Shown here: positions 1-64,000 of the stretch, one piece after another
Position numbering within the stretch: position 1 is the first letter of the stretch
Layout of the letters: each line of letters opens with the position of its first letter
Assembly (NCBI RefSeq): GCF_041248615.1
Contig: NZ_CP158426.1
DNA from: Escherichia coli
Lineage (GTDB): Bacteria; Pseudomonadota; Gammaproteobacteria; Enterobacterales; Enterobacteriaceae
Reading direction: 5' to 3' (one strand)
Length of the DNA: 64,000 nucleotides
Notes under the pieces: generated by a model
Databases searched by the model: none
What the model was told of the DNA's origin: nothing
Seen by the model: the letters and a program-made list of their open reading frames with translations, nothing else
Position numbers and translations under genes: made by a program

Positions 1-175
1 TTTATGGCAATTCACCATAAAAATCAGCATCATGCATGTTATTGATTTGTCTTATTTTGTAAAAATATATCGTTCAAAAAACAAGCATATCTCTGTCAAT
101 TTTTTGCGTCATTTTCATCGCCCAGGCGACCTACACTTATCAGGCACTACCCGTTGTATTTATGAGGATGTCATT

Positions 176-436
176 ATGAAAAAGTGCCTCGCACTACTGA
201 TTGCCACCGTCCTGAGCGGAATCTCTCTCACGGCTTATGCCGCGCAACCGATGAGTAACCTGGACAGCGGTCAGCTACGGCCCGCCGGTACCGTTTCGGC
301 AACTGGCGCATCAAACCTAAGCGATCTGGAGGATAAACTGGCAGAAAAAGCGCGCGAACAAGGCGCGAAAGGTTATGTCATTAATTCCGCGGGCGGAAAT
401 GACCAGATGTTCGGTACTGCAACCATCTACAAATAA
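176..436 (+). CDS. mcbA: DUF1471 (YdgH/BhsA/McbA family) small secreted protein, McbA-like
   Basis: ORF 32..436 trimmed to internal ATG at 176 preceded by GAGG; 86 aa with signal peptide and DUF1471-like C-terminus; position upstream of fiu as in K-12. Confidence 0.8.
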   Translation: MKKCLALLIATVLSGISLTAYAAQPMSNLDSGQLRPAGTVSATGASNLSDLEDKLAEKAREQGAKGYVINSAGGNDQMFGTATIYK

Positions 437-571
437 CCCCACCAACGTAACTGCATTCGCCTCTGGATGCAGTTTCCGCCTGTTTTGTAATCAAAAAACA
501 TCAAATATGAACGCAATGTAAATAAATGTATTTCTTTTTCGCGCAATGGGTGATAGAAAATCGCGCCAAGT

Positions 572-598
572 GATAATGCTTATAAAAATAATTATCAC
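572..598. promoter_or_regulatory. putative Fur box in fiu promoter region
   Basis: gataatgcttataaaaataattatcac resembles the Fur consensus GATAATGATAATCATTATC; about 100 bp upstream of fiu start; fiu is a known Fur-regulated gene. Confidence 0.5.
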
Positions 599-700
599 TT
601 GCACGAACACTATCACGGGATTAACAGTGGCATCGCATCCGCAGAGAGGCTTTCTCGTGTCAGTGAAAATTTCAACATATAAGAAAAAGTCACCTGCAAA

Positions 701-2983
701 ATGGAAAACAATCGCAATTTCCCTGCCAGACAATTTCATTCGCTCACGTTCTTTGCCGGTCTTTGTATTGGTATTACGCCTGTGGCTCAGGTACTCGCCG
801 CCGAAGGGCAAACTAACGCGGATGACACGCTGGTTGTCGAAGCATCAACGCCTTCGCTTTATGCGCCACAACAATCTGCCGATCCGAAATTCTCGCGTCC
901 GGTAGCGGATACTACCCGCACGATGACGGTGATTTCTGAACAAGTGATTAAAGATCAGGGCGCAACCAACCTTACCGACGCGCTCAAAAACGTCCCCGGC
1001 GTGGGTGCGTTTTTTGCGGGTGAGAACGGTAACTCCACCACTGGCGACGCCATTTATATGCGCGGTGCCGATACCTCTAACAGTATTTATATTGATGGCA
1101 TTCGCGATATCGGCAGCGTCTCGCGCGACACCTTCAATACCGAGCAGGTCGAAGTGATTAAAGGGCCGTCCGGCACCGACTACGGGCGCAGCGCACCGAC
1201 GGGCTCGATCAATATGATCAGCAAACAGCCGCGCAATGATTCCGGCATTGACGCCTCCGCCAGTATTGGCAGCGCCTGGTTCCGCCGCGGCACGCTGGAC
1301 GTCAATCAGGTCATTGGTGATACCACTGCGGTGCGCCTGAACGTGATGGGCGAAAAAACGCACGATGCCGGACGCGACAAAGTCAAAAATGAGCGTTACG
1401 GCGTCGCCCCTTCTGTCGCTTTTGGCCTTGGTACAGCGAATCGTTTGTATCTTAATTATCTGCATGTCACCCAGCACAACACGCCAGACGGCGGCATTCC
1501 GACCATCGGTTTGCCGGGCTATTCTGCCCCATCTGCGGGAACAGCGGCCCTGAATCATTCCGGAAAAGTTGATACTCATAACTTTTACGGCACGGATTCC
1601 GATTACGACGATTCGACCACCGACACCGCTACCATGCGTTTTGAGCACGACATCAACGATAACACCACCATTCGCAATACTACCCGTTGGTCGCGCGTGA
1701 AGCAGGATTACCTGATGACGGCGATTATGGGCGGGGCGTCGAATATTACCCAGCCCACCAGCGATGTGAATAGCTGGACCTGGTCACGCACGGCGAATAC
1801 TAAAGATGTGAGTAATAAAATTCTCACCAACCAGACCAACCTGACCTCGACGTTCTATACCGGTTCTATCGGTCATGATGTCAGTACCGGCGTGGAATTT
1901 ACCCGTGAAACGCAGACTAACTACGGCGTTAATCCGGTGACGTTACCTGCGGTAAATATTTATCATCCTGACAGCAGCATTCATCCCGGCGGCCTGACGC
2001 GCAACGGCGCAAACGCCAATGGTCAGACGGATACCTTCGCAATTTACGCCTTCGATACGCTGCAAATCACCCGTGATTTTGAGCTGAACGGCGGGATCCG
2101 TCTGGATAATTATCATACTGAATATGACAGTGCCACCGCCTGCGGCGGCAGCGGACGCGGTGCCATCACCTGCCCTGCTGGCGTGGCAAAAGGTTCTCCG
2201 GTCACCACCGTCGATACCGCCAAGTCGGGCAATCTGGTGAACTGGAAAGTCGGGGCGCTGTATCACCTGACGGAAAACGGCAATGTCTATATTAACTATG
2301 CCGTTTCCCAGCAGCCTCCGGGCGGCAACAACTTCGCCCTTGCGCAGTCTGGCAGCGGTAACAGTGCCAACCGCACCGATTTTAAACCGCAAAAAGCCAA
2401 CACCAGCGAGATTGGCACCAAATGGCAGGTTCTGGATAAACGCCTGTTGCTCACCGCCGCGCTGTTCCGTACTGATATCGAAAATGAAGTTGAGCAAAAT
2501 GATGACGGAACTTACTCGCAATACGGTAAGAAACGCGTCGAAGGCTATGAGATATCCGTGGCCGGGAATATCACTCCCGCGTGGCAGGTGATTGGCGGCT
2601 ATACCCAGCAAAAAGCAACCATCAAAAACGGCAAAGATGTTGCCCAGGATGGTTCCTCATCGCTGCCGTATACCCCGGAGCACGCCTTTACCTTGTGGAG
2701 CCAGTATCAGGCAACCGATGATATTTCCGTTGGTGCGGGCGCACGCTATATCGGCAGTATGCATAAAGGTTCTGACGGCGCGGTGGGAACGCCAGCGTTT
2801 ACCGAAGGTTATTGGGTCGCCGACGCTAAACTGGGGTATCGGGTTAATCGCAATCTCGACTTCCAGCTAAACGTCTACAACCTGTTTGATACCGATTACG
2901 TCGCCTCAATCAACAAGAGCGGCTACCGTTATCACCCGGGCGAGCCAAGAACCTTCCTGCTCACGGCCAATATGCATTTCTGA
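701..2983 (+). CDS. fiu: TonB-dependent catecholate siderophore outer-membrane receptor Fiu
   Basis: 760 aa ORF; signal peptide, TonB-box/plug region and C-terminal beta-barrel ending in aromatic residue (..ANMHF); N-terminus [12 protein letters not shown] recognised. Confidence 0.93.
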
Positions 2984-3024
2984 TTCAGATGTGGGGCGCA
3001 GGCCCCACTTTTTGGAGAACTTGT

Positions 3025-3702
3025 ATGATGTACCACATTCCCGGCGTGCTATCGCCAAAGGACGTCGCCCGTTTTCGCGAACAACTGGAACAAGCCGAAT
3101 GGGTGGATGGACGCATCACCACCGGCGCACAAGGTGCGCAAGTTAAGAACAATCAACAGGTAGACACCCGCAGCACGTTATACGCCGCCCTGCAAAATGA
3201 GGTGCTGAACGCGGTTAACCAACATGCTTTGTTCTTTGCCGCGGCCTTGCCGCGTACCCTTTCCACGCCGCTGTTTAATCGCTATCAGAACAATGAAACC
3301 TATGGTTTCCATGTGGATGGCGCAGTACGCAGCCATCCACAAAACGGCTGGATGCGCACTGACCTTTCTGCCACGCTGTTTTTAAGCGATCCACAAAGCT
3401 ACGACGGCGGCGAACTGGTCGTTAATGACACCTTCGGGCAACATCGGGTAAAACTTCCGGCAGGCGATCTCGTGTTGTATCCCTCCAGCAGCCTGCATTG
3501 CGTGACGCCCGTAACCCGCGGCGTACGAGTGGCATCATTTATGTGGATCCAGTCGATGATCCGCGATGATAAAAAGCGCGCCATGCTGTTTGAACTGGAC
3601 AACAATATTCAGTCGCTGAAAAGCCGCTACGGCGAAAGTGAAGAGATCCTGTCGCTGCTCAATCTTTATCATAATCTGCTGCGGGAATGGTCGGAGATCT
3701 GA
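3025..3702 (+). CDS. ybiX: PKHD-type Fe(II)/2-oxoglutarate-dependent hydroxylase YbiX
   Basis: ORF 2989..3702 trimmed to ATG at 3025 (MMYHIPGVL..); 225 aa; immediately downstream of fiu (operon). Confidence 0.9.
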
Positions 3703-3775
3703 CGCTTGAACTGCCCGAGTTCGTCCCTATATTAGCTACACTTAACTGTACAAGTATTGATATGGGGAGGACGAT

Positions 3776-4042
3776 ATGGCATCCGGTTGGGCTAACGATG
3801 ACGCCGTCAACGAACAGATCAACAGTACAATTGAAGATGCGATTGCCCGCGCTCGGGGTGAAATTCCGCGTGGTGAAAGCCTGTATGAATGTGAAGAGTG
3901 CGGTGCCCCGATCCCACAGGCCCGTCGGGAAGCCATTCCTGGCGTGCGCTTATGCATTCATTGTCAGCAGGAGAAAGATTTACAAAAACCAGCTTATACA
4001 GGATATAATCGCAGAGGTTCGAAAGACAGCCAGTTACGTTAA
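3776..4042 (+). CDS. ybiI: DksA/TraR-family C4-type zinc-finger protein YbiI
   Basis: 88 aa; CxxC..CxxC motif (CEECGAPIP..CIHCQ). Confidence 0.88.
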   Translation: MASGWANDDAVNEQINSTIEDAIARARGEIPRGESLYECEECGAPIPQARREAIPGVRLCIHCQQEKDLQKPAYTGYNRRGSKDSQLR

Positions 4043-4306
4043 CTACAACTGACGGGATGTATAGCGAGTATAATTTGCACTTTGCGTGGCATTCCGTGCC
4101 TTTAACGCTGTCGTGACTGCCACGCTGCATAAAACAAGTCCATAAGTACAACAAATAATTGGTTTATCAGTATGTTAGATATCAATCAATTTATTTGAAC
4201 AAGGCGGTCAATTCTCTTCGATTTTATCTCTCGTAAAAAAACGTGATACTCATCACATCGACGAAACAACGTCACTTAAACAAAAATCACCTGCGAGAGA
4301 TTAATT

Positions 4307-4567
4307 ATGAAAACTATCAATACTGTTGTTGCTGCTATGGCTCTTTCAACTCTGTCATTTGGCGTGTTTGCCGCGGAACCGGTAACGGCATCCCAGGCAC
4401 AGAACATGAATAAAATCGGCGTGGTTTCTGCCGATGGCGCATCCACCCTCGATGCCCTGGAAGCGAAACTGGCTGAGAAAGCGGCGGCAGCCGGTGCCAG
4501 TGGATACAGCATCACTTCCGCCACCAACAACAATAAATTAAGCGGTACTGCGGTAATTTATAAGTAA
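4307..4567 (+). CDS. ybiJ: DUF1471 family protein YbiJ
   Basis: 86 aa; signal peptide; paralogous in sequence to the mcbA product at 176..436. Confidence 0.88.
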   Translation: MKTINTVVAAMALSTLSFGVFAAEPVTASQAQNMNKIGVVSADGASTLDALEAKLAEKAAAAGASGYSITSATNNNKLSGTAVIYK

Positions 4568-4677
4568 TTCGTAGGCGGATAAGGCGTTTCCGCTACATCC
4601 AGCACAAGTATTTCCCTGTCTGTTTGCCGACAGACGCACATGCTCTAACCCTCATTGATCCTATGTTACCCTTGTTT

Positions 4678-4704
4678 GCCCGTCCGCCACTGGACGGGCT
4701 TTTT

Positions 4705-4706
<2 letters not shown>
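4678..4706. terminator. bidirectional rho-independent terminator between ybiJ and ybiC
   Basis: gcccgtccgccactggacgggc hairpin followed by T7 run; lies between convergent genes. Confidence 0.6.
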
Positions 4707-6893
<2,187 letters not shown>

Positions 6894-6920
6894 TTACGAC
6901 TCCTTACCTGACTCACATCA

Positions 6921-9071
6921 TTAACGCCGCCGACGGCGTGGGGATTTCGTTTTTTCTTTCTTTTTAACTATACCTTCAGGGACTTCCGGTTGCTCTATCG
7001 GAAATACCGGTAATGCATCCAGTAGCCGCTTGCCGTAGTTTTTGGTGAGCAAGCGTTTATCGTAAATCACCACTTCGCCCCAGCAACCGTGGCTTCGAAT
7101 CAGTCGCCCAACCTGCTGAATCAGGTTAAACGAGGCGCTCGGCAGGCTTTGCACCTCAAACGGATAGCGGTTGAGGCTTTTCAGCCATTCCCCTTCGGTG
7201 ATCACCACCGGGCTGTCGATGGGCGGAAAAGCGATTTTGTGGATATGCACCTGGCTGAGCAGATCACCTTTCAAATCAAGCCCTTCGGCAAATGACTGTA
7301 AGCCCACCAGCACGCTGCGCTCACCGTTGGCGACGCGTTTGCGGTGCAGTTCAACTAAACGGTAACGCGGCTGATCGCCCTGCACCAGCAACATCAGACG
7401 TAAATCCGTCACATAATCGAGAAAGCGCTGCATCGCCCGTCCGCTGGCAAACAGTACCAACATACCGAGATGTTTTTTGCTCTCCACCTGCTCACGGAAA
7501 AAGGCCGCCATTTCGGCAATATGCTGCTCTTCGTTGTCGAGGGAAGGCTCAACGCGCATCCGGGGAATAACAATTTTGCCCTGTTCGCAGTGGTTGAAGG
7601 GGGAATCCAGCGCCACAAAACGGTCGCCCGCTTTCTCTTTCAGACCACTCATCTCCTGCAAACGCGAAAAACTATTCAGCGAACGCAAGGTTGCGGAGGT
7701 GACAATAATGTGCGGAATACTGCGCCACAGCAGCCTTTCCAGCTGATCGCTGACACGTATCCCCACGCAGTGAAACCAGAGATGCAGTTGCCCTTCGCGC
7801 TCTTCCCGCGTCGCCCATTTGGTCACCGGCGCACCGGAAGATTGCGCCAGAGACGCCAGCCGCCAGAGTTTGCTTTGCGCCTCGAACATCCCCAACGCGC
7901 GGTTCATCTGCAAAATCAACCGATGCAGGCGTACAATGTCATGGCTGCCGGTTTTCTCACTTAAATCGTTAAGAAATAACTCCGCCAGACCACGCAGCAT
8001 CTCGGTGAGTTTTGCCAGCCGCTGGCAGATCTCCAGCACTTCATCAGGCAGTTCGCCCATCGCAAAACGGTGCTCTGCCTCCTGCCCGGCAGGCATGTAG
8101 AGATTGAGAATGTTGTTTAACGAGGCGATAAGCTCATACAACTCTTCACAATGCGCATTCAAACGTTCAGGGATCGCCAGCGGTGGGATGGTCTTCGGGC
8201 GAAACTGCTCCGTGCAGGTAGCGACCAGTTTCGTGAACAAGTCCAGCTGTAGCCGATACCACGGCGCGGTGATTTCGGCGCTCATCTCCAGCGCATCCCG
8301 CGCCACATCTGGCAGGTGATGACCTTCGTCCAGCACCAGCAGCAGATTTTTCGGGTCAGGCAGTACGGCTTCGCTTTCCATCGCCGCCATCACCAGCGCA
8401 TGGTTTGCCACCACCACTTCCGCTTCCTGAATCTCCCGACGAGCAACAAAAAACGGGCATTCACGATAGTAGTAACAGTTACGGTTGAGGCAGCTGGCTT
8501 TGTCGGTACTCAAACGACGCCAGAGATCATCATCTATAGCGATATCCGTATGATCGCGCAGACCATCCCATTTATAAGTGTCGAGATCGCCCTTCAACTT
8601 TGCACAACGCTTTTGCTCTTCCTGATTGTTCGGCGTCAGCTCGTCGTCAAGAAACGCCAGCAGATCCTGTTGCGTGGGCTCAGTGCTGGCAAGCGCCGTC
8701 AGATTACGCGGGCAAACGTAGCGCCCACGCCCAAAAGCGGCAGTGAATTTAAGATCGGGAATGATCTTTTTCAGCAGTGGCAAATCTTTGCTGTAGATCT
8801 GATCCTGCAATGCTACGTTGGCGGTACTCACCACCAGCGTTTTTTGCTCTTCGCGGGCAATGGCGATACCGGGGATCAAATAGGAGAGCGTTTTCCCAAC
8901 GCCGGTGGGGGCTTCAATCGCCAGATGCCGCCCTTCTTCTCCGGCCAGCGTTTTGGCGACGTCCGCAATCATCTGCCGCTGCGGCGCACGGGGAATAAAG
9001 TCGGGGATCTGTTCCTGAAGCGCCTTATACCAGGCGGCAATTTGCGCTTTAAGCGCGGCGGTTAATGCCAT
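6921..9071 (-). CDS. dinG: ATP-dependent DNA helicase DinG
   Basis: 716 aa; Walker A GVGKT, DEGHH box, Fe-S cysteine cluster; N-terminus MALTAALKAQIAAWYKAL. Confidence 0.95.
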   Translation of the reverse strand: MALTAALKAQIAAWYKALQEQIPDFIPRAPQRQMIADVAKTLAGEEGRHLAIEAPTGVGKTLSYLIPGIAIAREEQKTLVVSTANVALQDQIYSKDLPLLKKIIPDLKFTAAFGRGRYVCPRNLTALASTEPTQQDLLAFLDDELTPNNQEEQKRCAKLKGDLDTYKWDGLRDHTDIAIDDDLWRRLSTDKASCLNRNCYYYRECPFFVARREIQEAEVVVANHALVMAAMESEAVLPDPKNLLLVLDEGHHLPDVARDALEMSAEITAPWYRLQLDLFTKLVATCTEQFRPKTIPPLAIPERLNAHCEELYELIASLNNILNLYMPAGQEAEHRFAMGELPDEVLEICQRLAKLTEMLRGLAELFLNDLSEKTGSHDIVRLHRLILQMNRALGMFEAQSKLWRLASLAQSSGAPVTKWATREEREGQLHLWFHCVGIRVSDQLERLLWRSIPHIIVTSATLRSLNSFSRLQEMSGLKEKAGDRFVALDSPFNHCEQGKIVIPRMRVEPSLDNEEQHIAEMAAFFREQVESKKHLGMLVLFASGRAMQRFLDYVTDLRLMLLVQGDQPRYRLVELHRKRVANGERSVLVGLQSFAEGLDLKGDLLSQVHIHKIAFPPIDSPVVITEGEWLKSLNRYPFEVQSLPSASFNLIQQVGRLIRSHGCWGEVVIYDKRLLTKNYGKRLLDALPVFPIEQPEVPEGIVKKKEKTKSPRRRRR

Positions 9072-9085
9072 GAGAAAACCTGAAA

Positions 9086-9105
9086 TACTGTATAAACAGC
9101 CAATA
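9086..9105. promoter_or_regulatory. LexA (SOS) box of dinG
   Basis: reverse complement reads TATTGGCTGTTTATACAGTA, the non-canonical dinG SOS box, 15 bp upstream of the dinG start. Confidence 0.75.
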
Positions 9106-9241
9106 TTGTGGCATTTTTCGGTTTTCAGGGGTAATGGTTTTTCTGTTTCTGGAAAGCGGCTCGCAATAACGTTTTCCGGATGTGAAGTTTTCTCGCGGCA
9201 GAAGAAACATCATTGTGCAGCAAAAGACATTGTACATCAGC

Positions 9242-9523
9242 TTATTCCGCTGGCGGCCATTGCAGAGCGGTATGTAAAACACGCAGTACCGAGAGCGTAT
9301 CGCCCTCCACTTGATAGACAAGCACATAATGCGGCCTGACAACGGCTTCATGTGTACCAGCGACTCGTCCGGCCCGGTACATCTCCGGGCGTTCACAGGC
9401 CTGTTCCGCAATGGCTTCAAATTGATTATCAAGGGCTATTGCCGCTAGCGGATTATCTTTACTGATGTATTCCATGATTTGCTCCCTGTCAGACAGGGAC
9501 ATTGGCTTCCATTCCAGACGCAT
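9242..9523 (-). CDS. ParE/RelE-family toxin-like protein
   Basis: 93 aa; ParE-like pattern (LEW.P......I..YI......AA...........P..G.......HE.VV.PY.LVY.V.GD.L.VLRVLH....WP); start ATG overlaps stop of upstream ORF (TAATG). Confidence 0.6.
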   Translation of the reverse strand: MRLEWKPMSLSDREQIMEYISKDNPLAAIALDNQFEAIAEQACERPEMYRAGRVAGTHEAVVRPHYVLVYQVEGDTLSVLRVLHTALQWPPAE

Positions 9524-9963
9524 TAATCCCCCTTCAGCAAGGCTTTTTTACGGGCAGCAAATAGACTTTTGGCCTCTTCATGAGAGAGTGCCGGGCGTGG
9601 ATCGTCAATGGCGGCCTGCACCTGCTCTCGAAACCAGGCATCATACGCGGCAGCTTCATGAGCTCGTTTTAATGCCTCAGCCCTGTCTGGTCGGGTCGTT
9701 TTCTTCTGACCGTCCGGGTCGTAATTAGAGGCGTCGACTTCAAACCGGGCAATACCAACATCTTTCAGGTAGTTGACAACCGTTTCCAGCCGTTTGAACA
9801 GGCGGATTTGCCGACTGCGTTGTGCTGCAAGAGGCCGTTCAGTGTGGCCGTATTTCACGGTCAACGACCAGCCTCCCTGGGTGCCAATAACGTGTGCTGC
9901 ATCCACTACGCCAGATTCAACCAGTTTATGTAAGGTTGAGTGATCGATCGTTTCTGGTGCCAT
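9523..9963 (-). CDS. putative antitoxin-like partner with extended N-terminal domain of unknown function
   Basis: 146 aa ORF with ATG start, translationally coupled to the toxin-like ORF; assignment by position only. Confidence 0.45.
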   Translation of the reverse strand: MAPETIDHSTLHKLVESGVVDAAHVIGTQGGWSLTVKYGHTERPLAAQRSRQIRLFKRLETVVNYLKDVGIARFEVDASNYDPDGQKKTTRPDRAEALKRAHEAAAYDAWFREQVQAAIDDPRPALSHEEAKSLFAARKKALLKGD

Positions 9964-10091
9964 AATGCGCTAACCTCTTTGTATACAGCATGCAATTTAT
10001 AATTAAAGATAGAGCAATTAATAATAAATTGCAGCACCTTGATCGTAAATTGCCCAGGATAAAATTGCGGTAGAAAGAGACTTGTTGCGAA

Positions 10092-10113
10092 GATGCCGGG
10101 CATCGCCCGGCAT
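10092..10113. terminator. hairpin immediately 3' of rhlE
   Basis: gatgccgggcatcgcccggcat palindrome directly after rhlE stop; weak T run. Confidence 0.4.
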
Positions 10114-10119
10114 AAAAGA

Positions 10120-11484
10120 TTACTGCGCAGCGGCAGGTTTACGCGGACGGCGGCGGCGTTGTTGTTCGCCTGCCGGTTTGGCATCGCCAAGACGACGAGA
10201 TGGTTTTTCTGCAGGCTTCGCGCTCGCAGATTTTGCGCCACCTTCAGCGCGGCGTGGTTGCTGTTGACCGCGACCACCACCTTGCCCACGACCGCCGCCG
10301 CCACGTTGCTGGCGACCGTTCTGGATTGGTTCGGCTTTGATTGACGGGTCCGGCTCATAGCCCGGAATCGCAATGCGCGGGATCTCTTTTTTCAGCAGTT
10401 TTTCGATATCACGCAGCAGTTTGTGTTCATCAACACACACCAGCGACAACGCTTCACCGGTAGCAGCCGCACGACCGGTACGCCCGATACGGTGAACATA
10501 ATCTTCCGGTACGTTTGGCAGTTCATAGTTGACCACGTGCGGCAACTCTTCGATATCCAGACCGCGCGCAGCGATGTCAGTTGCCACTAGTACACGAATA
10601 TCGCCCGATTTAAAATCAGCCAGCGCACGGGTACGCGCACCTTGCGATTTATTGCCGTGGATCGCCGCACTGCGGATGCCATCTTTATTGAGCTGTTCAG
10701 CCAGATGGTTAGCGCCATGTTTGGTACGGGTAAACACCAGCACCTGCTGCCAGTTCCCTTTCCCAATCATGTGCGACAACAATTCGCGTTTGCGTTTCTT
10801 ATCAACAAAGTGAACATGCTGGGTCACCTGATCAGACGCGGTATTGCGGCGTGCCACTTCGATTTCCAGCGGGTTGTGCAACAGTTTTTCCGCCAGAGCT
10901 TTAATATCGTCAGAGAAGGTCGCGGAGAACAACAGGTTCTGGCGCTTCGCAGGTAGTTTTGTTAACACGCGACGGATATCGTGGATAAAGCCCATGTCGA
11001 GCATGCGGTCAGCTTCATCGAGGACGAGGATTTCAACCTGATCCAGCTTCACCGCATTCTGATGTTCCAGGTCCAGCAGACGTCCCGGCGTTGCAACCAG
11101 CACATCAACGCCGCCGCGCAACTTCATCATCTGCGGGTTAATGCTGACACCGCCAAACACCACCAGCGAACGAATGTTCAGGTATTTGCTGTAATCACGG
11201 ACGTTTTCGCCAATCTGCGCCGCCAGTTCACGGGTCGGGGTAAGAATGAGCGCACGTACCGGACGACGCCCTTTGGCGTGCGGCTGGCGAGTGATCAGGT
11301 GTTGCAACAGCGGCAGCGTAAAGCCCGCTGTTTTGCCGGTGCCAGTCTGGGCGCTAGCCATCAGGTCGCGGCCTTCCAGCACCGCAGGGATCGCCTGCTG
11401 CTGAATAGGGGTGGGTTCACGGTAACCCTGCTCGGCAACGGCGCGCAGGATATCAGGGCTTAAACCCAAAGAATCGAAAGACAT
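10120..11484 (-). CDS. rhlE: ATP-dependent DEAD-box RNA helicase RhlE
   Basis: 454 aa; Q motif, [23 protein letters not shown] motifs; Gly/Arg-rich C-terminal tail. Confidence 0.95.
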
Positions 11485-11712
11485 AACTACTCCGAACCGC
11501 CCCGACCGTTACCGGTGTAGTTTTCAGGGAGATACTGAAAAGGAAAATGACAAAAACCACAATGTCATGAGGGAGCGGAGTGTAGCAGTTTTTGTGACGC
11601 AGCGCATAAATTATCCCTGTGACTGGCGTTGCTAAAATTCTTAGCCATACTGGACAACTCCCATATGGAGTCATAATCTTAATCAATCATTTGATTAAGA
11701 ATGGACTGTGCG

Positions 11713-15103
<3,391 letters not shown>

Positions 15104-15111
<8 letters not shown>

Positions 15112-16237
15112 CCCGATCCTTTCCTGGCGTCGCGTGCGGGCGCTGTGCGTCAAAGAGACGCGGCAGATCGTTCGCGATCCGAGTAGCTGGCTGATTGCGG
15201 TAGTGATCCCGCTGTTGCTGCTGTTTATTTTTGGTTACGGCATTAACCTCGACTCCAGCAAGCTGCGGGTCGGGATTTTACTGGAACAGCGTAGCGAAGC
15301 GGCGCTGGATTTCACCCACACCATGACCGGTTCGCCCTACATCGACGCCACTATCAGCGATAACCGTCAGGAACTGATTGCCAAAATGCAGGCGGGGAAA
15401 ATTCGCGGTCTGGTGGTTATTCCGGTGGATTTTGCGGAACAGATGGAGCGCGCCAACGCCACCGCACCGATTCAGGTGATCACCGACGGCAGTGAGCCGA
15501 ATACCGCTAACTTTGTGCAGGGGTATGTCGAAGGGATCTGGCAGATCTGGCAAATGCAGCGAGCGGAGGACAACGGGCAGACTTTTGAACCGCTTATTGA
15601 TGTACAAACCCGCTACTGGTTTAACCCGGCGGCGATTAGCCAGCACTTCATTATCCCCGGTGCGGTGACCATCATCATGACGGTCATCGGCGCGATTCTC
15701 ACCTCGCTGGTGGTGGCGCGAGAATGGGAACGCGGCACCATGGAGGCTCTGCTCTCTACGGAGATTACCCGCACGGAACTGCTGCTGTGTAAGCTCATAC
15801 CCTACTATTTCCTCGGGATGCTGGCGATGTTGCTGTGTATGCTGGTGTCGGTGTTTATTCTCGGCGTGCCGTATCGCGGGTCGCTGCTGATTCTGTTTTT
15901 TATCTCCAGCCTGTTTTTACTCAGTACCCTGGGGATGGGGCTGCTGATTTCCACGATTACCCGCAACCAGTTCAATGCCGCTCAGGTCGCCCTGAACGCG
16001 GCTTTTCTGCCGTCGATTATGCTTTCCGGCTTTATTTTTCAGATCGACAGTATGCCCGCGGTGATCCGCGCGGTGACATACATTATTCCCGCACGTTATT
16101 TCGTCAGCACCCTGCAAAGCCTGTTCCTCGCCGGGAATATTCCGGTGGTACTGGTGGTGAACGTGCTGTTTTTGATCGCTTCGGCGGTGATGTTTATCGG
16201 CCTGACGTGGCTGAAAACCAAACGTCGGCTGGATTAG
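15104..16237 (+). CDS. ybhS: ABC-2 type transporter permease YbhS
   Basis: 377 aa multi-TM ORF overlapping ybhF stop. Confidence 0.9.
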
Positions 16238-16247
16238 GGAGAAGAGC

Positions 16248-17354
16248 ATGTTTCATCGCTTATGGACGTTAATCCGCAAAGAGTTGCAGTCGCTGCTGCG
16301 CGAACCGCAAACCCGCGCAATTCTGATTTTACCCGTGCTGATTCAGGTGATCCTGTTCCCGTTCGCCGCCACGCTGGAAGTGACCAACGCCACCATCGCC
16401 ATCTACGATGAAGATAACGGCGAGCACTCGGTAGAACTTACTCAACGTTTTGCCCGCGCCAGCGCCTTTACCCATGTGCTGCTGCTGAAAAGCCCGCAGG
16501 AGATCCGCCCGACCATCGACACACAAAAGGCGTTACTACTTGTGCGTTTCCCGGCTGACTTCTCGCGCAAACTGGATACCTTCCAGACCGCGCCGTTGCA
16601 GTTGATCCTCGACGGGCGTAACTCCAACAGTGCGCAAATTGCCGCCAACTACCTGCAACAGATCGTCAAAAATTATCAGCAGGAGCTGCTGGAAGGAAAA
16701 CCGAAACCCAACAACAGCGAGCTGGTGGTACGCAACTGGTATAACCCGAATCTCGACTACAAATGGTTTGTGGTGCCGTCGCTGATCGCCATGATCACCA
16801 CTATTGGCGTGATGATCGTCACTTCACTTTCTGTTGCCCGCGAACGTGAACAAGGTACGCTCGATCAGTTACTGGTTTCGCCGCTCACCACCTGGCAGAT
16901 ATTCATCGGCAAGGCCGTACCGGCATTAATTGTCGCCACCTTCCAGGCCACCATTGTGCTGGCGATTGGTATCTGGGCGTATCAAATCCCCTTCGCCGGA
17001 TCGCTGGCGCTGTTCTACTTTACGATGGTGATTTACGGTTTATCGCTGGTGGGATTCGGTCTGTTGATTTCATCACTCTGCTCGACACAACAGCAGGCGT
17101 TTATCGGCGTGTTTGTTTTTATGATGCCCGCCATTCTCCTTTCCGGTTACGTTTCGCCGGTGGAAAACATGCCAGTATGGCTGCAAAACCTGACGTGGAT
17201 TAACCCTATTCGCCACTTTACGGACATTACCAAGCAGATTTATTTGAAGGATGCGAGTCTGGATATTGTGTGGAATAGTTTGTGGCCGCTACTGGTGATA
17301 ACGGCCACGACAGGGTCAGCGGCGTACGCGATGTTTAGACGTAAGGTGATGTAA
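16248..17354 (+). CDS. ybhR: ABC-2 type transporter permease YbhR
   Basis: 368 aa multi-TM ORF; paralogous to ybhS product. Confidence 0.9.
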
Positions 17355-17726
17355 CTTCTTATCTTTCGCCAGCAAAGACACTACCGCCGGGCCGGCAAGG
17401 ATTGCCAGCCCTGCAATTGCCAGCAAAAAGTTGTTTTCCAGTACGCGGGACAACAGCCACAGCACAATCAGCGCTGCGCCAAAATACCAGGTCGTGGTCA
17501 GCTCTTCCAGCACGTCTGCCACCTCACGCCAGCGTTGCTCGGGGTGGCGCTGAAACACCAGCATCATCACTACCGTGACACAATACAGTGCGCATAATCC
17601 CACACCGACGTGAACCAGAGTCTTACTCATCCAGCCCACCACCAGCAGCGCCACTACCAGTAAATGCAACATAATCTGCCAGCAACTTAGACCCGTTGCG
17701 ACACGAACACGTTGTTGCCACTTCAT
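17316..17726 (-). CDS. ybhQ: inner membrane protein YbhQ
   Basis: 136 aa hydrophobic ORF convergent with and overlapping ybhR 3' end. Confidence 0.85.
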
Positions 17727-17858
17727 GGCTTCTCTCCTGAAGAATTTATCTCTACTTACTCAGAGTACCGAACTTTACGGAAAATTCCGTAAGACCGCAC
17801 CTTTTTGTGACGCCGACTACACTATTTCAATGAGATAAGAGGCAAAGACAGGAAAATT

Positions 17859-18620
17859 ATGCCCGATCAAACACAACAATTTTCGTTCAAGGTGCTCACC
17901 ATCAATATTCACAAGGGCTTTACCGCGTTTAACCGACGCTTCATTTTGCCGGAACTTCGCGACGCCGTGCGTACCGTCAGCGCCGATATTGTTTGCCTGC
18001 AAGAAGTGATGGGCGCGCACGAAGTTCATCCGCTGCATGTGGAAAACTGGCCCGATACCTCGCACTACGAGTTTCTCGCCGACACTATGTGGAGCGATTT
18101 TGCCTACGGTCGCAATGCCGTATACCCGGAAGGGCATCACGGCAACGCTGTACTGTCGCGTTATCCCATTGAACATTATGAGAATCGCGATGTTTCGGTC
18201 GATGGTGCGGAAAAGCGCGGCGTGCTCTACTGCCGCATTGTGCCGCCGATGACCGGGAAAGCGATTCATGTGATGTGCGTACATCTGGGCCTGCGTGAGG
18301 CGCACCGTCAGGCGCAGCTTGCGATGCTCGCCGAATGGGTGAATGAGCTACCGGACGGCGAGCCGGTATTGGTGGCGGGTGATTTCAACGACTGGCGGCA
18401 AAAAGCTAATCATCCGTTAAAAGTGCAGGCCGGACTGGATGAGATTTTTACCCGCGCCCACGGACGCCCGGCGCGCACGTTTCCGGTGCAATTTCCTCTA
18501 CTACGACTGGACAGGATCTACGTCAAAAATGCCAGTGCCAGCGCGCCAACCGCGTTGCCGCTGCGGACATGGCGACACCTTTCTGATCATGCCCCTTTAA
18601 GTGCGGAGATTCATTTATGA
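17859..18620 (+). CDS. ybhP: endonuclease/exonuclease/phosphatase-family protein YbhP
   Basis: 253 aa; EEP motifs; start 4 nt overlap with clsB. Confidence 0.9.
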
Positions 18621-19858
18621 AATGTAGCTGGCGCGAAGGCAATAAGATCCAGTTGCTGGAAAATGGCGAGCAATATTATCCCGCGGTGTTTAAGGCGATT
18701 GGCGAGGCACAAGAACGTATCATTCTTGAAACGTTTATCTGGTTTGAGGATGACGTCGGCAAACAACTGCATGCGGCACTACTGGCAGCAGCGCAACGCG
18801 GGGTAAAAGCGGAAGTCTTACTTGATGGCTACGGTTCGCCGGATCTCAGCGATGAGTTTGTCAATGAACTGACGGCCGCTGGCGTGGTGTTCCGCTACTA
18901 CGATCCCCGCCCTCGCCTTTTTGGTATGCGCACCAATGTGTTTCGCCGGATGCATCGCAAAATTGTGGTGATCGACGCGCGTATCGCCTTTATTGGCGGG
19001 CTGAATTACTCCGCCGAGCATATGTCCAGCTACGGCCCGGAGGCCAAACAGGATTACGCGGTACGCCTTGAAGGGCCGATTGTCGAAGATATTCTGCAAT
19101 TTGAACTGGAAAACCTGCCAGGACAGAGCGCGGCACGACGCTGGTGGCGACGTCATCACAAAGCGGAAGAGAACCGCCAGCCGGGAGAAGCGCAGGTATT
19201 GCTGGTCTGGCGCGATAACGAAGAACATCGCGATGATATCGAACGCCACTATCTGAAAATGCTCACTCAGGCGCGGCGGGAAGTGATTATCGCCAACGCC
19301 TACTTCTTCCCCGGCTATCGATTTTTACACGCCTTGCGTAAAGCGGCACGGCGCGGAGTGCGGATCAAACTGATCATTCAGGGCGAACCGGATATGCCGA
19401 TTGTCAGAGTCGGCGCGCGCTTGCTGTATAACTATCTGGTTAAAGGCGGCGTTCAGGTGTTTGAGTACCGCCGCCGCCCGCTCCATGGCAAAGTTGCATT
19501 GATGGACGATCACTGGGCGACAGTAGGGTCCAGTAATCTCGATCCGCTCAGTTTGTCACTGAATCTCGAAGCAAATGTCATCATCCACGATCGTCATTTT
19601 AACCAGACGCTGCGCGATAATCTGAACGGCATCATCGCCGCAGATTGTCAGCAGGTGGATGAAACCATGCTGCCGAAACGCACCTGGTGGAACCTGACTA
19701 AAAGCGTGCTGGCGTTCCACTTTTTACGCCACTTCCCGGCGCTGGTTGGCTGGCTTCCGGCACACACGCCACGTCTGGCGCAGGTTGACCCGCCCGCTCA
19801 GCCGACAATGGAAACGCAGGATCGGGTAGAAACTGAAAACACGGGGGTAAAACCCTGA
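18617..19858 (+). CDS. clsB: cardiolipin synthase B (phospholipase D family)
   Basis: 413 aa; two HxK(x)4D motifs (HRKIVVID.., HGKVALMDD..). Confidence 0.93.
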
Positions 19859-20814
19859 TGAGTAAATCACACCCGCGCTGGCGCTTAGCAAAGAAGATCC
19901 TCACCTGGCTGTTTTTTATCGCGGTGATTGTGTTGCTGGTGGTCTACGCCAAAAAGGTGGACTGGGAAGAGGTCTGGAAGGTCATCCGCGACTACAATCG
20001 CGTTGCGTTGCTCAGTGCGGTCGGGCTGGTGGTCGTCAGTTATCTGATTTACGGCTGCTATGATCTGCTCGCCCGCTTTTACTGCGGTCACAAACTGGCG
20101 AAGCGCCAGGTGATGCTGGTGTCGTTTATCTGCTACGCCTTCAACCTGACGCTCAGTACCTGGGTCGGCGGCATTGGTATGCGCTATCGTTTGTACTCCC
20201 GGCTAGGGTTACCGGGCAGCACTATTACGCGGATTTTCTCGCTCAGTATTACCACCAACTGGCTGGGCTATATTTTACTGGCAGGGATTATCTTCACCGC
20301 AGGCGTGGTGGAGTTGCCGGATCACTGGTATGTCGATCAAACCACGCTGCGTATTCTCGGCATTGGCTTATTGATGATTATCGCGGTTTATTTGTGGTTT
20401 TGCGCTTTCGCGAAGCACCGCCATATGACCATCAAAGGGCAAAAGCTGGTGCTGCCTTCATGGAAATTCGCCCTCGCCCAGATGCTGATTTCCAGCGTTA
20501 ACTGGATGGTCATGGGAGCGATAATCTGGCTGTTACTTGGTCAAAGCGTGAACTATTTCTTTGTACTGGGCGTGTTGCTGGTTAGTAGTATTGCCGGGGT
20601 GATTGTGCATATTCCGGCGGGGATTGGTGTGCTGGAAGCGGTATTTATCGCGCTACTGGCTGGGGAGCATACATCCAAGGGCACAATTATCGCCGCCCTA
20701 CTCGCTTACCGTGTGCTGTATTACCTTATCCCGCTGCTGCTGGCGCTGGTTTGCTATCTGGTACTGGAAAGCCAGGCGAAGAAGCTACGAGCGAAAAATG
20801 AAGCGGCGATGTGA
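19858..20814 (+). CDS. ybhN: inner membrane protein YbhN (lysylphosphatidylglycerol-synthase-TM-like)
   Basis: 318 aa multi-TM ORF; start overlaps clsB stop. Confidence 0.9.
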   Translation: MSKSHPRWRLAKKILTWLFFIAVIVLLVVYAKKVDWEEVWKVIRDYNRVALLSAVGLVVVSYLIYGCYDLLARFYCGHKLAKRQVMLVSFICYAFNLTLSTWVGGIGMRYRLYSRLGLPGSTITRIFSLSITTNWLGYILLAGIIFTAGVVELPDHWYVDQTTLRILGIGLLMIIAVYLWFCAFAKHRHMTIKGQKLVLPSWKFALAQMLISSVNWMVMGAIIWLLLGQSVNYFFVLGVLLVSSIAGVIVHIPAGIGVLEAVFIALLAGEHTSKGTIIAALLAYRVLYYLIPLLLALVCYLVLESQAKKLRAKNEAAM

Positions 20815-20849
20815 AGTTTAGTTAAGTTCTTTAGTATGTGCATTTACGA

Positions 20850-21239
20850 CTAATGAAAAAAACGCGTATGCCTTTGCCAGACAAGCGTTATAGCTATCGC
20901 GGCAAGTATCCCAAAGAAGCCGATAAAATAGTAATAGAGTGTTAATGCACCTGTAAAAGCGCAACGAACCGGACTCCACAACTCTTCGCTATGGCATTTT
21001 CCTGCCAGTTCAAGGAGCTTATTTCGTCCATGCGAGATAATGCCTGACCATAACACAATCATTAAGCAACTTATTACCCAAACGGGTCGTTCACTCATTA
21101 ATGCGGCATCCATGATGATCACCAGGACCAGCTCTGCGGTTGTCACCAAACCCAAAGAGGTAATGAGCCATATGCCGTTTAATATCCTGGCCTCGTGCTG
21201 AAAATCTAATTTATTGCTGTTTTGCGAGTATGATTCCAT
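20850..21239 (-). CDS. ybhM: YbhM-like inner membrane protein, apparently short/truncated (129 aa)
   Basis: ORF 20850..21266 trimmed to MESYSQNSNK; hydrophobic; only about 4 predicted TM segments; reference ybhM is remembered as about 237 aa. Confidence 0.55.
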   Translation of the reverse strand: MESYSQNSNKLDFQHEARILNGIWLITSLGLVTTAELVLVIIMDAALMSERPVWVISCLMIVLWSGIISHGRNKLLELAGKCHSEELWSPVRCAFTGALTLYYYFIGFFGILAAIAITLVWQRHTRFFH

Positions 21240-21443
21240 TCTTTTAGTTGTCCTTAGAAAAAACATTAATATTCACCATCAATAAATTTAAAACCACGCA
21301 TACAAAATATTTTTGTATTTATGGATACGGAAAACACTTCCGCTCGGCCATAAGGCATATTTTATACCTGGTACTTGTTAAGTGTCGTTTTTAGTAAGAA
21401 AAAAATCCCGACACATGGCCGGGATATTGATGGTGAAAAAGAA

Positions 21444-22148
21444 TTAACGGCGGTTGCCGAAGATCCGCAACAACATCAGGAACAAGTTGATGAAGTCCAG
21501 ATACAAGGTTAACGCGCCAAGAATGGAATATTTGCGCAGGTTCGACGTGTCGCGGGTATCAATCTGCTCACCCATATTTTTCAATTTCTGAGTGTCATAC
21601 GCCGTCAATCCGACAAAGACAATCACGCCGATGTAGGTAACTGCCCACATCAATGCTTCGCTTTTCAGCCAGAAGTTGACCAGCGATGCCAGCACAATGC
21701 CGATTAACGCCATAAACAGCATATTGCCAAAGCCGCTTAGATCGCGCTTCGTGGTGTAACCGTACAGGCTCATTGCGCCAAACATCCCGGCAGTAACGAC
21801 GAAAGTACTGGCGATAGAAGCAGCGGTATAGACAATGAAAATACTGGAAAGCGTAAGACCCGTCAGCGCCGAATAAAGCATAAAGAGCATCGTCGTTACA
21901 CCTGCGCTCAGCTTTTGAATCATCGCTGATAACACAATAACCAATGCTAATTGCGCGATGATCAGACCGATTAAAAAGACACGGTTAGTGAACAACAGCT
22001 CCATCACGGCCGCGGAATTAGCCGCATACCAGGCAACAAATGCGGTCAGCAACAAGCCAACGGTCATCCAGCCATAGACTTGCGCCATATAAGTTTGCAA
22101 GCCAGCCCGGGGTTGTACAATTGAATCAGAACGTGGGAATCTGTCCAT
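21444..22148 (-). CDS. ybhL: BAX inhibitor-1 family inner membrane protein YbhL
   Basis: ORF 21444..22229 trimmed to MDRFPRSDSIVQ (234 aa); 7 TM pattern. Confidence 0.88.
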   Translation of the reverse strand: MDRFPRSDSIVQPRAGLQTYMAQVYGWMTVGLLLTAFVAWYAANSAAVMELLFTNRVFLIGLIIAQLALVIVLSAMIQKLSAGVTTMLFMLYSALTGLTLSSIFIVYTAASIASTFVVTAGMFGAMSLYGYTTKRDLSGFGNMLFMALIGIVLASLVNFWLKSEALMWAVTYIGVIVFVGLTAYDTQKLKNMGEQIDTRDTSNLRKYSILGALTLYLDFINLFLMLLRIFGNRR

Positions 22149-22284
22149 GACGATCTCCTGAAGATATAAGGAATATCTTAAGGATACTGCAAAATGATGA
22201 GGCTGTGCATCGACGCAGCGTAAACGCATGTACTGAGCGGTGAAATTGCCGGACGCAGCGGTGCCTTATCCGGCTAACAAAAAA

Positions 22285-22737
22285 CTACCAGCGTTTTGCC
22301 GCCTGCTGATCGCTCTCCCGAGCTTCGACCCAGCGGTCGCCTTCCGGCGTGGCTTCGCGCTTCCAGAACGGTGCGCGGGTTTTGAGATAATCCATAATAA
22401 ACTGCCCGGCTTCAAACGCACTGCTGCGATGCGCACTGGTGACACCGACAAAAACGATTTCATCGCCCGGCCATAATTCCCCGATGCGGTGAATCACCGT
22501 GACGCGCCCCAGCGGCCAGCGGTTACGCGCTTCATCGACAATTTCTGCCAGTGCTTTTTCAGTCATCCCCGGATAGTGTTCGAGGGTTAATGCTTTGACG
22601 CTGTCGCCAAGGTTATGGTTGCGCACCTTACCGGTAAAGGTGACTACCGCACCGTCTTCATCACGCTCCGCCAGCCACGGATACTCTTCTCCTACGCTGA
22701 ATGGCTGCGGGCCGACAACAATTTTGGTTTCTGCCAT
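22285..22737 (-). CDS. moaE: molybdopterin synthase catalytic subunit MoaE
   Basis: 150 aa; recognised; last gene of moaABCDE. Confidence 0.93.
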   Translation of the reverse strand: MAETKIVVGPQPFSVGEEYPWLAERDEDGAVVTFTGKVRNHNLGDSVKALTLEHYPGMTEKALAEIVDEARNRWPLGRVTVIHRIGELWPGDEIVFVGVTSAHRSSAFEAGQFIMDYLKTRAPFWKREATPEGDRWVEARESDQQAAKRW

Positions 22738-22738
22738 C

Positions 22739-22984
22739 TTAACCTCCGGTTACCGGCGGGAAGAAAGCCACTTCGTCGCCGTCAGTCAGCGGATGGTCAA
22801 GACTCACCAGCGTCTGGTTGACGGCAGCCAGCAATTTGCCATCTTCCAGCGCCAGCGCCCAGCGATCGCTCTGCGCAGCCAGATGTTGGCGTAACGCTTC
22901 AACGGTTGGGAAATCCGCAGCCACTTCGGTTGCATCTGTTCCCACCAACTCGCGCACCTGGGCGAAAAAAAGAACTTTAATCAT
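22739..22984 (-). CDS. moaD: molybdopterin synthase sulfur-carrier subunit MoaD
   Basis: 81 aa ending in GG; ORF trimmed to [12 protein letters not shown]. Confidence 0.9.
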
Positions 22985-23462
22985 CCGCTTCCACCTTAAA
23001 GTCACCCGACTTGCCGCCGCTCTTCGCCAGCAAACGTACCGGACCAATTACCATATCTTTTTGCACCGCTTTGCACATGTCATAAATGGTCAGCGCCGCC
23101 ACGGAGGCCGCGGTTAACGCTTCCATTTCGACACCGGTTTTCCCGGTCAGGCGGCATAAGGTTTCTATACGTACCCGATTGTGCTCCGGCTCGGCCTGTA
23201 AATTGACTTCAACTTTGCTGAGCATCAGCGGGTGACACAGCGGGATCAGATCCCAGGTGCGTTTTGCCGCCTGAATACCGGCGATACGCGCAGTGGCAAA
23301 TACGTCGCCTTTGTGGTGGCGACCATCAATAATCATCGCCAGCGTCTCGCTGCGCATGGTGACAAAGGCTTCCGCCCGCGCTTCACGCACGGTTTCCGCT
23401 TTGGCGGAGACATCCACCATGTGTGCTTCGCCAGCGGCGTTGATATGGGTCAGTTGCGACAT
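22977..23462 (-). CDS. moaC: cyclic pyranopterin monophosphate synthase MoaC
   Basis: 161 aa; ORF trimmed to [17 protein letters not shown]. Confidence 0.92.
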
Positions 23463-23464
23463 AC

Positions 23465-23977
23465 TTATTTCTTCAAATGTGGATGGAAATTGCATGGACG
23501 TGTACGGGCATCGAGCTGCGGCGCGATGATATTTTCCCACGCGGTGCGGCACGCTTTGGTCGAACCCGGCATGGCGAAAATCAGCGTTTTGTTAGCGACG
23601 CCCGCTACCGCACGAGATTGCAACGTTGAGGTGCCAATCTCTTCAAACGACAACATCCGGAACACTTCACCAAAACCTTCAACTTCACGGTCGAACAACG
23701 GCAGCAGCGCTTCGGGAGCCTGATCTCCTTCCGTCAGGCCAGTCCCCCCCGTAATCAATACCACTTGTACATCGTCGCTGGCGATCCACGCAGATACCTG
23801 AGCGCGAATAGCGTAGCGGTTTTCTTTCACAATGGCTTTATCGACAACGTGATGGCCCGCTTCCTGCGCCGAATCGCGCAGATAGTGACCGGAGGTATCG
23901 TCTTCTTCACCACGACGATTAGAAACCGTAAGAATAGCAATACGGGTCGGGATAAATTCAGTGCTTACCTGACTCAT
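23465..23977 (-). CDS. moaB: molybdenum cofactor biosynthesis protein MoaB
   Basis: 170 aa MogA/MoaB fold (GGTG motif). Confidence 0.92.
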
Positions 23978-23998
23978 CTGATCTCTCCTTTTGACGTT

Positions 23999-24988
23999 TT
24001 AGCCGCCAATGTACGATAAGTTTTGCGTAATACCGGTGTTGTTTTGATGCAGGAAATGGGTCTGTTTCTTCTCCCGCAGCGCCGCTGAAATACGCGCTTC
24101 CAGCGCCTGTTGCTGGGTATCGTCTTCCAGCAGATCGCGCAGGTTAACGCCGCCTTCACCAAACAGGCAGAGATGGAGTTTACCAATGGAGGAAACGCGC
24201 AGGCGGTTGCAAGTGGCGCAGAAGTCTTTTTCATACGGCATGATAAGGCCAATCTCTCCGGCGTAATCCGGATGACAAAAGACTTGCGCGGGACCGTCGC
24301 TGCGTTGACGTAATTGGTGGATCCAGCCGCGACGCAGTAGCTCGTCACGCAGAACCTGACCAGAGATGTGATGCTTACGGAAGAGCTCGCTGCCCTCACC
24401 CGTTTCCATCAATTCGATGAAACGCAGCTGGATAGGGCGATGCTGGATCCAGTTCAGAAAGGTGTCGAGCTGATGATGATTAACATCACGCATCAGCACG
24501 GTATTGACTTTGACCTTCTCAAAACCGGCCTCAAATGCAGCATCGATCCCTGCCATGACCTGGTTAAATTTATCCTGCCCGGTAATGGCATGAAACTGGC
24601 GAGCGTCAAGGCTATCAACGCTGACGTTGATGCCAGTAAGTCCCGCATCGCGCCAGTTCGCCACATCGCGTTCCAGACGGTAACCATTGGTGGTGACCGC
24701 AATCTGGCGGATAGCGTCGTTTTCCCGCACAGCGGCGATGATATCGGTAAAGTCGCGGCGTAAAGACGGCTCACCGCCTGTCAGGCGCACTTTTTCGGTG
24801 CCCAGACTGGCAAAGGCGCGCGTAACCCGGCGAATTTCATCGACGGTAAGAAAGCCTTTATTGGTGACGCCGCTCGGTTTGTAGCCATCCGGCAGGCAGT
24901 AGGTGCAACGAAAGTTACACACATCAGTAATCGACAGGCGCAAGTAGTAAAACTTACGCGCAAATGCATCAGTCAGTTGTGAAGCCAT
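23999..24988 (-). CDS. moaA: GTP 3',8-cyclase MoaA (radical SAM)
   Basis: 329 aa; CNFRCTYC radical-SAM cluster and C-terminal cysteine cluster; ORF trimmed to [19 protein letters not shown]. Confidence 0.93.
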
Positions 24989-25125
24989 GTACACCTTTCC
25001 AGATACGGGAGGCGAAGTCATTTCTTTCTTCGCCCTGGTGGCAATCTTTACGAGCATTGTCACGGCCAAAGCACCGTATCAGTTGACCCAGGTGCAGAGG
25101 CTAGAGTGTTTAGTGGTTAAGCCGA
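24989..25125 (-). ncRNA. Moco (molybdenum cofactor) riboswitch in moaA 5' leader
   Basis: position directly upstream of moaA start; leader sequence matches what I recall of the E. coli moaA Moco RNA motif; boundaries approximate. Confidence 0.55.
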
Positions 25126-25163
25126 TACTAGCGTGTAAATGAGATTTTTACCATCCACACTTT

Positions 25164-25187
25164 CGCTATGTAATCATGTATATAGCG
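25164..25187. promoter_or_regulatory. putative ModE binding site in moa promoter
   Basis: palindrome cgctatgta-N6-tatatagcg resembling ModE operator half-sites (TAYAT..ATRTA). Confidence 0.4.
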
Positions 25188-25324
25188 TCATGATCGTGCT
25201 ATTTCGCTACAGAATAAGGGAAAATGGCGGTTTTACTTTGATATACATCATCAGAGAGGCATAGCGTGCATCGTCCTTTAGAGGTAGAAGAAAATAGTTT
25301 GTATCCTCAATATTGGCAGGTTAA

Positions 25325-26293
<969 letters not shown>

Positions 26294-26300
26294 CACGAAG

Positions 26301-26326
26301 CCGGAAGAATATTCCGGCTTCGTCAT
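26301..26326. terminator. bidirectional terminator between ybhK and uvrB
   Basis: gaagccggaagaatattccggcttc perfect hairpin between convergent stops. Confidence 0.6.
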
Positions 26327-26330
26327 CTTG

Positions 26331-28352
26331 TCACGACGCGGCAATGAACAATTCACGCAGCTGATGCAACTGGTCACGAATTTGCGCCGCTTCTTCGAAC
26401 TCCAGATTTTGCGCGTGTTGCATCATCAGCCCTTCCAGTTCATGGATTTTCTGCTGCAACGCTTTCGGCGACATATCCATCGGCACATTATCCGGCTCAA
26501 CAATCGGTCGCGATTTTCCTCTGCCCTTCGCTTTGGTTTTGGCAATGTTCTGCCCCAACGCCAGGATATCGACCACTTTCTTGTTCAAGCCTTGCGGCGT
26601 AATGCCGTGTTCCTCGTTGTACTTCTGCTGTTTCTCGCGGCGACGTTCGGTTTCGCCAATCGCTTTCGCCATTGACGGGGTGATCTTATCGCCGTAGAGA
26701 ATCGCTTTACCGTTAACGTTACGCGCCGCACGACCAATAGTCTGGATCAACGAACGTTCGGAACGCAGGAAGCCTTCTTTGTCAGCGTCGAGGATCGCCA
26801 CCAGCGACACTTCCGGCATATCCAGACCTTCGCGCAGTAAGTTGATCCCCACCAGCACGTCGAACTCGCCCAGACGCAAGTCGCGGATGATTTCCATACG
26901 CTCGACGGTGTCGATATCCGAGTGAAGATAACGCACGCGCTCGCCGTGTTCTTCGAGATATTCCGTGAGATCTTCCGCCATCCGCTTGGTCAGAGTTGTA
27001 ACCAGTACGCGTTCGTTAATTGCCGCTCGCTGACGAATCTCCGAAAGAAGATCATCGACCTGTGTCGCCACCGGCCGCACTTCAATTATCGGGTCAAGCA
27101 ATCCGGTTGGACGCACCACCTGATCCACCACATCGCCGCCGGATTTTTCCAGCTCGTAATTACCCGGCGTCGCCGAAACATAGATGGTTTGCGGCGCTAA
27201 TGCTTCGAACTCTTCAAATTTCAGCGGACGGTTATCCAGCGCTGATGGCAGGCGGAAGCCGTACTCCACCAGCGTCTCTTTACGCGCCCGGTCACCGCGA
27301 TACATGCCGCCAATTTGCGGAATGGTGACGTGTGATTCATCGACCACCAGCAGCCCATCGGCAGGCAGGTAATCAAACAGCGTCGGCGGTGGCTCACCCG
27401 GTCCACGACCGGAGAGGAAGCGCGAGTAGTTCTCAATCCCCGAACAGTAGCCCAGCTCGTTCATCATCTCCAGATCAAACTGGGTACGCTGGGTCAGCCG
27501 CTGCTCTTCCAGCAGTTTGTTGTTTTCCAATAGCACTTTACGTCTGGCGGCCAGCTCTTCTTTGATCTCCTCCATCGCCTGGACGATGCGCTCGCGTGGC
27601 GTGACGTAGTGCGTTTTCGGGTAGATGGTAAAACGTGGAATAGTGGAAACAATCTGCCCGGTGAGCGGGTCAAATAACGACAATCGTTCCACTTCCTCGT
27701 CAAACAGCTCCATGCGAAGTGCAATGTCATCCGATTCTGCCGGGAAGATATCAATCACCTCACCACGAACGCGGAAAGTACCACGCTGGAATGCCTGATC
27801 ATTACGAGCGTATTGCAGCTCCGCCAGTCGGCGCAGGATCGCGCGCTGATCGATAATCATGCCGACCGTGAGATGGAGCATCATCTTGAGATATAAATCA
27901 GGATCGCCCAGACCATAAATCGCGGAAACAGAGGCCACTACAACCACATCACGCCGCTCCAGCATCGCTTTGGTGGCGGACAAACGCATCTGTTCAATAT
28001 GTTCGTTAACCGAGGCATCTTTCTCAATGAAGGTGTCGGAACTCGGTACATAGGCTTCCGGCTGATAGTAGTCGTAGTAGGAGACGAAATATTCCACCGC
28101 GTTTTCCGGGAAGAACTCTTTCATTTCGCCATACAGCTGGGCCGCCAGCGTTTTGTTGGGCGCAAGTACCATGGTAGGGCGCTGAAGATCAGCAATGACA
28201 TTGGCAATGGTGAAGGTTTTCCCGGAGCCAGTCACGCCAAGTAACGTCTGGTGCGCCAGGCCATCTTCCAGCCCCTCTTCGAGACGTCGAATCGCCTCTG
28301 GCTGATCGCCAGAAGGTTTAAAAGCGGAATTCAGTTTGAACGGTTTACTCAT
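26331..28352 (-). CDS. uvrB: excinuclease ABC subunit B
   Basis: 673 aa; Walker A GVTGSGKT, helicase motifs, C-terminal UvrC-interaction region. Confidence 0.96.
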
Positions 28353-28426
28353 GAGTCGCTACCTGAAGGAGTTGGGCGGGCAGGTATGTAATTTTACTCG
28401 TCGTACTTAATTATGCCAACAAATTA

Positions 28427-28446
28427 TACTGGATAAAAAAACAGTT
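28427..28446. promoter_or_regulatory. LexA (SOS) box of uvrB
   Basis: tactggataaaaaaacagtt = CTGG-N8-ACAG variant LexA box in uvrB promoter region. Confidence 0.7.
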
Positions 28447-28930
28447 CCTCACCATAATATTTCTGTTACAGCGTAAACTCCGCTGTCAATCATGAGCAAA
28501 ATTTACTCTGTGACGAGATAAAACTCCGGCCTTACCGGGTTATCCCCAAAGCAACGGCTTTTTTAACATTTGTCAAGATGAGTGATGACAGTTTTATGGC
28601 AAGAGATGCCTCTTCAGTGACTGCCATTGCAATTATCTAACCAGTTAAAAAATAAAAGATATTTCTTTGAGCCGTCTTTAACGCCAATTCGCGTGCAAGC
28701 CGCGTATTCTCTCGCTTGCCTCGTGTTTTCTAACTCTAATACACATGGTTATCCACAGGAATAGTGGATAACTGTCTGCAGCCCCTATCCCCCGCCGCCT
28801 GGGCAATTCCCACATACATCGCATGATGCGGAAGTAAAATTTTTTTCGTGATTATTTTAGAATTTAATTGGTTAAATTGCAGTCAATCGAAGACGCGATC
28901 TCGCTCGCAATTTAACCAAATACAGGATGG

Positions 28931-29608
28931 CTACAACAAGGCAAGGTTTATGTACTTTCCGGTTGCCGCATTTTCTGGATTTTCTGCAAGCCAGGGGATC
29001 TCTCCCAGCAGCGGCGCGGGAATCATGCGGGTGAGCGTGGTCATATATTCAGCGTGACGTTTTCCCGGAGGCGTGACATCATTCGCCACCCAACCCGCCA
29101 GAGTCAGCCCGGCGTGTTGTATTGCCTGTGCCGTCAACATCGCGTGATTAATACAGCCGAGTTTCACACCAACTACCAGTATCACCGGCAGTTGTTCCTG
29201 TGTTACCCAATCTGCAAAAGTGAAAGTGTCAGAAAGCGGCGTAAACCAGCCGCCAGCACCTTCCACTAACACCCAGTCAGCCTGTTGTTCAAGCGCGCGT
29301 AATCCGGCGCTCATTACCAATGATTCTATCGGCCTGCCCTCTTGTGCGCTGATGATGTGCGGCGAAGTGGGTTCTGCGAAGGTGTAAGGATTTACCGTTG
29401 CGTAATCCAGCTGCAGGCTGCTGTTGCGCTGTAACGCCAGCGCGTCACTATTACGTAAGCCTTCCGGGGTCTTTTCGCTGCCAGAGGCGACCGGTTTATA
29501 ACCTGCCGTCCGATAACCTGCTGCCTTCGCGGCTTGTAAAAGTGCACAACTGGCGACAGTTTTCCCCACTTCGGTATCCGTTCCGGTGACAAAATAACGT
29601 TTACTCAC
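28931..29608 (-). CDS. bioD: dethiobiotin synthetase BioD
   Basis: 225 aa; [10 protein letters not shown]-loop; likely GTG start at 29606-29608 (MSKRYFVTG); overlaps bioC stop. Confidence 0.9.
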
Positions 29609-30356
29609 GAGCAATCACTCCCAAAAAAAGATGATACGTCAGAGGATATCGCCCCTGTTGTTGCGGCCATGCCAGTTGCAATCGCTGCAACTGCGAACGC
29701 GTTAATATTCGTGGGTAGCGCCCTTCATGAAGATGCGTGGCACCGATGCCTTTCAGCGAACGCATAGCACTGAGCGCATCATCAAACCACAGCGTGATGG
29801 GCTGAATATGATGTTGATAATGCACTCCGTTCAGCGACTGTTCGATTTCATCTGGCGGTAAAAAGCGATTAGCATGCGGGCGCTCGTCCACCGCCTGCCA
29901 CGCCTGATGTAATTCAGGGAGCGATCCCTGCACCAGCGTGGTAAATGCGACCACGCCTCCGGGGCGCACCACCCGATACAGCTCGCGAAGTGCCGTGGAT
30001 AAATTACCGCACCACTGCACCGCGAGATTGCTCCATGCAAGATCGAACGTCGCAGTCGCTAACGGCAGGGATTCGATATCTCCCGCCAGATAATGGTCTG
30101 CGGCATCTTTATGGCGTGCCTGAACAAGCATTGGCGGCGAGAGATCTAACGCCGTCACCTGCGCGTGACGCTCTCTCCAATGGCGGCTCATCCAGCCAGG
30201 TCCACAACCCGCGTCCAGTACGTGGGTGTATTTACGCTGTGGGAGCGTTGCCAGTAAGACGTCAGCACTCTGGCGCTGTAACTCTGCGTGTTGCTCATAG
30301 TGCGCGGCTGCCCGACCAAATGCCGCTGCAATGGCTTGTTTATTAACCGTTGCCAT
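29601..30356 (-). CDS. bioC: malonyl-ACP O-methyltransferase BioC
   Basis: 251 aa SAM-MTase (LDAGCGPG); ORF trimmed to [17 protein letters not shown]. Confidence 0.9.
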
Positions 30357-31497
30357 GCAGCACCTCCAGCAGACGGTCGATATCCTGCATTTCATGCGCG
30401 GCGGTTAGTGTTAAGCGCAGTCGCGCAGTACCAGCGGGTACGGTTGGCGGGCGAATCGCCGTGACCCAGCAGCCTTGCTGGCGCAGTTTTTCTGCCAGTT
30501 GTAACGCACGGCTGTTATCACCAACAATCAATGGCTGGATGGCGCTGCATGAATCAGCAAGCGTAAACGGCAAATCCTGTACTCCGGCACGAAAACGCCT
30601 AATGAGTGCCGCCAGTTTTTCGCGCCGTGCATCACCCTCATCACTGCGAATGACCGCCAGCGATGCACGTAATGCCTGCGCCTGAGCGGGCGGCATACTG
30701 GTGCTGTAGATAAGATGGCGGGCGAATTGCAGCAGATAATCCGCCACCGTACTGGAGCAAAGCACCGCTGCCCCGCTGACGCCAAATCCTTTGCCAAAAG
30801 TCACCACCAGCAATTCTGGTTTTACCTTTTGCAGCCAGCAGCTGCCACGCCCCTGCTCCCCGATAACGCCCGTGCCGTGGGCATCATCGACCATCAACCA
30901 GCCATTGTGCTGTTGCGTTACTTGCTGGATTTCCGCCAGTGGCGGACTATCGCCGTCCATGCTGAACACGCCTTCTGTCACCACCAGTTGCTGCCCCGGA
31001 CAGGGGGAAGCAAGCAGTCGCGCCAGATGAGTAACATCGTTATGAACAAAACGGCGAAGCTGCGACGGGCTTAAACTGGCAGCTTCCAGCAATGAGGCGT
31101 GACTCAGCCGATCGGCAACAATACGGTCCTCTTTCGCCGTCATCGCGGTAATAACTGCCTGGTTAGCGGCAAAACCAGAGATAAACAGCAGTGCCCGCGA
31201 ATAGCCCAGCCACTCGGCCAGTTCTTCTTCCAGCGCCTGATGCGCCACGCTATAACCGCTGACGTGACCGGAACCGCCGCTACCGACGCCAAATTGCTCC
31301 GCACTCTGCTTCCAGGCACGGATAATTTGCGGATGATGGCTTAAACCTAAATAATCGTTACTGGAAAAGTTCAGATACTGGCGATCGTCCGCCACCAGCC
31401 AGCGTCCGGCCCCTTGCGCCACTGGATAACGGCGACGCAGGGCGTCGGCAGCACGCCGCGCATCGAGCGCCGCGTTGATTTTATCCTGCCAGCTCAT
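30343..31497 (-). CDS. bioF: 8-amino-7-oxononanoate synthase BioF
   Basis: 384 aa PLP-dependent aminotransferase class II. Confidence 0.93.
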
Positions 31498-32534
31498 AGT
31501 GCTGCCGCGTTGTAATATTCGTCAGTGTCCGGGGTCATCAGTGCCTGCTCCAGACGCTGCTGTTGTTCGTTATCCCCTGCCAGCACGGCAGTTTGCTGCG
31601 GATTTAGCCCCAGTTTGCGGAACAGTTGCAGGTCTTTATCTTCTTCCGGATTCGGCGTGGTTAGCAGTTTGCAACCGTAGAAAATCGAGTTTGCGCCAGC
31701 CATAAAGCACATTGCCTGAGTCTGTTCGTTCATCTGCTCGCGTCCGGCAGAAAGGCGCACGTAAGAGGTCGGCATCATGATCCGCGCTACGGCAATGGTG
31801 CGAATAAAATCAAAGGCATCGACATCATCGTTATCCGCCAGTGGAGTGCCTTTCACCTTCACCAGCATGTTGATTGGCACGCTTTCCGGCGGCGTCGGCA
31901 GGTTTGCCAGTTGCAGTAATAATCCGGCGCGATCTTTTACCGTTTCGCCTAAACCCACAATGCCACCTGAGCAGACTTTGATCCCGGCATCGCGCACTTT
32001 TTCCAGCGTATCAAGGCGTTCCTGATAAGTACGTGTGGTGATGATATTGCCGTAAAACTCCGGCGAGGTGTCGAGGTTGTGGTTGTAGTAATCCAGCCCG
32101 GCGTTCGCAAGGCGCTGCGCCTGAGATTCACTCAACGTACCCAGCGTCATACACGCCTCCAGGCCCATCGCTTTTACTCCCTGCACCATTTGTTCCAGGT
32201 AGGGCATATCGCGTTCGTGGGGATTCTTCCACGCCGCGCCCATGCAGAAGCGCGTCGATCCTGCCGCTTTCGCTTTGCGCGCCGACTCCAGCACCTGTTC
32301 AACTTCCATCAACCGCTCGGCTTCCAGCCCGGTTTTGTAGCGCGAGCTTTGCGGGCAGTATTTGCAATCTTCCGGACAAGCTCCGGTCTTAATTGACAGC
32401 AAAGTGCTGACCTGCACCTGACGTGGATCGAAATGCTGACGATGCACCTGCTGCGCTTCAAACAGCAGATCCAGCAACGGTTTTTCAAATAATTCTGTGA
32501 CTTGCGACAATGTCCAGCGTGGGCGGTGAGCCAT
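31494..32534 (-). CDS. bioB: biotin synthase BioB (radical SAM)
   Basis: 346 aa; CPEDCKYC radical-SAM motif. Confidence 0.95.
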
Positions 32535-32574
32535 GGGGCTTCTCCAAAACGTGTTTTTTGTTGTTAATTCGGTG

Positions 32575-32614
32575 TAGACTCGTAAACCTAAATCTTTTCA
32601 ATTTGGTTTACAAG
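32575..32614. promoter_or_regulatory. bio operator (BirA binding site) with divergent bioA/bioBFCD promoters
   Basis: imperfect palindrome cgtaaacctaaatcttttcaatttggtttacaag between divergent bioB and bioA starts. Confidence 0.8.
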
Positions 32615-32620
32615 TCGATT

Positions 32621-33910
32621 ATGACAACGGACGATCTTGCCTTTGACCAACGCCATATCTGGCACCCATACACATCCATGACCTCCCCGCTACCGGTTTA
32701 TCCGGTGGCGAGCGCCGAAGGTTGCGAGCTAATTTTGTCTGACGGCAGACGCCTGGTTGACGGTATGTCGTCCTGGTGGGCGGCGATCCACGGTTACAAT
32801 CACCCGCAGCTTAATGCGGCTATGAAGTCGCAAATTGATGCCATGTCGCATGTGATGTTTGGCGGTATCACTCATGCGCCAGCCATTGAGCTGTGCCGCA
32901 AACTGGTGGCGATGACGCCGCAACCGCTGGAATGCGTTTTTCTCGCGGACTCCGGTTCCGTAGCGGTGGAAGTGGCGATGAAAATGGCGTTGCAGTACTG
33001 GCAAGCCAAAGGCGAAGCGCGCCAGCGTTTTCTGACCTTCCGCAATGGTTATCATGGCGATACCTTTGGCGCGATGTCGGTGTGCGATCCGGATAACTCA
33101 ATGCACAGTCTGTGGAAAGGCTATCTGCCAGAAAACTTGTTTGCTCCCGCCCCGCAAAGCCGCATGGATGGTGAATGGGATGAACGCGATATGGTGGGCT
33201 TTGCCCGCCTGATGGCGGCGCATCGTCATGAAATCGCCGCAGTGATCATTGAACCGATTGTCCAGGGCGCAGGTGGGATGCGCATTTACCATCCGGAATG
33301 GTTAAAACGAATCCGCAAAATGTGCGATCGTGAAGGTATCTTGCTGATTGCCGACGAGATCGCCACCGGATTTGGTCGTACCGGTAAACTGTTTGCCTGT
33401 GAACATGCAGAAATCGCGCCGGACATTTTGTGCCTCGGTAAAGCCTTAACTGGCGGCACGATGACCCTTTCCGCCACGCTCACCACGCGCGAGGTTGCGG
33501 AAACCATCAGTAACGGCGAAGCCGGCTGCTTTATGCATGGGCCAACTTTTATGGGCAATCCGCTGGCCTGCGCAGCAGCAAACGCCAGCCTGGCGATTCT
33601 TGAATCTGGCGACTGGCAGCAGCAGGTGGCGGCTATTGAAGCGCAGCTACGCGAGCAACTTGCCCCCGCCTGTGACGCCGAAATGGTTGCCGATGTGCGC
33701 GTACTGGGGGCAATCGGTGTGGTCGAAACCACTCGTCCGGTGAATATGGCAGCGCTGCAAAAATTCTTTGTCGAACAGGGTGTCTGGATCCGGCCTTTTG
33801 GCAAACTGATTTACCTGATGCCGCCCTATATTATTCTCCCGCAACAGTTGCAGCGTCTGACCGCAGCGGTTAATCGTGCGGTGCAGGATGAAACATTTTT
33901 TTGCCAATAA
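32621..33910 (+). CDS. bioA: adenosylmethionine-8-amino-7-oxononanoate aminotransferase BioA
   Basis: 429 aa; ORF 32510..33910 trimmed to ATG 32621 ([17 protein letters not shown]). Confidence 0.94.
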
Positions 33911-33968
33911 CGGGAAGTCAGCGTGAGGGTTTCTGGCTACACTTTCTGCAAACTAGAAAGGAGGGTTC

Positions 33969-34445
33969 ATGAAACTCATCAGTAATGATCTGCGCGATGG
34001 CGATAAGTTGCCGCATCGTCATGTCTTTAACGGCATGGGTTACGATGGCGATAATATTTCACCGCATCTGGCGTGGGATGATGTTCCTGCGGGAACGAAA
34101 AGTTTTGTTGTCACCTGCTTTGACCCGGACGCGCCAACCGGCTCCGGCTGGTGGCACTGGGTCGTTGTTAACTTACCCGCTGATACCCGCGTATTACCGC
34201 AAGGGTTTGGCTCTGGTCTGGTAGCAATGCCTGACGGCGTTTTGCAGACGCGTACCGACTTTGGTAAAGCCGGATACGGTGGCGCAGCGCCGCCGAAAGG
34301 CGAAACCCATCGCTACATTTTTACCGTTCACGCGCTGGATGTAGAACGTATTGATGTCGATGAAGGTGCCAGCGGCGCGATGGTCGGGTTTAACGTCCAT
34401 TTCCACTCTCTGGCAAGCGCCTCGATTACTGCGATGTTTAGTTAA
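33969..34445 (+). CDS. ybhB: PEBP/YbhB-family protein
   Basis: 158 aa; PEBP fold motifs; adjacent to bioA as in K-12. Confidence 0.9.
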   Translation: MKLISNDLRDGDKLPHRHVFNGMGYDGDNISPHLAWDDVPAGTKSFVVTCFDPDAPTGSGWWHWVVVNLPADTRVLPQGFGSGLVAMPDGVLQTRTDFGKAGYGGAAPPKGETHRYIFTVHALDVERIDVDEGASGAMVGFNVHFHSLASASITAMFS

Positions 34446-34535
34446 TCACTCTGCCAGATGGCGCTATGCCATCTGGTATCACTTAAAGGTATTAAAAACA
34501 ACTTTTTGTCTTTTTACCTTCCCGTTTCGCTCAAG

Positions 34536-34550
34536 TTAGTATAAAAAAGC
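34536..34550. other. lambda att core (O region) at prophage-chromosome junction (attR-type: P arm - core - B')
   Basis: ttagtataaaaaagc = reverse complement of the 15-bp lambda core GCTTTTTTATACTAA; the lower-coordinate flank matches chromosomal attB (..CTTGAGCGAAACGGGAAGG) and the higher-coordinate flank matches the lambda attP P-arm. Confidence 0.85.
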
Positions 34551-34700
34551 TGAACGAGAAACGTAAATGATATAAATATCAATATATTAAATTAGATTTT
34601 GCATAAAAAACAGACTACAAAATACTGTAAAACACAACATATGCAGTCACTATGAATCAACTACTTAGATGATATTAGTGACCTGTAACAGAGCATTAGC
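34551..34700. promoter_or_regulatory. lambda-like attP P-arm (Int arm-type/IHF/Xis/Fis site region)
   Basis: AT-rich sequence (..CGTTTCTCGTTCA next to the core, ..TGCAAAATCTAATTTAATATATTGATATTTATATCATTTACG.. as reverse complement) matching the lambda P arm from memory. Confidence 0.65.
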
Positions 34701-35227
34701 GCAAGGTGATTTTTTGTCCTCTTGCGCTAATTTTTTGTCAACTCACTGGGTTAGTTGAATTTACAACCATGCTCAGTATCTCGATAAGCGCAGGGAGATG
34801 ATGCAGTGGTGGGCGGACTGGCTTGATGAAAGTGTGCTGTAATCCTCATATCCAACCTAAGAGATATGCACAATTTTGTGAATAAGATATTGAGAATTAG
34901 CAAAAGTTTTATTTTGCGTATCATCAATTCAGAATACAAAGTCACATGCTAATGTTCTGCATTGGTATCTTTTGCTTATCCATGTCTACATTATCGCCAA
35001 AATAATAGGTTTTGCCTATCAATTATTTGAATTACTTCCATGAAATTATAACGCACTTGTAATTTTTGATTATTTTTACCTCTCAAGTGTTTTGTTTCTT
35101 CTATCTCTTTGTATTTTTAGCGAAAGTATGCCATATTGCATTCTAATATAACGTGGCGTTGTTTCTGTTTAATGATTTAAATAGTTCAACATAATATTTG
35201 CTAACAAATTATATCCAAGCAAATCAT

Positions 35228-36373
35228 ATGATATTATCATTACAATATATTAGAGGAATAGCATCATTACTTGTTGTTTTATTCCACTTCAGATTCTTGC
35301 TAAATGAGCACTACTCTCAGAAAGATTTGGGTGACCTATTATTTGGGAATGGGCTGTCTGGAGTTGATATATTCTTCATATTAAGTGGATTTATCATCGT
35401 ATACTCAACAAGAAAGAAGGAAGTTAATGATACTTTCTCATTCTCAATTAGAAGAATATTTAGAATATACCCATTACTAATCACATGCTGTTGCATGTAT
35501 TACATAATAAACACTCAATTTCTAACCTATGCTACAGTTGAAAACTTTAGAACCTTACTTATTTCCATCATTCCATTAAATATAAACTGGAATGAAGGCG
35601 CTCCATTCTTTGCCTATAATCTTTTGTACCCGGCCTGGACGATAACATATGAAATTGGTTTCTATGTTTTTTTCGGGGTATCAATGTCTATTTCGCATAA
35701 ATACAGAACAATTATCTGTTCTGTTTTTATAATCATGGTGGTCTCATTTACACAATACTATGTAAATGGAAATATATCATTTTCAGGTGATGTTAGTGCA
35801 GGGTTATTTACAGATAACTGGTTATTAGGATATACAAATGTTATTACATCTCCAATGATGTATGAATTCGTTATTGGGATGTTTCTTTCTGAAATATTTA
35901 CAAACATCAACGAAAGCAAAAGTATTAAAAGGATACTTTCAAAGTATTCGCTTCAAATACTATGGATTTCATGTGGTATATCCATAATATTATTCATTAT
36001 CCAGCGACCTTATGGGCATGGATTGAATGGATTTGGGACTATGGCGATGATACTTATTGCATCATCATTAGTATATGAATACTGCAATATAACACCCAAA
36101 ATAAAAATATTTAATTTCCTTGGTGAAATATCATATTCTTTATATCTAATTCACGCCGTGATACTTGCTTTGTTCTTCTATTATAAGGCAGACCTTGCTG
36201 AAATTGGCATAACTGGTGGATTTTCTGTGTTTTTTTCCTTGGTTATTATCTCAATAACTGCATCATATCCAATATATATTCTCATTGAAAAGCCAATGAT
36301 AAATATAGGTAAACGTTTAATTGACAAGAGAAATAAGAGCATTAACAAAAAAGAAACCGAAATAACAGCGTGA
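35228..36373 (+). CDS. acyltransferase family 3 membrane protein (O-antigen/OafA-type acetyltransferase-like)
   Basis: about 381 aa, 10+ TM; N-terminal YIRGIASLLVVLFH and FFILSGF motifs typical of acyltransferase_3; AT-rich; ORF 35198 (TTG) trimmed to ATG 35228. Confidence 0.75.
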   Translation: MILSLQYIRGIASLLVVLFHFRFLLNEHYSQKDLGDLLFGNGLSGVDIFFILSGFIIVYSTRKKEVNDTFSFSIRRIFRIYPLLITCCCMYYIINTQFLTYATVENFRTLLISIIPLNINWNEGAPFFAYNLLYPAWTITYEIGFYVFFGVSMSISHKYRTIICSVFIIMVVSFTQYYVNGNISFSGDVSAGLFTDNWLLGYTNVITSPMMYEFVIGMFLSEIFTNINESKSIKRILSKYSLQILWISCGISIILFIIQRPYGHGLNGFGTMAMILIASSLVYEYCNITPKIKIFNFLGEISYSLYLIHAVILALFFYYKADLAEIGITGGFSVFFSLVIISITASYPIYILIEKPMINIGKRLIDKRNKSINKKETEITA

Positions 36374-36410
36374 TAATGACAAAGTTAGTGCCGGGATACC
36401 CCGGCACTAT

Positions 36411-37748
36411 TTAATCTATTTCGTAAGTGACAGTGATTATCACTTCTGCATTATTACCCAAAACATTTTGATATATATTCATATTACCTGATAATGTAGT
36501 TGCTCCAGTAAGAGTTATATAACTACTATTTGCATCAACCCTTGGAAGTAAAGCGGTAACTGCTGTTGTTAAATTATTATAGTAGCCTGTACTTCCAACA
36601 TATGCAGCTTTATTGCTTGATACATATGGTAACCCTCCAATTCTGAAACCATCTCCTGACCCAATTAAAGTTATACCAAGGTGACATGTTGCCGTTATGA
36701 TATTGCCACTCCTGACATAATTTCCTTTCTGCTGATAATATGTGGCATTACCACCTACAGTCGGAATCCAAACTCCAGTTTCTATATCACCACATGACCA
36801 GTCTTCTGCTGTTGTTAGTTTTCCAGTAACAATAAATTTACTTCCACCACCAGAATTATAAGGAACAAAAATTGGATTTATTCTTGCATAAGTGTTACCG
36901 GTCTGCTCATTAAGATCATTTCTATCAATAAGAACTTGACCATTTTCGAAGTTTGAAATCTGGCAGTCTGTTACACTCCAGTCTCTTAACTTCACATCAG
37001 CATCCATGACACCAATAAGCTTACCAGCATTACCAATTTTTTCTTTATGCATATTTACATACACATTTCTTACCGTAACAGACTGAGGGAACAGATAATT
37101 AGCAGGATTAGTTTTATCACTTAAAACAGATATTACCCAAGGTCTGTATTGAGTACTTACTTCACAATAAAATCCATCAATAAGCGTTCCAGATGCCGCT
37201 GGCCCAAGTAGTATTCCACCTGTAGAGTGATGCGCACTACCTCCAATTACTCTCCCCTTAACGCAGTTAATATAGGCAAAACATCCTAAATCTTGATTGT
37301 CATAGGCTGACATAGCACAGTCTCTAACTGTTACTCGAGAATTTCCTCCGTCATAAGCTGAGCCATCAGTTTTCTTACCAACTATTGATATAAAGTTACC
37401 AATAGCAACTCGACTATAAAAAGTTTTTTTATAACACCCCTCAATTAAAATATCCCAGTTTTCAAACTGAGCATATATATCATAAATGCTGGCATTCCCA
37501 TAATCTATGAAATCACAATATCTTATTTTCGGCGTATAAACGGCACTTTTTATCTTTATACCACCTAATGCTCTCTCCCCACCTGTGAATCTAATGCCAG
37601 TAACGGTGTAATCGCCTTGATAGAAATTATCTGCGGTAGGATTATTTTCGTCAGAATCATCACCCAATATAATAGCAAATTCACTCCCTGAATAATTAAT
37701 TGTCGCCCCCTTATTTGAATATATAGTTACAGGTCTTATAAACTCCAA
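36411..37748 (-). CDS. beta-helix (pectate-lyase-like) protein, probable tailspike/tail-fibre distal fragment; no ATG start
   Basis: 445 aa, Asn/Gly/Ser/Thr-rich with repeated short beta-strand pattern; first codon in frame after the stop is TTG, with no ATG or N-terminal adaptor domain; AT-rich. Confidence 0.5.
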   Translation of the reverse strand: MEFIRPVTIYSNKGATINYSGSEFAIILGDDSDENNPTADNFYQGDYTVTGIRFTGGERALGGIKIKSAVYTPKIRYCDFIDYGNASIYDIYAQFENWDILIEGCYKKTFYSRVAIGNFISIVGKKTDGSAYDGGNSRVTVRDCAMSAYDNQDLGCFAYINCVKGRVIGGSAHHSTGGILLGPAASGTLIDGFYCEVSTQYRPWVISVLSDKTNPANYLFPQSVTVRNVYVNMHKEKIGNAGKLIGVMDADVKLRDWSVTDCQISNFENGQVLIDRNDLNEQTGNTYARINPIFVPYNSGGGSKFIVTGKLTTAEDWSCGDIETGVWIPTVGGNATYYQQKGNYVRSGNIITATCHLGITLIGSGDGFRIGGLPYVSSNKAAYVGSTGYYNNLTTAVTALLPRVDANSSYITLTGATTLSGNMNIYQNVLGNNAEVIITVTYEID

Positions 37749-38140
37749 AGAATTACTTATCAGATACTCTCCATAAGGAAAAAAATCTCAACTGGTGGTG
37801 AGTACTTTGGTCTGGAGTTTACGTAATTCATAATATTGATTACACCAACATCATAGATAATCGCCACCTTCTGGCGAGGAGCTCCTGATGCAATTAATCG
37901 CCAGGCCTACGCCCATTATTCATGGGTAAATTTTGGACGGAGCCCCCAATTCCATCCTCAATTCTCCCTCGCACTGAGGAGTAGTAAGTGCAATTATTTA
38001 AAAAATCGCAAACAGAATATTATCATTTATTCTTGCATTCTGTTAATTAAAACCACACATAAAAACGTTGATACTTGATAAGTAAGTAGAGTATTATTAA
38101 TGGTTTTAATAACGAACCTTTTAATCATGAGAAGCCTCAA

Positions 38141-39166
38141 ATGACTAGTACCAATAACATAACAAGAAAAAAAATGGATGGAGTAACAATCTTAAGATTT
38201 ATAGCTGCTTTTTATGTGTTTATTTTTCACATTAACATGAGAGTCCCCGTTAATTTTGGAGAGCTTATTAATAAAACCATTAGCAATGGCGTCATTGGCA
38301 TGAGTATTTTCTTCATGCTTTCTGGTTTTGTTTTGACTTATAATTACTATGGTTCCTTGTCAAACAATTACTTCAGGAAGCGAATAGCAAGAATATTTCC
38401 AGCCTATTTATTTTGTGGGCTTTTAACCCTCCCATTTTTGTTATCCAGCGATGCAAGCTTTTTAAAAATGATTGCAAGCATATTCTTGTTTGTTACTGGA
38501 ATGCAATCATGGATTTATCAGACCTTCGATTTTTGGAATTTTAGCGGTACCTGGTCAATATCAGTGGAATTGTTTTTTTATGCCCTGTTTCCATTTTTGA
38601 TAAAAAACATCAACAAAAACAATGTAATTTATGTTTTACTTTTTTCATATTTATCTTCAGCATTATTAATCCCATTATCTGATATAATTCAGGGACCTGT
38701 AGTTTGGTCCGTATATTACGCAACTCCAATATACAGGTTACCAGAATTTGTGGTGGGCGTCTGTATCGCAATACTTTTTTTAAATGGCTATCGTGTTAAC
38801 CATTATACATGGCTATTAAGCATTTTATTATTTCTGTATGCTACCACCCAGCAAAACAATAACTCCATGGGGGTGAACTATCTCACAATTCCTGCGATAT
38901 CAATTATGTTATTGCACCTGGCAAAAATCAACATCAAAAACAACATTGCAAACAGAGCGATCATTTACTTTGGAGATATAAGTTATTCGTTTTATTTGAT
39001 GCAATTACCTATATTATATTACCTGGATCATAATAAAAACTCATTTATTCTTAACTATGGTCTTTTTAGCTGGCTTGTACTTTTTGTTATTAATACTGCA
39101 ATGGCATCATTATCTTATCACTTTCTGGAGAAGAACGATAAAATCAGAAAAATAATTACATCCTGA
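38141..39166 (+). CDS. acyltransferase family 3 membrane protein (O-antigen acetyltransferase Oac-like)
   Basis: 341 aa, multi-TM; ILRFIAAFYVFIFH and FFMLSGFVLTYN motifs; ATG start; very AT-rich. Confidence 0.78.
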   Translation: MTSTNNITRKKMDGVTILRFIAAFYVFIFHINMRVPVNFGELINKTISNGVIGMSIFFMLSGFVLTYNYYGSLSNNYFRKRIARIFPAYLFCGLLTLPFLLSSDASFLKMIASIFLFVTGMQSWIYQTFDFWNFSGTWSISVELFFYALFPFLIKNINKNNVIYVLLFSYLSSALLIPLSDIIQGPVVWSVYYATPIYRLPEFVVGVCIAILFLNGYRVNHYTWLLSILLFLYATTQQNNNSMGVNYLTIPAISIMLLHLAKINIKNNIANRAIIYFGDISYSFYLMQLPILYYLDHNKNSFILNYGLFSWLVLFVINTAMASLSYHFLEKNDKIRKIITS

Positions 39167-39170
39167 TTTA

Positions 39171-39190
39171 TTAGGGGGGTACCCCCCTAA
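39171..39190. terminator. bidirectional hairpin terminator between acyltransferase and tail-fibre assembly gene
   Basis: perfect palindrome ttaggggggtacccccctaa flanked by T/A runs, between convergent stops (39166 and 39208). Confidence 0.65.
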
Positions 39191-39207
39191 TAATACACCA
39201 CATAATT

Positions 39208-39603
39208 TCAACGTATTATCTCTGGCCTTTCTGGCCAGGTTATTTCTGGAATTAAGGACAAATCCACTGACATTAAATTATTAACATATTCCTTCCATAA
39301 CAAAAGATTGTTCTTGTTATTTTCACTTATAATACCGAGTAACAAATCTGACTGCCAGTTCATAATTAAACCATTAGCACTATCCAGCAGACACTGTCTT
39401 TCATTCTCTGCCTCACGAAGTAATTCATCATGTGTTTTTGGCGGCTGCGTAGGTGACGAAAGCTTTCCCTTATCATAGAACCAACCAATTCTTACATTAT
39501 CGGATACAGGTATAACTAACGCATTAGTTGGTTGCCAGGCACTCTCACCATCCCATACCGCAATATTGGTAACAACACCATTTTCTATAACGGCATAGTT
39601 CAT
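39208..39603 (-). CDS. tail fibre assembly protein (Tfa-like chaperone)
   Basis: ORF 39208..39618 trimmed to MNYAVIENGVVTNIAVWDG.. (typical Tfa N-terminus); ATG overlaps tail-fibre stop. Confidence 0.8.
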   Translation of the reverse strand: MNYAVIENGVVTNIAVWDGESAWQPTNALVIPVSDNVRIGWFYDKGKLSSPTQPPKTHDELLREAENERQCLLDSANGLIMNWQSDLLLGIISENNKNNLLLWKEYVNNLMSVDLSLIPEITWPERPEIIR

Positions 39604-40712
39604 CACGCATACTCCCAAATGATTGCAATACCAGCCATTCCGCTACCTCCGGCACGCTGCTGCGTCGCTCCACCGTAGACACAGGCACCACCGCCTCCAC
39701 CACCATGGCCATTAGCATTAATACCTTCGCCTACAATGGCTTGTGACCCAGCCCCCGCACCAAGGATTGAATCGCCGCCAGGCCCCCCCATCGCCAGACT
39801 GCCGGAATACCGAACGCCTGGTGAGCTATAACCGCTTCCAGACCCGATAATATTTGCACCTGTAAATCCCGGCTCAGTATATGCTCCATACGGACCAACA
39901 ACCCCTGGAGCAGTTCCTTCAGCAAGAACATCCCCACCAAGGCCACCTTTGGCAATTATGGTATTGCCGAAAGAGGTTGTTCCCCCGGGAGCACCAACCG
40001 ACGCACTTGCACCAGTGCCACCATATCCGATTGTCACAGTAGTTACGGTTGGATTATCCACGCGAGCTTTAACATACTCCCCGGACATCCCCCCGCCACC
40101 ACAAGCAGCATTATTGGGATAACCGACCTGACAACCACCACCGGCCCCACCACCACCAACAATTTCAACAATAATAAATTTTGTGCCTTTTGTCGGAGTG
40201 TATGTACCTGAGCTTTTAAACACCTGACACTGTATAAGCCTCCCGGAGCCATCTCCCAAACCAAGGTATGCGAGAATGTCATCAATAGTATTTTTGCCGA
40301 TAATATCACGGCCTACCTTAGTGAGGTCGGTCTGCGCAGCCTTATCTGTGCCAGTGAAATACGGTAGCTTATTTGCACCTGTCGCCAGTCCGGCCAGAGC
40401 CGTCAACGTGGCATCAAGCGCCTGATAATCCTTACCGAATGCAGAAGACATTTTGGTAATGAATCCATTCAGGTCGCCATCATCCAATACATCCAGTCCG
40501 CTTTTGTTTGCTGTGTACTGTGCAAGTGCTGCAGCAATAAAGCTGGCCTGCCGAATAACCTTATTGACTTGCGCACTGGAGGCTTTCCCTGCTGTAAATC
40601 CGGATAAAAGCGCGGGCAACGCTTCCCATTCCTCCTGCGATATAACATTGGCATTTCGATCCGTTGCAAACGCTTTAAAGTCATTTTTCGCCATCAGAGT
40701 AATACTCCCCAT
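39603..40712 (-). CDS. tail fibre protein (Mu S/P2 H-like N-terminus, Gly-rich C-terminal domain)
   Basis: 369 aa; conserved N-terminal MAKNDFKAF..SQEEWEALP..; C-terminal glycine-rich repeats. Confidence 0.8.
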   Translation of the reverse strand: MGSITLMAKNDFKAFATDRNANVISQEEWEALPALLSGFTAGKASSAQVNKVIRQASFIAAALAQYTANKSGLDVLDDGDLNGFITKMSSAFGKDYQALDATLTALAGLATGANKLPYFTGTDKAAQTDLTKVGRDIIGKNTIDDILAYLGLGDGSGRLIQCQVFKSSGTYTPTKGTKFIIVEIVGGGGAGGGCQVGYPNNAACGGGGMSGEYVKARVDNPTVTTVTIGYGGTGASASVGAPGGTTSFGNTIIAKGGLGGDVLAEGTAPGVVGPYGAYTEPGFTGANIIGSGSGYSSPGVRYSGSLAMGGPGGDSILGAGAGSQAIVGEGINANGHGGGGGGACVYGGATQQRAGGSGMAGIAIIWEYA

Positions 40713-41374
40713 GCTCCTACATCAAAACCACTGATGAATTCGTTATCCATATCAAAACCAAAAAATTTTGAGCCTTCCGATGGGGTTTCCACCGAAGGTG
40801 TTTCAATGCCACCCGCCCATACCCCGGCAGCTTTTACTGTGAGATACCCCTGTTTAATTGCCGCAATTAACTCACGCGATACATCTGAAATATCAGTATC
40901 AGGAAAGACCCAGACCGATATCGTCATGTCCTGGTTATCGACTATCTGCATTCGCAGTCCGGATCCTACTGTCGCCGCGTCAAGAATTGCTGGAAGCGAA
41001 TCATTCCGTCCGTCCCAGTTATTAATCGCAATCTTCGCTTTAAGGATGACACGATAAGTTTCATCGCTGAGGTACATGTATCCGGAATCAGGATCGTATG
41101 GCCCCTGCCATACACCCTGATCATATCCAAGCCCGTCGGTATCCCAGCTGAAATAGACACCTGAGATAGGCTGGCTGACAACACGGCTACGTCCGATCCA
41201 CAATCCAAGAATGTCAAGTTGCACACCAACCGCAGAGTCAATATCAAATGCAGTAATCAGCCCTCTGGTGGCAGCCGCAACATCAATAAGCGGCCGGGTC
41301 ATCAGATCAACATGTGCAAGAAATTTAGGTTTGGTGGCGTGGTAGTTCGTGATCAGTTCGGTGTATTTGCTCAT
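40694..41374 (-). CDS. baseplate/tail protein (Mu gp48 / P2 gpI-like)
   Basis: 226 aa; position between baseplate J and tail fibre. Confidence 0.65.
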   Translation of the reverse strand: MSKYTELITNYHATKPKFLAHVDLMTRPLIDVAAATRGLITAFDIDSAVGVQLDILGLWIGRSRVVSQPISGVYFSWDTDGLGYDQGVWQGPYDPDSGYMYLSDETYRVILKAKIAINNWDGRNDSLPAILDAATVGSGLRMQIVDNQDMTISVWVFPDTDISDVSRELIAAIKQGYLTVKAAGVWAGGIETPSVETPSEGSKFFGFDMDNEFISGFDVGAWGVLL

Positions 41375-42570
41375 GACTCCACCGTTATAACGATATTTTC
41401 CGGTGTACAGGACGCAGATTCGTTGTATCTGATATCAATGTTTGATGACGACAAAGCCCCCGGGGATTTCCCAATCGTCAGTTCCTGAATATCGTAATAG
41501 CGTGCATTCCCGCCACTCACCACGCCAAGATTCGCCGGTGAGTAAATGCGACTTAAAAGGACCGAATCACCAATCATCAGACTATTGATATAGTCGGAAA
41601 TAGCCTGCTGGATCTGCTGCCCTATCTGTGAGGTATAACCCGTAAAAACTTTTAATTTAATCCGGGCATAAACAGGTACATCACTGGAACGCGAGAATTT
41701 GATTACATGGGGATTGCCGTATTTATCCGGAACCGTAACGGATGTTGTACCGTGAGTGGCTGTCCCCTGGCCTTTATTCCCTCTAATAGCCTGAGCAATA
41801 TCCGTCACATCACCGCCATCCACAATTACAGCAACAGAGTGTGGCGGTAACCCGTTACCGTCCTCCGAACCAGTATCGTTTTCATAGAGTTTGTGGCGGG
41901 TTACACCGGTAACATTAGAAACAGCACCATCCAGTGCTTCAAATGGGGTTATTGATGGCAACGCAACACTTTGCGACTGGCGGATACGTAACTCCGCATC
42001 AGTTTCTGCTGGAGTGCCTACAGTAGCTGCAGCAGGATTGGTTACCGAAACCCAGCCACGGGTTGGCGTATTAATTTCAGTGATAGTTCCAGCCAGCGCC
42101 GCCACTGCACCACTGACGGAACATTTTGCGGTCACCATCACTGTACCATCCACGCCGACCACCACTGAAGCAGGCAAACGCCATATCACATTATTACCAT
42201 CTTTCACGCTGCCATTAATGATGGTTGTTCCGGCAGTTCCTGTAAGAAGCAAATCAACCGTAGAATTCGTCGCGCCTTTACGTGAAATACCATTTATTTT
42301 CACGTTACTGGTCAGCGCAGCCCCATAGCCGGTTGCCGGTGAAAAACAGTTGTAGACAGTTATCGCCATATTATTGGCATCATGAATCGCCAGCGCCATC
42401 AGAGCCACCATCTGGCCGTCTTTGCTGTCCGGTTCGAGGTAGGCATCACTGCCATAAATCTGCTGAAAATAGCTAATCAGGGTGCTGAGTATCGTCTGAT
42501 AATCAGGCGCACTGATCCCCTCCGCGGTTACCTTTGCAGATAAACCGAGAGAATCAAGGTTCAGAGCCAT
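41371..42570 (-). CDS. baseplate J-like protein (Mu gp47 / P2 gpJ family)
   Basis: 399 aa; position and size; overlapping start/stop with neighbours. Confidence 0.7.
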   Translation of the reverse strand: MALNLDSLGLSAKVTAEGISAPDYQTILSTLISYFQQIYGSDAYLEPDSKDGQMVALMALAIHDANNMAITVYNCFSPATGYGAALTSNVKINGISRKGATNSTVDLLLTGTAGTTIINGSVKDGNNVIWRLPASVVVGVDGTVMVTAKCSVSGAVAALAGTITEINTPTRGWVSVTNPAAATVGTPAETDAELRIRQSQSVALPSITPFEALDGAVSNVTGVTRHKLYENDTGSEDGNGLPPHSVAVIVDGGDVTDIAQAIRGNKGQGTATHGTTSVTVPDKYGNPHVIKFSRSSDVPVYARIKLKVFTGYTSQIGQQIQQAISDYINSLMIGDSVLLSRIYSPANLGVVSGGNARYYDIQELTIGKSPGALSSSNIDIRYNESASCTPENIVITVES

Positions 42571-42923
42571 TACGCCTCCGATGTAACAGTCGTTATTCCA
42601 TAAAGAGTGTCGATTTCAGCGGAAAACATGACACGTCGGGTCGTGGTATCCACCGTCGTATTGAAAGAGAGGATTGATTTAACGCCCTGCGTTTCGAGGA
42701 TGCGTTTTCTGATCGCCAGGTTGTAAGTTTCCGGTTTTTGCCTGCCCAGCACGGACTGGATCCACGGAGTCCCCTCGGTGGTGTCGAGAAACCATTGCCC
42801 ATACCACAATTCGAATCGCGTTTTTACCGCCTGCGCCACGGCCTCCGGTGAGTTAATCAGCCAGGTGTCATCACCGCTGCCAAAGGTGTAATCGCCATCG
42901 GCGTCTTCACGTCTGTATCGCAT
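42570..42923 (-). CDS. baseplate protein (GpW / Mu gp46-like)
   Basis: 117 aa; conserved position upstream of baseplate J. Confidence 0.65.
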   Translation of the reverse strand: MRYRREDADGDYTFGSGDDTWLINSPEAVAQAVKTRFELWYGQWFLDTTEGTPWIQSVLGRQKPETYNLAIRKRILETQGVKSILSFNTTVDTTTRRVMFSAEIDTLYGITTVTSEA

Positions 42924-43675
42924 CAGTTTACTCCGTCGGTATTGCTTCCACCGCGCTGAACACCACCATGAGTGTGCGTATCATCGATTGGCTTGCCGTT
43001 AGCCTTCACGCTACCCAAAAACTCAACAGCACCAGTGATTTTTGAAGCCACACCAGAAACAACAGACCCCACCATGCCACCCATCCAGGTTAACAGGCCA
43101 TGAATGGTTACTTTCTCAGAAAAATCAGCCAGAGGAGCAACCACATCAAGACCACCCGGAGCGACAATTTTAATTTTCCTGGTGTCAGGATTAAGCTCAA
43201 AATAGGTGCTGCCGTCGTCACTACGCAACTGTGTGGCACTGGTATTAATACCGCTAATCTTCCTCGCCTGCGACTGGGGACCGACAATACAAAACGCATC
43301 CGATAAATCATGCATTCTGTCATCGACCGGCTCCTGTATCCCGCCACTCTGCCACCAGAAATCAATACAACGATCGGCAAAAACGACAAGACACTCATCC
43401 CCGGCTTTTACCGGAAAAGTCAACGTACAGCCTCCGCCGCGCGGGAATACCACTGGTACATCCACCAGCAATGGGTAATTTTGGGTAATGCGGTTGCCGT
43501 CATTATCCTTTTCAACCGAACGGATAGCAGGCTGCACAACTGCCGTCACCGCATCAGGATCGAATGACTGAATAATGCCAGGCAAGGCGACACGGATCTG
43601 GTTCTTTGTTGTTTCCCGTTCAGATTTGAATGTTTCGGCAAGGTCGCCGCTGCGGGTCTGGTCAGATACTGCCAT
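42923..43675 (-). CDS. baseplate assembly/spike protein (Mu gp45 / P2 gpV-like)
   Basis: 250 aa; position; Gly-rich C-terminus. Confidence 0.6.
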   Translation of the reverse strand: MAVSDQTRSGDLAETFKSERETTKNQIRVALPGIIQSFDPDAVTAVVQPAIRSVEKDNDGNRITQNYPLLVDVPVVFPRGGGCTLTFPVKAGDECLVVFADRCIDFWWQSGGIQEPVDDRMHDLSDAFCIVGPQSQARKISGINTSATQLRSDDGSTYFELNPDTRKIKIVAPGGLDVVAPLADFSEKVTIHGLLTWMGGMVGSVVSGVASKITGAVEFLGSVKANGKPIDDTHTHGGVQRGGSNTDGVN

Positions 43676-43694
43676 TTAGTAGGCTCCAGAAAGC

Positions 43695-43720
43695 AAAAAA
43701 CCCGCCATCCGGCGGGTTTT
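43695..43720. terminator. rho-independent terminator downstream of lipoprotein moron
   Basis: aaaaaacccgccatccggcgggtttt: GC hairpin flanked by A and T runs, between lipoprotein stop (43741) and next gene start (43675). Confidence 0.7.
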
Positions 43721-43740
43721 ATGTGACTAATTTGATCTTT

Positions 43741-44466
43741 TCAGTTTATAAGCCCCATCTTACCGGCGCTTCGATAGTTAATTACATCGCCTGAAGAGCC
43801 GCAAGGCACAGCTACAGTCGACATTTTGACAAATCCTTTACCGCCCTGCTTTTGGCATAAAGTGGCATGCATTTTTGCTAAACGCGCAGCATGACCAAAA
43901 TCAATTTTGGTTCCGTAAGTTGAATCTCGTAGAGCTGCTTTTTTTGCAATTCCAGTAATATTTTTGTCTTTAATTACAGATGCAAACAAACTCAAATCAT
44001 TTCCAATTTGATTGAAGCAAGTACGATTAATATCAACATCGGCATACGCTGAAATGCGTTTGCAATCTGAGATCTGAGAAAGCACAGATGTGTTAACCAG
44101 TTGCAAATTTAATTTGTAGTCACCGACATAGGTATAAACTTTGTTAGGGTCCGTGGTTCCCGGATAACGAGTTACGAATGGAATGCTGTTGTACGCATCT
44201 CGCAAAGATTCTGCACCCTTACTTTTAAGCTCGTTCCCAACACCAGCAACGATAACCTCTGGATGTGAAACTTCAAATTGAGACTTTTCTTCGCGCTGTA
44301 TTTGAAGCCTGCTTTTCTGGCTCTCCTCAACTTGCTTATCGTACGCTTGTTTTTCTTCATTTTTTTGGGATAGCCATTTTTCCTGCGCTTTAGCACCATT
44401 AGGATCCCAACTACATGAAGTTAAAAAAAGAGAAAATACGATTGTGGTTATCGCAAGCCTGCTCAC
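43741..44466 (-). CDS. lipoprotein of unknown function (moron inside tail/baseplate module)
   Basis: 241 aa; GTG start with GAGGTG SD; signal peptide plus lipobox LTSC; AT-rich relative to flanking tail genes; own terminator. Confidence 0.7.
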   Translation of the reverse strand: MSRLAITTIVFSLFLTSCSWDPNGAKAQEKWLSQKNEEKQAYDKQVEESQKSRLQIQREEKSQFEVSHPEVIVAGVGNELKSKGAESLRDAYNSIPFVTRYPGTTDPNKVYTYVGDYKLNLQLVNTSVLSQISDCKRISAYADVDINRTCFNQIGNDLSLFASVIKDKNITGIAKKAALRDSTYGTKIDFGHAARLAKMHATLCQKQGGKGFVKMSTVAVPCGSSGDVINYRSAGKMGLIN

Positions 44467-44468
44467 TA

Positions 44469-45533
44469 TTATGCACCTCGATTCATCGCTGACTGGCTAG
44501 GAATATCACTAGCACCTCGAGCAAAGCACATCATATCCATGTACCACGCCTGGCCCCTTGTGTCGCCAGTGTACATAATCCCGCGCACAATATAAACGCC
44601 ATCCGTTGCGATGCTGGCAGGTTGTGCTGTGGTGCCGCTGAGTGTGATATTTCCGTCCGTGTTCTGGTCGGTGATCTGCCCACCAGCCATCGCAATATCA
44701 TTGTTCGACAGCGCGGTGCGGTACACGGAAGCCTGATCCAGCTGAATAAGCCCGTTAACCCGGATGTTCGGATTAATAAGCGCGCGGACGTTTACGCCGT
44801 TACCGATAGTCTGCTGCGGCATGCCAATAAGCCCGGTAGCGCTGTTGAGCACAATCGCTTCATGAACATATTCGTTATTCGCCACCATCTGGCGCTGACC
44901 GTCCACGAATTGCCATGTTGCGCCACATTGCCCGGCTACGTTATCCATTAGATGCCGCGTCATGCCAAAGAGCACCCGCCCCCGGGGGAATACAGTAGCA
45001 GGCATTTCAGGCGTCAGGCCTTCGGTCGCACCTTTGGCTTCGAAGTCTTTCATCAGCGCACGGTTCACATCAGCGACCGTGTAACCGGCAGCCAGCGTCT
45101 GTGAGGTTATACTGGTGGCAAAAGCCAGATCAGTATCTGCTGCCTGAATCAGGACGTAGGAATCAACCGGACTGTCTTTTCCTGTGACCGAGTAGCGAAT
45201 TTCACCGCTGAAAATCAGTCCGTAGTTGCGGCCATCTCTCTGGCCCACGTCCGCCGCGTCAACTTCCCGCACGGTCCCTACGTCGCTTGCTGACACCTCC
45301 GGCGCGATACCGTCGTAACCGGCAATCAGACGCACTTTCGAAAATTCCTGCCCGGTGATTCGGTTCACAGTATCTGCCGAGAGGTTATAAATTTTGATAG
45401 TCCCTACCCGGGACGCGCTGCTGATGTTGAACCAGTCGATCGTAAAGGTGACTTTGAAATCACTTAGCTCAATTCCCTGACCGTTCCCGTCCACAAGCTG
45501 CAGCTCGAAATGTCTCATCCAGTTCTGTGACAT
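44469..45533 (-). CDS. phage tail/baseplate protein (late tail protein, unassigned)
   Basis: 354 aa ORF in tail gene row between tape measure and baseplate genes. Confidence 0.6.
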   Translation of the reverse strand: MSQNWMRHFELQLVDGNGQGIELSDFKVTFTIDWFNISSASRVGTIKIYNLSADTVNRITGQEFSKVRLIAGYDGIAPEVSASDVGTVREVDAADVGQRDGRNYGLIFSGEIRYSVTGKDSPVDSYVLIQAADTDLAFATSITSQTLAAGYTVADVNRALMKDFEAKGATEGLTPEMPATVFPRGRVLFGMTRHLMDNVAGQCGATWQFVDGQRQMVANNEYVHEAIVLNSATGLIGMPQQTIGNGVNVRALINPNIRVNGLIQLDQASVYRTALSNNDIAMAGGQITDQNTDGNITLSGTTAQPASIATDGVYIVRGIMYTGDTRGQAWYMDMMCFARGASDIPSQSAMNRGA

Positions 45534-45535
45534 GC

Positions 45536-45838
45536 TTACTCCGTTGATACCAGTAAATGACTGAGGCCGCCCAGATCAGTTTTCGTGGGATAATCCTGTG
45601 TGTTGTCATCGCAGACCACCACCAGCTTAAAACCAAGTCCCATACAGGCGTACTGCGCCAGCAGGTCAGCACCAGTGACGAGAGGAATACCGGAGATTAC
45701 CGGCTCCCCTCTGTCGTTCTGCAGGTCCATAATCCAGTACAGATCGCGCCATATGATGCTAATCCGCCAGGTAACACCACCCAGGACGATGCTGAACTGC
45801 TGGTTGTCCGCTGTCAGCGGAATTTCCTGAATTGTCAT
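45536..45838 (-). CDS. phage tail protein (small, unassigned)
   Basis: 100 aa; start/stop coupling with neighbours. Confidence 0.55.
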   Translation of the reverse strand: MTIQEIPLTADNQQFSIVLGGVTWRISIIWRDLYWIMDLQNDRGEPVISGIPLVTGADLLAQYACMGLGFKLVVVCDDNTQDYPTKTDLGGLSHLLVSTE

Positions 45839-46425
45839 TAGCCGCCCCCCAGTAATGACGCCACGTTACCCGTGATGCTTTTCAGCAGTGAAGTATCTGG
45901 AGGCTTTGTGGTTTTGTTGCCGCTATTCTGTACCGCCGACGTGCTGGCCCCTTCCTTCATGTTGGTTTTATCCGCGACGGTAATCTGCTGTGTCCGGGAG
46001 ATAAGGACCTCCCTCAGGGTGAGGACGGCGGACAGGACGTTTTCGGTTGTCTTGTCCGTCGTCACTTCCAGCGCCCGGATCAACATGTTGCTGTACAGTC
46101 GTTTACCGGTTACCACATCGAAGGGGATACGGCTTTCCTGCAGATCCAGTAGCTCCTGATACGTCTGCTGAGGACTCAGGCCGAGCAGGCTGGTAGCCGT
46201 CAGATTACTGGCAAAATCCAGCAATGCGCCGCCACCGGCGAAACCAACCTCCATCACCACTTCTGACGGTTTTTTATAGGCATGATCAGCGACAGCGGCC
46301 CCAACCTCTACCGGATGCTCTGTTATTTCAAGCATATCTGTATGCTTCTCTGAAATAACAACACTGGGAACAATCATTCCTATTTTTCTGCTCTGCTGAT
46401 GAAAAAGTGTAGAGAGAATATCCAC
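45838..46425 (-). CDS. phage tail protein (unassigned, downstream of tape measure)
   Basis: 195 aa; stop/start overlap with tape measure gene. Confidence 0.55.
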   Translation of the reverse strand: MDILSTLFHQQSRKIGMIVPSVVISEKHTDMLEITEHPVEVGAAVADHAYKKPSEVVMEVGFAGGGALLDFASNLTATSLLGLSPQQTYQELLDLQESRIPFDVVTGKRLYSNMLIRALEVTTDKTTENVLSAVLTLREVLISRTQQITVADKTNMKEGASTSAVQNSGNKTTKPPDTSLLKSITGNVASLLGGG

Positions 46426-48434
46426 TAACCCACCCTCACCTGATTACTTCGCATGACCTGAGCATTTGCAGACTGTTGCCGACGTGCAACCTCATTACCG
46501 ACAGCGTGCGGATCTCCGCCACCGTAAATGTGGTAGGTATTTTGCTGGTTAACCTCTGTCACTTTGCCACTAATTCCCGCCACGGCAGCCTTATTAATCA
46601 GCTCTCGAGAATAGATATTTCTTCCATTCTCATGCTGGATAATGCTGCTCATCAATGCTGACATGGTTTGCGGATCGCTCATATTCAGGGCAGCCCGGGG
46701 ATCCACTCCCAGTCGTTGCGATACAGCCCTGATATACGCAGTTGTGTTGTTATTATCAGACGCAGGTGCCCAGGTAGAGATAATTTTCTCCACACTGTTT
46801 ATTCCCCGTCCGGCGTACAGCATTAACTGACGAGCAAGAGCCCGTAATCCATCAAAGGCAGTTTCAAATCTGGCAAATCGCCCGCCCGGGCGTTCAAGAG
46901 AAGCCCCTGCCTGACCAGCAAAATTAAGGTTTCCCGGATTGTTATTCCGTTCTCCTCGTTTCGTAGCCTGTGCATGTTGTTCCGGCTCATCATCACCAAA
47001 CCAGCCGCGTACCGTCCGGCCCACACTGCGGGGATCAAATCCCCAGTGCTCTTTAATCCAGTCGGCAGTACTGTTAGCGCTGTCTGTAACCATCGGCATC
47101 GCTGACGGATTTTCGCTGCCCTGATTAAGTATCTGTTTGCCGATGCTGACGGCATCAGCCCAGCGGCCATCTTTGATAGCGTTGAGCAGGTCGGCGATCA
47201 TGTTCAGCATTTTGCTGAATTCGCCCATCTGGTCGATGAAGTTGCTGAAATCCCACTTCAGGGACCATGATTTGGGGTCAATATTGAGCAGTTTCGCCAG
47301 CGCTTTCACCAGGTCGTTAACGGTCGTTTTAAGGTCACGAACCATCTTCAGCGCGGCATCAACCTCCGGTTTCCACTTGCCCCAGTCAATCAGGCTGTCG
47401 CCGCCTTCCTTCCAGGTCTGATAGTCCTCCCACAGGAGGGCAATCCCCGCCGCCAGCGCGGTAATGAGGCCAATCGGCGACATCCAGAACGTACTGTTCA
47501 GAATGCGCAGCGCAATCGTCAGTGCGCCAAACAGCGAGATCAACTCCCGCGTTTGCTTATCCAGCGATTGCCACCAGGTGATGAGGCCTGATGTCCCCTC
47601 AATCAGTCTGAAGAACAGCCGCCCGATAATATCCCCGAGCGCCAGAATGCCTTTTATGGCTTTCGTCAGGGTCTGCTCGATACGCGGGAAGTTGTCCAGG
47701 ATATGGCGGCGCAGTGTGTCCAGCGAACCCGCAAGCCCACCCGCAAGATTAGAGCCGATTTTGTCACGGGCCATGCCTGCCATCGCGCCAAACTCACGCA
47801 GGGAGGTCATAAATTTGTTGGAGCTTCTGGCCGCCTCGTCAGCATTGAAGCCGATAGCTTTCGCCATTGCGCTGTACTGCCCGGAGAAGCCACCCACACC
47901 GCGACGCATAGCCAACAGGGTATTTTCGTCAATGCCCAGCATCTGCGCATACTGGTTAGCACGGTAATACGGCATGTCGCTGAGCTTCTGGCCTACCCCT
48001 GTAAAAATAGCGGCCATGTCACGCATGTTACCGCTGGCATCCCGTGTCTGTACCCCCAGACGATTCAGAAATCCCTCCGCCCCGGGATTATTACGAATAA
48101 ACCGGGAGAGGTTTTCCAGAGAAGATCGCGCAGCGTCCACGCTGCCGCCAACCTGCGAAACCGCATAGCCAATAGACTGAATTCCCTGGACTGTCGCGCC
48201 GGTGCGCTGTGACGCCCAGTAAAGATTATCCAGGCCGGAGGCGATCTTAGCCGTGAAGGCCACCACGGACAGCGCCGCTCCTTCGACGGCCAGCCCCATT
48301 TTGATGACATTTGCAGTTGTACCGGCGAGGACAGAACCGAATTTTTTCGCTCCTGCATCATCCACACTGAAGCCAAGCGAGACAAGGAAATCTTTAATAG
48401 TCTCGGCGTTCATTATCCTCTCTCCATTTCTCAA
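46425..48434 (-). CDS. tail tape measure protein
   Basis: 669 aa; long helical/hydrophobic central region; position after tube and chaperone genes. Confidence 0.8.
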   Translation of the reverse strand: MRNGERIMNAETIKDFLVSLGFSVDDAGAKKFGSVLAGTTANVIKMGLAVEGAALSVVAFTAKIASGLDNLYWASQRTGATVQGIQSIGYAVSQVGGSVDAARSSLENLSRFIRNNPGAEGFLNRLGVQTRDASGNMRDMAAIFTGVGQKLSDMPYYRANQYAQMLGIDENTLLAMRRGVGGFSGQYSAMAKAIGFNADEAARSSNKFMTSLREFGAMAGMARDKIGSNLAGGLAGSLDTLRRHILDNFPRIEQTLTKAIKGILALGDIIGRLFFRLIEGTSGLITWWQSLDKQTRELISLFGALTIALRILNSTFWMSPIGLITALAAGIALLWEDYQTWKEGGDSLIDWGKWKPEVDAALKMVRDLKTTVNDLVKALAKLLNIDPKSWSLKWDFSNFIDQMGEFSKMLNMIADLLNAIKDGRWADAVSIGKQILNQGSENPSAMPMVTDSANSTADWIKEHWGFDPRSVGRTVRGWFGDDEPEQHAQATKRGERNNNPGNLNFAGQAGASLERPGGRFARFETAFDGLRALARQLMLYAGRGINSVEKIISTWAPASDNNNTTAYIRAVSQRLGVDPRAALNMSDPQTMSALMSSIIQHENGRNIYSRELINKAAVAGISGKVTEVNQQNTYHIYGGGDPHAVGNEVARRQQSANAQVMRSNQVRVG

Positions 48435-48590
48435 TGCGCCGCTGGTTATCCGCTTTTACCGCCAGATGGTCATTCAAGAGAGCAATGTCGTACAAATCGA
48501 CAGAGCCATCTTTAAGTGCTGTATAAGGAATTAACCCGGCGTCAACCGGATTGAGAAGGTAGGACAGCCCGTCCGGCAGGCTGTTAAACG

Positions 48591-49043
48591 TCAGCCCTGT
48601 TGCAGGCTCTGCGTCGTGCTGGTAAGGGGTGTAGGCAAAAAATTTCCCAGCGAATCGGCGACCACCCGCGCCACCAGCTGCAGCATGACCAGCAGGTCAA
48701 TATCATCAAACATCAGTTCGCCCTGGGTAAATACCGGCACCCATCCGTCCATATGACGCCGCGATACCACCGCAAGACAGGGATGAATAATCGCATCGGT
48801 GTCATCTTCGGTCAGGGAAGACAGTTCCTCAGCGATACGCGGGAGCATGGTTTCAAACACCGGTTTTAACTGCTCGAATTTCACGGTGTCGATTTTGCCG
48901 TCAGCAGGCAAACGGGAGCGAATGCTCCCGAAATCTGACATCATTCCCGCCAGTACCGGCAGAAGTTTGCGGGTCACTTTCAGCTGGTCAAAAACGCTGA
49001 GTTTTGCCACGCGATATTTCACGCCTTTGATTTCGAATTCCAT
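48591..49043 (-). CDS. tail assembly chaperone-like protein
   Basis: 150 aa acidic protein between tail tube and tape measure. Confidence 0.55.
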   Translation of the reverse strand: MEFEIKGVKYRVAKLSVFDQLKVTRKLLPVLAGMMSDFGSIRSRLPADGKIDTVKFEQLKPVFETMLPRIAEELSSLTEDDTDAIIHPCLAVVSRRHMDGWVPVFTQGELMFDDIDLLVMLQLVARVVADSLGNFLPTPLTSTTQSLQQG

Positions 49044-49046
49044 GTA

Positions 49047-49487
49047 TTAAAACTCCCCGAGAACCTGGTCAATCTTGCCGCAGTCAAACACCCACGGCAT
49101 CGTATTACCGGTTTTAGCGTTGGCATTATCCGGTTGTTTCTGGAACGCAACACTGCGTGCCGTGATGATGTCGCCGCTGACCTTGTTGCGGATCACGATA
49201 ACGTTATTCCCCCATGTGGCAGAAGACTGGCTCTGTGCGTTATACGCCAGCGACAATTTTTTATTTGTCGGTGATGTCTTCAGAAGGTTAACGGTAATCG
49301 TCCCGCTTTTATCTGCATGGAGGCTGTGCATCACTTCACCATCAGCACCGATGGTCATGGTGTTTTTAGGACCGCCCATCGCAACCACAATCCCCTCTTC
49401 AGAACTTGCAGAACCGTACCCGAGGTCAATCGAACCGGTCGGGCCGGTCAGCGTCGCAGTGACATCCATAAAAGAATAGGTAGACAT
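49047..49487 (-). CDS. tail tube protein (contractile tail)
   Basis: 146 aa; position immediately after sheath gene. Confidence 0.65.
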   Translation of the reverse strand: MSTYSFMDVTATLTGPTGSIDLGYGSASSEEGIVVAMGGPKNTMTIGADGEVMHSLHADKSGTITVNLLKTSPTNKKLSLAYNAQSQSSATWGNNVIVIRNKVSGDIITARSVAFQKQPDNANAKTGNTMPWVFDCGKIDQVLGEF

Positions 49488-49497
49488 TCACTTCCCC

Positions 49498-50643
49498 TTA
49501 GCGAACAACGTTAATCTGTACGTCAGCGTAATGAACCGCGCCTGCAAGTTTTATTGCAGCCTGAATCACCGGAGCCTTACGGGCTTCACGTTCTGATTGT
49601 GCCTGTTCATCCAGCGGCTGGGCGTATACGTAATAACCTTTGGGCAGTGTGTCACCTGATGACAACTGACCAAGGTCGCCCCCGTTCCATACGCCCGGAG
49701 CAATCAGTCCATTCTGAACGGCCTGATCCAGTGATTTTTCAACATTTGATAACAGTCGGGTAATACCAGCTTCAGTCTGGGGAACTTTCGTGGTGCTGGT
49801 ATAAAGCAGGTTATAGAGGTTGGTCTGCACATAATTCTGTAACCAGTCCAGGCCGTGGCGTTCATCAAAGAAATCGCCGTTAGCCATCACTCCCTGCTGG
49901 AGGATAGCCGTATCATTCTGGTAGTACACGAATACATTGCAGTTTTTTGCATCAAGTGCCGATGCCTGGCTGACTGTCAGTGTTTCATACCCGACACCCG
50001 GCTCCTGCTTAAACTTGAGCGTAATCGCGGTATTACTGCCATTGAAATTAACCGTGAATACCCGGCCAAATGCAGATAACGCAGCGTATTTATTACCCGA
50101 TGAATACTGAATAAAACTGCGTGAATATCCGGCGGTTTTCAGTTTTGATGCCAAATCATCGCTGGATGCAGTCTGCAGGCATTTATCATCGCTTGTCGTA
50201 ATCGCCAGAATACGGCTTACAGAAGAGGATTCGATCGCCGCAGCCACTTTCAGCCAGTCTGCATCCGGAATATCTTCATCGTCTGCAATCCCCAGCCCAT
50301 ACCATGAAGTATAATCGAGCATGGCATTCACAGCCTGCTCCAGCGTCTCAGGCGTGGCCTGTTCGCTGTCACCCTTCGTTTTCACCCAACGACCAACAAA
50401 AACCTCCTGAGGTTTCGGTGATTGTGAGAAAAACACCTGCGCAGCCTTATATTCTGGTGATTCCACGCCAAAATCTTTTCCAATATCTTCCGCGGCAGAA
50501 TAACGGCGAATGCGCTCACTTACCGGAATGATTGTGGACGGGCCGAGAATGAGTAATGCACCAAAATTTCGCCCTGATGCTGCACGCGGCGACATGATCA
50601 CATCAACATTAACAACGTTTGATACAGGCAAGCCCTGTGCCAT
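49498..50643 (-). CDS. tail sheath protein (SfV/Mu-like contractile tail)
   Basis: 381 aa; position upstream of tube gene. Confidence 0.65.
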
Positions 50644-50646
50644 AGC

Positions 50647-51255
50647 TTAATCTCCGAAAAAGATGACTGGTGCTTCCACCAGCGATTTAATACCGTACTC
50701 GCGCACAACCTTCCGGCGCAGGCGCACCGTCATATCGTAGCGGCGGACCCATTGCTGATTAATAAGTTCAGGGAAGGGGGTCAGACCTGTGTAATCGCCA
50801 AGAGACAGCCCCAGCGCATTCAGTGCTGCATTGTTCTGCGGTACAGATATACCGTCACGAAACCGGGACGCATACACCATCCCCGCCGGACCATAAAACG
50901 AAGCCATACACTCAATCGTTTCATGCCGCCAGAGCTTAGAGCCATCATCGGTCTGTCTGGTGAATGCCGGACTGTCATCACCTGACCATCCGATAACCCC
51001 AAGCGCACACCAGTTCGTTTCAGCCGGTAGCAGTGGCGGCTGCTCTTTCTGCCAGCGCGGGCGAACCATCCCGGCAGACAGACCGGAAACGTTACGCATC
51101 CACTGGCTTAACAGCCTGTCGAGCGCTTCGTCATAATCCGGATCGCCACTGGTTGGTATCAGCCATCCGCGCTCTGTACTGGTGTTATTGCTCAACCGGA
51201 ATTCCCCCATCAAACGGCAGCAACTCACAATGCGCCTGAACGAATCCGGCACCAT
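50647..51255 (-). CDS. phage head-tail joining/structural protein
   Basis: 202 aa ORF in the head-tail connector region. Confidence 0.55.
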   Translation of the reverse strand: MVPDSFRRIVSCCRLMGEFRLSNNTSTERGWLIPTSGDPDYDEALDRLLSQWMRNVSGLSAGMVRPRWQKEQPPLLPAETNWCALGVIGWSGDDSPAFTRQTDDGSKLWRHETIECMASFYGPAGMVYASRFRDGISVPQNNAALNALGLSLGDYTGLTPFPELINQQWVRRYDMTVRLRRKVVREYGIKSLVEAPVIFFGD

Positions 51256-51574
51256 AAGCTGTATACGGGTCGACGAAGGTCACACGATAATCACGGCCCT
51301 GATACGTCACGATATCGGCATCACGGCCAGTCTGTCCCTGCGTCAGTCGCTCAGTCGTCACAATCAGAATTGCACCGCTGATTACCTGCCCTGCCTGCAT
51401 ACGGCGGTTTTCCAGAGAGCGATCAACAGTTACGACTCCGGCAAACTGCTTTTTAACTTCGCTGTCGCTGCCGATCCCGTCCTCATCCACCGTTTGCACT
51501 CGGCGTGTTACCCACAAATTGAAGTCGCAAAAATCGGGGTCAAAAAGCACATCTGTTACATCAAGAGTCGGCAT
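51185..51574 (-). CDS. phage head-tail joining protein
   Basis: 129 aa; start may be internal given overlap with neighbours. Confidence 0.5.
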   Translation of the reverse strand: MPTLDVTDVLFDPDFCDFNLWVTRRVQTVDEDGIGSDSEVKKQFAGVVTVDRSLENRRMQAGQVISGAILIVTTERLTQGQTGRDADIVTYQGRDYRVTFVDPYTAYGAGFVQAHCELLPFDGGIPVEQ

Positions 51575-52115
51575 CTTTATCCCTCACTACATGGGTAATA
51601 GCTCTGCGATATTGCCCGGTGTCAATTAATGGTTTCGCCAGATCGGTTCCGGGAGATTCGCCAGCAGCACGCCGGGCAAGTTCCAGTGTTGCCCCCTTGC
51701 GCCCCCGACGAGCCCGGGCTTCAACAGTACTGTCAGCAAGCGGCGTAAAGCCGGTAATGGTCATGTAACGCCTGACACCATTAACGGCCAGCGTTCCGGC
51801 ACGGTTGAGTGCGCCTTCTGCTCCCGCAGCATTACCATCCAGTGCAGCCTGCGCCGCGGCTTTGAGCTGCGGCACCGTCTGCTCTTCTGCCGATTTAACG
51901 CCGGGGGCCAGGTGAGGTCGTGGCGGGATGTTCTGCTCTGGTGAGCCGTATTCGTTGAGGTAACCGATGCCCGCATTACCAAACGGAACATCATCCCGCT
52001 CGCTGTCTTCCGAAGGGATGCCGACCAGCACATCTTTTTTGGTTAACGACCTGAGCGCATCCAGAATGGCCTTAGCGTTATCCACCCTCGTTGTTACACC
52101 GCTTTTGAAACTCAT
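51561..52115 (-). CDS. phage head-tail connector/completion protein
   Basis: 184 aa. Confidence 0.55.
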
Positions 52116-52519
52116 AGCTGGCGACCGCCTGCACCGAACATCGTGATCAACTGATAAAATTCAGCGCCATATCGGGTGTTATTCCAGAAACCTGCATCAG
52201 GATTCAGCGTCGCGCTGGTGTCATAACTGACGCTTACCTTATCCACGGACTTTGAGGACTGAACACCATTGGTTGAACCGCCCGAACCACCAGCCAGCAT
52301 CGCCCGGCTGTCTGCCGCCCAGAGCGTCATGTAGTGCGCAACGAACAACCCGGCAAAGTGAGGAAACAACTTTTTGCCGGTGACGTTTTCGCTCAGCAGT
52401 TCATCGGCCAGATTCAGACGAAACTGGATTTGCGCTTCGGGATATTTGGCAGGGTCAGCAAACTGCGGGAAGTCGCGGCGAAAATCACTTACCGCTGGCA
52501 GACTTTGATTCTTTGGCAT
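52112..52519 (-). CDS. phage structural protein (head completion-like)
   Basis: 135 aa; start/stop coupling. Confidence 0.55.
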
Positions 52520-52706
52520 TTTTTACCTCGTTACGCGCGTCTGTGGCTTTGCCAACGGATACTTCCGCGTGCGCACGAGTGAACCAGTGCGTGGCAACGT
52601 CTTCCTCCACAGCATGACGGCCTTTAACAAACTCGCGCCGTGAACCGTCGGGAAGCGTGAGCACAAACGGGGTATGTACGTGTATTACTGCATTATTTTT
52701 TGCCAT
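52485..52706 (-). CDS. small phage protein
   Basis: 73 aa ORF between major capsid gene and head completion genes. Confidence 0.45.
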
Positions 52707-52747
52707 CGGGTCATCCTTAATGGCCCCGCCAGGGGGCCATGTGGCTG

Positions 52748-53689
52748 TTAAATGCCATCAACGTACGAAATGGTTTCTTTGTACACTGGCTCGACTGCAC
52801 CCAGCTTGCCGTAGTAAGTGACGATCTGATACAGACCGCGATACTGCACCGGCACGCTCTGAAGCGGAACCAGCGGGTAGCGGACGTATTTTTTATCGTT
52901 GGTGTACGCAACCATGCGATCCTTATTCCCCACACCACGGCCTTTCAGCCATTTAACCGCGCGGATATTCAGCGGAATACCGTTCTGGTGATAGCTGATG
53001 GTGTTGGTCTGAAGGTACGTCAACAGGGACTGGTTACCCGCAGATGAAACGATGATGCTGGACAACAGAGCAAACTGCTCAGGCGGGATCAGCAAATCAC
53101 GCGGAACCACAGAGTAACCGGAAGCGGCCCACGCATCAGACAGCACCTGGTTAATGCTTGCGCGGATTTCGTCCGGTGTTGAGGTTGCCCACGTTTTGGC
53201 AGCGTTGTTGACAGGCACACCGTCCAGGGTAACAAGACCTTTCAGGTTTAATGCGGAATCGCCAACATACACCTGTTCATCGTTATCCATCTGCCATTTC
53301 AGTTGCATCCCGTCATACTTCTGCGTATCGATCGGGCGTCCGACCTGCTGAGCAGCCTGCAATTCTATGACCGTCCAGCCAAGTTCCATCCCCCACAGGT
53401 TCAGCGGGTTACCGGATTTGCCGATATCCACGTTTACGCCAGCAATAGCGGTTGAGTCTTTGCCTACCCAGTTTTTGCCATTCGGATTTGCACCAGTACC
53501 CGCAGCGGCGAAGCTGGTATTCGTCCAGCTGGAAATGTCATCTGCGATGGAGACATCTTCACGCAGTTGGATATCGCGGGTCCAGGTGTACCCCACCAGT
53601 GGCAGGTTCAGCGTCTGGTCGAGTCGCTCCAGCTCCCCGATGAGAAAGGCACCAGAGCTGTCAACGGTTGCCTGATCAAAAGTAATCAT
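52748..53689 (-). CDS. major capsid protein
   Basis: 313 aa; position downstream of scaffold/decoration-like genes. Confidence 0.7.
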   Translation of the reverse strand: MITFDQATVDSSGAFLIGELERLDQTLNLPLVGYTWTRDIQLREDVSIADDISSWTNTSFAAAGTGANPNGKNWVGKDSTAIAGVNVDIGKSGNPLNLWGMELGWTVIELQAAQQVGRPIDTQKYDGMQLKWQMDNDEQVYVGDSALNLKGLVTLDGVPVNNAAKTWATSTPDEIRASINQVLSDAWAASGYSVVPRDLLIPPEQFALLSSIIVSSAGNQSLLTYLQTNTISYHQNGIPLNIRAVKWLKGRGVGNKDRMVAYTNDKKYVRYPLVPLQSVPVQYRGLYQIVTYYGKLGAVEPVYKETISYVDGI

Positions 53690-53700
53690 TCGTCTGTTCC

Positions 53701-54207
53701 TTAAATCTTCCAGGAAATTTCTGCATTGCCGTCAGCATCACCGGCACCTGTGAATTCAGCGTTGGTCAGCACCACGTTTTTGCCACTGACTGACGTGGCC
53801 ATGAATCCACCCAGCGGCACTTTGATGGATTCATCAGTGGAGACGACAACGTATACCGGGTCGCCTTTTTTGATGGTGCTGGCATCAAAATCAGAACCGA
53901 GATTAACGGTCACGTAGCCACGCTTCATTGCGTCGCCCGGGAAGTTCTTGCCACTCCCCACCTGGCGAACCATGTCCGGCTGCGAAGTGGTCGGATAAGG
54001 GCGCACATAGATCCCCTTCACCTTGTCTGCGGTATCACCATCTGCCAGCGGCACGAAAAAACCGTCATCATCGTATTTACCAGCCAGCCCATAGGCAGCA
54101 AAGGCGTTATCGGATTTAAGGACCACCGGTTCGACGGTTAAGTCCTGCGGGCGAGAGACAGCCCCGGCAATGCCAACAGGCATCCGGTACAGAAATACAT
54201 TATTCAT
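53701..54207 (-). CDS. phage head protein (decoration or scaffold-associated)
   Basis: 168 aa immediately upstream of major capsid gene. Confidence 0.55.
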   Translation of the reverse strand: MNNVFLYRMPVGIAGAVSRPQDLTVEPVVLKSDNAFAAYGLAGKYDDDGFFVPLADGDTADKVKGIYVRPYPTTSQPDMVRQVGSGKNFPGDAMKRGYVTVNLGSDFDASTIKKGDPVYVVVSTDESIKVPLGGFMATSVSGKNVVLTNAEFTGAGDADGNAEISWKI

Positions 54208-54210
54208 TTT

Positions 54211-55431
54211 TTACCCTTTACGGTTTGCCCAGAATTCAGCGTTTTGTTTGTTCAGGGAAGCGATACTGGTCATGCCCATATTTGGGCGCTGTGCATCGCC
54301 GGTGGTGGCGCGGGTGTTTCGCCCTTTGGCAATCTCAGACACGGCATTAAACGCCATGTCGACTGATTGTTTCGGCAATTTGCGGATATCCGCATCACCG
54401 ACTATCTGGCGAACCAGCGTTTTGTCAGCAGAAGCCAGAACCTCGCGTTTGAACGCGGTCGGTTTCATCTTACGGCTCAGATCGATACCCGGAACGATAA
54501 CTTCGGCACGCCAGGCTGAGTCACCAGTAATCGTGGTTTCCTCTTCATCGTCCTCGCCGTCACCGGTCGGATTATCGTCAGGCTTATTATCGTTATCGCC
54601 CGTGGCATTTCCTTCCAGCTTAGCCAGCAGGGCTTTCAGTAATGTTTTGAGGTCATCATCACTGTCGCCGGTTGGACCTCCACCCATCTCTGGTGCTTTG
54701 TCCGGTAGTGGTTGCTGCGGGGACAGGTTGATATTGAGATTAACGCCCTGCGGCAAATCCCCCTCATCTCCTGTAACCGATGCGGGAGCCGACTCCACCA
54801 GTTCGTTCATGGTGTCGGCATCTCCTGTCTTGATGGCCGCACGCATGCGGTTCCACCAGTTTTTCTTTTGATTTGCCATTGTGTCTCTGTCTCCAATTGC
54901 ACAACGATTTCCGGCTCTGCCTTTAGGGACAAGAGCCACATGGTTTCCGGTAATATCGACCTGCTCAGCTTTACCTGGCTCGGTCTGCTCGTACTCCGCG
55001 TCATAGCCGCACGACACTTCGCGCAGGCCATCTTCGATAAGCTGAATGGCGTTTTCGTCTTTGACGATAAGGTCAGCCAGCATCAAATCAGACTGCTCAC
55101 CCGTCCCGCGCCGGACATTCTGGAGGTGCCCGACAGCAAGCTCTTTCCAGTTCTCGGGATTTACCAGCCGCACATTCCCGTTTTCATCTTCAGGATGCAG
55201 AATCGTGATGCTCATCCCTTCGAATGAGGCAAGCGTGGCCGGATGGAATACCTGCTCAGGAGAACGCGTGACGACTATTTCACCGAACTTATCGGGTTTC
55301 AGTTTTGGCAGGTCATCAGCACCATAGAGCTGCTTACCTGTTCGTCCTATCGGCACGTCTCTGCACAGCAACGAGCCGTCAGCCAGCTGATAGCGGGTTT
55401 CCCCCAGCCGGGTATTGAAAAAATATTTCAT
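54211..55431 (-). CDS. putative prohead protease/scaffolding protein
   Basis: 406 aa with acidic low-complexity linker (..GDSDDDL..GDGEDDEEE..); position between head morphogenesis and capsid genes. Confidence 0.6.
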   Translation of the reverse strand: MKYFFNTRLGETRYQLADGSLLCRDVPIGRTGKQLYGADDLPKLKPDKFGEIVVTRSPEQVFHPATLASFEGMSITILHPEDENGNVRLVNPENWKELAVGHLQNVRRGTGEQSDLMLADLIVKDENAIQLIEDGLREVSCGYDAEYEQTEPGKAEQVDITGNHVALVPKGRAGNRCAIGDRDTMANQKKNWWNRMRAAIKTGDADTMNELVESAPASVTGDEGDLPQGVNLNINLSPQQPLPDKAPEMGGGPTGDSDDDLKTLLKALLAKLEGNATGDNDNKPDDNPTGDGEDDEEETTITGDSAWRAEVIVPGIDLSRKMKPTAFKREVLASADKTLVRQIVGDADIRKLPKQSVDMAFNAVSEIAKGRNTRATTGDAQRPNMGMTSIASLNKQNAEFWANRKG

Positions 55432-55445
55432 GTGTTACCTGCGAT

Positions 55446-56219
55446 TCAGGCGGGATAAGATTGGGAGGTGGGAAAAACGATTTCTTTATAACAACGACAA
55501 TTCGGGAGCTCGCCAGCGTGACCGGTCATGCCGTCAAGCGTTGGAGGTTTGCCCCATTCGACAAATTTACCTTCCATTTCCCGATGAGAATGCCTGACGT
55601 CACCATCTTCGGCTGTACGCCAAATATAACCATTCGAACCAATTGACAGCGCACGCGCCTGATCCAGCGCGCCGGTTGCACGTCCAAGTTCAGTACGGGC
55701 AATCAGGTCAGCTCTGGACTTTGCTATATCACCCGATGCGGCTATTTCTTTAGCAAAATGTTCTGCTCTCCCACCGGTCACAACAGCTTCTATCGCCCGA
55801 TTCTGGATGTCGTACACCCTGTCAGCCGCCTCGAGGGGGAGCGATTTGATGTACTTGACCTGTTCGGCGATGATGGATTGCATCACCTGGCCCACAGGAG
55901 CGCTTTCCACAAGATTGCGGAGCTCGCGACTGATGTTCTTGCTGTGTTGCCGCCAAACTTTCTCGTTCTGCCGGGTTAGGTCCGCAGTAAAGTTTTCCGC
56001 GACCTTTGTCGCCCAGGGGGTGATGATTTCACTGTAGCGTTCCAGCGCCTCAATAATTTCCGTGATACTGTCATTTGAACCATCGTAGCGACCATTTACG
56101 ATGTCTCCGACCGCCCGCGCTATCCTGCGTAGGCTGGTTCGATAGCGGATTTCCGCCTGACGGTTCCTGCGGTTCGTCATCAGGTTCGCCGATGCCGGGC
56201 GGCGCTTCATCTTCGGCAT
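55446..56219 (-). CDS. head morphogenesis protein (Mu F / SPP1 gp7-like)
   Basis: 257 aa; conserved C-terminal ..RTAEDGDVRHSHREMEGK.. motif; start probably downstream of the annotated one because of overlap with portal. Confidence 0.7.
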   Translation of the reverse strand: MPKMKRRPASANLMTNRRNRQAEIRYRTSLRRIARAVGDIVNGRYDGSNDSITEIIEALERYSEIITPWATKVAENFTADLTRQNEKVWRQHSKNISRELRNLVESAPVGQVMQSIIAEQVKYIKSLPLEAADRVYDIQNRAIEAVVTGGRAEHFAKEIAASGDIAKSRADLIARTELGRATGALDQARALSIGSNGYIWRTAEDGDVRHSHREMEGKFVEWGKPPTLDGMTGHAGELPNCRCYKEIVFPTSQSYPA

Positions 56220-57537
56220 TCTCGATGTCCTCGTCGGTAATGGATGCCCCGATGCCGGTTACGTCAGAATTTTCGCGCAAATCAGTCATAGCGGCTTTCA
56301 GTGTCATCAGACCATCACCCAGCGCTGTACTGATTGCGTTGGTGGTATTTAACGCCACCGTTGAACGATCGACATCAGACATTTGCCAGAGCGGGTTAAA
56401 CTCAAACGTGAAATCATCCGGGAGCGGCTTGCCAAGTTCCGAACGATGCATGATGTCCAGTATCCGCCGCACCGGAAGACGTAAACGTCTCTCCTGCAAC
56501 GAACTGATGCGGTCGTAATAGTTGGCAAGGTCTGCATCACCGGTAGAAAATCCTTTCGGGGACTGTCCAAACAGCCGCACCAGTGGGATACCAACAGCGC
56601 CACTAATCTGTTCTGCAAACTGTGAAAGGATGTCATCCAGACCACTGAAGCTGTACTGATGAGTTTCAAACTTATCCCGCGAGTCCATGAGCGTCATGCC
56701 TTCATTGCTCTGGAACTGTCGAATCAGGTCTATATTCTTCAGCAACGCTTCATACGCAGGACCACCAAGTGCGATAAGCTCGCGTAGCTTCTCCACGCTG
56801 TAGGTACGCAAATGCGCTTTGTAGACCAGCTGCGCCGCGCCGACAGTAGCGCTGTCGAACGCGGTAAGACGATCCCAGATACGCTCTACAACCGACATTC
56901 CCCATTCGTTCTCGGTCATCTTCTGCTGAAATGGCAGCGTGACGCCATCAAAGCGAATCAGTCGACTGTGATGAATGCGCCAGGCAGGAATTCCCGTTGC
57001 TGTGGTCACCACATCGTAAAACTCAGGTTTACCCAGGTCCGGCCCCATATCTTTAATGCGGCGGGTCAGTACCGGGTCAATCATCCAGCGGTCGAGCGGG
57101 AGAATCCCCTTAAACTTGCCCTTACCGATGGTTTCGGGTCGCAGCGGGGTCATTGGTGCCTGCCCCTCAATCATGATGAAACCCACCGCGCCGCCGTAGA
57201 GGCGCGACCATTTCAGCACGTCATTCAGCGCATCCCAGATTTGCAACTCATCCAGTTGTGATTCGAGAATGCCACGATCTTTTGCATCAATTTCCGAAGT
57301 GATGCGAATGCCTTTGCGGGTCATATCATCTGGGATAGCATCGACCGCTTCGCCGATGATCCAGGACGAACGATAGGACCATTCCACCAGCATGCGGTTA
57401 CGACTGGTGAAATTAGCCCGGTAGGTGGATGCTGAGTGCTGGTTAGGTGTCTGCATCCCTACGCGGGCAATAAAATTCTCATAACCATCAGCTGTGGCCT
57501 GCGCAGTTCGCCGCAGGGCTTGTTTGTTTCGTGCCAT
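56071..57537 (-). CDS. portal protein
   Basis: 488 aa; position directly after large terminase. Confidence 0.75.
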   Translation of the reverse strand: MARNKQALRRTAQATADGYENFIARVGMQTPNQHSASTYRANFTSRNRMLVEWSYRSSWIIGEAVDAIPDDMTRKGIRITSEIDAKDRGILESQLDELQIWDALNDVLKWSRLYGGAVGFIMIEGQAPMTPLRPETIGKGKFKGILPLDRWMIDPVLTRRIKDMGPDLGKPEFYDVVTTATGIPAWRIHHSRLIRFDGVTLPFQQKMTENEWGMSVVERIWDRLTAFDSATVGAAQLVYKAHLRTYSVEKLRELIALGGPAYEALLKNIDLIRQFQSNEGMTLMDSRDKFETHQYSFSGLDDILSQFAEQISGAVGIPLVRLFGQSPKGFSTGDADLANYYDRISSLQERRLRLPVRRILDIMHRSELGKPLPDDFTFEFNPLWQMSDVDRSTVALNTTNAISTALGDGLMTLKAAMTDLRENSDVTGIGASITDEDIENAEDEAPPGIGEPDDEPQEPSGGNPLSNQPTQDSAGGRRHRKWSLRWFK

Positions 57538-59159
57538 CAGGCCTGTCTCCCTAGCAGCTCCCAGATGTTCAGGGCTGAATTCATTGGGGCATAGTTGATC
57601 ATCACCGAGTCGGCAAGGTTTGGCGATCGGGTTCCATCAGGCTGTTTATCAATAACGATTTTTCCCACACCATTAATGGAATAGGTCGGCTGCGAAAGCT
57701 CGATGATGAGTTTATCTTTGAGTGCCATGCTACTGCTGATTGAGATGATTTCGTCCGGGTTGTAAGCCATACCTTCAACCACGGCGCGCCAGGTATTCTG
57801 AAAAAGTTTACGTAACCGCCACCAGCTCTGGGCTTTGGCGTTAGCGAAGAAGTCCTTGTTCAGACGTGCGGCTTGCCCGTTGTCCCCGCGAACAGCTTCA
57901 TCATCTGGATCAAATACCGCGCCACTACCTCGAAACGGTGTGGCGAGTATTGACGGTCGACGCGCAACGTTACGCAGTTCGTTGATAGCGCGTGCATCGC
58001 CGCGAACGCCAGCGCCCAGCCCGTCCTCGTCAAAGCGAAACTCTTCGAGGTTGTCCTGTTCGCAAAAACCGAAAACCTTCTCGACGGACTGATAAATGTC
58101 ACTGCCCACACCGGACCATTCCCGCACATTTTCCAGGAGGAAGCCATGACGGGTGGAAAATGCATTTTTGTCCCTGCCTTCGTCGGCGACATCCATCGCG
58201 CCAAGTCGTTTGCCTGTTGGCTGGATACCCAGTTTGATATGTGCATCAACGGCAGCCTGTACCCATTCGGATGGAATCAGGACGCCTTCCGCTGATGCGC
58301 TGTAGTTCAGATCAAGTTCCTGTGCCACCACCACCGGATTATCGATTTTCTCGCATTCCCTGCGATACCACTCTTCATCCTTGCGAGGATCATCCCGCCA
58401 GTGGAATGTGAATACCGGTATCTTCCCGCCATGACGCTTCTGAGCGAACGGGTTCGCCATGCCGTTAACTGAACTCAGGTCAATACGGCAACGCGTCGTT
58501 TGTGACAACGCCGCATCAATCAGCAGAGGACGCTGAAGGAATGCAGCCTCATCAACCAGATAAAGCGTGGTACGGTCACCACGACCAATATTATCGCCAG
58601 CCTCGCCTTTGATAACGGCACCAGTTTCAGGAAACTCAACACGCATATATGGCGCGTGCTTCTTCTCGCTCCACGAACCGCGAAACTCTACAGGTAGTGT
58701 TTCCACGAACTTGCGCGCCTTCCAGAACAATGCTTTCGGGTCACCGGTGCTGTCGACGTATTCCTCTTTACGGGAGCCGAAACCGATAACCATTTCTTTG
58801 TTGAAGAGACAAAGCGAGCAGGCCAGTCCGATCGCGGTCCAACTGAGCCCCATTTCACGGGATTTTTCGGTAATACCATTCTCCCTATTGCCCCAGCGTT
58901 CCATAATCCAGTGGATCCACTCCTCCTGCTTAGGGAAGAGTAAAAACGGAATGGTCACCGGCAGGCCATAATCAATATTACGCGGGTCCGTTGTCATGCC
59001 CCAGTCGATGATGAACTGAGCCGGGTTGGTTCGGTAAAACTGTTTTAGTGCTGGCAATATTTCAGGGTTCTGGCGAATGCGCTGTAAGCGTTCCATCCGC
59101 CATTCAAAAACCATCTGGTAATCAGGATTTTTAAAATCGAAGGGGAATGGTAACGGCAT
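57537..59159 (-). CDS. terminase large subunit
   Basis: 540 aa; ATPase plus nuclease-size protein following small terminase. Confidence 0.8.
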
Positions 59160-59161
59160 AC

Positions 59162-59728
59162 TTAGCCCATCATTTTTCTATACGCCTCTGCAGCCTGCTC
59201 CGGCGTTAAGTTGGTAATTTCTGTTCTGACTGGTCCTCCATCAGCGCCAGTCACTTCATTTTTGACGTTGTCTTTAAACGCCTGAACAGAAACATGACGC
59301 CCAAGCAACTCAAGGTTTTTAACCTTATCAGGCCATTTGATTTTCTTCAGAAGTGCGGCGCTATCTGCGGATACCATCTCCATGACATCCATTCCTGATA
59401 GCGTTGTGCGCCATACCTTAGGCCAGTCTTTAATGGGTTTTAGATCACCGTTTTGCAGGAGAATGTCGAGCACATCCATCTGGTCGATTTCAATAAGGCG
59501 ATTAAGTACATATTCTGCATTAATACCAACAAGATCATTGCGTTGCGCTTTCAGTTCAGCGATTCTGAATTGTATGTCAGGTTTTGACAGGTTTTCGGAT
59601 GCGGTACGGTTAGCTGTCTTTGCGCTGTACCCCGCCCGAATAGCCGCTTGCGTGGCGTTTAAATCGATGAGGTACTCGCGACAGAACATTTCTTGCTTGT
59701 CGGTGAGTGCCATTACTTTTCCTAACAC
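59162..59728 (-). CDS. terminase small subunit
   Basis: 188 aa; N-terminal [15 protein letters not shown].. typical of terminase small subunits. Confidence 0.8.
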
Positions 59729-59743
59729 TGAGGTAATTTATTC

Positions 59744-59932
59744 TTGGACAGTTACTACATAACTATCAATGCAATACAAATCATGCTTGCGAAGAGCAAT
59801 GGTTTTTACTTGATCGCCTGGTCTAATCAAAACCGCACAGCAAGCTCGAAAGAAGAGCTTGCTCGTATTTTGGCGTCAGAATTTAGTATCACTAATCTCG
59901 AAGCTACCAACTACGTTGCCGATCTGAACTAA
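59744..59932 (+). CDS. small hypothetical protein (only plus-strand ORF in this part of the prophage)
   Basis: 62 aa ATG ORF in otherwise non-coding gap; no recognisable features. Confidence 0.3.
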   Translation: MDSYYITINAIQIMLAKSNGFYLIAWSNQNRTASSKEELARILASEFSITNLEATNYVADLN

Positions 59933-60157
59933 CTTTTTTGCGGCCATCAAATCGGAACTGCTGTAGTTGATGGCCAATCATTCCTGCTAGCTAATTCGTT
60001 ACTCTGTTGTTTATTCTGCAGGTTTTTCTGTCTACTCTGCAGGTATCTTCAACGACTCATTCCAAATGGTCAGGTGGTTATTGTGCGCTGAGATGCGCGT
60101 TGAAATTCAGATGTGAAAAGGCCCCGCTAAAAGCGAGGCCATAAATCACTTGATATC

Positions 60158-60583
60158 TTACTGAGAACGCTGGAGTAATCCGCGCTGAGCGAGAACTAGA
60201 ACAATGTCATAAGACCCTTGCCTGTCTTTATAGCAAGTTTTATCAACTAACTCAGCTTTGCTAATTCCGGGTAAATCAAGAATCAGATTCGCAACTTCAA
60301 TTGCCCTTTGGTACAACTTACCGATCTTTTTCTCCCCATGATGTGGTTTTACATTCTTCAGATAACCGCTATCCGCCAGAGCGAGAAACGTTGCCCTTGG
60401 GCATCCCTTCTTTCTTGCCGATTCGCTTTCTGTAACCTCAGCGACAGCAGCATCCCATGCATCACGCGGGGATATTGAATTATCAGCAACCAAATAATAA
60501 GCAATTAAAGCGGCGCGCGCGTATTGAGACATAATGCATCCATATACAAAAATCTTATGATAAGACTTTTCTAATATGAACAC
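60158..60583 (-). CDS. hypothetical phage protein downstream of lysis cassette
   Basis: 141 aa ORF (probable start MSQYARAAL near 60532); soluble; no recognised motifs. Confidence 0.5.
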
Positions 60584-61026
60584 TGTGATCTCACATACTC
60601 TTGCAGGCCATTCAATTGGTTAGTTATGGTTTCGATGCGCTCTCTGAGAACGAAATAATCCCGTTGAGCGGTGTCAGTAAGTCTGGGGCTGGCGCCATCA
60701 TCCACGCCGGAGGCGGCGGTGGTTTTATGCATGTCCGGACAGACTGCTTTGACGCGCAGCCACTTACGACCAGCAGAAACATCAGCACGAATACTTTCGA
60801 TAGTCGCGTTAGCATCAGCAAGCTCCTTTGTGTATCTGGCGTCGAGTTCTGCTACATCACGTTGACGCTTCTGCATGTCAGCGATGATGTACGTGGCTTT
60901 ATCGCGCTGTTCTTTATAGGTAATGGCGTTATCACGGTAATGATTAACAGCCCATGACAGACAGACGATGATGCAGATAACCAGAGCGGAGATAATCGCG
61001 GTTAACCTGCTCATTGCTGCCCCCAC
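60571..61026 (-). CDS. rz: i-spanin Rz
   Basis: 151 aa; N-terminal TM anchor, coiled-coil periplasmic domain; follows endolysin. Confidence 0.85.
60624..60821 (-). CDS. rz1: o-spanin Rz1 (lipoprotein embedded in +1 frame of Rz)
   Basis: 65 aa; lipobox VVSGC; proline-rich [16 protein letters not shown] matching lambda Rz1. Confidence 0.85.

Positions 61027-64000: not shown

Follow-up and report, generated by a model that had tools for sequence, protein, structure and literature searches.

The question raised by this locus is what has taken the place of ybiA between dinG and rhlE, and whether the two short genes found there form a toxin-antitoxin module with a regulation of its own. The window analysed is a 64,000-nucleotide stretch of Escherichia coli DNA (GCF_041248615.1, NZ_CP158426.1), in which a first-pass annotation had recognized the usual type II toxin-antitoxin layout, with an upstream partner about twice the expected size. 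The explanation that we favor, and regard as probable, is that of an intact type II ParE/PaaA2 operon, located on an islet that replaces ybiA and autorepressed through the ParC-like domain of its antitoxin, i.e., a self-contained two-gene version of paaR2-paaA2-parE2. The cassette and its coding features, in window positions, are:

9171-10091, no strand assigned: 921-bp cassette that lies between the promoter region of dinG and the terminator of rhlE, in place of ybiA and a REP element (together about 706 bp) of K-12
9242-9523, minus strand: ParE-class toxin gene, 93 aa, WP_001522659.1, with matches in Pfam, PDB and Foldseek
9523-9963, minus strand: antitoxin gene, 146 aa, WP_001522657.1, named in RefSeq 'antitoxin PaaA2 family protein' or 'hypothetical protein'
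9526-9684, minus strand: predicted C-terminal PaaA2-like toxin-binding region, approximately residues 94-146, two helices
9718-9963, minus strand: N-terminal ParC-like domain, residues 1-82, alpha-beta-beta-beta-alpha-alpha-beta, proposed to act in DNA binding and dimerization
9790-9831, minus strand: conserved basic segment LAAQRSRQIRLFKR, residues 45-58, candidate DNA-reading element
9974-9980, minus strand: Shine-Dalgarno-like AAAGAGG, about 10 nt 5' of the antitoxin ATG, read directly from the sequence

The cassette between dinG and rhlE

According to the ORF calls, the antitoxin gene (9523-9963) and the toxin gene (9242-9523) both begin with ATG and lie on the minus strand, like the flanking dinG (6921-9071) and rhlE (10120-11484), and they are joined by the sequence TAATG at 9521-9525, in which the antitoxin stop codon TAA (9525-9523) shares one nucleotide with the toxin ATG (9523-9521). 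The same calls agree with the first-pass description of this junction, and also with its statement that no plus-strand ORF of the size of ybiA exists in the interval between dinG and rhlE in the window. Shine-Dalgarno-like sequences, visible by direct reading, precede both starts (AAAGAGG for the antitoxin and GGGGGA for the toxin). No regulator or third gene was found within the cassette among its ORFs and annotation, and a minus-strand terminator separating the toxin gene from dinG was not detected. The islet lies directly upstream of dinG, which is an SOS gene.

Pairwise alignment with K-12 placed the breaks of homology at 9170/9171 and approximately 10091/10092: the window is identical to K-12 up to 9170, and homology returns at about 10092, in the rhlE terminator hairpin. 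What corresponds to the cassette in K-12 are approximately 706 unrelated bp containing ybiA and a REP-like element. [quoted passage not shown] The K-12 segment was matched in the cassette-carrying strain 7/2 only through its REP part, elsewhere in the genome, and this strain is therefore without ybiA at the sensitivity of megablast; together with the alignment breaks, this upholds the proposal that the cassette replaces ybiA.

The cassette was present in 324 of 5,426 complete E. coli genomes (about 6%), always as one copy and always chromosomal, never on a plasmid, with 236 of the copies at 99% identity or more and 88 at 95-99%. The K-12-type ybiA segment was found, at a coverage of at least 80%, in 3,429 genomes. 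Other genomes carry a divergent allele annotated as 'NADAR family protein' instead of the K-12-type segment, and at least one strain has prophage-like genes adjoining dinG. Outside E. coli, Escherichia whittamii has the cassette in the same dinG-rhlE context, with 94% identity over 3.4 kb. A mobile-element signature was looked for and discarded, given that no integrase, IS element or direct repeats were found at the cassette junctions and that a GC content of 0.45-0.55 is unremarkable. As an islet, the cassette seems to have been exchanged through homologous recombination in the flanking sequences.

Toxin class and predicted toxin binding

Searches with Pfam, PDB sequences and Foldseek agree that the 93-aa product is a toxin of the ParE/RelE kind, as had been suggested from its sequence pattern, and allow it to be classified more precisely. 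The match to Pfam ParE_toxin (PF05016; i-E 1.3e-13) spans model positions 1-86 of 89, the best PDB sequence match is the ParE2 of E. coli O157 (5cw7_B, 1.7e-6), the PDB sequence matches at E < 0.1 are all ParE proteins, and no chains of RelE, YoeB or HigB are among those at E ≤ 1. The AlphaFold2 (AF2) model, with pLDDT values of 89-97, is ordered as beta-alpha-alpha-beta-beta-beta and ends just after the last strand, without a C-terminal helix. When this model was submitted to Foldseek, the 18 best matches were all ParE-type toxins (among the structures 5cw7, 5czf, 5ceg, 6x0a, 8c24, 6xrw, 9w3a, 8c26, 7ycs and 3kxe), with TM-scores to ParE2, normalized to target length, of 0.84-0.87 (0.87 to 5czf); RelE, YoeB and YafQ came below the ParE-types, only at E ≥ 2.6e-3. 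Because of the Pfam match, the exclusively ParE relatives in PDB and the ParE-type structures at the top of the Foldseek results, the protein is, as judged from sequence and model, a ParE-class member of the RelE/ParE superfamily.

A RelE-type ribosome-dependent mRNA endonuclease, instead of a ParE-type topoisomerase poison, would be in agreement with the score of the toxin against NCBIfam TIGR02385 (RelE_StbE), which at 38.5 exceeds the cut-off of 27.9 and for that reason explains the mixed RefSeq names, with several genomes annotating the toxin as 'mRNA interferase toxin, RelE/StbE family'; Pfam PF05016 itself takes in both ParE and RelE proteins (PMC11980606). However, besides the ParE-only PDB matches and the ParE-type structural top 18, for which we ranked this identity low, the model is without the C-terminal helix, no meaningful alignment to E. 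coli RelE was obtained with an approximate RelE query, and the partner antitoxin is PaaA2-like, as it is for ParE2, so that we consider a RelE-type activity very unlikely. [quoted passage not shown] For the latter reason, the mechanism of the 93-aa toxin is a matter of inference: by analogy, it presumably poisons a topoisomerase, as proposed for ParE2.

The antitoxin fits the same relationship at its C-terminus. In the 146-aa protein, an antitoxin-like appearance had been noted for the C-terminal third alone, and the HMM search placed a PaaA2 domain there, at about residues 102-131 (PF21217, 'stability determinant'; i-E 4.2e-10, residues 104-130), while PaaA2 in PDB (3zbe) was matched at E 2e-4 and the NCBIfam model NF050103 (PaaA2-type, named RelB family antitoxin) scored 47.1 bits, just below its cut-off of 50. 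In the AF2 model of the antitoxin alone, two long helices (94-119 and 128-145) follow a linker, with pLDDT values of 76-92. A second model was built from 38 paired sequences of different species; in each, the part of the antitoxin running from the RPDR motif to the C-terminus was connected by a (GGGGS)5 linker to its cognate toxin. This fused chain, with antitoxin residues 90-146, reached a pTM of 0.76 despite the disordered linker, and the pLDDT of the antitoxin helices (5-31 and 39-55 of the fused chain) was about 95, as against 76-92 for the antitoxin alone. The models thus fit an antitoxin C-terminus that wraps the toxin in a PaaA2-like manner; the two helices would wrap and neutralize it as PaaA2 wraps ParE2.

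The pair recurs far beyond Escherichia. A search with the whole antitoxin returned 900 homologues at E ≤ 0.001, of which the best 120 have approximately 143-201 aa (mostly 145-150) and almost all carry PF28031 ('ParC-like') plus PF21217. When one genome per species was scanned, yielding 80 loci from gamma-, beta- and alphaproteobacteria, a ParE homologue was found directly 3' of the antitoxin in 78, and the other two end before the toxin position; the genes overlap mostly by 1 or 4 nt. This retained pairing of small, co-directional and coupled genes supports the type II layout recognized in the first place. The full-length form was also found on plasmids of Klebsiella, Salmonella, Serratia, Rhizobium and Paraburkholderia. 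Three other alleles from E. coli and E. whittamii differ from that of the window mostly by synonymous changes (synonymous:non-synonymous 9:1, 7:0 and 15:2 in the antitoxin, and 4:2, 10:6 and 11:2 in the toxin), and both genes appear, from these sequence comparisons, to be maintained by purifying selection. Given the ParE_toxin and PaaA2 matches, the recurrence in 78 of the 80 species and the mostly synonymous allele differences, the ORF pair is, on sequence grounds, not due to chance. The family is widespread, catalogued in Pfam and RefSeq, and apparently unstudied: among the searchable open-access papers and preprints, no experimental study of the ParC-like plus PaaA2 architecture was found. 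A role in anti-phage defense was set aside because PADLOC gave no match for either protein; in PHROGs, only families of unknown function were matched.

Chromosomal toxin-antitoxin modules often decay, and the cassette could be such a remnant, domesticated or in decay, in which the toxin is inactive and the antitoxin is only a regulator. Such decay is seen in Xenorhabdus nematophila, where the antitoxin is kept beside a ParE truncated to 49 aa, and in one of the alleles above (10:6) the toxin is relatively richer in non-synonymous change than the antitoxin. Nevertheless, both ORFs of the cassette are full length relative to the family, synonymous changes outnumber non-synonymous ones in both genes, and the translational coupling and the Shine-Dalgarno-like sequence are kept; in addition, both genes were listed in all 25 sampled records of cassette-carrying E. 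coli, and the annotation of the four records with the cassette that were examined, E. whittamii among them, gives both as full-length CDSs. We therefore take a decayed module to be highly improbable.

The ParC-like domain and the promoter palindrome

The N-terminal 80 residues or so of the antitoxin had been proposed to form a separate domain, and they do appear as a folded unit in the AF2 model (overall pLDDT 79.8), composed of a helix (8-17), three strands (20-28, 31-38 and 41-45), two helices (50-55 and 59-69) and a last strand (74-77). The pLDDT of this part is medium (70-86) and lowest across the proposed DNA-reading segment. Residues 6-83 align with positions 2-78 of the 80 in NCBIfam NF041544 (ParC), with 33 bits against a cut-off of 95. 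The Pfam profile search of the antitoxin itself gave no match to PF28031; this family is assigned in precomputed annotation to the 99%-identical cluster P0001 and to nearly all of the best 120 homologues. Profile and structure searches gave no match of the domain to ribbon-helix-helix, Phd/YefM, AbrB/SpoVT or helix-turn-helix folds, no solved relative of it was found, and no published function for ParC (NF041544) was found in the literature search. The suggestion of a fused or novel antitoxin class thus stands in what concerns a fusion-type architecture, but not in what concerns novelty to the databases, in which PF28031 and PF21217 are already catalogued in Pfam and the proteins are named in RefSeq. 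A profile of the N-terminal domain alone collected 659 clusters at 50% identity, with lengths of 145-160 aa (the two-domain architecture), 110-120 aa and 80-100 aa (stand-alone), and the stand-alone form was found on plasmids mainly of Aeromonas and Xanthomonas.

Upstream of the operon, the following features were recognized:

10014-10032, no strand assigned: 19-bp palindrome GCAATTAATAATAAATTGC, proposed operator, 8 of 9 pairs symmetric
9991-10006, no strand assigned: second inverted arm TGCAATTTATAATTAA, with 94% complementarity to 10018-10033; it provides an additional half-site on the downstream side of the -10-like element
10049-10053 and 10064-10068, no strand assigned: two upstream GCAAT half-sites in minus-strand sense, direct repeats with 21-22 bp spacing
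10006-10034, minus strand: candidate promoter around the palindrome, with -35-like CTGCAA (10034-10029), a 17-nt spacer and -10-like TATCTT (10011-10006)
10049-10021, minus strand: alternative candidate promoter TTTACG-17-TATTAT, from a consensus scan

On the coding strand, the palindrome reads GCAATTTATTATTAATTGC, and the half-site GCAAT of the second arm is at 9992-9996. Four alleles from E. coli and E. whittamii, with coding regions that differ by 16-32 nt, have exactly the same palindrome; in one of them, a tandem duplication of 21 bp contributes a further half-site. When the 130 nt before the start codon were compared for the window and 79 species loci, GCAAW-N9-WTTGC with at most one substitution was present in 59 of the 80 regions, starting 52-80 nt before the ATG across the species loci, as compared with 0.8 on average and 5 at most for 200 shuffles; the other 21 regions are without it at one mismatch. 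In the family consensus, cTTGCAAT...ATTGCgTAnnaT, the palindrome is flanked by TTGCAA and TAnnAT, and in the consensus cTTGCAATcTAtTATTaATTGCgTAnnaT the -35-like TTGCAA coincides with the left arm and the -10-like TAnnAT follows the right one. This location between -35-like and -10-like elements is, as far as the sequence can tell, the classical position for a repressor. GCAAW-N9-WTTGC has its sole match in the 64-kb window here, and since 0.83 matches would be expected by chance, the weight of the argument rests on the conservation across species; with such figures there is no sign of further targets, and the idea of a regulon was abandoned.

The segment comprising residues 45-58 is the most conserved basic stretch of the N-terminal domain, LAAQRSRQ(V/I)RLF(K/R)(K/R), with Q48, R49 and R54 invariant in the family and R51 nearly so. 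Among the loci with a canonical AQR[STN][RHGQ] segment, the palindrome (up to two substitutions) accompanies 52 of 55, as against 6 of 14 with a divergent segment; the Fisher p value of 4.5e-5, uncorrected for phylogeny, overstates this evidence because the loci are related by shared ancestry. In two loci (L059 and L068) the segment has changed to QRG-KVRLF, with INH instead of IDH, and the upstream site has become TCACT-N9-AGTGA with the same spacing (in full, TCACTT-AATAATA-AAGTGA), so that the geometry of the palindrome is kept and the half-site changed. PaaA2 has been described as having no DNA-binding motif (PMC8630535), and as the C-terminus is PaaA2-like and the cassette holds no other gene, the N-terminal domain is the only candidate DNA binder of the operon. 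From the association of palindrome and segment, the half-site change in these two loci and the lack of an alternative binder in the cassette, we infer that operator binding is the task of the ParC-like domain. In our proposal, it would dimerize and bind the 19-bp GCAAT-N9-ATTGC in the promoter, and binding between the -35-like and -10-like elements would autorepress the operon with no need for a third gene.

It is also conceivable, though rather unlikely in our estimation, that the module is of the ParE/PaaA2 kind but its ParC-like domain does not bind DNA and has its role in oligomerization, in the control of stability or in contacts with host or plasmid-partition proteins, while another factor binds the palindrome or the latter is mere promoter architecture. 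The only named relatives of the domain are the 'partition-associated' ParC proteins, and the nearest folds of its model are eL38 and the FtsH N-domain, which are not DNA-binding transcription factors. The palindrome is absent upstream of the stand-alone ParC-like genes of a small plasmid from E. coli and of a plasmid from Xanthomonas, and according to the titles of the 5cw7 papers, PaaA2-ParE2 forms large oligomers. However, the palindrome accompanies the operon across alpha-, beta- and gammaproteobacteria in unrelated genomic contexts, for which reason a host factor is an unlikely occupant, changes of the basic segment coincide with a changed or lost half-site, and the cassette encodes no other regulator. 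The stand-alone genes had no clear partner gene nearby on either plasmid, and a different palindrome lies upstream of the Xanthomonas one. Going back to the operator-binding reading, the odds seem to us about even that ParC-like is a hitherto unrecognized class of antitoxin DNA-binding domain, with an alpha/beta fold distantly similar to that of eL38 and a conserved QRSRQxRxF segment that reads GCAAT-N9-ATTGC, and that the family would represent the 'complete' two-component form of PaaA2/ParE2.

Known systems and the descent of PaaA2

The closest known system is paaR2-paaA2-parE2 of the O157:H7 prophage CP-933P (3ZBE, 5CW7, 5CZE, 5CZF). Its ParE2 is the closest solved relative of the present toxin, its PaaA2 is homologous to the C-terminus of the present antitoxin, for which the same two toxin-binding helices are predicted, and in both systems the antitoxin gene is placed upstream of the toxin gene. 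PaaA2, however, has 63-71 aa and no DNA-binding motif, and depends on the third gene paaR2, which encodes a CI-like repressor (PMC8630535), whereas no paaR2 exists here and the 146-aa antitoxin has the extra ParC-like domain; the known system is located in a prophage immunity region and the present one on a chromosomal islet. The classical ParD-ParE systems (RK2, Caulobacter 3KXE, Mesorhizobium 5CEG, Mycobacterium tuberculosis 8C24, Pseudomonas aeruginosa 6XRW, Vibrio cholerae ParDE2) also have a ParE-fold toxin in an antitoxin-first two-gene operon, and an antitoxin made of an ordered N-terminal domain and a C-terminal toxin-wrapping region, and by analogy autoregulation through an operator would be expected. 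The N-terminal domain of ParD is of the ribbon-helix-helix type, unlike the alpha-beta-beta-beta-alpha-alpha-beta arrangement without ribbon-helix-helix described here. With ParC (NF041544), the N-terminal 80 residues share an alignment along the full model and the PF28031 assignment, and stand-alone ParC-like proteins of 80-120 aa are common on plasmids; the differences are the score far below the cut-off, the fusion of the domain to a PaaA2 tail, and the pairing with ParE and not with parA/parB. The antitoxin CopA_SO reportedly joins an ordered, DNA-binding N-terminal domain to a C-terminal part that is disordered and neutralizing, and is said to bind inverted repeats in its promoter. Its operator motif differs from the one proposed here, it was absent from all our homology searches, and no relationship in sequence to it was detected. 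Together with ParE_SO it makes up a ParE toxin-antitoxin system of the Shewanella prophage CP4So (PMC8706911).

As a toxin-antitoxin module, then, the locus is unsurprising, and its interest lies in a possibly new antitoxin DNA-binding domain and a conserved operator. PaaA2-ParE2 serves structural work as a model of disordered antitoxins, and its regulation by a separate repressor, together with the lack of a DNA-binding domain in the antitoxin, is the reason why it is regarded as atypical. Here, the same toxin-binding tail is joined to an unstudied domain and accompanied by a strongly conserved promoter palindrome, in a large family found on chromosomes and plasmids of the Proteobacteria. For the genomics of E. 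coli, it provides a clean case of allelic replacement, in which the core gene ybiA has given way to a toxin-antitoxin islet in about 6% of the complete genomes. If the domain does bind the palindrome, a new fold would join the short list of antitoxin DNA-binding domains, a function would be assigned to the 'ParC-like' proteins that are frequent on plasmids, and a simple two-gene system would become available for the study of ParE2-type toxins. It has been asked whether PaaA2 derives from an antitoxin whose ancestral DNA-binding domain decayed (PMC8630535), a question on which a DNA-binding ParC-like class would bear directly: the ParC-like/PaaA2 family suggests itself as a candidate for PaaA2 in its undecayed form, or else for an independent fusion.

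Occupants of the dinG-rhlE interval

Besides the toxin-antitoxin cassette described here, the dinG-rhlE interval can hold the ybiA of K-12, a divergent 'NADAR family' allele, found in strains such as Nissle (EcN), or prophage-like DNA. The last of these is seen in E. coli SF-088 (L003, NZ_CP012635.1; 3138-6059), in which dinG adjoins genes for a recombinase and for phage tail fibres. Four states of the interval, at a minimum, can thus be distinguished. The cassette is also present in the sister species Escherichia whittamii (L012, NZ_JACSQI010000012.1; 1-3438), in the same dinG-rhlE context, and the antitoxin protein is 99% identical, against a DNA identity of 94% across the 3.4-kb locus. The sharing of cassette and context by E. 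coli and E. whittamii, together with these identities, suggests either that the polymorphism is old or that the two species have exchanged the cassette.

Operator variants and relatives of the antitoxin

The promoter region upstream of the antitoxin gene carries a 21-bp tandem duplication, ATTATTAATTGCGCTATCTTT, in E. coli GF43 (L095, NZ_CP172127.1), by which the region gains one more half-site, ATTGC, and its -10-like element is joined by a second. Two loci from groundwater MAGs of Betaproteobacteria and Proteobacteria (L059 and L068) have TCACTT-AATAATA-AAGTGA instead of the proposed operator GCAAT-N9-ATTGC, approximately 65 nt before the start of the antitoxin gene. In their antitoxins QRSRQVRLF is replaced by QRG-KVRLF, and TIDH by AINH; the variant palindrome and the changed residues may represent a switch in binding specificity.

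In Xenorhabdus nematophila (L005/L006; 3001-3590), a full-length ParC-like/PaaA2 antitoxin gene precedes a ParE gene of which a truncation has left 49 aa; this apparent orphan antitoxin lies in a locus adjoining luxCE-like genes. Stand-alone ParC-like genes were observed on two plasmids, where they adjoin unrelated RelE/ParE toxin-antitoxin pairs, and neither gene is accompanied by the PaaA2 tail or the GCAAT palindrome:

L009 3498-3767: stand-alone ParC-like gene, ~90 aa, E. coli plasmid pZ1322HEC0009-3
L092 3477-3752: stand-alone ParC-like gene, ~90 aa, Aeromonas veronii plasmid

Flanks of the cassette and the SOS gene dinG

Each side of the cassette has a recognizable element:

Window 10093-10113: rhlE terminator hairpin, perfect 9-bp inverted repeat ATGCCGGGC / GCCCGGCAT
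Window 9086-9105: LexA (SOS) box of dinG, TACTGTATAAACAGCCAATA, pattern CTGT-N8-ACAG

The hairpin is kept immediately beyond the cassette, where it marks the boundary of recombination on the right. On the other side, the dinG SOS box, known from the published dinG operator, lies outside the cassette, 66 bp from its left edge. No terminator-like site was found from the toxin stop (9242) to dinG, and the toxin-antitoxin operon is transcribed in the same direction as this gene; it is therefore conceivable that transcription runs on from the operon into the SOS gene dinG.

Follow-up and report, generated by a model that had tools for sequence, protein, structure and literature searches.

A common in-frame deletion allele of the Escherichia coli Bax1-I family gene ybhM, probably formed between short direct repeats

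The ybhM gene in the window, as we call the whole stretch of 64,000 nucleotides of Escherichia coli DNA analysed here, is shorter than that of K-12, and we consider it probable (about 0.8) that it is a natural, in-frame, repeat-mediated deletion allele, now a still-open, drifting remnant whose ancestral function has been lost. The full-length gene encodes a divergent protein of the Bax inhibitor-1 family (BI-1/TMBIM, Pfam Bax1-I), whose members are inner-membrane proteins with seven helices. In the scheme that we propose, the deletion would have taken away the core of the fold, TM2-TM4, and with it the role of the full-length protein, and the remnant would persist as an open and probably still transcribed reading frame because ybhM is, as we suggest, weakly constrained and dispensable in E. 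coli. The hybrid helix created by the deletion appears to be drifting, the window allele now having Glu in place of Gly144 and Asp in place of Asn152 (K-12 numbering), both of them positions conserved in the family. The short allele is an ordinary polymorphism, and it is already present in databases as an annotated 129-aa protein.

Results

The ybhM locus and its reading frame

The gene order in the window, clsB (18617-19858, + strand), ybhN (19858-20814, + strand), an open reading frame on the − strand, ybhL (21444-22148, − strand) and moaE (22285-22737, − strand), is the moaE-ybhL-ybhM-ybhN-clsB order of K-12 seen on the opposite strand. Both immediate neighbours are intact; ybhN is convergent with the frame between them, and ybhL, which lies upstream of it, is a paralogous Bax1-I gene with a Pfam score of 212 bits. 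The location of this frame between ybhL and ybhN, together with collinear high identity to K-12 outside a single gap, identifies it as the orthologue of E. coli ybhM.

An earlier note on this DNA had described the frame as a ybhM of about 129 aa (MESYSQNSNK..QRHTRFFH), compared with an expected length of about 237 aa in K-12, and both lengths are borne out. Translated from the K-12 start (ATG at 21239), the window product begins MESYSQNSNK and ends QRHTRFFH after 129 aa, and the short allele occupies 20850-21239 (− strand; 129 codons and a stop) by the listing of open reading frames and by alignment with K-12, whereas K-12 ybhM (b0787, NP_415308.1, 'Bax1-I family protein YbhM') has 714 bp and encodes 237 aa. 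The interval from the ybhL stop to the ybhN stop had been put at about 630 bp and is 629 bp in the window (20815-21443); the shortfall relative to K-12, given as roughly 250 bp, had been underestimated, since the K-12 interval is 953 bp (820589-821541) and the difference is 324 bp. An in-frame ATG is found 27 nt before the K-12 start (21264-21266, − strand), and with it the mechanical reading frame runs over 20850-21266 and encodes 138 aa, but in the alignment the same position is ATA in K-12, in several other strains and in several of the short alleles, and for this reason the upstream ATG (at 21266) is probably not the start of ybhM.

The region is 100% identical to that of E. coli NRZ14408 (NZ_LT599825.1), where RefSeq places at the equivalent of 20850-21239 a coding sequence of 390 bp, WP_001589933.1, annotated as 'hypothetical protein'. 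The GC content of ybhM is 0.42-0.44, compared with 0.51 across the window. In a stretch identical to K-12 upstream of ybhM there is a promoter-like site, ACGACA-N-TATAAA(AT) (21359-21388, − strand), and for the ybhL-ybhM spacer, marked 'HNS' in their table, Shimada et al. (PMC3946193) list a constitutive RpoD promoter with these hexamers. Between the two genes lies a hairpin that resembles a terminator of ybhL, ATCCCGGCCATGTGTCGGGAT with a T run after it (21405-21425, − strand). The Rfam scan of the ybhL-ybhN interval found no RNA family; elsewhere in the window a molybdenum cofactor riboswitch (RF01055, 102.9 bits) is located upstream of moaA (24976-25120, − strand), as expected for this operon, and two adjacent tRNA genes at 61845-61997 (− strand).

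Anatomy of the deletion

Alignment of the window with K-12 ybhM, which had been proposed as a check, gave one gap of exactly 324 bp at both the DNA and the protein level, in frame and comprising codons 36-143 (108 codons), and outside it the DNA is about 96% identical to K-12. The 'internal deletion or truncation' previously suspected is therefore an internal deletion and not a truncation, both ends of the gene, its start, its stop and the promoter-like site being intact.

Inspection of six long alleles revealed that the lost segment is bounded by imperfect direct repeats 324 bp apart, CAGGGCTGGCC on the left and CAGGGTTGGCC on the right, in the contexts GCA GGG CTG GCC TGG and ACA GGG TTG GCC CTG, respectively. 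The consensus of the left repeat in these alleles is CAGG(G/A)CT(G/A)GCC and that of the right CAGG(G/T)TTGGCC; depending on the strain, 8-10 of 11 nt match between the two, with an exact core, TGGCC, of 5 nt. Both copies encode Gly-Leu-Ala in the same codon phase, one in TM1 and the other in TM5. Short alleles have a single copy, CAG(G/A)(G/A)CTGG(C/T)C, which is a hybrid that combines the C of the left repeat at the variable position with the CCC of the right repeat. In the window this copy, CAGAGCTGGTC (21126-21136, − strand; nt 104-114 of the coding sequence), constitutes the deletion junction, within which the exact position of the break is ambiguous, the repeat being common to both ends. 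A repeat search on one long allele did not report the junction repeat, because its exact core is only 5 nt, and the repeat was established instead by direct comparison. No inserted, foreign or mobile-element sequence is present at the junction. Three features, namely repeats that border the segment in intact alleles, a lone hybrid copy in the deleted ones and the absence of any insert between the flanks, together mark this as a microhomology deletion, which would have arisen through replication slippage or short-homology recombination between the repeats; since the repeats are in phase, the reading frame was kept automatically.

Other lesions are found in the same gene. Among public E. coli proteins there are three further in-frame deletions of ybhM, of 42 codons between ATCATCGTG repeats, of 29 codons between TGTTTTTAATC repeats and of 21 codons between (G/C)CGCCAT repeats (proteins P0011, P0017 and P0009, respectively, mapped on full-length ybhM including that of K-12), and in each case the direct repeats are short and in phase. 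Elsewhere in E. coli ybhM carries IS1 insertions and frameshifts, and in strain 042 (NC_017626.1), which we take to belong to phylogroup D, a full-length ybhM with an internal stop is flagged as a pseudogene. The same strain has four extra small genes between ybhM and ybhN (locus L021, 13350-16045), encoding a DUF3969 protein, a hypothetical protein, a SUKH-4 family immunity protein and another hypothetical protein, none of which K-12 or the window has. Other, larger deletions at the ybhM locus are suggested by a handful of genomes in which the match is limited to the far edge of the region (H30) or to the final 33 nt of the 324-bp segment (H70).

Frequency and haplotypes of the short allele

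The frequency of the deletion was determined in 5,426 complete E. coli genomes, a collection that lacks UMN026 (NC_011751.1), with a junction probe of 40 nt and an E-value cut-off that a match to one half of the probe could not reach. The junction is present in 575 genomes, in several sub-haplotypes and as one chromosomal copy each, at identities ranging from 100% to 90% (at least 99% in 184 genomes, 95-99% in 284 and 90-95% in 107). Conversely, the 324-bp segment was found in 4,733 genomes, with at least 80% of it covered in 4,509 and only a part of it present in about 220; it was without a match in the other 693, and 688 of these keep the flanking sequence. In all 12 short-allele genomes whose annotation was examined RefSeq has an intact 129-aa coding sequence, none flagged as a pseudogene, under six different protein accessions, and a coding sequence lies beneath the junction in 60 of 60 sampled junction matches.

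In the public collection 629 contigs encode the exact protein of the window (P0179), and each of four other variants is found on at least 1,000. The word-indexed protein search with the short protein yielded chiefly fragments and allelic variants and not the main 237-aa cluster; it served to detect other lesions and not to estimate frequencies. Only three complete genomes reach 99% identity to the window over an 861-bp region, and by this comparison the window therefore carries a less common sub-haplotype of a common allele. The available text of the literature on NRZ14408, 50579417, EBJ003, JNE21-003 and Ecol_545 gives neither phylogroup nor sequence type for these strains; strain S88, presumably B2, has a long ybhM allele.

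Some of the haplotypes are also distinctive outside the deletion. The ybhN protein of NRZ14408 has its own RefSeq accession, WP_001589934.1, unlike those of the other short-allele genomes examined, so that the window haplotype is distinctive in the neighbouring gene too. In the A38V sub-haplotype an inserted copy of IS200C sits at the terminator hairpin of ybhL, immediately upstream of the short ybhM (EBJ003, locus L004, about 1615-2955; 50579417, locus L008, 1-339). In GCEC19 (locus L016, 1-700) the 3' end of ybhL and the 5' end of ybhM are divergent, the spacer measures only 69 bp and YbhM starts MNSRSANNITN; a short-allele protein with this N-terminus exists (P0010), and the deletion therefore occurs on that background as well.

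This diversity raises the question of whether the deletion occurred once and was later spread among backgrounds by recombination or arose independently several times, and we regard the latter as possible rather than probable. Any slippage at this repeat would yield an identical junction, and the three further repeat-mediated deletions indicate that such events do occur in this gene, but with an exact repeat core of only 5 nt they should be rare. Some short haplotypes have GGG, or GAG derived from it, as the left-repeat codon where others have GGA, the linked right-hand haplotype is M43/V53 in some and V43 or R43 with I53 in others, and both haplotype variants are also present in long alleles; likewise, short alleles are found with the divergent N-terminus described above and with a B2-type C-terminus (P0006). 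All of this would be expected from several origins, although homologous recombination in the flanks, a common process in E. coli, accounts for mosaic haplotypes equally well, and a G at site 120 of the coding sequence is common to all short alleles and present in only some of the long ones, which argues against independent events.

Consequences for the protein and its family membership

The AlphaFold2 model of K-12 YbhM (pLDDT 93) has seven membrane helices and a loop helix, at residues 7-43, 54-76, 79-100, 103-127, 134-154, 159-178, 180-192 and 198-235. The topology of the short form had also been named as a point to check; hydropathy indicates three hydrophobic segments, as against the seven membrane helices of the K-12 model, and a single-sequence model of low confidence (pLDDT 72) has three long helices. 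The short product would consist of the first part of TM1 joined to the end of TM5, followed by TM6, the basic TM6-TM7 loop and TM7. The predicted hybrid TM1/TM5 helix is encoded by codons 19-46 (21102-21185, − strand) and contains, in the window, S28, T33, E36, V38 and D44. Because four helix-equivalents have been removed, the membrane orientation of the three remaining helices should, by helix count, be unchanged.

The Pfam profile PF01027 (Bax1-I; length 207, curated cut-off 34.1 bits) matches K-12 YbhM with 75.1 bits over positions 3-205 and the short form with 28.9 bits over positions 135-205. The short allele thus scores below the family cut-off and represents what is left of a family member rather than a complete one, and with three helices it also falls short of the seven that characterize Bax1-I proteins. 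A further family feature, the pair of aspartates in TM6 and TM7, is missing from YbhM irrespective of its length: in an alignment of 62 sequences the consensus AYDTQ and LYLDFINLF correspond to SHGRN and LYYYFIGFF in YbhM, which has G and Y at the aspartate columns, whereas YbhL keeps both conserved aspartates. No NCBIfam model matched the long or the short form. By analogy with YccA, the short protein goes under the name 'FtsH-binding integral membrane protein' in some databases; the literature searched documents no interaction of YbhM with FtsH. A link to the antisense gene asa in the 'TEGT transporter' was also considered and rejected, as asa sits in yccA and not in ybhM.

Constraint on the remnant

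In order to follow the fate of the remnant, we compared the variants private to short alleles in a sample of 10 short and 9 long alleles, a small set with visibly mosaic haplotypes in which counts are confounded by recombination. The short-private amino-acid changes are concentrated in the fused helix, A28S, L31M, G36E, A38V, V/M43R and N44D (codons 28-44), with N7S and R92S as the only ones elsewhere. In codons 25-46 there are six nonsynonymous to two synonymous short-private variants compared with two to eight elsewhere (Fisher p = 0.054; 19 sequences, with recombination as a confounder), and the contrast becomes 6:1 against 2:8, under the same reservation as to sample and recombination, when GGA at codon 36 is set aside because it is inherited from the left repeat of long alleles. 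Deamination at a Dcm site (CCWGG) was considered as the source of the recurrent GCC to GTC change at codon 38 and rejected, the mutated C not being the methylated one.

The window allele, with the five substitutions listed above, is the most derived of the sampled short alleles. Its Glu36 and Asp44 sit at the columns of K-12 Gly144, which is invariant among 62 family members, and Asn152, which is at least 90% conserved among them. No exact match to the Asp version in a long-allele context was found among 1,240 genomes with the matching long haplotype, nor to the Glu version among 4,808 genomes with a long-type context. The charged residues replace family-conserved ones inside a predicted membrane helix, and this suggests that the ancestral role has been lost in the window allele. 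Against the reading as a drifting remnant stands a cluster of four synonymous changes that only short-allele genomes carry (183 genomes at ≥99% identity), so that not all of the variation is visibly borrowed from long alleles. The frame itself is not disrupted in the manner of a pseudogene, since none of the 12 short-allele genomes, nor the window, has a stop within the 129 codons.

It could be argued that the 129-aa product is instead a functional three-helix membrane protein kept by selection, maybe through TM6-loop-TM7, and that the charged changes are adaptive; we consider this unlikely. The intact frame in 12 of 12 genomes, the coding sequence beneath 60 of 60 junctions and the retention of start, stop and promoter-like site are in keeping with selection, but preservation of the frame is automatic when the repeats share their codon phase, and the short lineages may be too young to have acquired disabling mutations; a 121-aa nonsense derivative of the short allele does occur, on 248 contigs. 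The preserved membrane topology, as judged by helix count, also speaks for a functional product, as does the mostly synonymous variation outside the hybrid helix (2 nonsynonymous against 8 synonymous), which would fit continued purifying selection on TM6-TM7; this ratio, however, comes from 19 sequences and is confounded by recombination. A further point in favour is that E36 and D44 co-occur on two different backgrounds, yet they place charge in a predicted membrane helix at family-conserved positions. Finally, even full-length ybhM is often disrupted in E. coli. A stronger version, in which the TM1-TM5 fusion would be a new, selected three-helix inner-membrane protein in about one-tenth of E. 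coli with Glu36 and Asp44 as adaptive residues, appears to us very doubtful; if it were true, the paired acidic residues could give the remnant an ion- or partner-binding role absent from the full-length protein, and the allele would represent, on a small scale, the birth of a gene through an internal deletion.

The ancestral form of the gene

In a search of 1.84 billion representative proteins, relatives of 230-240 aa with 23-35% identity align over nearly the whole of the 237-aa K-12 YbhM, and none was found between 35% and 94% identity, which makes YbhM a very isolated Bax1-I paralogue. On this comparative evidence the long form is ancestral, because both the distant relatives and the Pfam profile cover the whole K-12 protein. 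That the short form is the original and K-12 has gained a 324-bp insertion or internal duplication is a reading to which the bare length difference alone lends itself, and it is refuted by these homologue alignments, by the Pfam profile that only the long form spans end to end and by the AlphaFold2 fold, the segment encoding TM2-TM4 of a confidently predicted seven-helix structure and being present in 4,733 of 5,426 genomes. Similarly, although the sole 100% match over the region is one record, that of NRZ14408, a sequencing or assembly artefact of one genome is refuted by the same junction in 575 independently assembled complete genomes and by the exact 129-aa protein on 629 contigs.

Discussion

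Taken together, these data indicate that the locus is correctly assembled in the window and that the 129-aa 'hypothetical protein' annotated in about 10% of E. coli is a remnant of ybhM left by deletion rather than a gene of its own. Neither the function of ybhM nor the short allele is treated in any study that the literature search brought up. What emerges for ybhM is an AT-rich Bax1-I paralogue, restricted to Escherichia and under weak constraint, whose loss is proceeding by several independent routes. The short allele might be used as a lineage marker, or be studied as a natural experiment on the lone TM6-TM7 of a BI-1-type protein; neither use answers a long-standing open question, and the importance of the finding is small.

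Deletions between short direct repeats are classic slippage or short-homology events of the type known from lacI. The ybhM deletion resembles these in having repeats on either side of the lost segment in the parental allele, a single hybrid copy after the loss and no scar of a mobile element; nothing about it is unusual by comparison, its repeat being short and imperfect.

Compared with K-12 YbhM, the short product retains 129 residues that are 94% identical, and the gene has the same promoter-like site, start and stop; it differs in the loss of residues 36-143, which comprise TM2-TM4 together with the last part of TM1 and the first part of TM5, and, in the window, in five extra changes of the fused helix, A28S, A33T, G36E, A38V and N44D. 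YccA and YbhL belong to the same Pfam family as YbhM, and YbhL, its immediate upstream neighbour, has a far stronger family match (212 bits compared with 75 bits for YbhM). The structural prototype of the BI-1/TMBIM family, Bacillus subtilis YetJ (PDB 4PGR), was reportedly described by Chang and colleagues in 2014 as a pH-sensitive Ca2+ leak channel with a di-aspartyl sensor. Unlike YetJ, even full-length YbhM is without both of the family-conserved aspartates, and of the family fold the short allele keeps only the part from the end of TM5 to TM7.

Follow-up and report, generated by a model that had tools for sequence, protein, structure and literature searches.

The region at 34521-34700 of the 64,000-nucleotide stretch of Escherichia coli DNA analysed here (the window) is almost certainly the attR (P-O-B') of a single prophage of ~42.3 kb, which was put by a lambda Int/Xis module into att-lambda between ybhC and ybhB. 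A lambda-type attR at the classic E. coli integration site is a textbook arrangement that is already known, and its biology restates the best-understood site-specific recombination system. For annotation, its use is that one prophage boundary is fixed to the base pair, such that the DNA from 34536 onward is assigned to phage and ybhB/bio to the host. Moreover, the element is apparently related to the defective lambdaB prophage of E. coli B/BL21 but of full length, and it carries a unique P-arm spacing change, a natural variant with which the phasing that the lambda intasome requires could be examined.

The junction is centred on the 15-bp lambda core GCTTTTTTATACTAA, which lies on the minus strand at 34536-34550, where the first-pass annotation had placed it; no other site of the 64-kb window comes within two mismatches of it (chance expectation 0.09). 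Positions 1-34535 are ordinary chromosome (mcbA, fiu ... uvrB, bioDCFB ... bioA, ybhB), of which the last bases on the plus strand, 34521-34535 (cccgtttcgctcaag), are the reverse complement of the K-12 B' arm CTTGAGCGAAACGGG. With lambda NC_001416 and K-12 NC_000913 as references, the sequence from -14 to +20 around the core is fully identical to lambda on the C side and to K-12 on the B' side, and both core-type sites, C and B', are present. The elements of this central part are as follows.

34521-34535, minus strand: B' arm of attB on the host side; identical to K-12 MG1655 to the right of the core and running into the ybhB 3' flank
34532-34540: B' core-type Int site, caagttagt as read on the plus strand
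34536-34550, minus strand: common core O (GCTTTTTTATACTAA, 15 bp); exact, unique in the window, and including the 7-bp overlap region for strand exchange
34545-34553, minus strand: C core-type Int site CAGCTTTTT (minus-strand reading), assigned from established lambda att knowledge; identical to lambda

Read along the minus strand, the P arm is followed by the core, B', ybhB and bioA, and it is this P-O-B' order that makes the junction an attR, in agreement with the name and orientation given to it before. Precisely at the junction, the GC content drops from ~54% to ~30-35%.

On the other flank, which had been recognized as the lambda attP P arm, homology to lambda runs for ~190 bp from the core out to ~34741 at roughly 98% identity, with 34551 to ~34741 aligning with the P arm and the tI hairpin. 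The junction had been described as exact; this is true for the core and B', but not for the P arm, which differs from lambda by two substitutions and one 1-bp deletion. G is replaced by A at 34672 (plus-strand numbering), in the interval that separates P1 from H1; T is replaced by A at 34620, which is base two of the Xis site X1; and the run at 34565-34567 is one base short (aaa here, aaaa in lambda). The end of the junction segment had likewise been set too early, at 34700, as lambda homology extends ~40 bp further and takes in the whole tI/sib hairpin. From the core outward, the phage side consists of the following elements.

34565-34567, minus strand: T3 run (T4 in lambda and all comparators); one base is deleted here from the stretch that separates the H2 consensus from the core, a change private to this lineage
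34577-34589, plus strand: IHF site H2 consensus; TATCAATATATTA fits WATCAANNNNTTR and is identical to lambda
34593-34621, minus strand: Xis sites X2, X1.5 and X1 with the overlapping Fis site F, placed by alignment; the exact 13-bp boundaries of the X sites are taken from the literature
34644-34653, plus strand: arm-type Int site P2 (cagtcactat; CAGTCACTAT), inside the 'int 2' binding feature of the lambda record
34655-34667, plus strand: IHF site H1 consensus aatcaactactta, identical to lambda
34674-34684, minus strand: arm-type Int site P1 AGGTCACTAAT, inside the 'int 1' feature of the lambda record
34695-34736, plus strand: tI terminator/sib hairpin, with an 11-12-bp stem and a T6 run after it; no further element beyond it is homologous to lambda, and homology ends at ~34741

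An alignment of seven P arms (lambda, the window, REL606, phage 434, an O157:H7 prophage, strain D7 and the 720R6 record) reveals how strongly these sites are conserved. The core, P1, P2 and the ATTGAT core of H2 are invariant in all seven, the bases flanking the latter vary in 434-type P arms, and the H1 consensus is departed from once, by a substitution in strain D7. At X2/F and X1.5 the window has the lambda sequence, while X1 carries the substitution at 34620, which is common to REL606 (E. coli B) and falls at a position conserved in other P-arm families. In the X/F region and the H2-to-core spacer the sequences form two families, lambda-like versus 434/O157-like, and the window is lambda-like. 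The roles of X1, X1.5, X2 and F are described in PMC7145599 and PMC4880445, and the H2 bend has a role in excision (PMC4880445).

The hairpin at 34695-34736 lies directly beyond P1, aligns with lambda, 434 and all other lambda-att phages that were aligned, and is predicted to fold as RNA at -32.7 kcal/mol (z = -3.96); from established lambda knowledge, we take it to be tI/sib, and in the phage 434 record a terminator is annotated at the equivalent place. A simple terminator scan did not pick up the tI hairpin because of the loop and stem rules of the scan, and an Rfam scan of 34000-36000 returned nothing relevant, with one sub-threshold chance match. In the prophage, the hairpin points from ybhB into the phage and is detached from int. 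In lambda, splitting tI/sib from int in the prophage state relieves the retroregulation of int.

As attL and int fall outside the window, a chance or relic att-like sequence without a prophage, or a mislabelled secondary-site or attL-type junction, might be suspected, but the probability of such a reading is negligible. A chance match was rejected on the unique core and on the adjoining arm, which is ~98% lambda over ~190 bp including tI, and 29.5 kb of contiguous phage genes follow the junction. An attL instead of an attR was rejected on the core-adjacent arm, which is P (with P1, H1, P2, X and H2) and not P', and on the host flank, which is B' and not B.

Since attL and int are beyond the window, both were deduced from a near-identical record. 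E. coli NRZ14408 (NZ_LT599825.1, 3555669-3619667) matches the full length of the window at 99.98% identity; exact identity of the two was ruled out, as a gapped alignment leaves differences at 10 of the 64,000 positions, made up of nine substitutions and one indel (an ungapped comparison gives 154 mismatches). In that record, a second exact core (attL) is found 42,346 bp from the first, and beside it are xis, int and ybhC. The DNA past the window end encodes, in order, the nin region, P, O, cII, cro and a LexA-family protein at the cI position, and then early-left genes including cIII and kil, followed by xis, int, the second core and ybhC. The Int of this record is identical to lambda Int at 353 of 356 residues and its Xis to lambda Xis at 71 of 72, and there is no difference from lambda in the P' arm or at the 3' end of int (100% identity). 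When the host-side flanks of both junctions are joined, an empty attB is obtained that equals K-12 at 254 of 255 positions, bearing out the attB assignment of the ybhB-side flank; joining of the phage-side flanks gives the lambda attP, equal from -185 to +200 except for the three small P-arm changes. Two checks proposed in the first-pass annotation, alignment with lambda attP and E. coli attB and a search for attL/int, thus gave matching results, the latter in the proxy record and not in the window itself. Its prediction of a lambda-type int and an attL beyond the window on the gal side agrees with the finding of both ~10 kb past the window end, adjoining ybhC.

All 10 differences between the window and NZ_LT599825.1 are within 61920-63980 (tRNA to nin region), the remaining 62 kb being identical. 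This clustering suggests either an exchange with another lambdoid prophage or a repeated region that was assembled or polished differently in the two records.

The same record bears on the number of elements at the site. If two elements lay in tandem at att-lambda, this attR would belong to an element other than the one whose int is near ybhC. Tandem occupancy of the site is documented in B strains, such as BL21(DE3) with DE3 beside lambdaB, and the prophage is visibly mosaic. Nevertheless, tandem prophages were rejected, and are very improbable, on two grounds: just two core copies exist in the 50 kb spanning the locus, with no further core-like site at up to one mismatch, and the 42.3-kb interval between them holds one regulatory, replication, lysis, head and tail set and no internal hybrid att. 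A single prophage between attL and attR is therefore the reading adopted here.

In the window, 29.5 kb of the ~42.3 kb is present.

34536-64000, strand not assigned: prophage DNA, based on the proxy annotation, the GC step and matches to phage records

Its gene content comprises a low-GC cargo island, a tail fibre, baseplate, sheath and tube, head, terminase and lysis genes, two tRNAs, Q and the nin region. Phage genes thus continue to the window end from the GC step at the junction, as expected from the earlier statement that everything above 34536 is prophage. The overall order of the prophage, int-xis, early genes, Q, lysis, head, tail, attR and bio, is collinear with that of a lambda lysogen, and the tail end does adjoin bio as had been proposed, yet the tail genes are of the contractile type and not those of lambda.

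For lambda itself, it has been established that in integration Int bridges P1 and three P' arm-type sites to core-type sites, while IHF bends the DNA at H1, H2 and H' (PMC4880445, PMC7145599). By the same scheme, Int, a heterobivalent tyrosine recombinase, together with IHF would have recombined attP (POP') with attB (BOB') inside the 15-bp core, yielding BOP' (attL) by int on the gal side and POB' (attR) by the tail/cargo end on the bio side. Upon induction, the P arm of attR would become the assembly platform for excision: IHF would bend the arm at H2, and a further bend would come from three Xis protomers on X1, X1.5 and X2, brought in by Fis on the F site that overlaps them, such that P2-bound Int could simultaneously occupy the B' core site. 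The attR complex so formed would synapse with attL, and two ordered pairs of strand exchanges over the 7-bp overlap would restore attP and attB; P1 and H1 would serve in integration only. The H2 bend, the Xis/Fis bends, synapsis and the ordered strand exchanges are established for lambda excision (PMC4880445, PMC7145599). At the level of sequence, all att sites are shown to be present in the right order, together with the cognate Int and Xis, and attP and attB can be reconstructed; activity of this attR in excision is what we infer from these features, with an efficiency that the 1-bp deletion in the H2-to-core spacer may lower.

This deletion is the one unexpected detail of the junction. Distances from P1, H1, P2, X1 and H2 to the core are 134, 111, 103, 66 and 33 in the window, versus 135, 112, 104, 67 and 34 wherever the motif was found in 11 comparators, nine of which have all five landmarks (a Salmonella phage and Stx2_14040 are without some motifs). 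The H1 and H2 consensus sequences equal those of lambda, and the H2-to-core distance is 33 here against an otherwise invariant 34 in the 11 comparators; with the deletion, all of the P arm lies one base pair closer to the core. When a 90-mer with the deletion was searched in 5426 complete E. coli genomes, it was found exactly only in NZ_LT599825.1, with 201 others 95-99% identical, from which the deletion is considered private to this lineage. REL606 shares both P-arm substitutions but not the deletion, its lambdaB having kept the T4 run and normal spacing where the window has T3. By analogy with H', the shortened T/A run would be the A-tract half of the H2 IHF site.

Because a spacing that is invariant in 11 comparators is broken, and the variant is private, competence of the element for excision and re-integration is uncertain. 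The deletion may impair recombination, or it may be an assembly error in a homopolymer. In the work of Goodman & Nash 1989 and of Snyder, Thompson & Landy 1989, lambda recombination reportedly depends on the phasing of the H2 bend; a literature search on the effect of a 1-bp spacing change at H2 found no usable open paper. It has accordingly to be considered that the attR is genuine while the prophage no longer excises efficiently, being anchored and partly domesticated, with the deletion mis-phasing the H2 bend and/or the X1 substitution weakening Xis loading. Such anchoring would fit with the one-base shortening of landmark distances on which the 11 comparators agree despite up to ~20-30% local divergence, with the absence of the spacing variant from the rest of the 5426 complete genomes, with the frameshifted ren and Ser/Thr phosphatase genes in the proxy annotation, with the E. 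coli B relative being a clearly defective 12-kb remnant, and with the reported phasing dependence. However, it is unlikely overall, as every protein-binding motif is intact, Int and Xis are essentially wild-type, a full structural, lysis and regulatory gene set is present, and a one-base shift may be tolerated, if the shift is not a homopolymer assembly error in the first place. The ren and Ser/Thr phosphatase genes, moreover, are dispensable in lambda. The spacing change and the X1 substitution are the sole grounds for doubting that the attR functions, and significant impairment of it is likewise unlikely. A more specific proposal, that the deletion is real, rotates the P arm by ~34 degrees versus the core and measurably impairs excision by Int/Xis/IHF, making this otherwise complete element a natural and very recent case of prophage anchoring by an att-site spacing mutation and not by gene loss, is somewhat less probable still.

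Several known systems come close to this attR. A lambda lysogen (NC_001416) has the same 15-bp core and B' flank at the same ybhC/ybhB site next to bio, the same order of sites (C, H2, F/X2, X1.5, X1, P2, H1, P1, tI/sib), Int and Xis that are both 99% identical, and a collinear prophage gene order. It differs from the element here in that the P arm of the latter has two substitutions and a 1-bp deletion and its homology to lambda stops just past tI, in that the b-region is replaced by a low-GC island with two O-acetyltransferases and a tailspike-like ORF, and in that the virion genes are of a contractile-tail (SEN34-like) type instead of lambda's siphovirus type.

Another is lambdaB, a defective 12.1-kb prophage that occupies attB in the E. 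coli B lineage (PMC4395058). Carried by E. coli B, REL606 and BL21, lambdaB is a deleted, 12-kb relative of the element here, and its attR has both P-arm substitutions and the same flanks. Protein accessions are identical for Int, Xis, the first acyltransferase, a tail-fibre assembly protein, the terminase small subunit and an adjacent 540-aa protein. Most of the genes for head, tail, lysis and early functions have been lost from lambdaB, whereas the present element, at 42.3 kb, is full length. In the REL606 attR (~20690 of the compared stretch), the first B' base is T and not C, giving TTTGAGCG versus CTTGAGCG in K-12 and the window.

Other lambda-att phages (434, HK97, HK106, Huey, ev099, JEP4 and a CP-933K-type O157:H7 prophage) have the same core, P1, H1, P2 and landmark spacings, and nearly identical Int and Xis (98-99% DNA identity), but their P arms form the second family, diverging between P2 and the core (84-90% identity), and their attR-side cargo is different, for example NleC/NleD/NleH effectors or a P22-like tailspike. 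At the level of the species, an attR-type junction is found at this site in 1921 of 5426 complete E. coli genomes (~35%), as counted with a 280-bp probe (B', core and P arm) covered by at least 80% in one piece; among the matches listed, most of the remaining genomes matched the first 80 probe bases only (B' and core). This cargo island accompanies the junction in 49 genomes.

vB_EcoM-611R5 and related 'phage' records were considered as proof of inducible relatives and set aside, as they contain host genes: the attR lies within the 720R6 record, which runs on into ybhB, bioA and bioB, and the end of 611R5 consists of host-like genes. The GenBank vB_Eco*-6xxR/7xxR records (ON470605.1, ON470588.1) appear to be in-silico prophage extractions that overrun into the host, and they should not be read as proof of viable phages.

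The prophage is a mosaic composed of lambda int/xis/att, lambdoid early, nin and Q genes, a SEN34-like contractile-tail module and a low-GC island by attR. Its int/xis/att module shares 98.9% DNA identity with lambda. The structural module encodes baseplate J/gp47, DUF2612, DUF3383, DUF3277, DUF2184 and DUF1073 proteins; its identity is 97.5% with vB_EcoM-611R5 and 81.6% with Salmonella phage SEN34. The virion genes are of the contractile-tail type and do not correspond to the head and non-contractile tail genes A to J of lambda; the element shares int/att and early-gene modules with lambda but is not lambda.

The low-GC island (~34750-39200, GC 30-38%) lies between attR and the tail-fibre genes and contains three genes of interest.

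35228-36373, plus strand: Acyl_transf_3 O-acetyltransferase 1, with the same protein accession as the E. coli B copy
36411-37748, minus strand: 445-aa cargo ORF with a TTG start and no obvious N-terminal adaptor
38141-39166, plus strand: Acyl_transf_3 O-acetyltransferase 2

The two O-acetyltransferases are likely O-antigen-modifying lysogenic-conversion genes. No match to the 445-aa ORF was found in Pfam, PHROGs, PADLOC, NCBIfam or the sequences of the PDB; a tblastn search against phages aligned it in full with the St11Ph5 (podovirus) tailspike at 56% identity. Because of the TTG start and the lack of an obvious N-terminal adaptor, this tailspike-like ORF may be an orphan or remnant receptor-binding or enzymatic domain.

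Several minor observations concern the remainder of the window. On the minus strand at 39603-40712 there is a continuous 369-aa tail-fibre ORF, which the RefSeq proxy splits into a 282-aa 'glycine-rich' CDS and a partial pseudogene; its homology to 611R5 begins only at the N-terminal end (~40517), as is typical of tail-fibre mosaicism. Phage tRNAs Thr(TGT) and Asn(GTT) are located at 61842-61997 (minus strand) between the Q antiterminator and holin genes. On the host side, a 390-bp 'hypothetical protein' gene at 20850-21239 (minus strand) stands where REL606 has a 714-bp ybhM and may be a truncated or replaced ybhM, and, according to the proxy annotation, a RelE/ParE-family toxin and a PaaA2-family antitoxin are encoded at 9242-9963 (minus strand) between dinG and rhlE.

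Follow-up and report, generated by a model that had tools for sequence, protein, structure and literature searches.

Two receptor-binding and acyltransferase modules of different phages, fused in an att-lambda prophage of O7-type Escherichia coli

The attR end of a prophage at att-lambda

At one end of a prophage in Escherichia coli NRZ14408, two genes for membrane acyltransferases flank a 445-aa open reading frame (ORF). We examined this island within the window, the whole 64,000-nucleotide stretch of DNA analysed (NZ_CP158426.1). On the bio side the window reads bioB, bioA and ybhB, followed by the lambda att core and the reverse-complemented lambda P arm. The P arm is 97% identical to lambda 27534-27742 and 86-90% identical to the corresponding DNA of 434, PhiR70_1 and vB_EcoP-720R6. 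In the annotation of phage 434, the bases matching the window core are the 'O core of attP', and a terminator is annotated at the place matching 34552-34756. With the 15-bp core and P arm on the bio side and lambda-type int and xis at the ybhC side, the element is a prophage at att-lambda, approximately 42 kb long and apparently near-complete, and the bio-side junction is attR, the b-region end. GC content is 0.29-0.39 over 34.5-39.2 kb, against 0.47-0.57 in the flanks. In agreement with the first-pass annotation, whose claims on the sequence itself all hold, the block is AT-rich cargo of foreign origin lying at the att-proximal prophage end. The features are as follows.

34537-34551, no strand: lambda att core TTAGTATAAAAAAGC (reverse complement of GCTTTTTTATACTAA), the attR junction adjoining ybhB
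34552-34756, no strand: P arm of lambda type with sib/tI-side sequence, on the b-region side of attP
34757-37854: block A, a 3.1-kb piece of an Sf6/P22-type podophage
34757-34842, plus: integrase 3' relic of IntS/Sf6 type, last 27 codons (IYNHAQYLDKRREMMQWWADWLDESVL*)
35228-36373, plus: AT3-1, intact Oac-like membrane acyltransferase with an acyltransferase family 3 (AT3) domain only, 381 aa
36386-36409, no strand: bidirectional hairpin terminator separating AT3-1 from the convergent tailspike gene
36411-37857, minus: P22/Sf6-type tailspike pseudogene, frameshifted and lacking approximately 169 N-terminal codons
36411-37748, minus: 445-aa ORF with a TTG start, the 3' part of the tailspike pseudogene
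37841-37857, no strand: junction of block A and the AT3-2 cassette
37841-40275: block B, a mobile cassette of AT3-2 and Tfa, the palindromic terminator that separates them, and the tail-fibre tip that binds the receptor
37858-38140, no strand: AT3-2 upstream region with a helix-turn-helix pseudogene remnant and promoter-like sites
38141-39166, plus: AT3-2, intact AT3-only membrane acyltransferase, 341 aa
39168-39193, no strand: 26-bp perfect palindrome TTATTAGGGGGGTACCCCCCTAATAA, flanked by the convergent genes AT3-2 and tfa and found as an opposite-strand self-match
39208-39603, minus: Tfa, tail-fibre assembly chaperone (RefSeq; phrog_188, phrog_3792 and phrog_136, 'tail fiber assembly')
39603-40712, minus: tail fibre, 369 aa (PHROG tail-fibre matches)

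Two phage modules and their junction

Block A comprises an IntS-type integrase relic, AT3-1, a bidirectional terminator and a decayed tailspike gene. We identified its intact parent in a P22-like prophage at argW of the O7 strain 2018-05-5CC (L011), where intS is followed by AT3-1 and, convergent to it, a gene for a full-length tailspike of 649 aa. This prophage matches the window with 98.6% identity over 3100 bp, and the AT3-1 gene itself with 99.4%. The match begins at the integrase relic, a partial pseudogene in RefSeq, whose translation is identical to the C-terminus of this IntS and near-identical to that of Sf6 Int. The same arrangement, in which tailspike and acetylase genes converge on a terminator and the integrase gene lies directly upstream of the acetylase gene, is canonical for the conversion module of the Shigella phage Sf6, whose gene 14 encodes the tailspike, gene 15 being oac and gene 16 int. 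Sf6 oac stands where AT3-1 stands, and a terminator is annotated in Sf6 at the position equivalent to the hairpin at 36386-36409, which has a 10-pair stem with 7 GC pairs and was detected on both strands. The window module differs from that of Sf6 in being fragmentary, with int and tailspike both dead, in lying at att-lambda inside a different phage, and in its host O-antigen, which is O7 and not the S. flexneri Y type. In other P22-like prophages a related 648-aa tailspike is convergent with an AT3 gene adjoining int, and a P22-like prophage at att-lambda, vB_EcoP-720R6, carries its tailspike next to attR.

The 445-aa ORF had been taken for a beta-helix, tailspike-like fragment, and this proved correct. 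It gave no Pfam, PHROG or NCBIfam match of its own, but is 82% identical to residues 193-648 of the 648-aa P22-type tailspike. Its AlphaFold model (pLDDT 85.9) is nearly all beta-strand with a right-handed parallel beta-helix body, and its best PDB fold matches are the beta-helix tailspikes of Det7, HK620, Sf6 and P22 (Foldseek probability 1.00 against Det7, HK620 and Sf6). The fold is common to P22 gp9 and the tailspikes of HK620, Sf6 and the G7C-like phage St11Ph5. The St11Ph5 protein is 56% identical to the window tailspike, whereas that of Sf6 is unrelated in sequence and shares the fold alone. When the window was searched by tblastn with the 648-aa tailspike, residues 193-648 fell in one reading frame and residues 170-194 in a second; between them, a T-run near 37780 carries a 1-base frameshift. 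Residues 1 to approximately 169, the head-binding domain, are missing; relatives carry PF09008 and PF12708, whereas the window copy lacks PF09008 and its frame is interrupted. The 649-aa allele is continuous across both the frameshift and the truncation point.

Block B is a cassette in which AT3-2 accompanies Tfa and the C-terminal 224 codons of the tail fibre (39603-40275), its glycine-rich receptor-binding part. The block is 98% identical in prophages at ssrA (IAI39) and tRNA-Pro/yejM (T309.Ta3), and 99.9% identical in a prophage at pphA/yebW of strain 8178. The 98% match to two of the related loci (L006 and L007) stops at 40275, and their baseplate genes differ; block B would thus travel between myovirus-type prophages as one unit. 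L006, L007 and L008 have the AT3-2 upstream region too, and PGAP annotates a helix-turn-helix pseudogene there. In the window the region contains a promoter-like TTGATA-18-TATTAT at 38068-38097, a consensus match only; promoter-like sites were no more frequent than in shuffled sequence, and none was statistically supported as a promoter. The REL606 annotation of AT3-2 uses an internal start at Met12. On the other side of the gene, the palindrome at 39168-39193 contains the hairpin GGGGGGTACCCCCC (39174-39187), the perfect hairpin earlier seen to close the block, and is probably a bidirectional terminator.

Homology with the tailspike extends as far as 37854; homology with the L006, L007 and L008 cassettes of AT3-2 sets in at 37841-37842. 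In the patch between, the parents are similar and not identical (window ACCAACATCAT, tailspike ACCGCAGCATCAT). We suggest that two temperate phages each gave a receptor-binding protein together with an O-antigen acyltransferase, and that blocks A and B became fused through a single illegitimate recombination or deletion within this short patch of similarity. The likeliest route would involve two lambda-att-using prophages resident or recombining at att-lambda. The proposal that receptor-recognition and receptor-modification genes are linked here as cassettes is sustained, while repeated exchange at one site gives way to a single junction of two modules at 37841-37857.

Acyltransferase class and association with O7

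Concerning the two membrane proteins, profile searches agreed with their assignment to the Oac-type acyltransferase family 3. PF01757 matched residues 3-350 of AT3-1 (E 1.1e-30) and 14-317 of AT3-2 (E 4.7e-27), and phrog_3333 'O-acetyltransferase' was found in both (E 1.5e-71 and 2e-40, respectively). AT3-1 displays R9-X10-H20, FFILSG and RRIFR, and AT3-2 displays R-X10-H, FFMLSG and RIAR. R9, H20, F49, S53, G54, R76 and R79 remained invariant when both proteins were aligned with Sf6 Oac and an AT3-SGNH protein. For a family of polytopic inner-membrane proteins with about 10 helices, a crude Kyte-Doolittle scan resolved 7-8 hydrophobic peaks in each protein, some of them overlapping in part. 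Salmonella OafA/OafB (GtrC family II) and other AT3-SGNH enzymes have an AT3 domain with the same R-X10-H, FFxxSG and RxxR motifs, and other P22-like prophages have a 666-aa AT3-SGNH protein in the same slot, beside the 648-aa tailspike relative. AT3-1 and AT3-2 differ from these in having PF01757 as sole domain and ending shortly past it, with no fused SGNH domain, as in the AT3-only Oac type.

AT3-1 and AT3-2 had been regarded as two divergent copies. This view is not tenable, as they share approximately 31% identity across 83 residues only and the phage modules they come from differ: a P22/Sf6-type tailspike accompanies AT3-1, whereas Tfa and the tip of a myovirus tail fibre accompany AT3-2. 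Sf6 Oac is 24-40% identical to them in local stretches only (for AT3-1, approximately 24% over 192 residues). Temperate E. coli phages with an AT3 O-acetyltransferase conversion gene include phiV10 of O157:H7. TL-2011b, another temperate E. coli phage with an AT3 O-acetyltransferase, provides the best phage match to AT3-2, at 28% identity only; phiV10 and TL-2011b are of another phage type and have neither a second acetylase nor a tailspike relic. Judged by sequence, neither AT3-1 nor AT3-2 is close to any characterised acetylase. No NCBIfam equivalog matched either protein, and no PADLOC-DB anti-phage defence model matched any of the three island proteins at E <= 0.01.

The distribution of the two genes was surveyed in 5426 complete genomes, with O7 wzy, present in 96, as the marker of O7. 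AT3-2 was found in 65 genomes, at several prophage sites, and AT3-1 in 50, each copy at least 99% identical. As genomes with AT3-2 or O7 wzy number 98, and those with AT3-1 or O7 wzy 97, 63 of the 65 AT3-2 genomes and 49 of the 50 AT3-1 genomes are O7 (uncorrected Fisher p ~1e-119 and ~1e-91, respectively). The AT3-2 genomes without O7 wzy are TUM10008 and Es_ST80_L1_NDM. AT3-2 occupies at least 4 independent chromosomal sites, each represented in a genome with O7 wzy, and its O7:K1, O7:H4 (one strain) and B-lineage carriers all have O7 wzy. The association is inflated by clonal laboratory derivatives of E. coli B, and could merely be the host range of the carrier phages. One source of a partial AT3-2 family member is named 'Escherichia coli O7:H7'.

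As phage cargo the island is of an ordinary kind; it is almost confined to O7-type E. coli, a group that includes E. coli B. The published 12.1-kb defective prophage lambda-B of REL606 and BL21, both E. coli B (PMC4395058), carries a copy that is 99.8% identical, differing at 9 positions in 5.2 kb, and it shares int/xis and the att-lambda location with the NRZ14408 prophage. Lambda-B is a deleted remnant of the prophage type of approximately 42 kb found in NRZ14408. As a sequence, then, the combination at attB-lambda was already on record, contrary to the earlier impression that it was undescribed. The annotation of the island genes in lambda-B goes no further than 'acyltransferase family protein' and 'hypothetical protein', and we found no functional description of its acyltransferases in the literature. 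BL21(DE3) derivatives lack AT3-2 and match at the wzy place only; their att-lambda is occupied by DE3.

Proposed function and alternatives

We consider it probable that the island represents fused modules of receptor-binding protein and O-antigen acetylase from two temperate phages, and that it O-acetylates the O7 O-antigen. Lysogenic conversion with superinfection exclusion would be the most likely function of the AT3 proteins, the substrate, acetyl donor and phenotype being inferred. The near-exclusive occurrence in O7 genomes lends new, indirect support to serotype conversion. If they act like Sf6 Oac, the enzymes would each accept acetyl from cytoplasmic acetyl-CoA, move it across the inner membrane and place it on an O-antigen sugar, here of O7 type, on the periplasmic side. 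The serotype would be changed, and adsorption would be blocked for phages dependent on O7 in its unmodified form, among them relatives of the phages that donated the modules. Against this proposal, no report of an O-acetylated O7 antigen was found in the searchable literature, and to our knowledge the published O7 repeat unit has no O-acetyl group.

The enzymes might instead act on another envelope glycan (enterobacterial common antigen, colanic acid or another capsule, osmoregulated periplasmic glucans or peptidoglycan), with the O7 link reflecting only which hosts the carrier phages infect. PF01757 spans enzymes of many substrates, and the Pfam and PHROG matches do not point to any one of them; an equivalog-level match is absent, and the nearest AT3-2 relatives are generically named, some in JGI as 'peptidoglycan/LPS O-acetylase OafA/YrhL'. 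We nevertheless regard this as unlikely. Each AT3 gene adjoins and travels with a receptor-binding gene (tailspike, or fibre tip and Tfa), the position of oac in Sf6; the closest fold matches of the tailspike are phage tailspikes that bind or cleave polysaccharide; and O7 wzy is common to the O7:K1, O7:H4 and B-lineage carriers of AT3-2 alike.

Slightly less likely still is that the island is inert baggage, AT3-1 having been orphaned by the podophage deletion and at least one AT3 gene being kept silent, for instance by a xenogeneic silencer of AT-rich DNA, and simply undecayed so far. The adjoining tailspike and integrase are pseudogene relics, a statistically supported promoter is absent, and the near-identity of all 50 AT3-1 copies leaves no time depth to show purifying selection. 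Both genes also persist intact in E. coli B, which makes no O-antigen, but because that loss is recent their retention is uninformative either way. Against inert baggage, both AT3 ORFs are full length with all catalytic motifs kept, while the tailspike next door already carries a deletion and a frameshift. In several independent prophage settings AT3-2 stays 97-100% conserved and is accompanied by an intact Tfa and a tail-fibre frame that is still open; AT3-1 and AT3-2 also each possess a separate upstream region and a terminator of their own.

O-acetylation of O7 aside, the 445-aa ORF is most improbable as a functional stand-alone protein, such as a free O-antigen-binding or -cleaving beta-helix: 445 codons are still open and the predicted fold is confident, but the frame opens at a TTG right behind the T-run frameshift, tailspike homology runs on upstream in the other frame up to the recombination junction, the N-terminal domains present in the intact allele and in relatives of 616-746 aa are gone, including the head-binding domain, and upstream of the remnant lies only the divergent AT3-2 control region.

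Position and composition of the island

The window matches the chromosome of E. coli NRZ14408 (NZ_LT599825.1) at 100% identity. The bio genes and ybhB lead into the lambda att core, and next to the core lies the lambda P arm in reverse complement (97% identity to lambda 27534-27742). This order places the AT-rich island at the attR (b-region) end of a prophage in att-lambda. The features of this region are listed below.

31494-32534, minus strand: bioB
32510-33910, plus strand: bioA
33969-34445, plus strand: ybhB
34537-34551: lambda att core, 15 bp, after ybhB
34757-34842: integrase 3' relic
35228-36373, plus strand: AT3-1, membrane acyltransferase of 381 residues (PF01757, E 1.1e-30; phrog_3333 'O-acetyltransferase', E 1.5e-71)
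36411-37748, minus strand: ORF of 445 residues
38141-39166, plus strand: AT3-2, membrane acyltransferase of 341 residues (PF01757, E 4.7e-27; phrog_3333, E 2e-40)
39208-39603, minus strand: tfa, tail-fibre assembly chaperone
39603-40712, minus strand: tail fibre

The prophage, of about 42 kb, runs from 34537 past 64000 to approximately 76.9 kb in window numbering (record 3590204-3632476), and extends to xis/int beside ybhC. According to the RefSeq annotation, it carries lambda-type cI/cro/cII, O/P-type replication genes, nin, Q and lysis genes, together with a tail of the myovirus type (baseplate J, DUF2612, DUF3383 and DUF3277 proteins). The element looks like a near-complete relative of lambda-B, the 12.1-kb defective prophage of E. 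coli B. Just two frameshifted accessory genes are annotated in the window prophage, and genes for tRNA-Thr and tRNA-Asn lie at about 61842-61997 between the Q antiterminator and holin genes (RefSeq; coordinates converted from the record). We also noted that int (WP_000533643.1), xis, the terminase small subunit gene and the island are common to this prophage and lambda-B.

The first-pass annotation had described an AT-rich block closed by a perfect hairpin, and both features were confirmed. GC content is 0.29-0.39 over 34.5-39.2 kb, as against 0.47-0.57 on either side, and the hairpin GGGGGGTACCCCCC at 39174-39187 proved to be the centre of a 26-bp perfect palindrome (39168-39193) that stands between AT3-2 and tfa, which converge on it. 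AT3-1 and the 445-residue ORF are likewise convergent and have a strong hairpin of their own between them (36386-36409).

Two Oac-type acyltransferases

AT3-1 and AT3-2 had been proposed to be family 3 acyltransferases with the N-terminal motifs of OafA/Oac-type enzymes. The PF01757 matches agree with the family assignment. The motifs were examined in an alignment of AT3-1, AT3-2, Sf6 Oac and one AT3-SGNH protein, in which R9 and H20 (R-X10-H), F49, S53 and G54 (FFxxSG), and R76 and R79 (RxxR) are invariant, as are W137, E142, S302 and Y303. An SGNH domain was found in neither AT3-1 nor AT3-2, and they are therefore AT3-only enzymes of the Oac type. Enzymes of this kind, such as Sf6 Oac, are polytopic inner-membrane proteins that draw acetyl groups from cytoplasmic acetyl-CoA, pass them through the membrane and use them on its periplasmic face to O-acetylate a sugar in the O-unit or polymer, prior to ligation to lipid A-core.

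The two genes are not a duplication, as identity between their products is 31% across 83 residues only. None of five proteins tested matched NCBIfam, the three island proteins (both acyltransferases included) matched no PADLOC model, and a PDB sequence search with AT3-1 gave nothing at E <= 1. Against 50,697 phage records, tblastn detected no close relative of either enzyme; the best values were 39% (a Pseudomonas phage) and 28% (phage TL-2011b, whose O-acetyltransferase is approximately 28% identical to AT3-2). Beyond its own near-identical E. coli family, the nearest homologues of AT3-2 are 54-69% identical and unnamed. By sequence comparison, AT3-2 is without a characterised close relative.

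Origins of the two halves of the island

The ORF between the acyltransferase genes had been described as beta-helix-like. It gave no Pfam, PHROG or NCBIfam match itself, and was identified solely through homologues. It is 82% identical to a 648-residue 'phage tailspike protein' of the P22 type, in which PF09008 (head-binding) and PF12708 occur. Identity of the ORF to the St11Ph5 phage tailspike is 56%, and to many relatives of about 500-750 residues 41-60%. An AlphaFold model based on 21 homologues (mean pLDDT 85.9) was almost entirely beta-strand and its top PDB matches were the tailspikes of Det7, HK620, Sf6 and P22, in line with the earlier description. When the 648-residue protein was used as a tblastn query, residues 193-648 fell in one frame (37784-36417) and residues 170-194 in a second (37852-37778), indicating a 1-base frameshift in a T-run near 37780; homology ended at about residue 170. 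Taken together, homology, frameshift and fold identify the ORF as the 3' portion of a tailspike pseudogene whose virion-attachment domain is gone. The alternative of an intact gene was rejected on the basis of the tblastn frames and the stop in homology, and we consider it highly improbable that the ORF is functional. Residues 373-492 of the tailspike (window 36885-37244) differ from the 648-residue query at one position in 120, while the flanks are approximately 70-85% identical. The near identity of these central 120 or so residues points to mosaic recombination of recent date within the beta-helix.

Among 5426 complete E. coli genomes, 50 carry AT3-1. One of these, strain 2018-05-5CC, has AT3-1 without AT3-2, its copy being part of a P22-like prophage inserted at tRNA-Arg (argW). 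Gene order in that prophage is intS, AT3-1 and, convergent with it, a full-length tailspike gene (649 residues), followed by homologues of HNH, Arc, gp16, gp20 and gp7. This prophage matches window 34757-37854 at 98.6% over 3100 bp, the match starting within the integrase gene. The relic at 34757-34842 encodes IYNHAQYLDKRREMMQWWADWLDESVL up to the stop codon, which is exactly the C-terminus of the 2018-05-5CC IntS and nearly that of Sf6 Int. In Sf6 itself, the tailspike gene (gene 14) converges across a terminator on oac (gene 15) and int (gene 16), the same layout as in the left block. AT3-1 shares all architectural features of this tailspike-oac-int module, the closest known system, with approximately 24% identity to Oac. 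By the 2018-05-5CC and Sf6 layouts, AT3-1 thus holds the place of oac within a conversion module of podophage type. In the window this putative module survives as a 3.1-kb fragment only. The 648-residue tailspike gene in other P22-like prophages is also convergent with an AT3 gene beside int, the product in this case being a 666-residue AT3-SGNH form.

A P22-like prophage can use att-lambda: vB_EcoP-720R6 adjoins ybhB and has the same P arm next to its tailspike gene. In the window, the last 27 or so codons of the IntS/Sf6-type integrase lie directly beside the lambda-type P arm, and the same fossil is present by the P arm of phage 434 at about 1722-1800 (IYNHAQYLYKRREMMQWWVGWLDEKV). Sequence matches suggest its presence in PhiR70_1, mEp332 and vB_EcoP-720R6 as well. 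This may be a common hotspot at which recombination links lambda-type att modules with Sf6-type conversion modules.

The right block (37841-40275) has a different distribution. AT3-2 occurs in 65 of the 5426 genomes, and besides att-lambda it is found at ssrA (IAI39), tRNA-Pro/yejM (T309.Ta3) and pphA/yebW (strain 8178). Although the prophages of IAI39 and T309.Ta3 have baseplate genes of another type (YmfQ, gp46, baseplate protein V), the entire block is still 98% identical in both. The unit spans 2.4 kb and is made up of AT3-2 with the region upstream of it, the palindrome, tfa and the final 224 codons of the tail fibre, which encode the glycine-rich distal part. In IAI39 these codons are joined to another N-terminal fibre segment in an open frame of 316 codons. 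Conservation of the unit in such differing prophages indicates that receptor-binding tip, chaperone and acyltransferase travel as one cassette. The mouse-derived O7 strains 8178, DEF2 and FEA3 (NZ_CP151934.1 and related) harbour two AT3-2 copies in two different prophages, and the same conversion cassette can therefore be present twice in one host. The window tail fibre is a continuous ORF of 369 codons that PGAP presents as a 'glycine-rich domain-containing protein' plus a pseudogene fragment, probably an annotation artefact arising from the glycine-rich domain.

Tailspike homology stops at 37854 and cassette homology begins at 37841-37842; the overlapping sequences are similar, not identical (window, ACCAACATCAT; tailspike gene, ACCGCAGCATCAT). 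In other prophages the cassette runs 65-110 bp further, through a helix-turn-helix pseudogene, to their own att regions. The simplest history would be the joining of two elements by deletion or illegitimate recombination. One would have been a lambdoid prophage of the myovirus type whose end carried tail fibre, tfa, AT3-2 and att. The other would have been a P22-like element in which the truncated int, AT3-1 and tailspike adjoined a P arm of lambda type. Possible starting points are a tandem lysogen of both at att-lambda, or an incoming phage meeting a resident remnant.

Association with O7 and proposed function

The O7 wzy gene was detected in 96 of the 5426 genomes. Joined searches with wzy returned 98 genomes for AT3-2 and 97 for AT3-1, so that 63 of 65 AT3-2 genomes (65 + 96 - 98) and 49 of 50 AT3-1 genomes are O7. 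The AT3-2 exceptions are TUM10008 and Es_ST80_L1_NDM. TUM10008 is the sole AT3-1 exception, and the window strain therefore carries O7 wzy. Uncorrected Fisher p-values (about 1e-119 for AT3-2 and 1e-91 for AT3-1) overstate the link, because many of the genomes are clonal B derivatives. AT3-2 occupies at least four independent sites on the chromosome, the O7 strains concerned being phylogenetically separate (O7:K1 IAI39 and CE10, mouse 8178, horse T309.Ta3 and the B lineage), and AT3-1 two sites, each in O7 strains. Of the O7 genomes that lack AT3-2, many belong to BL21(DE3)-type laboratory strains in which att-lambda is occupied by DE3.

We consider the O7 O-antigen the most probable candidate substrate of both enzymes, on three grounds. 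Neither gene is damaged and every motif is retained; each gene possesses an upstream region and a terminator of its own; and each is coupled to a receptor-binding protein directed at polysaccharide, with both almost confined to O7 genomes. The outcome would be lysogenic conversion and exclusion of phages requiring unmodified O7. Action on another glycan is unlikely. Slightly less likely again is that the genes are silent baggage, and the intact frames and dedicated terminators count against this alternative. A promoter scan was uninformative, with 26 sites against 27.6 expected. Returning to O7 as substrate, a joint reading, tentative and held with a little less than even confidence, would be that AT3-2, Tfa and the fibre tip form a co-mobilised O7-specific 'key plus lock-changer' cassette, and that AT3-1 is a second O7 acetylase of other position specificity, left over from a podophage. 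Together they would define chemically undescribed O7 sub-serotypes, and E. coli B and BL21 would hold two latent O-antigen acetylases, active were O7 synthesis restored.

Literature on O7 O-acetylation, the RefSeq protein accessions and the B-strain prophage genes yielded nothing on function. The island reveals no new kind of system, and elements of this kind are well known. As far as we found, the particular enzymes, their link to O7 and the precise fusion of the two modules are functionally undescribed. Phage-borne O-antigen acetylases alter serotype, vaccine epitopes and phage susceptibility, and this locus provides two uncharacterised candidates tied to a single O-group, one that takes in O7:K1 strains of neonatal meningitis as well as the E. 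coli B ancestor. It displays at base-pair resolution a receptor-binding module and a receptor-modifying gene co-travelling between unrelated prophages, and a second such module stranded as a fossil. The locus is relevant to O7 restoration in B strains, O7 glyco-engineering and the design of O7-targeted phages or vaccines.

The whole island (at least 80% of 34500-39700 covered) is present in 49 of the 5426 genomes. In the E. coli B strains REL606, BL21 and ATCC 11303 its identity is 99.8%, with 9 differences in 5.2 kb. A phase-variable A8 run was rejected as the cause of the differing start in REL606; the run is identical there, and the only indel falls within the P arm. The O-antigen cluster of E. 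coli B, disrupted by IS1, is of the O7 type and includes wzx and wzy genes of the O7 family. The island corresponds to the bio-side end of the published 12.1-kb lambda-B prophage (PMC4395058), and accounts for an unannotated part of this prophage in BL21 and REL606. At 25616-26374 of the REL606 locus, PGAP annotates a pseudogene as 'anti-CBASS protein Acb1 family protein' beside the truncated tail fibre, left by deletion of tail and head genes in the E. coli B remnant.

Follow-up and report, generated by a model that had tools for sequence, protein, structure and literature searches.

How does an Escherichia coli prophage come to hold a 445-codon open frame that has no ATG start and borders on 392 bp of seemingly noncoding DNA: is it a gene read from an unusual codon or the leftover of a larger one? 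We addressed this question in a window of 64,000 nucleotides (the whole stretch of DNA analyzed), which is matched with 100% identity in E. coli NRZ14408 (NZ_LT599825.1). The locus belongs to a ∼42-kb lambdoid prophage at attB-lambda, in the ybhC/ybhB interval, whose gene set comprises int, xis, cI/cro/cII, O/P, Q, lysis genes, head genes, and a contractile-tail-type baseplate; the region studied is the right end of this prophage (Table 1). Inward from ybhB, attR is followed by a 28-codon integrase stub, acyltransferase 1 (plus strand), the open reading frame (ORF; minus strand), the 392-bp segment, acyltransferase 2 (plus), a tail-fibre assembly gene (minus), and a glycine-rich tail-fibre gene (minus). 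E. coli B, REL606, and BL21 carry a deleted, 12.1-kb version of the same attB-lambda prophage. The BL21 genome note names this 12.1-kb “lambdaB prophage” at attB and says nothing more on the region (PMC4395058).

Table 1. Features at the right end of the attB-lambda prophage, in window coordinates
Feature	Position	Strand	Basis or remark
Lambda att core GCTTTTTTATACTAA (attR)	34536-34550	-	Alignment
P arm	34551-34740		97-98% identical to sequence in K-12 derivatives that appear to carry lambda attP
Last 28 codons of an intS-type integrase gene	34757-34842	+	Right end of the captured segment
Acyltransferase 1, intact	35198-36373	+	Acyl_transf_3 (Pfam), O-acetyltransferase PHROG 3333; PGAP start 35228
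GC-rich hairpin	36386-36409		Between the convergent tailspike fragment and acyltransferase 1; within the 98.6% donor match
445-codon open frame, P22-type tailspike codons 205-649	36411-37748	-	DNA identity, aa identity, fold
Tailspike codons 192-204 FFPYGEYLISNS, ORF frame	37749-37787	-	Between the frameshift-made TGA and the TTG; 100% aa identity to residues 193-204
Tailspike codons 170-194 DVGVINIMNYVNSRPKYSPPVEIFF, one base off the ORF frame	37778-37854 (about)	-	25/25 aa identical to the intact tailspike
T7 homopolymer, -1 frameshift site	37779-37785	-	T8 in the intact tailspike gene and two sister prophages
Left junction, 13-nt microhomology ATGATGTTGGTGT	37842-37854	-	Common to the invertase 3' end and tailspike codon ∼170
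Pin/Gin-type DNA invertase 3' remnant, ∼codons 138-175 of 184 (HTH part)	37842-37952	-	Two in-frame stops
AT-rich (30% GC) 5' flank of the divergent acyltransferase 2 gene	37953-38140		Part of the cassette that truncated the invertase gene
Acyltransferase 2	38141-39166	+	Acyl_transf_3 (Pfam), O-acetyltransferase PHROG 3333

We found that the frame opens, as a sequence-only reading of this DNA had noticed, at a TTG (37746-37748), the first in-frame start-type codon past a TGA at 37788-37790. No ATG comes earlier, and the first internal methionine is codon 146. The string of upstream codons quoted in that reading is exact, and so is its remark that an obvious Shine-Dalgarno sequence is lacking: GGAGAG (37767-37772), the sole element resembling GGAG, is separated from the TTG by 18 nt, too far away to be usable. 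TTG is a rare start codon. PGAP calls a gene from this same TTG as a hypothetical protein (WP_029399677.1), and the counterpart in E. coli B, BL21, and REL606 is likewise a “hypothetical protein” (WP_000394418.1).

The identity of the product came from complete genomes. A sensitive blastn search with the ORF DNA matched 51 of 5,426 complete E. coli genomes, and in 49 of these the match was at least 99.6% identical and the 445-codon frame was open throughout; the three carriers inspected all had it in the attB-lambda context. The remaining two genomes carry intact genes. One, in strain 2018-05-5CC (NZ_AP027886.1), is 98.0% identical in nucleotides and encodes a protein of 649 aa annotated as “phage head-binding domain-containing protein” (WP_338384024.1). 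The other, in strain 81, is 81% identical and encodes a “phage tailspike protein” of 648 aa (WP_060618122.1). Both sit in P22-like prophages at tRNA-Arg/intS, together with ejection proteins, Arc/Mnt-type regulators, and an antirepressor. In NZ_AP027886.1, the tailspike gene is followed by the same convergent acyltransferase gene that we see in the window and then by intS and tRNA-Arg. The intact proteins have the Pfam domain Head_binding (PF09008) at residues 4-114, and a pectate-lyase-like beta-helix (PF12708) starts at residue 154. The ORF holds the beta-helix body and the C-terminal beta-sandwich. Pfam and PHROGs searches with it gave no match, and it has lost the diagnostic N-terminal part of PF12708; the earlier statement that the product lacks an N-terminal adaptor domain agrees with both the searches and the homologues. 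By Pfam, PF09008 is also absent from a 485-aa form of the ORF that occurs in sister prophages.

A PDB sequence search with the ORF produced a chance match only, and its kinship was visible in the fold. AlphaFold2 modeled the ORF with a pLDDT of 85.5 as a beta-helix followed by a beta-sandwich. The helix is predicted to be right-handed and parallel, with its N-terminal cap missing (PF12708 begins upstream, at the residue given above), and Foldseek placed the model nearest to phage tailspikes, with Det7 gp208 (E = 3e-11) as well as the HK620, Sf6, and CBA120 TSP2 tailspikes among the best PDB matches. The beta-helix label first given to the ORF from its letters therefore stands. In a tblastn search of phage genomes, the entire ORF aligned at 56% aa identity with residues ∼180-633 of St11Ph5 gp63.1, the only relative found in a sequenced phage, and megablast of the region against sequenced phages matched the invertase stub alone. 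On these searches, the donor tailspike type is known only as prophage.

The same homologues speak to the length of the ORF. Searching 5.8 billion proteins returned 28 hits: a cluster identical to the 445-aa E. coli protein, a 329-aa partial sequence, a weak partial match, and 25 longer proteins. These approximately 25 full-coverage homologues (at least 99% of the ORF aligned) measure 505-746 aa, and their N-terminal extensions carry PF09008, PF18668, or the beginning of PF12708. A conserved cap motif (..VKDFGAVGDG..DDT..; consensus DFGAxGDG) lies upstream of the ORF start in the homologue alignment. Since every other homologue, partials aside, is longer and extended at its N terminus, 445 aa is, by this comparison, not the native length, a possibility that the sequence-only reading had left standing against its own proposal. 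The ORF also has neither a start of its own, nor a ribosome binding site, nor the homologue-like length that would be expected of a P22-type tailspike gene.

Base changes in the fragment fall into two sets. Relative to REL606, two residues are replaced in the window allele (S88I and Y156C) without any synonymous difference, too few substitutions for an informative dN/dS test; position 156 is tyrosine in every other aligned homologue shown. The two replacements without a synonymous change are consistent with relaxed constraint, in numbers too small for proof. Between the fragment and the intact gene there are 19 synonymous and 3 nonsynonymous changes. This ratio resembles purifying selection, and the changes probably arose mostly while both lineages were functional tailspike genes.

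Tailspike coding sequence does not begin at the TTG. Upstream of it we found a further ∼105 bp of the same gene, broken by a frameshift in a homopolymer: codons up to 204 precede the TTG in the ORF frame, and codons 170-194 follow in a frame one base off, in a stretch that also matches residues 152-181 of St11Ph5 gp63.1. The break is a run of seven T residues where the intact gene has eight. The blastn match accordingly spans 1430 nt in 47 genomes and 1431 nt in Br_167, Br_112, and the intact gene; the T8 carriers are Br_167_kylling and Br_112_kylling, and T7 is found in the window and 46 other genomes. In the T8 form of Br_167, PGAP annotates a 485-aa ORF from a GTG inside the invertase stub. 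Slippage from T8 to T7 broke this fused frame, created the TGA, and left the TTG as the start that an ORF finder reports. Because tailspike coding sequence runs on upstream through the frameshift, the TTG was not evolved as a start; judged from this alignment, it is fortuitous.

This bears on whether the fragment could nonetheless be a gene. It might be translated from the TTG into a free, truncated beta-helix that binds or cleaves O-antigen and acts with the flanking O-acetyltransferases in lysogenic conversion or superinfection exclusion. Such a protein would fit the position of the frame between two O-antigen acetylase-type genes and a promoter-like site on the minus strand (38046-38019; a consensus match only). 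It would also fit the fold model. N-terminally shortened P22 and HK620 tailspikes fold, and given the confident model, a folded fragment product would be “not structurally absurd.” The frame is, moreover, open in 49 genomes, but this says little about function, since copies so alike (at least 99.6% identity) have had little time to decay. Against translation, the rare TTG has no Shine-Dalgarno sequence at a usable distance and lies within tailspike coding sequence that continues upstream past the frameshift; the beta-helix cap and first coils are missing; the window allele is replaced at conserved residues; and no homologue has a length of 445 aa. The E. coli B carriers, furthermore, make no O-antigen. 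We regard a free translated protein as very unlikely.

A wider version of this proposal is slightly less credible still. Here, the truncated beta-helix would be expressed (from the TTG or, in the T8 form, from the GTG in the stub), switched by the T7/T8 tract, and combined with the two O-acetyltransferases into a module for surface remodeling or superinfection exclusion. If true, it would mean a free O-antigen-binding or -cleaving protein, i.e., a tailspike domesticated by the lysogen.

The tract by itself might be a phase-variation switch, with T8 yielding the 485-aa fusion of invertase stub and tailspike from the GTG at 37867. Both tract lengths do occur in natural isolates (T7, n = 47; T8, n = 2), and PGAP does call the 485-aa ORF in the T8 strains. 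However, the intact donor gene simply has T8 itself, so that a single slip suffices; the AGAAGG motif abuts the GTG with no spacer; the fused N terminus, VAIIYDVGV, is a chance sequence of the helix-turn-helix (HTH) remnant; and seven or eight T residues are short for a contingency locus. A switch of this kind is improbable in the extreme.

The alternative to function is a fragment left by recombination, as the sequence-only reading had suspected, and the donor comparison bears this out. From 37854 to 34757 (3.1 kb), the window is identical at an unbroken 98.6% to the end of the P22-like prophage at argW. Within this captured segment, tailspike codons 170-649 (from nt 506) are followed by the whole of the convergent O-acetyltransferase gene, upstream region included, and then by the final 86 nt of intS. 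The hairpin between the two convergent genes looks like a bidirectional terminator that was brought in with the segment. Of the intact gene for 649 aa, the window keeps codons 170-649. The displaced N-terminal portion that the earlier reading proposed to look for did not turn up: tailspike residues 1-169 had no match anywhere in the 64-kb window.

Both ends of the captured segment could be placed. On the left, the P22-like prophage can be aligned as far as 37854 and other stub-carrying prophages from 37841 onward, and the 13 nt of overlap, ATGATGTTGGTGT, occur in invertase genes that are intact as well as in the full-length tailspike gene (four-way alignment). As read from this alignment, the left junction is a microhomology-mediated illegitimate crossover. 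It does not respect the natural module boundary, at residue ∼117, where the alignment of P22-type with N4-type tailspikes (St11Ph5 gp63.1) begins. The junction at residue 170 lies 53 residues inside the exchangeable receptor-binding module. As in a pseudogene, the sequence is truncated relative to all homologues and its breakpoint falls within a domain. On the right, an ∼85-nt int-3' sequence borders the lambda-type P arm, and the donor match gives out within it, at 34757. These ∼85 nt have a homologue at the corresponding spot in other attB-lambda prophages, again next to the P arm, for example in that of O157:H7 with the effector genes nleB2, nleC, nleH1-1, and nleD, and in the prophage of isolate 23; because they carry it there, the right crossover could have used this int-3' homology. 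The cargo past the int stop codon differs in each attB-lambda prophage compared, and it seems that this stub next to the lambda P arm has repeatedly served as a docking point, for oac here and for nle effector genes in O157:H7.

The adjoining 392-bp segment (37749-38140) proved to be composite. Three pieces make it up, namely tailspike codons 170-204 (37749-37854), the remains of the invertase gene, and an AT-rich flank; its only ORFs are trivial ones of 35 and 37 aa, so that the original description of it as lacking an ORF was right. Its supposed lower AT content compared with the flanks held in part: 37842-37952 has 49.5% GC, but the segment as a whole (36.2%) equals the ORF (36.0%), and the rest of it lies at 30-32%, much as the genes on either side do. 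The suggestion that it is a remnant of the lost 5' portion or a recombination site was likewise half correct, as codons 170-204 and the junction do lie inside it, but most of it is invertase remnant and acyltransferase flank. The flank holds a promoter-like site on the plus strand (38068-38097; a consensus match only) that points at the acyltransferase 2 start at 38141.

The invertase remnant shares 87.5% nt identity with phage vB_EcoM-689R6, in whose 555-nt invertase gene it corresponds to nt 431-542; against the pinE-type genes of about 1,500 E. coli genomes, identity is 80-90%. It translates, in frame with the adjoining tailspike piece, as GLRPKFTHE*WA*AWRLIASGAPRQKVAIIYDVGV (asterisks, stops), with 28 of 38 aa identical. 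The N-terminal resolvase catalytic domain with the active-site serine is absent from it, only codons ∼138-175 being left. Disabling mutations of the kind that mark pseudogenes are therefore present on both sides of the junction, the T8-to-T7 change in the tailspike and the two stops in the invertase stub, and PGAP flags parts of the segment as pseudogenes in REL606 (the invertase remnant) and in Br_167. Prophages integrated elsewhere, near ssrA in IAI39 (Mu-type baseplate) and next to pphA in strain 8178, contain the block from invertase stub through spacer and acyltransferase 2 to tfa (37841-39700) with 98-99.7% identity, and in both the stub extends 39 nt further to its own stop codon. Since the same block is found elsewhere with a stub that runs to its own stop, the stub and the acyltransferase 2 cassette are older than the tailspike capture. 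The acyltransferase 2 cassette takes the place in which one would expect the 5' part of the invertase gene along with the other half of an invertible segment. A pix/gix-like site of 26 bp, encoding ..ILAYLGLGDG.., lies in the tail-fibre gene at 40247-40272; a search with the gix/pix core pattern and for repeats found no second crossover site and no meaningful inverted repeats.

That the start-less ORF is instead an alternative tail-fibre 3' cassette joined by DNA inversion (as in Mu G Sv', P1 C, and e14 P) has next to no chance of being right: cassettes without start codons are normal in Mu/P1-type systems, an invertase remnant lies directly upstream, and the fibre gene has its crossover-like site, but we rejected this reading because the ORF points the same way as the fibre gene instead of being inverted, no second site lies near it, the invertase is dead (without catalytic domain and with stops), and the junction is 13 nt of microhomology in invertase coding sequence rather than a crossover site, while the source of the ORF is a complete P22-type tailspike with a head-binding domain of its own.

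We therefore hold with high confidence to the remaining reading, in which the ORF is a nonfunctional tailspike gene fragment whose history can be reconstructed in four steps. In the first, a lambdoid prophage with a contractile-tail baseplate would once have had a fibre module in which a Pin-type invertase turned over a host-range segment; an O-acetyltransferase cassette then inserted and took away the first ∼137 invertase codons, and the remaining HTH-coding stub later gained two stop codons. In the second, an argW-integrating P22-like phage donated the 3.1-kb piece that runs from tailspike codons 170-649 through oac to the int 3' end. The left crossover exploited 13 nt that the invertase stub and the tailspike gene happen to share, and the right one probably the ∼85-nt int-3' remnant beside the P arm. 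The third is the consequence of the left crossover: because it falls 53 residues inside the module, the fragment lacks head-binding domain, neck, N-terminal cap, and first beta-helix coils, and it has no promoter or start codon of its own. In the fourth, T8 slipped to T7 in the ancestry of 47 of the 49 carriers, which left 445 open codons that by chance start at the TTG. The cassette insertion, the P22-like capture, and the T slip (steps 2-4 of a fuller history) are read directly from the alignments. We infer that the intact acyltransferase 1 was the selected cargo, with the tailspike piece as its passenger, and that the tailspike fragment is untranslated.

If this history is correct, the ORF is ordinary phage mosaic debris, and the interest lies in how clearly its formation can be followed. 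Modular tailspikes, the placing of oac beside int in Sf6-like phages, invertase modules of the Din type, and mosaic joints at short stretches of homology were known before. Our addition is to recognize a tailspike fragment in a “hypothetical protein” and to trace its donor type, its two junctions, and its frameshift; we found no description in the literature on the protein accessions or on the fragment in E. coli B. The locus is a clean, fully resolvable case of phage mosaic formation, with one crossover at a 13-nt chance identity and another at an ∼85-nt integrase stub. By these crossovers, an O-antigen acetylase gene passed from a podovirus to a lambdoid prophage with a dead tailspike fragment in tow. 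In practical terms, the annotation of WP_000394418.1 (E. coli B, BL21, and REL606) and of its counterparts in about 47 other complete genomes should read tailspike pseudogene fragment.

Four known systems frame this reading. The closest are the tailspikes of P22-like E. coli prophages (WP_338384024.1 and WP_060618122.1), which have the architecture of the P22, Sf6, and HK620 tailspikes. The window copy shares with them 98% and 81% nt identity, respectively, over codons 170-649, a convergent acyltransferase gene downstream, and the beta-helix fold. In contrast to them, it lacks codons 1-169, is frameshifted, and lies in a contractile-tail lambdoid prophage at attB-lambda rather than in a podovirus at argW. 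St11Ph5 gp63.1, from an N4-like phage (Gamaleyavirus), is related over the whole ORF (56% aa identity) but is complete, at 635 aa, and has a G7C-type N-terminal adaptor, which attaches to gp66; lyase activity has been predicted for it (PMC6393563). As in the Pin/Gin/Cin (Din-family) modules of e14, Mu, and P1, an invertase gene comes after fibre and tfa, and the fibre gene contains a crossover-like site of 26 bp. Here, however, about the last 37 invertase codons are left, with stops, and the second site and alternative fibre segment have been replaced by the acyltransferase cassette. Finally, as with the Oac-type acetylase morons next to int in Sf6-like phages, the donor's Acyl_transf_3 gene is convergent with the tailspike gene and directly downstream of int; unlike those morons, the module has moved to the equivalent of the b region in a lambda-att prophage, where its neighbors are reduced to stubs.

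The remnant of a DNA invertase gene (the invertase stub), the adjoining acyltransferase 2 gene, and the tail-fibre assembly gene tfa form a block that is 98-99.7% identical across prophages differing in their baseplate modules and integration sites, the other sites being near ssrA in IAI39 and near pphA in strain 8178 (the loci compared are L008 and L009). This identity despite different surroundings argues that the three genes travel as one unit, as judged from sequence comparison.

The tail-fibre gene appears to have a composite history of its own. In the window, it is a single unbroken ORF of 369 aa with a Gly_rich_2 domain, but in NRZ14408, an E. coli genome to which the window is 100% identical, PGAP annotates two pieces in its place: an N-terminal pseudogene flagged “missing C-terminus”, and a glycine-rich protein called on its own. 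The difference suggests that the fibre gene is a mosaic, joined at or near the pix-like site described next. An imperfect dyad within the gene, falling at ..ILAYLGLGDG.. of the fibre protein, resembles the pix/gix/cix crossover sites of the Din family. It looks like a leftover from an invertible host-range segment that has since lost its partner site and invertase.

At the prophage end, the integrase 3′ stub is ∼89-98% identical to intS of P22-like argW prophages. A stub at the same position is also found in other attB-lambda prophages, and the cargo past the int stop codon varies: O157:H7 has nle genes there, nleD among them, and isolate 23 has a transposase. Going by these arrangements, the stub may be a docking point at which morons have been exchanged repeatedly. 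Farther in, a hairpin lies between acyltransferase 1 and the tailspike fragment, which are in convergent orientation; on the plus strand it scores as a terminator, and on the minus strand the hairpin lacks a good T tail.

Features of the prophage region, with positions in the window unless a locus is named
Feature	Position	Strand	Details
Integrase 3′ stub, 28 codons	34757-34842	+	PGAP pseudogene; adjoins lambda-type P arm (34551-34740)
Perfect 10-bp GC-rich hairpin	36386-36409		TAGTGCCGGG-loop-CCCGGCACTA
Invertase stub, acyltransferase 2, and tfa block	37841-39700; L008 4987-6846; L009 4985-6844		
Din-family-like crossover site	40247-40272	+	TCTCCCAAACCAAGGTATGCGAGAA; 26-bp imperfect dyad within tail-fibre gene 39603-40712 (-)
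tRNA-Thr and tRNA-Asn genes; Ser/Thr phosphatase gene (frameshifted)	∼61842-61997 and ∼62568-63124		Record annotation

In the record annotation, the prophage carries tRNA-Thr and tRNA-Asn genes in the interval from Q to the holin gene. It also reports ren, just beyond the window edge, as frameshifted. The frameshifts in the phosphatase gene and ren are additional signs of prophage decay.

Deletion has shortened this same prophage in E. coli B. Compared with window ∼39600-61000, REL606 (L002 3379-4648) lacks the whole stretch that starts in the portal region and ends midway through the fibre gene, and an “Acb1 family” pseudogene directly adjoins what remains of the fibre gene, its C-terminal part. 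The arrangement matches the 12.1-kb “lambdaB” remnant reported for BL21 and REL606 (PMC4395058).

Follow-up and report, generated by a model that had tools for sequence, protein, structure and literature searches.

A glycine-rich tail-fibre tip at the crossover site of a probably locked invertible host-range switch in an Escherichia coli lambdoid prophage

A tail-fibre gene (39603..40694, minus strand) in the 64-kb window, the whole stretch of DNA that was analysed, is best explained as encoding the single short tail fibre of a SEN34-like contractile tail. Its constant N-terminal part is joined to a glycine-rich candidate receptor-binding tip at a Pin/Cin/Gin-type invertase crossover site, and the locus appears to be the locked remnant of an invertible host-range switch. 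Taken as a whole, this explanation has a probability of roughly 0.8. It is ordinary phage biology and does not overturn the current understanding of phage host-range modules.

The host element, integrated at att-lambda of E. coli, is a lambdoid prophage whose contractile tail is SEN34-like (Brunovirus-like). E. coli NRZ14408 matches the window at 100% identity. A single exact match to the lambda att core, GCTTTTTTATACTAA (34536..34550, minus strand), marks the prophage's right end, which puts the entire cargo island beside the fibre locus inside it. The core is flanked by ybhB and bio genes, while the integrase adjoins ybhC. Baseplate genes lie upstream of the fibre gene and a chaperone gene downstream, a gene order that matches that of phage SEN34.

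The maximal fibre ORF (39603-40712, minus strand) encodes 369 aa and ends with a stop codon at 39603-39605. The real start is likely the ATG at 40694, giving a probable CDS of 363 aa; this ATG overlaps the stop codon of the DUF2612 gene upstream (..cTGATGg..), and the N-terminal fragment called by PGAP begins at the same position. RefSeq divides the intact ORF into a 'pseudogene' (the 5' part) and a 'glycine-rich domain-containing protein', a division that is an annotation artefact. The sequence-only reading had described a tail fibre with a glycine-rich C-terminal half, and this is borne out by the intact ORF, its glycine content, and its matches to Pfam and to PHROG tail-fibre families (E 6.5e-84). 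That the ORF is instead a non-functional chimera, left by recombination at att-lambda between an incoming prophage and a resident remnant, is improbable. The PGAP pseudogene label speaks for such an origin, as do an att-lambda right arm (34400-40275) shared at 99.7% with a prophage of another tail type and a truncated copy in E. coli B. Nevertheless, the frame is open throughout, start and stop overlaps couple the fibre to both neighbours, and an intact invertible system has constant part, site and tip joined in the same way. Furthermore, a 363-aa protein cluster matching the fibre has 100 member sequences, the fibres of SEN34 (381 aa) and 606R2 (264 aa) are equally short, and the remainder of the prophage is nearly intact.

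The constant part, termed 'Sc' (146 aa; 40257..40694, minus strand), was characterised by homology, AF2 modelling and GC3. It is mostly alpha-helical in the AF2 monomer model, with helices at aa 40-143 and a moderate confidence for the N-terminal part (pLDDT 55-84). Glycine makes up 8.6% of the N-terminal 152 aa, and the GC3 of the constant part resembles that of the baseplate genes. It presumably provides the baseplate attachment and the shaft, the joining to the baseplate being argued from gene position. The first 147 aa of the SEN34 fibre are 81% identical to it, followed by an unrelated tip, and P7 S and the fibres of related P1-like phages (RCS47, SJ46) match over about 145 aa at about 41-42%. 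In P2 H, lambda Stf and P1 S the similarity is confined to a ~40-aa motif immediately before the tip; the P2 H match covers aa 108-146 only, at 54%. The N-terminus had been called Mu S/P2 H-type. This motif shared with P2 H is what stands of that description, whereas the P2-type N-terminal domains PF12571 and PF03406 were absent from the fibre in a Pfam scan, and Mu S, with no significant protein similarity (best E 0.43), was rejected as a relative.

The candidate receptor-binding tip (39606..40256, minus strand) comprises the C-terminal 217 aa (aa 153-369, ORF numbering), 63 of which are Gly (29%); the strings GGGGAGGG and GHGGGGGGA are both found in it. It matches Pfam PF21722 (Gly_rich_2) over aa 169-365 with 40 bits against a cut-off of 24.3. 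As a single sequence the tip retrieved only noise from the PDB with phmmer, and a family profile was required: built from 141 sequences, it matched the fibre of phage Pam3 (7YPX, E 1.9e-8; 7YFW, E 6.7e-8). Structure prediction of the C-terminal domain, proposed along with the earlier description, gave a compact AF2 monomer model with a pLDDT of 95.9. The tip is thus modelled as a TNF-like beta-sandwich with a glycine-rich lattice, homologous to Pam3 gp24. The 'Gly-rich repeats' noted earlier are real as glycine richness, but form a predicted folded domain rather than a run of repeats. A low-complexity, disordered or collagen-like spacer would also account for 29% Gly, and many homologues carry the label 'carbohydrate kinase', which would make this half an enzyme. 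Both are extremely improbable, as the compact and confident model contradicts them, the Gly positions are kept across 141 diverse sequences, and the Pfam scan found no kinase family.

At E<=1e-3 the tip matches 4331 representatives of 50%-identity clusters, always at the protein C-terminus; database names on these homologues are mostly 'carbohydrate kinase', 'hypothetical' or pseudogene. A tip common in prophages of E. coli, Shigella and Salmonella is thereby given a structural identity, that of the Pam3 gp24 type. Column entropy over the 141 family members shows conserved Gly-rich motifs alternating with six variable stretches, the longest of which spans aa 261-283 (39864..39932, minus strand). 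By analogy with Pam3 gp24, whose distal loops are variable (PMC9608196), these hypervariable segments are likely receptor contacts, and aa 261-283 is a candidate contact region. The fibre would be expected to assemble as a trimer and to bind its receptor through the tip. Neither tblastn nor sensitive blastn matched the tip to any of 50,697 deposited phage genomes; a low-complexity filter probably blunted the protein search, so its absence from deposited phages is claimed at the DNA level only. A literature search on PF21722 found no direct paper.

The two parts of the fibre meet at a 26-bp Pin/Cin/Gin-type invertase crossover site, TTCTCGCATACC TT GGTTTGGGAGAT (40251..40276, minus strand), which aligns with the annotated cixR of P1 and its crossover dinucleotide. 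The site encodes ..Y|LGLGD.. at the boundary of constant part and tip, a layout identical to that of the sites in e14, Mu, 606R2 and L008, a sibling prophage that occupies the same att site. The L008 sites were seen by reading junctions and by a half-site scan; a generic inverted-repeat search there did not report them, as they are too short and imperfect. A comparison of domain boundaries with related fibres, also proposed earlier, places the homology breakpoint against e14-like prophages at 40275, at the crossover site. Three different constant-part sequences, in four tail/locus settings, turn into identical DNA from the central TT onward. GC3 steps at the same point, from 0.46 in the constant part to 0.37 in the tip, 0.34 in the chaperone gene and 0.35 in the second acyltransferase gene of the island (acyltransferase 2). 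The crossover site, the invertase remnant and the chaperone gene had all been overlooked in the sequence-only reading.

In the 64-kb window, 40251-40276 is the only match to the crossover site with up to 3 mismatches, and a half-site symmetry scan likewise found no second site. The left edge of the shared module is the decayed 3' remnant of a serine invertase gene of the pin type (37832..37945, minus strand), identified by tblastn with the L008 invertase and PinE. It is equivalent to PinE aa 138-175 (71% identity, E 4e-14), and its nucleotide match to pinE of K-12-type genomes is 86%. Inspection of the reading frames showed two in-frame stop codons in its 38 aa. No intact serine invertase gene adjoins the segment, and an alternative tip and chaperone in opposite orientation are absent, their position being occupied by acyltransferase 2. 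In the sibling L008 the invertase is present, along with an alternative tip that is gp53-like and two chaperone genes. With a lone site, a decayed invertase and the alternative cassette gone, no inversion is possible and host range would be locked. The fibre locus thus looks like what is left of an invertible host-range switch, now locked: tip and chaperone would be the surviving half, while the alternative tip with its chaperone, together with the second site and most of the invertase gene, would have given way to the acyltransferase gene. The breakpoints at the crossover site could also reflect independent descent from invertible ancestors combined with homologous recombination, rather than site-specific exchange.

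The invertase remnant, acyltransferase 2, chaperone and tip form a module of 2435 bp (window 37841-40275), which is 98% identical in e14-like prophages at ssrA and tRNA-Pro; one at att-lambda has it too. At least 80% of the module is found in 65 of 5426 complete E. coli genomes, though many of the 65 are clonal laboratory strains of E. coli B. This 2.4-kb unit between crossover site and invertase remnant is probably what unrelated tails exchange. One tip allele (93-99% aa identity) occurs on 10 or more N-terminal scaffolds (293-641 aa), and no fewer than three tail types are represented (SEN34-like, e14/StfP-like and P2-like). The P2-like fibres are joined to it at the crossover-site position, save for one carrier (L010) that has no crossover-like site at the junction. 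Together with SEN34, where the N-terminus is kept next to an unrelated tip, this distribution supports the earlier proposal of an exchangeable receptor-binding tip. A swap point exact to the base is useful for fibre engineering and for predicting host range from prophage sequence.

The truncated copy in E. coli B lies in a heavily deleted remnant that keeps tip and chaperone without the N-terminus and start codon, the deletion junction falling inside the tip at the equivalent of window 40121. The idea that E. coli B bears the tip on a different phage was rejected; the integrase, terminase and large-terminase proteins are shared, and the remnant derives by deletion from the same type of prophage. 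Retention of tip and chaperone in such a remnant might suggest that the tip serves the lysogen as a receptor-blocking anti-phage protein, instead of or besides acting as a virion fibre. There is a precedent in e14, whose StfE2 chimera blocks T2 adsorption and whose fibre fragments act in this manner after Pin-mediated inversion (PMC12529663). A role of this kind is highly improbable here, given a gene that belongs to the late tail operon, is translationally coupled to the baseplate genes and has no identified promoter of its own, and given that the E. coli B copy lacks the N-terminus and start codon.

Directly downstream of the fibre, with a start that overlaps the fibre stop codon, is a gene for a 131-aa tail-fibre assembly chaperone of the Caudo_TAP family, to which lambda Tfa and Mu U belong (39208..39603, minus strand), which matches PHROG tail-fibre assembly families and Pfam PF02413 (E 2.8e-23; 82.9 bits against a cut-off of 22.1). 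This chaperone would fold the tip. When six carriers of the glycine-rich tip were aligned, five showed essentially no change in the N-terminal ~66 aa of the chaperone, while its C-terminal half is mosaic; the exception is the P2-like carrier L010, whose chaperone is 45% identical overall. In Pam3 the N-terminal domain of the chaperone gp25 touches the tip (PMC9608196), an arrangement that the conserved N-terminal segment fits. Between the convergent chaperone and acyltransferase 2 genes sits a perfect 22-bp palindrome, ATTAGGGGGGTACCCCCCTAAT (39170..39191), read from the sequence and recovered as a self-inverted blast match, which is probably a bidirectional terminator. A consensus terminator scan did not list it, so we infer this role.

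The fibre had been placed directly next to an acyltransferase/beta-helix island. A low-GC island with two Acyl_transf_3 genes and a 445-aa beta-helix ORF is indeed adjacent, but the chaperone gene (39208-39603) intervenes. Acyltransferase 2 (341 aa; 38141..39166, plus strand; Pfam E 3.8e-27, PHROG O-acetyltransferase E 2e-40) is convergent with the chaperone gene, in place of the lost alternative tip cassette, and a tentative promoter-like site lies at 38068-38097. The beta-helix ORF (36411..37748, minus strand) corresponds to a truncated P22-like tailspike: a full-length homologue of 648 aa, with Head_binding and pectate-lyase domains, is 82% identical. In the P22-like prophage of this homologue, the tailspike is followed by a convergent acyltransferase and then the integrase. 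N-terminally truncated and convergent with acyltransferase 1 (35198..36373, PGAP start 35228, plus strand; Pfam E 1e-30, PHROG O-acetyltransferase E 2.7e-72), the tailspike ORF is a fossil receptor-binding gene.

From this linkage it is plausible that the tip locus co-evolves with surface-polysaccharide modification, as had been suggested, in which case the acyltransferase would act on the glycan recognised by the tip. The adjacency may equally be coincidental, if the att-proximal end is a general landing place for cargo and the acyltransferase filled a decaying invertible segment without any functional tie to the tip's receptor; the chance of this is only a little short of even. Consistent with coincidence, P2-like prophages with the same tip and chaperone have no acyltransferase, the invertible sibling prophage also has none, pairwise identity among the three acyltransferases compared is only 25-32%, the dead tailspike implies that the island accumulates debris, and many module carriers are clonal. 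Conversely, tip, chaperone and acyltransferase 2 travel together as one unit at 98% identity at no fewer than three chromosomal sites and in two tail types, their GC3 values match, and convergent pairs of receptor-binding gene and acyltransferase recur in SEN34, in the P22-like prophage and in the outer pair of the island. A bolder and doubtful proposal holds that crossover sites are universal docking junctions for a 'recognise and mask' cassette, moved in trans by Pin/Cin-type recombination between unrelated myovirus tails, in which the acyltransferase modifies the tip's own glycan receptor and the alternative tip was lost under selection, switchable host range being given up for superinfection exclusion. 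The linked acyltransferase does let one ask whether the phage carries the means to mask the receptor of its own tip.

Several known systems offer points of comparison. The closest structural relative is Pam3 gp24/gp25 (PDB 7YPX/7YFW; PMC9608196), likewise a short single-protein myovirus fibre, in which a helical N-terminal part leads into a TNF-like sandwich and a glycine-rich lattice whose distal loops vary, and in which the chaperone gene lies directly downstream. The E. coli fibre is only ~27% identical to gp24; its N-terminal part, of the enterobacterial constant-part type, is longer (146 aa), its chaperone is a Caudo_TAP protein, and its tip is joined via an invertase crossover site. Gly-rich motifs alternating with hypervariable segments that set specificity are also known from T4-like gp38 (phages S16 and T2), according to the comparison in PMC9608196 and general knowledge. 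Unlike the tip, gp38 is an adhesin made as a separate protein, which caps gp37, and a gp38-type fold was rejected for the tip. The TNF-like/glycine-rich domain of Bxb1 gp33 and gp29 (PDB 9D93) and of ALK/LTK is distant in sequence and has no genomic or functional continuity with the fibre, these being siphovirus tail-tip accessory proteins and animal receptor kinases, respectively.

In genomic setting the locus resembles Salmonella phage SEN34 (Brunovirus), which shares the baseplate genes and the order of fibre, Caudo_TAP chaperone, convergent O-acetyltransferase and integrase/att. SEN34 differs in its tip, a Phage_fiber_2 repeat domain without Gly_rich_2, in having no crossover-like site at the junction, and in an acyltransferase 32% identical to that of the prophage. 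The invertible P segment of e14 (pinE), C segment of P1 (cin) and G segment of Mu (gin) share with the locus the 26-bp site in the same codon context (..LGL..) at the boundary of constant and variable parts, and a cassette of tip and chaperone with the invertase gene beyond it. Whereas those segments are invertible, the prophage has one site, a 38-aa invertase remnant, and an acyltransferase instead of the alternative tip and chaperone.

The minus-strand fibre frame proposed in the sequence-only reading (39603-40712) was borne out and encodes 369 amino acids. The gene more likely starts at the ATG at 40694 than at the frame's outer limit, as this codon shares bases with the stop of the upstream baseplate gene (DUF2612), is PGAP's own start, and agrees with a 100-member cluster of 363-aa sequences. 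Residue numbers follow the 369-aa frame; subtracting six gives those of the 363-aa protein. The fibre gene closes a baseplate cluster of spike (phage spike N-terminal domain and GpV apex motif), Baseplate_J, and DUF2612 genes. Within this cluster, a 241-aa frame (43741-44466, minus strand) has a lipoprotein-like signal (..FLTSCSW..), a lower GC content (0.41), and no Pfam match. Phage 606R2 carries other genes at this place, and the frame is possibly cargo, an accessory gene inserted into the cluster.

E. coli NRZ14408 matches the window at 100% identity. The host prophage has lambda-like early genes and an integrase adjoining ybhC, and a 15-bp lambda att core (34536-34550) lies beside ybhB, which places the low-GC island within the prophage. 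PGAP annotates an 84-bp pseudogene fragment (‘missing N-terminus’; 34759-34842, plus strand) in the interval from the att core to acyltransferase 1. Genes for tRNA-Thr and tRNA-Asn (~61842-61997, minus strand; 12511-12666 in the annotation of comparison record L004) lie between the Q antiterminator and lysis genes. Tail genes and their order are as in the isolated Salmonella phage SEN34 (Brunovirus), where fibre, chaperone, a convergent O-acetyltransferase, and integrase follow.

The SEN34 fibre is 81% identical to that of the window over the initial 147 aa and departs from it just past ..YLG, its own tip being Phage_fiber_2. Over about 145 aa, the N-terminal half resembles the S fibres of P7 and its P1-like relatives (~41-42% identity); for P2 H, P1 S, and lambda Stf, the match is confined to its final ~40 aa. 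The earlier label of a ‘Mu S/P2 H-type N-terminus’ is thus only loosely right, holding for P2 H over that short stretch and failing for Mu S, which has no significant similarity to this half.

The glycine-rich C-terminal half was correctly recognised, glycine making up 29% of the final 217 residues versus 8.6% of the initial 152. This tip matches Pfam PF21722 (Gly_rich_2) above threshold, and an exhaustive search for the domain returned 4331 representatives of 50%-identity clusters (E<=1e-3). The domain forms the C-terminal end of every listed relative, behind N-terminal parts of widely varying length. Many database entries label tip homologues ‘carbohydrate kinase’. RefSeq either splits the gene into a pseudogene and a ‘glycine-rich domain-containing protein’ or leaves the tip unannotated past a ‘stfP, missing C-terminus’ pseudogene (comparison loci L001 17604-18695, L003 13605-14249, L006 7396-8040, and the invertible sibling prophage, L008 7197-8054). 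A practical by-product of this analysis is to fix such widespread mislabelling as kinase, split gene, or pseudogene.

A single tip sequence did not retrieve the structures of the cyanophage Pam3 fibre gp24; a profile of 141 family members did, spanning the whole domain (7YPX, E 1.9e-8; 7YFW, 6.7e-8). Structure prediction, suggested earlier as a check, gave an AlphaFold2 model of the tip with pLDDT 95.9 and pTM 0.91 from the 141-sequence alignment, for which the top Foldseek hits were the Pam3 fibre and tail-tip proteins of mycobacteriophage Bxb1, with ALK/LTK next. Family-wide, the glycine motifs are nearly invariant and enclose six hypervariable segments (aa 194-199, 216-225, 261-283, 304-308, 322-329, and 347-354). 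In the full-length model, the N-terminal part is chiefly helical, at moderate confidence.

The junction between constant part and tip is a 26-bp invertase crossover site of the Pin/Cin/Gin type (40251-40276; coding strand TTCTCGCATACC TT GGTTTGGGAGAT, encoding ..Y/LGLGD..). It can be aligned with cixR as annotated in phage P1, crossover dinucleotide included, and its layout equals that of the e14, Mu, and 606R2 sites. No second site was found in the 64-kb window. Past acyltransferase 2, an invertase remnant (37832-37945) corresponds to PinE aa 138-175 at 71% identity with two in-frame stop codons. A sibling prophage at the same att site (NZ_LR536431) has an intact inversion system: a serine invertase (Resolvase and HTH_7), a second crossover site, and two tips each paired with a chaperone, the alternative gp53-like one and the glycine one, the latter in the expressed orientation. 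The single site and the PinE remnant indicate that acyltransferase 2 replaced the alternative tip, its chaperone, the second site, and three-quarters of the invertase gene. The fibre is locked and no longer switchable. The isolated relative vB_EcoM-606R2 (L005 3983-6524) still has two crossover sites along with a DNA invertase, and a mosaic constant part, of window type over the initial 65 aa and of e14 type (..KTALEN) near the site.

The tip had also been called exchangeable, and an allele at 93-99% amino acid identity is indeed borne by scaffolds 293-641 aa long, P2-H-like fibres among them. Window 37841-40275, bounded on the left in the invertase remnant and on the right at the crossover site, is 98% identical in e14-like prophages at ssrA (IAI39) and tRNA-Pro; an e14-like prophage at att-lambda shares the entire 34400-40275 (99.7%). 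Across four tail/locus settings, three distinct constant-part sequences meet the tip (window ..DDILAY, e14 ..KTALEN, P2-like ..NGILQY), the e14 type also occurring on a Shigella Brunovirus-like tail. The proposed domain-boundary alignment with related fibres places the switch at the central TT of 40251-40276: the three types are unlike as far as the outer half-site and identical in DNA from the TT on. GC3 changes at the site, from 0.46 in the constant part and baseplate genes to 0.37 in the tip, 0.34 in the chaperone, and 0.35 in acyltransferase 2.

The chaperone, a Caudo_TAP tail-fibre assembly gene (39208-39603) between fibre and island, was absent from the earlier note. Of six aligned carriers of the window tip, five show essentially no change in its N-terminal ~66 aa; its C-terminal half is a mosaic. 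The exception is a P2-like carrier (L010), whose chaperone is 45% identical overall; its tip junction yielded no crossover-like site.

Among 5426 complete E. coli genomes, 68 have tip and chaperone together and 65 have 80% or more of the entire module; clonal E. coli B strains make up many of the 65. The E. coli B att-lambda remnant is a deletion derivative of the window prophage type with its junction within the tip; in E. coli B/BL21, integrase and terminase proteins are identical to those of this type. In REL606 (L002 13605-14874), the deletion leaves a fragment of the portal gene fused to sequence from mid-tip, at the equivalent of window 40121. PGAP labels this fragment ‘anti-CBASS protein Acb1 family’ and the intact NRZ14408 gene DUF1073.

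The neighbours named earlier, two Acyl_transf_3 genes (35198-36373 and 38141-39166, plus strand) and a 445-aa ‘beta-helix’ frame (36411-37748, minus strand; GC3 0.22), are confirmed and occupy a stretch of 30-37% GC. The 445-aa frame is a P22-like tailspike missing its N-terminus, as a full-length homologue of 648 aa (82% identity) carries the P22 head-binding domain (Head_binding). After that tailspike, its P22-like prophage has a convergent Acyl_transf_3+SGNH gene and an integrase. Truncated tailspike and convergent acyltransferases make the island two stacked receptor-binding gene/acyltransferase pairs, the outer a fossil and the inner, on the tip side, probably live. Adjacency of tip and acyltransferase could be coincidental, a reading given slightly under even odds: P2-like tip carriers and the invertible sibling lack an acyltransferase, yet tip, chaperone, and acyltransferase 2 travel jointly, and the convergent pairing recurs in the outer island pair, the P22-like prophage, and SEN34, whose equivalent place holds a third, unrelated pair. 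Recurrence and joint movement support a functional link; for the proposed co-evolution with polysaccharide modification, the basis is linkage. Sf6 and P22 are temperate phages that modify O-antigen, and by analogy receptor masking by the acyltransferase would be the natural reading.

Overall, the locus is a Pin/Cin/Gin tail-fibre cassette, a well-known kind, here degenerate and locked. Its glycine-rich half is a Pam3 gp24-type tip, likewise well known, in which a TNF-like sandwich has strands running on into stacked glycine-rich motifs, the variable distal tip is the proposed receptor binder, and the chaperone N-terminal domain grips the glycine-rich fibre region (PMC9608196). A Klebsiella phage fibre of this type recognises LPS (PMC12671077). 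Judging from the models, the window fibre and Pam3 gp24 would have a three-part plan in common.

Follow-up and report, generated by a model that had tools for sequence, protein, structure and literature searches.

Between the baseplate hub gene and the membrane-puncturing spike gene of an Escherichia coli prophage lies a gene whose product we read, with a probability of about 0.9, as an exported accessory lipoprotein resident in a cargo slot of the tail module. The gene is neither a self-contained moron nor out of place; the slot, which has two tiers and is bordered by hub and spike, is where it regularly resides. The window, by which we mean the whole 64,000-nucleotide stretch of DNA analysed, carries a lambdoid E. 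coli prophage that adjoins the bio operon and ybhB, encodes a Q antiterminator and has a contractile tail of the E217/SEN34 type. A complete lysis cassette (holin, RrrD lysozyme and a 'lysis protein') is found elsewhere in the prophage, about 16 kb from the lipoprotein gene, and acyltransferase genes adjoin the fibre genes, the fibre gene lying four genes from the lipoprotein gene. The coordinates of the features discussed below are collected in Table 1.

Table 1. Features of the hub–spike region and of the lipoprotein, in positions of the window
Feature	Position	Strand	Remarks
Baseplate hub gene, 354 aa	44469..45533	minus	phrog_196 'baseplate hub', E 5e-88; upstream border of the slot
Shine-Dalgarno sequence GAGGTG	44474..44479	minus	7 nt 5' of the GTG, within the 3' end of the hub gene; read from the sequence
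Lipoprotein gene	43741..44466	minus	241 aa, GTG start, TGA stop; same ORF annotated by PGAP in identical E. coli prophages
Signal peptide and lipobox L-T-S-C, residues 1-18	44413..44466	minus	Cys18 is the predicted lipid-modified mature residue 1; +2 is Ser
Long charged helix, residues 22-67	44266..44403	minus	AlphaFold2 helix, pLDDT 87-94; predicted rigid spacer
Globular alpha/beta head, residues 68-241	43744..44265	minus	Four conserved Cys: 135, 150, 204, 222
Intrinsic terminator, hairpin and T-run	43689..43720	minus	3' border of the slot, directly upstream of the spike gene
Membrane-puncturing spike gene, 250 aa	42923..43675	minus	PGAP 'spike protein'; homologues with PF18352 and Apex domains; downstream border of the slot

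The lipoprotein gene and the terminator that follows it

A reading of the stretch from its sequence alone, referred to here as the sequence-only reading, had described a 241-aa ORF whose GTG follows the preceding TAA by two nucleotides, with GAGGTG as ribosome-binding site. These elements were all recovered in place: the start codon occupies 44466-44464, 2 nt past the hub stop codon at 44471-44469. The same reading had seen an AT-rich gene in an otherwise tightly packed row, and both points held up. GC content is 0.408 and GC3 0.339 in the lipoprotein ORF, against 0.542 and 0.603 in the hub gene, and the other tail genes range from 0.48 to 0.54 in GC; the dip recurs at the lipoprotein gene in every homologous locus. 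A 65-nt gap separates its stop codon from the spike ATG (43675), in a module where neighbouring tail genes overlap or abut. Homologues reach down to about 20% identity with the lipobox Cys invariant and the Cys pairs conserved, and sufficiently diverged pairs give a dN/dS of 0.09-0.15 (0.02-0.07 for the hub gene). Judged by these comparisons, the ORF is a real gene under purifying selection and not a chance ORF.

The gap holds a terminator that was located by a terminator scan and by folding. Its stem (43720-43697) has 10 pairs, six of them G-C, and carries the loop GGAU, after which comes the T-run; the folding energy of the 61-nt terminator stretch is -18.6 kcal/mol (z = -2.7). 689R2 and SEN34 hold different cargo but have the same hairpin directly 5' of the spike gene, and homology to these two restarts exactly at its left arm. 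Distant loci have an analogous hairpin and T-run of their own at the same place. Because relatives with other cargo keep the same hairpin, sequence comparison speaks for the terminator as a feature of the slot, one that the lipoprotein gene probably did not bring with it. A strong hairpin does follow the gene, as had been reported earlier; what appears doubtful is its assignment to the gene as the gene's own terminator, since 689R2 and SEN34 keep it next to other genes.

A crude consensus scan of the minus strand from 42500 to 46000 revealed no sigma-70-like promoter. With no promoter found and the start coupled to the hub stop, the gene fits the classical definition of a moron only in part: absence from relatives and a distinct composition agree with a moron, a promoter of its own was not found. 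On the same two grounds, we expect the lipoprotein to be translated with the late tail operon during lytic growth. In lambda, Q-modified RNA polymerase reads through terminators, and polymerase so modified would likewise pass through the slot hairpin during lytic growth of this prophage. In the lysogen, transcripts begun within the slot would end at the hairpin and not extend into the spike gene. Read-through by Q in one state and insulation in the other would together explain why a strong and conserved terminator stands amid a row of essential genes.

Architecture and predicted sorting of the protein

The N-terminus, MSRLAITTIVFSLFLTSC, is recognised by a lipoprotein rule of the PROSITE PS51257 type (positive n-region, hydrophobic core, lipobox [LVI][ASTVI][GAS]C and a Cys between residues 15 and 35), with residue 18 as the lipid Cys, so that the signal peptide and lipobox LTSC named in the sequence-only reading passed this prediction. 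Cys18 is invariant in the family alignment (A1), a lipobox is present in essentially all members (nearly all of the full-length ones), and a conserved motif, C-S-W-D-P-x-G, stands right after the lipid Cys. Across 37 loci the mature +2 residue is S, G, A, T or N, and in none of them D. Lipoproteins sorted to the outer membrane avoid Asp at +2 (the Lol-avoidance rule), and it follows from the absence of Asp that the sequence predicts sorting of this protein to the outer membrane.

The full-length AlphaFold2 model, computed with the family alignment, reached a pLDDT of 85.6 and consists of a disordered signal peptide, a helix at residues 22-67 and a compact head at residues 68-241; the head modelled alone with 31 diverse homologues gave a pLDDT of 94.6 and a pTM of 0.88. 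In the helical segment E, K, R and Q make up 54% of the residues and hydrophobic residues only 15%. Given this composition, the modelled segment looks like a stiff, monomeric single-helix spacer and not like a classical heptad coiled coil. The coiled-coil-like charged segment suggested earlier is thus charged, and a long helix in the model, but its 15% hydrophobic content speaks against heptads. The C-terminal domain does contain Cys, as had been seen from the sequence, with all four conserved Cys residues lying in the head; two of the four are invariant in 31/31 sequences. The conserved pairs fit disulfides that would form in an oxidising compartment. The mature protein comes to about 224 aa, and its sequence has no C-terminal hydrophobic segment.

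An orphan family

Searches for known relatives of the lipoprotein returned next to nothing. No Pfam family matched the protein even at E <= 10, and a Pfam search with the family alignment gave nothing usable; nor was there a match among NCBIfam families or PADLOC models, and a profile search of PDB sequences gave nothing meaningful. The sole PHROG match was phrog_3727 (function unknown; E 0.005), which covers the N-terminal 60 residues only. These searches thus detected no homology to the Llp, Cor, Bor, TraT and o-spanin Rz1 families, and tblastn against 50,697 phage records found no match and hence no phage isolate with the gene among them. Foldseek against AFDB50 listed family members only, labelled 'Lipoprotein', from Salmonella, Rouxiella, Xenorhabdus, Photorhabdus, Pantoea, Acinetobacter and Serratia; the head domain has no solved or annotated structural relative, and no fold likeness to a known exclusion protein was seen. 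The family is small, with 15 clusters at 90% identity among 5.8 billion sequences and about 36 representatives at E <= 0.001 among 1.84 billion proteins, and its slot-linked members span Escherichia, Salmonella, Citrobacter, Rouxiella and Budviciaceae. The lipoprotein is a member of a small, uncharacterised orphan family with no known fold relative, in keeping with the remark in the sequence-only reading that the protein was not recognised.

PGAP names the identical E. coli protein 'HMG-box domain-containing protein'. We rejected this identity, as no Pfam HMG_box match appeared at E <= 10; the label most likely stems from the charged helix, which is rich in K, E and Q. Some family members are 330-378 aa long and have an extra N-terminal domain. 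An Rfam search over the region returned nothing above threshold and no RNA element, and the literature that we consulted held nothing specific on the hub–spike slot or on the lipoprotein.

A two-tier slot between hub and spike

The position of the gene within the baseplate module had been called unusual, and comparison with other loci reversed this. In all 38 IMG/VR viral contigs (38/38) the order is hub, lipoprotein gene and spike on one strand. Protein look-up yielded eight informative contigs, and in five of them (L005, L008, L009, L019 and L020) the family gene sits at exactly the hub–spike site. These five comprise homologues at 38-47% identity in distant tail modules and two long variants. 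In one contig (L013) a distant family member is found between the plug and hub genes, one gene ahead of the usual site, and two members have no tail module around them: the one in L012 has a chromosomal setting, and the one in L021 belongs to a small integrase/primase island. Ten of the 38 IMG/VR loci carry 0.6-2 kb of extra cargo between the lipoprotein and spike genes, including PDC-M18 A+B (a PADLOC candidate system; E 4e-130 and 2e-72) and HEPN-like pairs. L009, a contig from the protein look-up that lies outside the IMG/VR scan, has extra cargo with a PycTM-like membrane protein.

Relatives of the module that do not have the lipoprotein use the site in a comparable way. In 689R2, 606R2, 611R5, 683R1, YP3 and SEN34, hub and spike flanks that are 82-97% identical (96-97% in the closest relatives) enclose other genes. 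In most relatives the first position is taken by an exported protein of phrog_3443, 111-117 aa long, which has a signal peptide and in which two Cys are conserved; the cargo at the second position includes DUF4282, DUF2335 and, each together with a partner, a HEPN protein and a YafO-like toxin. A phrog_3443 homologue was found in none of the 38 IMG/VR lipoprotein loci, the two families never occurring together, and hhalign of the lipoprotein with phrog_3443 gave a probability of 7.7%, that is, no homology. Since most relatives hold this unrelated exported protein at the site and then variable, defence-like cargo, comparison of the loci marks the site as a structured cargo slot and not a random insertion point. 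As the loci present it, the slot is two-tiered, with an exported protein from at least two families first and optional, variable cargo second. The second tier is empty in the window, and the lipoprotein belongs to the conserved tier, not to the variable one. The earlier view of the gene as an insertion is therefore right in that close relatives with 96-97% identical flanks do not have it, and wrong in so far as a one-off random event was meant, the site being a fixed slot with alternative cargo.

The hub/spike module occurs in 351 of 5,426 complete E. coli genomes, and only 11 of these 351 have the lipoprotein gene; the other 340 modules are without it though their hub and spike are 94-97% identical. 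Isolates from humans and animals are among the carriers of the gene. E217 gp42 was considered as an equivalent of the lipoprotein and set aside, being unrelated, of a different PHROG and devoid of a signal peptide.

Exchange and long-term residence

At the upstream border, homology to 689R2, YP3 and SEN34 ends about 45 nt before the hub stop codon, and the last ~15 hub codons (about 44469-44515) differ from those of relatives without the lipoprotein. The hub C-terminus reads MMCFARGA, as at other lipoprotein loci, and MMCEARGAADL where phrog_3443 (the 113-aa protein) is present. This junction in the hub 3' end points to recombinational exchange between related modules. Between the window and L030, dS is 0.06 in the lipoprotein gene and 0.5-1.1 in the flanking genes, and L049 and L052 show the same pattern of a low-dS lipoprotein gene in diverged flanks. 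By these values the lipoprotein gene has recently been transferred as a cassette between diverged tail modules. In the distant modules, the lipoprotein shares 38-47% identity with its counterpart in the window, the hub 46-62% and the spike 52-66%; the divergence of the lipoprotein is comparable to that of its neighbours, which suggests long residence at the site. Within the module it is the most divergent gene, with a mean pairwise identity of 0.50 against 0.57-0.75 for the others.

Lipoprotein and spike alleles do not track each other across 30 non-redundant loci. The best allele correlation of the lipoprotein is with the adjacent hub gene (0.52), as expected from linkage alone. L022 and L028 have lipoproteins that are 100% identical and spikes that are 72% identical, and L028 and L034 have spikes that are 96% identical and lipoproteins that are 48% identical. 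A specific pairing of lipoprotein and spike was thus argued against by the absence of allele co-variation. At the whole-gene level, with dN/dS near 0.1, there is no arms-race signature.

Possible function

The near-exclusive link to hub and spike, the alternation with another exported protein and the defence-type neighbours suggest a role that is tied to the tail type and acts in the envelope. Superinfection exclusion and host interaction, which the sequence-only reading named as frequent roles of phage lipoprotein morons, are both plausible for it. By analogy with known systems, we tentatively favour, at somewhat under even odds, a block of phage entry in the periplasm by this non-virion lipoprotein, predicted to be exported and anchored in the outer membrane. 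With its lipid anchor in the inner leaflet of that membrane, the lipoprotein would extend its helix into the periplasm and so carry the head to a depth of some nanometres (about 7 nm for a straight helix, a length taken from the predicted model). In that position the head would hinder phages with the same tail type at the step of tail-tip penetration or of DNA delivery. Such a block would protect the lysogen or the infected cell and possibly spare the loss of progeny on cell debris. The missing sequence or fold likeness of the lipoprotein to any known exclusion protein or defence model counts against an entry block, as do the failure to find a promoter that would serve a resting prophage, the absence of co-variation with the spike, the missing arms-race signature and the two members outside tail modules. 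A cell-wall hydrolase in the tape measure was considered as a possible target but not confirmed: Pfam shows PhageMin_Tail only, and the label 'lytic transglycosylase' comes from PGAP alone. If an entry block were true, the lipoprotein would represent a new and structurally unrelated family of envelope-level exclusion factors against contractile tails; to our knowledge, very few periplasmic exclusion mechanisms against such tails have been described. If the protein has no such role, it is one more uncharacterised prophage accessory gene. A bolder proposal, which may be correct although we lean against it, is that the first position after the hub is reserved in temperate Enterobacterales phages of the E217/SEN34 type for an exported self-exclusion gene, with the lipoprotein and phrog_3443 as two solutions, and that the lipoprotein is a new class of exclusion factor whose head of novel fold, held on a rigid helix at cell-wall depth, keeps contractile tail tips, and perhaps tailocins too, from penetrating fully.

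An outer-membrane lipoprotein could also mask a receptor in the manner of Llp or Cor, binding an outer-membrane receptor or entry-port protein from the periplasm, so that adsorption or triggering is blocked and progeny are saved from debris. The conserved Cys pairs and the predicted outer-membrane anchor suit such a protein, which would be produced together with the late tail genes, and the C-S-W-D-P-x-G motif after the lipid Cys could be a membrane-near contact site. However, T5 has its exclusion gene linked to that for the receptor-binding protein, whereas here the linked genes are hub and spike and the fibre gene lies four genes off; the acyltransferase genes beside the fibre genes hint at LPS or O-antigen and not a protein as receptor; an outer-membrane protein could be reached without a long spacer helix; and no annotated PHROG is homologous. 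Although T5 Llp acts in this way (PMC9586334), masking is an unlikely role for the lipoprotein studied here. We give a similarly small chance to a Bor-like factor for host fitness or virulence of the lysogen, which would contribute to serum resistance, adhesion or envelope robustness and have no part in conflict between phages. The gene is an AT-rich prophage accessory gene present in human and animal isolates, and lambda Bor, a prophage lipoprotein with a host-fitness role, provides a precedent; such a factor would not, however, be expected to be tied almost exclusively to one position of a tail module across Escherichia, Salmonella, Citrobacter, Rouxiella and Budviciaceae, and neither a promoter nor a Pfam or NCBIfam match was found.

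Two further explanations place the protein within the lytic cycle or the virion. An envelope helper that acts late in the periplasm, in lysis, egress or the remodelling of peptidoglycan or outer membrane, would account for the translational coupling to the late tail genes and for the apparently constant presence of some exported protein at the first position, and an outer-membrane lipoprotein with a periplasmic helix recalls the architecture of spanins and Lpp. We nevertheless hold this to be improbable, considering that the prophage has a complete lysis cassette, 'lysis protein' included, at another place, that the lipoprotein exceeds o-spanins in size by far and lacks a membrane segment at its C-terminus, and that close relatives manage without it. 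A spanin proper was rejected on the distance of that cassette, about 16 kb, and on the missing membrane segment. If the N-terminal hydrophobic stretch were not a signal peptide, the protein might be a structural or assembly component of the baseplate, as the location mid-row, the coupling to the hub gene and the presence of a gene (gp42) between hub and tip in E217 would allow. The invariant Cys and the family-wide occurrence of the lipobox, together with four further Cys that fit an oxidising compartment, make this very improbable, and so do the 340 of 351 E. coli modules that have nearly identical hub and spike without the gene; E217 gp42, moreover, is not related to the lipoprotein and lacks a signal peptide. 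Phage tails assemble in the cytoplasm, and a part of the virion was rejected on the ground that the product is exported.

Comparison with known systems

In kind, the lipoprotein may be said to resemble known exclusion lipoproteins, and its site to resemble tail-module hotspots such as P2 Z/fun, although it is unrelated to all of these in sequence and fold. Cumby and colleagues are said to have described, in J Bacteriol in 2012, HK97 gp15 as a tail-cluster moron that excludes DNA entry of the same phage type. Like that of gp15, the gene studied here is accessory and stands within a row of tail genes; gp15, however, is a small inner-membrane protein of an unrelated family, whereas the present product is a predicted outer-membrane lipoprotein whose gene has no promoter of its own that we could find. 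Spackle (Sp) of T4 is exported and inhibits the gp5 lysozyme of the incoming tail tip after adsorption. In Streptococcus thermophilus, the surface lipoprotein Ltp of phage TP-J34 is involved in exclusion (PMC3952083). We detected no homology to Spackle or Ltp, and a tail-tip target would here be conjectural and is not favoured by the absence of co-variation with the spike.

T5 Llp is an outer-membrane lipoprotein that excludes phage via FhuA from the periplasmic side (PMC9586334; bioRxiv 10.64898/2026.03.26.714494). With Llp, and with the idea of Cor in phi80 and N15, the present case shares a gene among tail genes and conserved Cys. It differs in having no sequence or fold similarity, in size, Llp being small and the mature protein here about 224 aa with a long helical spacer, and in being linked to hub and spike instead of a receptor-binding gene. 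The likeness to Braun's lipoprotein Lpp and to spanins is one of architecture only, a lipid anchor in the outer membrane from which a long helix runs into the periplasm; there is no homology, and here the helix is poor in hydrophobic residues, seemingly monomeric and joined to a globular head, and the gene lies outside the lysis cassette.

Prophage cargo hotspots with interchangeable accessory and defence genes have been described (bioRxiv 10.1101/2024.10.15.618418; 10.1101/2021.01.21.427644), one of them being P2 Z/fun, which lies beside baseplate and tail genes (bioRxiv 10.1101/2024.10.15.618418). The hub–spike slot is likewise a fixed site in a tail module, and it holds HEPN-like, YafO-like, DUF4282 and PDC-M18 cargo. 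It differs from P2 Z/fun in phage group and site, and in its two tiers with a semi-conserved exported protein first. Its flanking genes are easy to recognise and about 6% of complete E. coli genomes have it, which would make the slot a practical place for finding new defence genes.

Gene content of the hub–spike slot

In most relatives, the position directly 3' of the hub gene encodes an exported protein of 111–117 aa, which was assigned to phrog_3443 (function unknown) and has, besides its signal peptide, two Cys residues that are invariant. This protein and the lipoprotein of the window are unrelated to each other and were never seen to co-occur, suggesting that the same role at the post-hub position is filled by two unrelated families. 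The second position of the slot is occupied by interchangeable cargo, for example PDC-M18 A+B, a PADLOC candidate system present in full (E 4e-130 and 2e-72), HEPN-like two-gene pairs, a toxin pair resembling YafO and a membrane protein resembling PycTM. Found in ~6% of complete E. coli genomes, the slot looks like a defence-gene hotspot. Just 5' of the spike gene, some lipoprotein-bearing loci also have a conserved ORF of 54–59 aa with the motif FGIK.SGPY.EKLKIAFRL, which is missing from the window.

As in the window, a gene lies between hub and tail tip in Pseudomonas phage E217, where gp42 (L018:7595-8128) sits between hub gp41 and tail tip gp43. It is nowhere mentioned in the E217 cryo-EM paper, in which the baseplate cap components are gp36, gp37/gp38, gp41 and gp43 (PMC10329688). 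The protein lacks a signal peptide and is a phrog_4774 member; hence, even in this lytic relative, a non-virion gene occupies the hub–spike interval.

Features in the window and in related loci (L-numbered)
Feature	Location	Strand
Acyltransferase-family gene	window 35198-36373	+
445-aa ORF	window 36411-37748	-
Acyltransferase-family gene	window 38141-39166	+
phrog_3443 protein genes	L001:2846-3181, L002:3374-3715, L003:2434-2775, L015:2327-2668, L016:1429-1770, L017:1967-2320, L060:2104-2442	
Position-2 cargo (examples)	L046:4794-6346, L041:4703-5891, L048:4881-6124, L015:1139-2267, L017:808-1798, L009:6782-7396	
54–59-aa pre-spike ORF	L019:7095-7274, L035:4606-4785, L040:4948-5112	

Mosaicism in related loci and other features of the prophage

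Mosaicism among the tail-tip genes goes down to the level of single genes. Spike alleles were exchanged on backbones otherwise 98–100% identical (L028:4609-5361 versus L022–L027; L034, L032), with spike identity of 69–72% against 98–99% for hub, Dit, plug and J, and tape-measure identity in L025 was similarly low, at 73%.

A very AT-rich block (GC 0.30–0.34; window 35198-39166) at the prophage end adjoins the tail-fibre assembly gene. Its genes, two of the acyltransferase family and the 445-aa ORF, probably serve to modify O-antigen or LPS, a hint that LPS is the phage receptor.

In RefSeq, on an E. coli prophage with the same genes (L010), the lipoprotein (L010:20062-20787, window 43741-44466) is named 'HMG-box domain-containing protein', for which Pfam gives no support, and the sheath initiator (L010:18891-19244, window 42570-42923) 'thioredoxin domain-containing protein'; both names look spurious. 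The prophage also carries two tRNA genes, tRNA-Thr (tgt) and tRNA-Asn (gtt), between its Q antiterminator and holin genes (window 61842-61997, minus strand).
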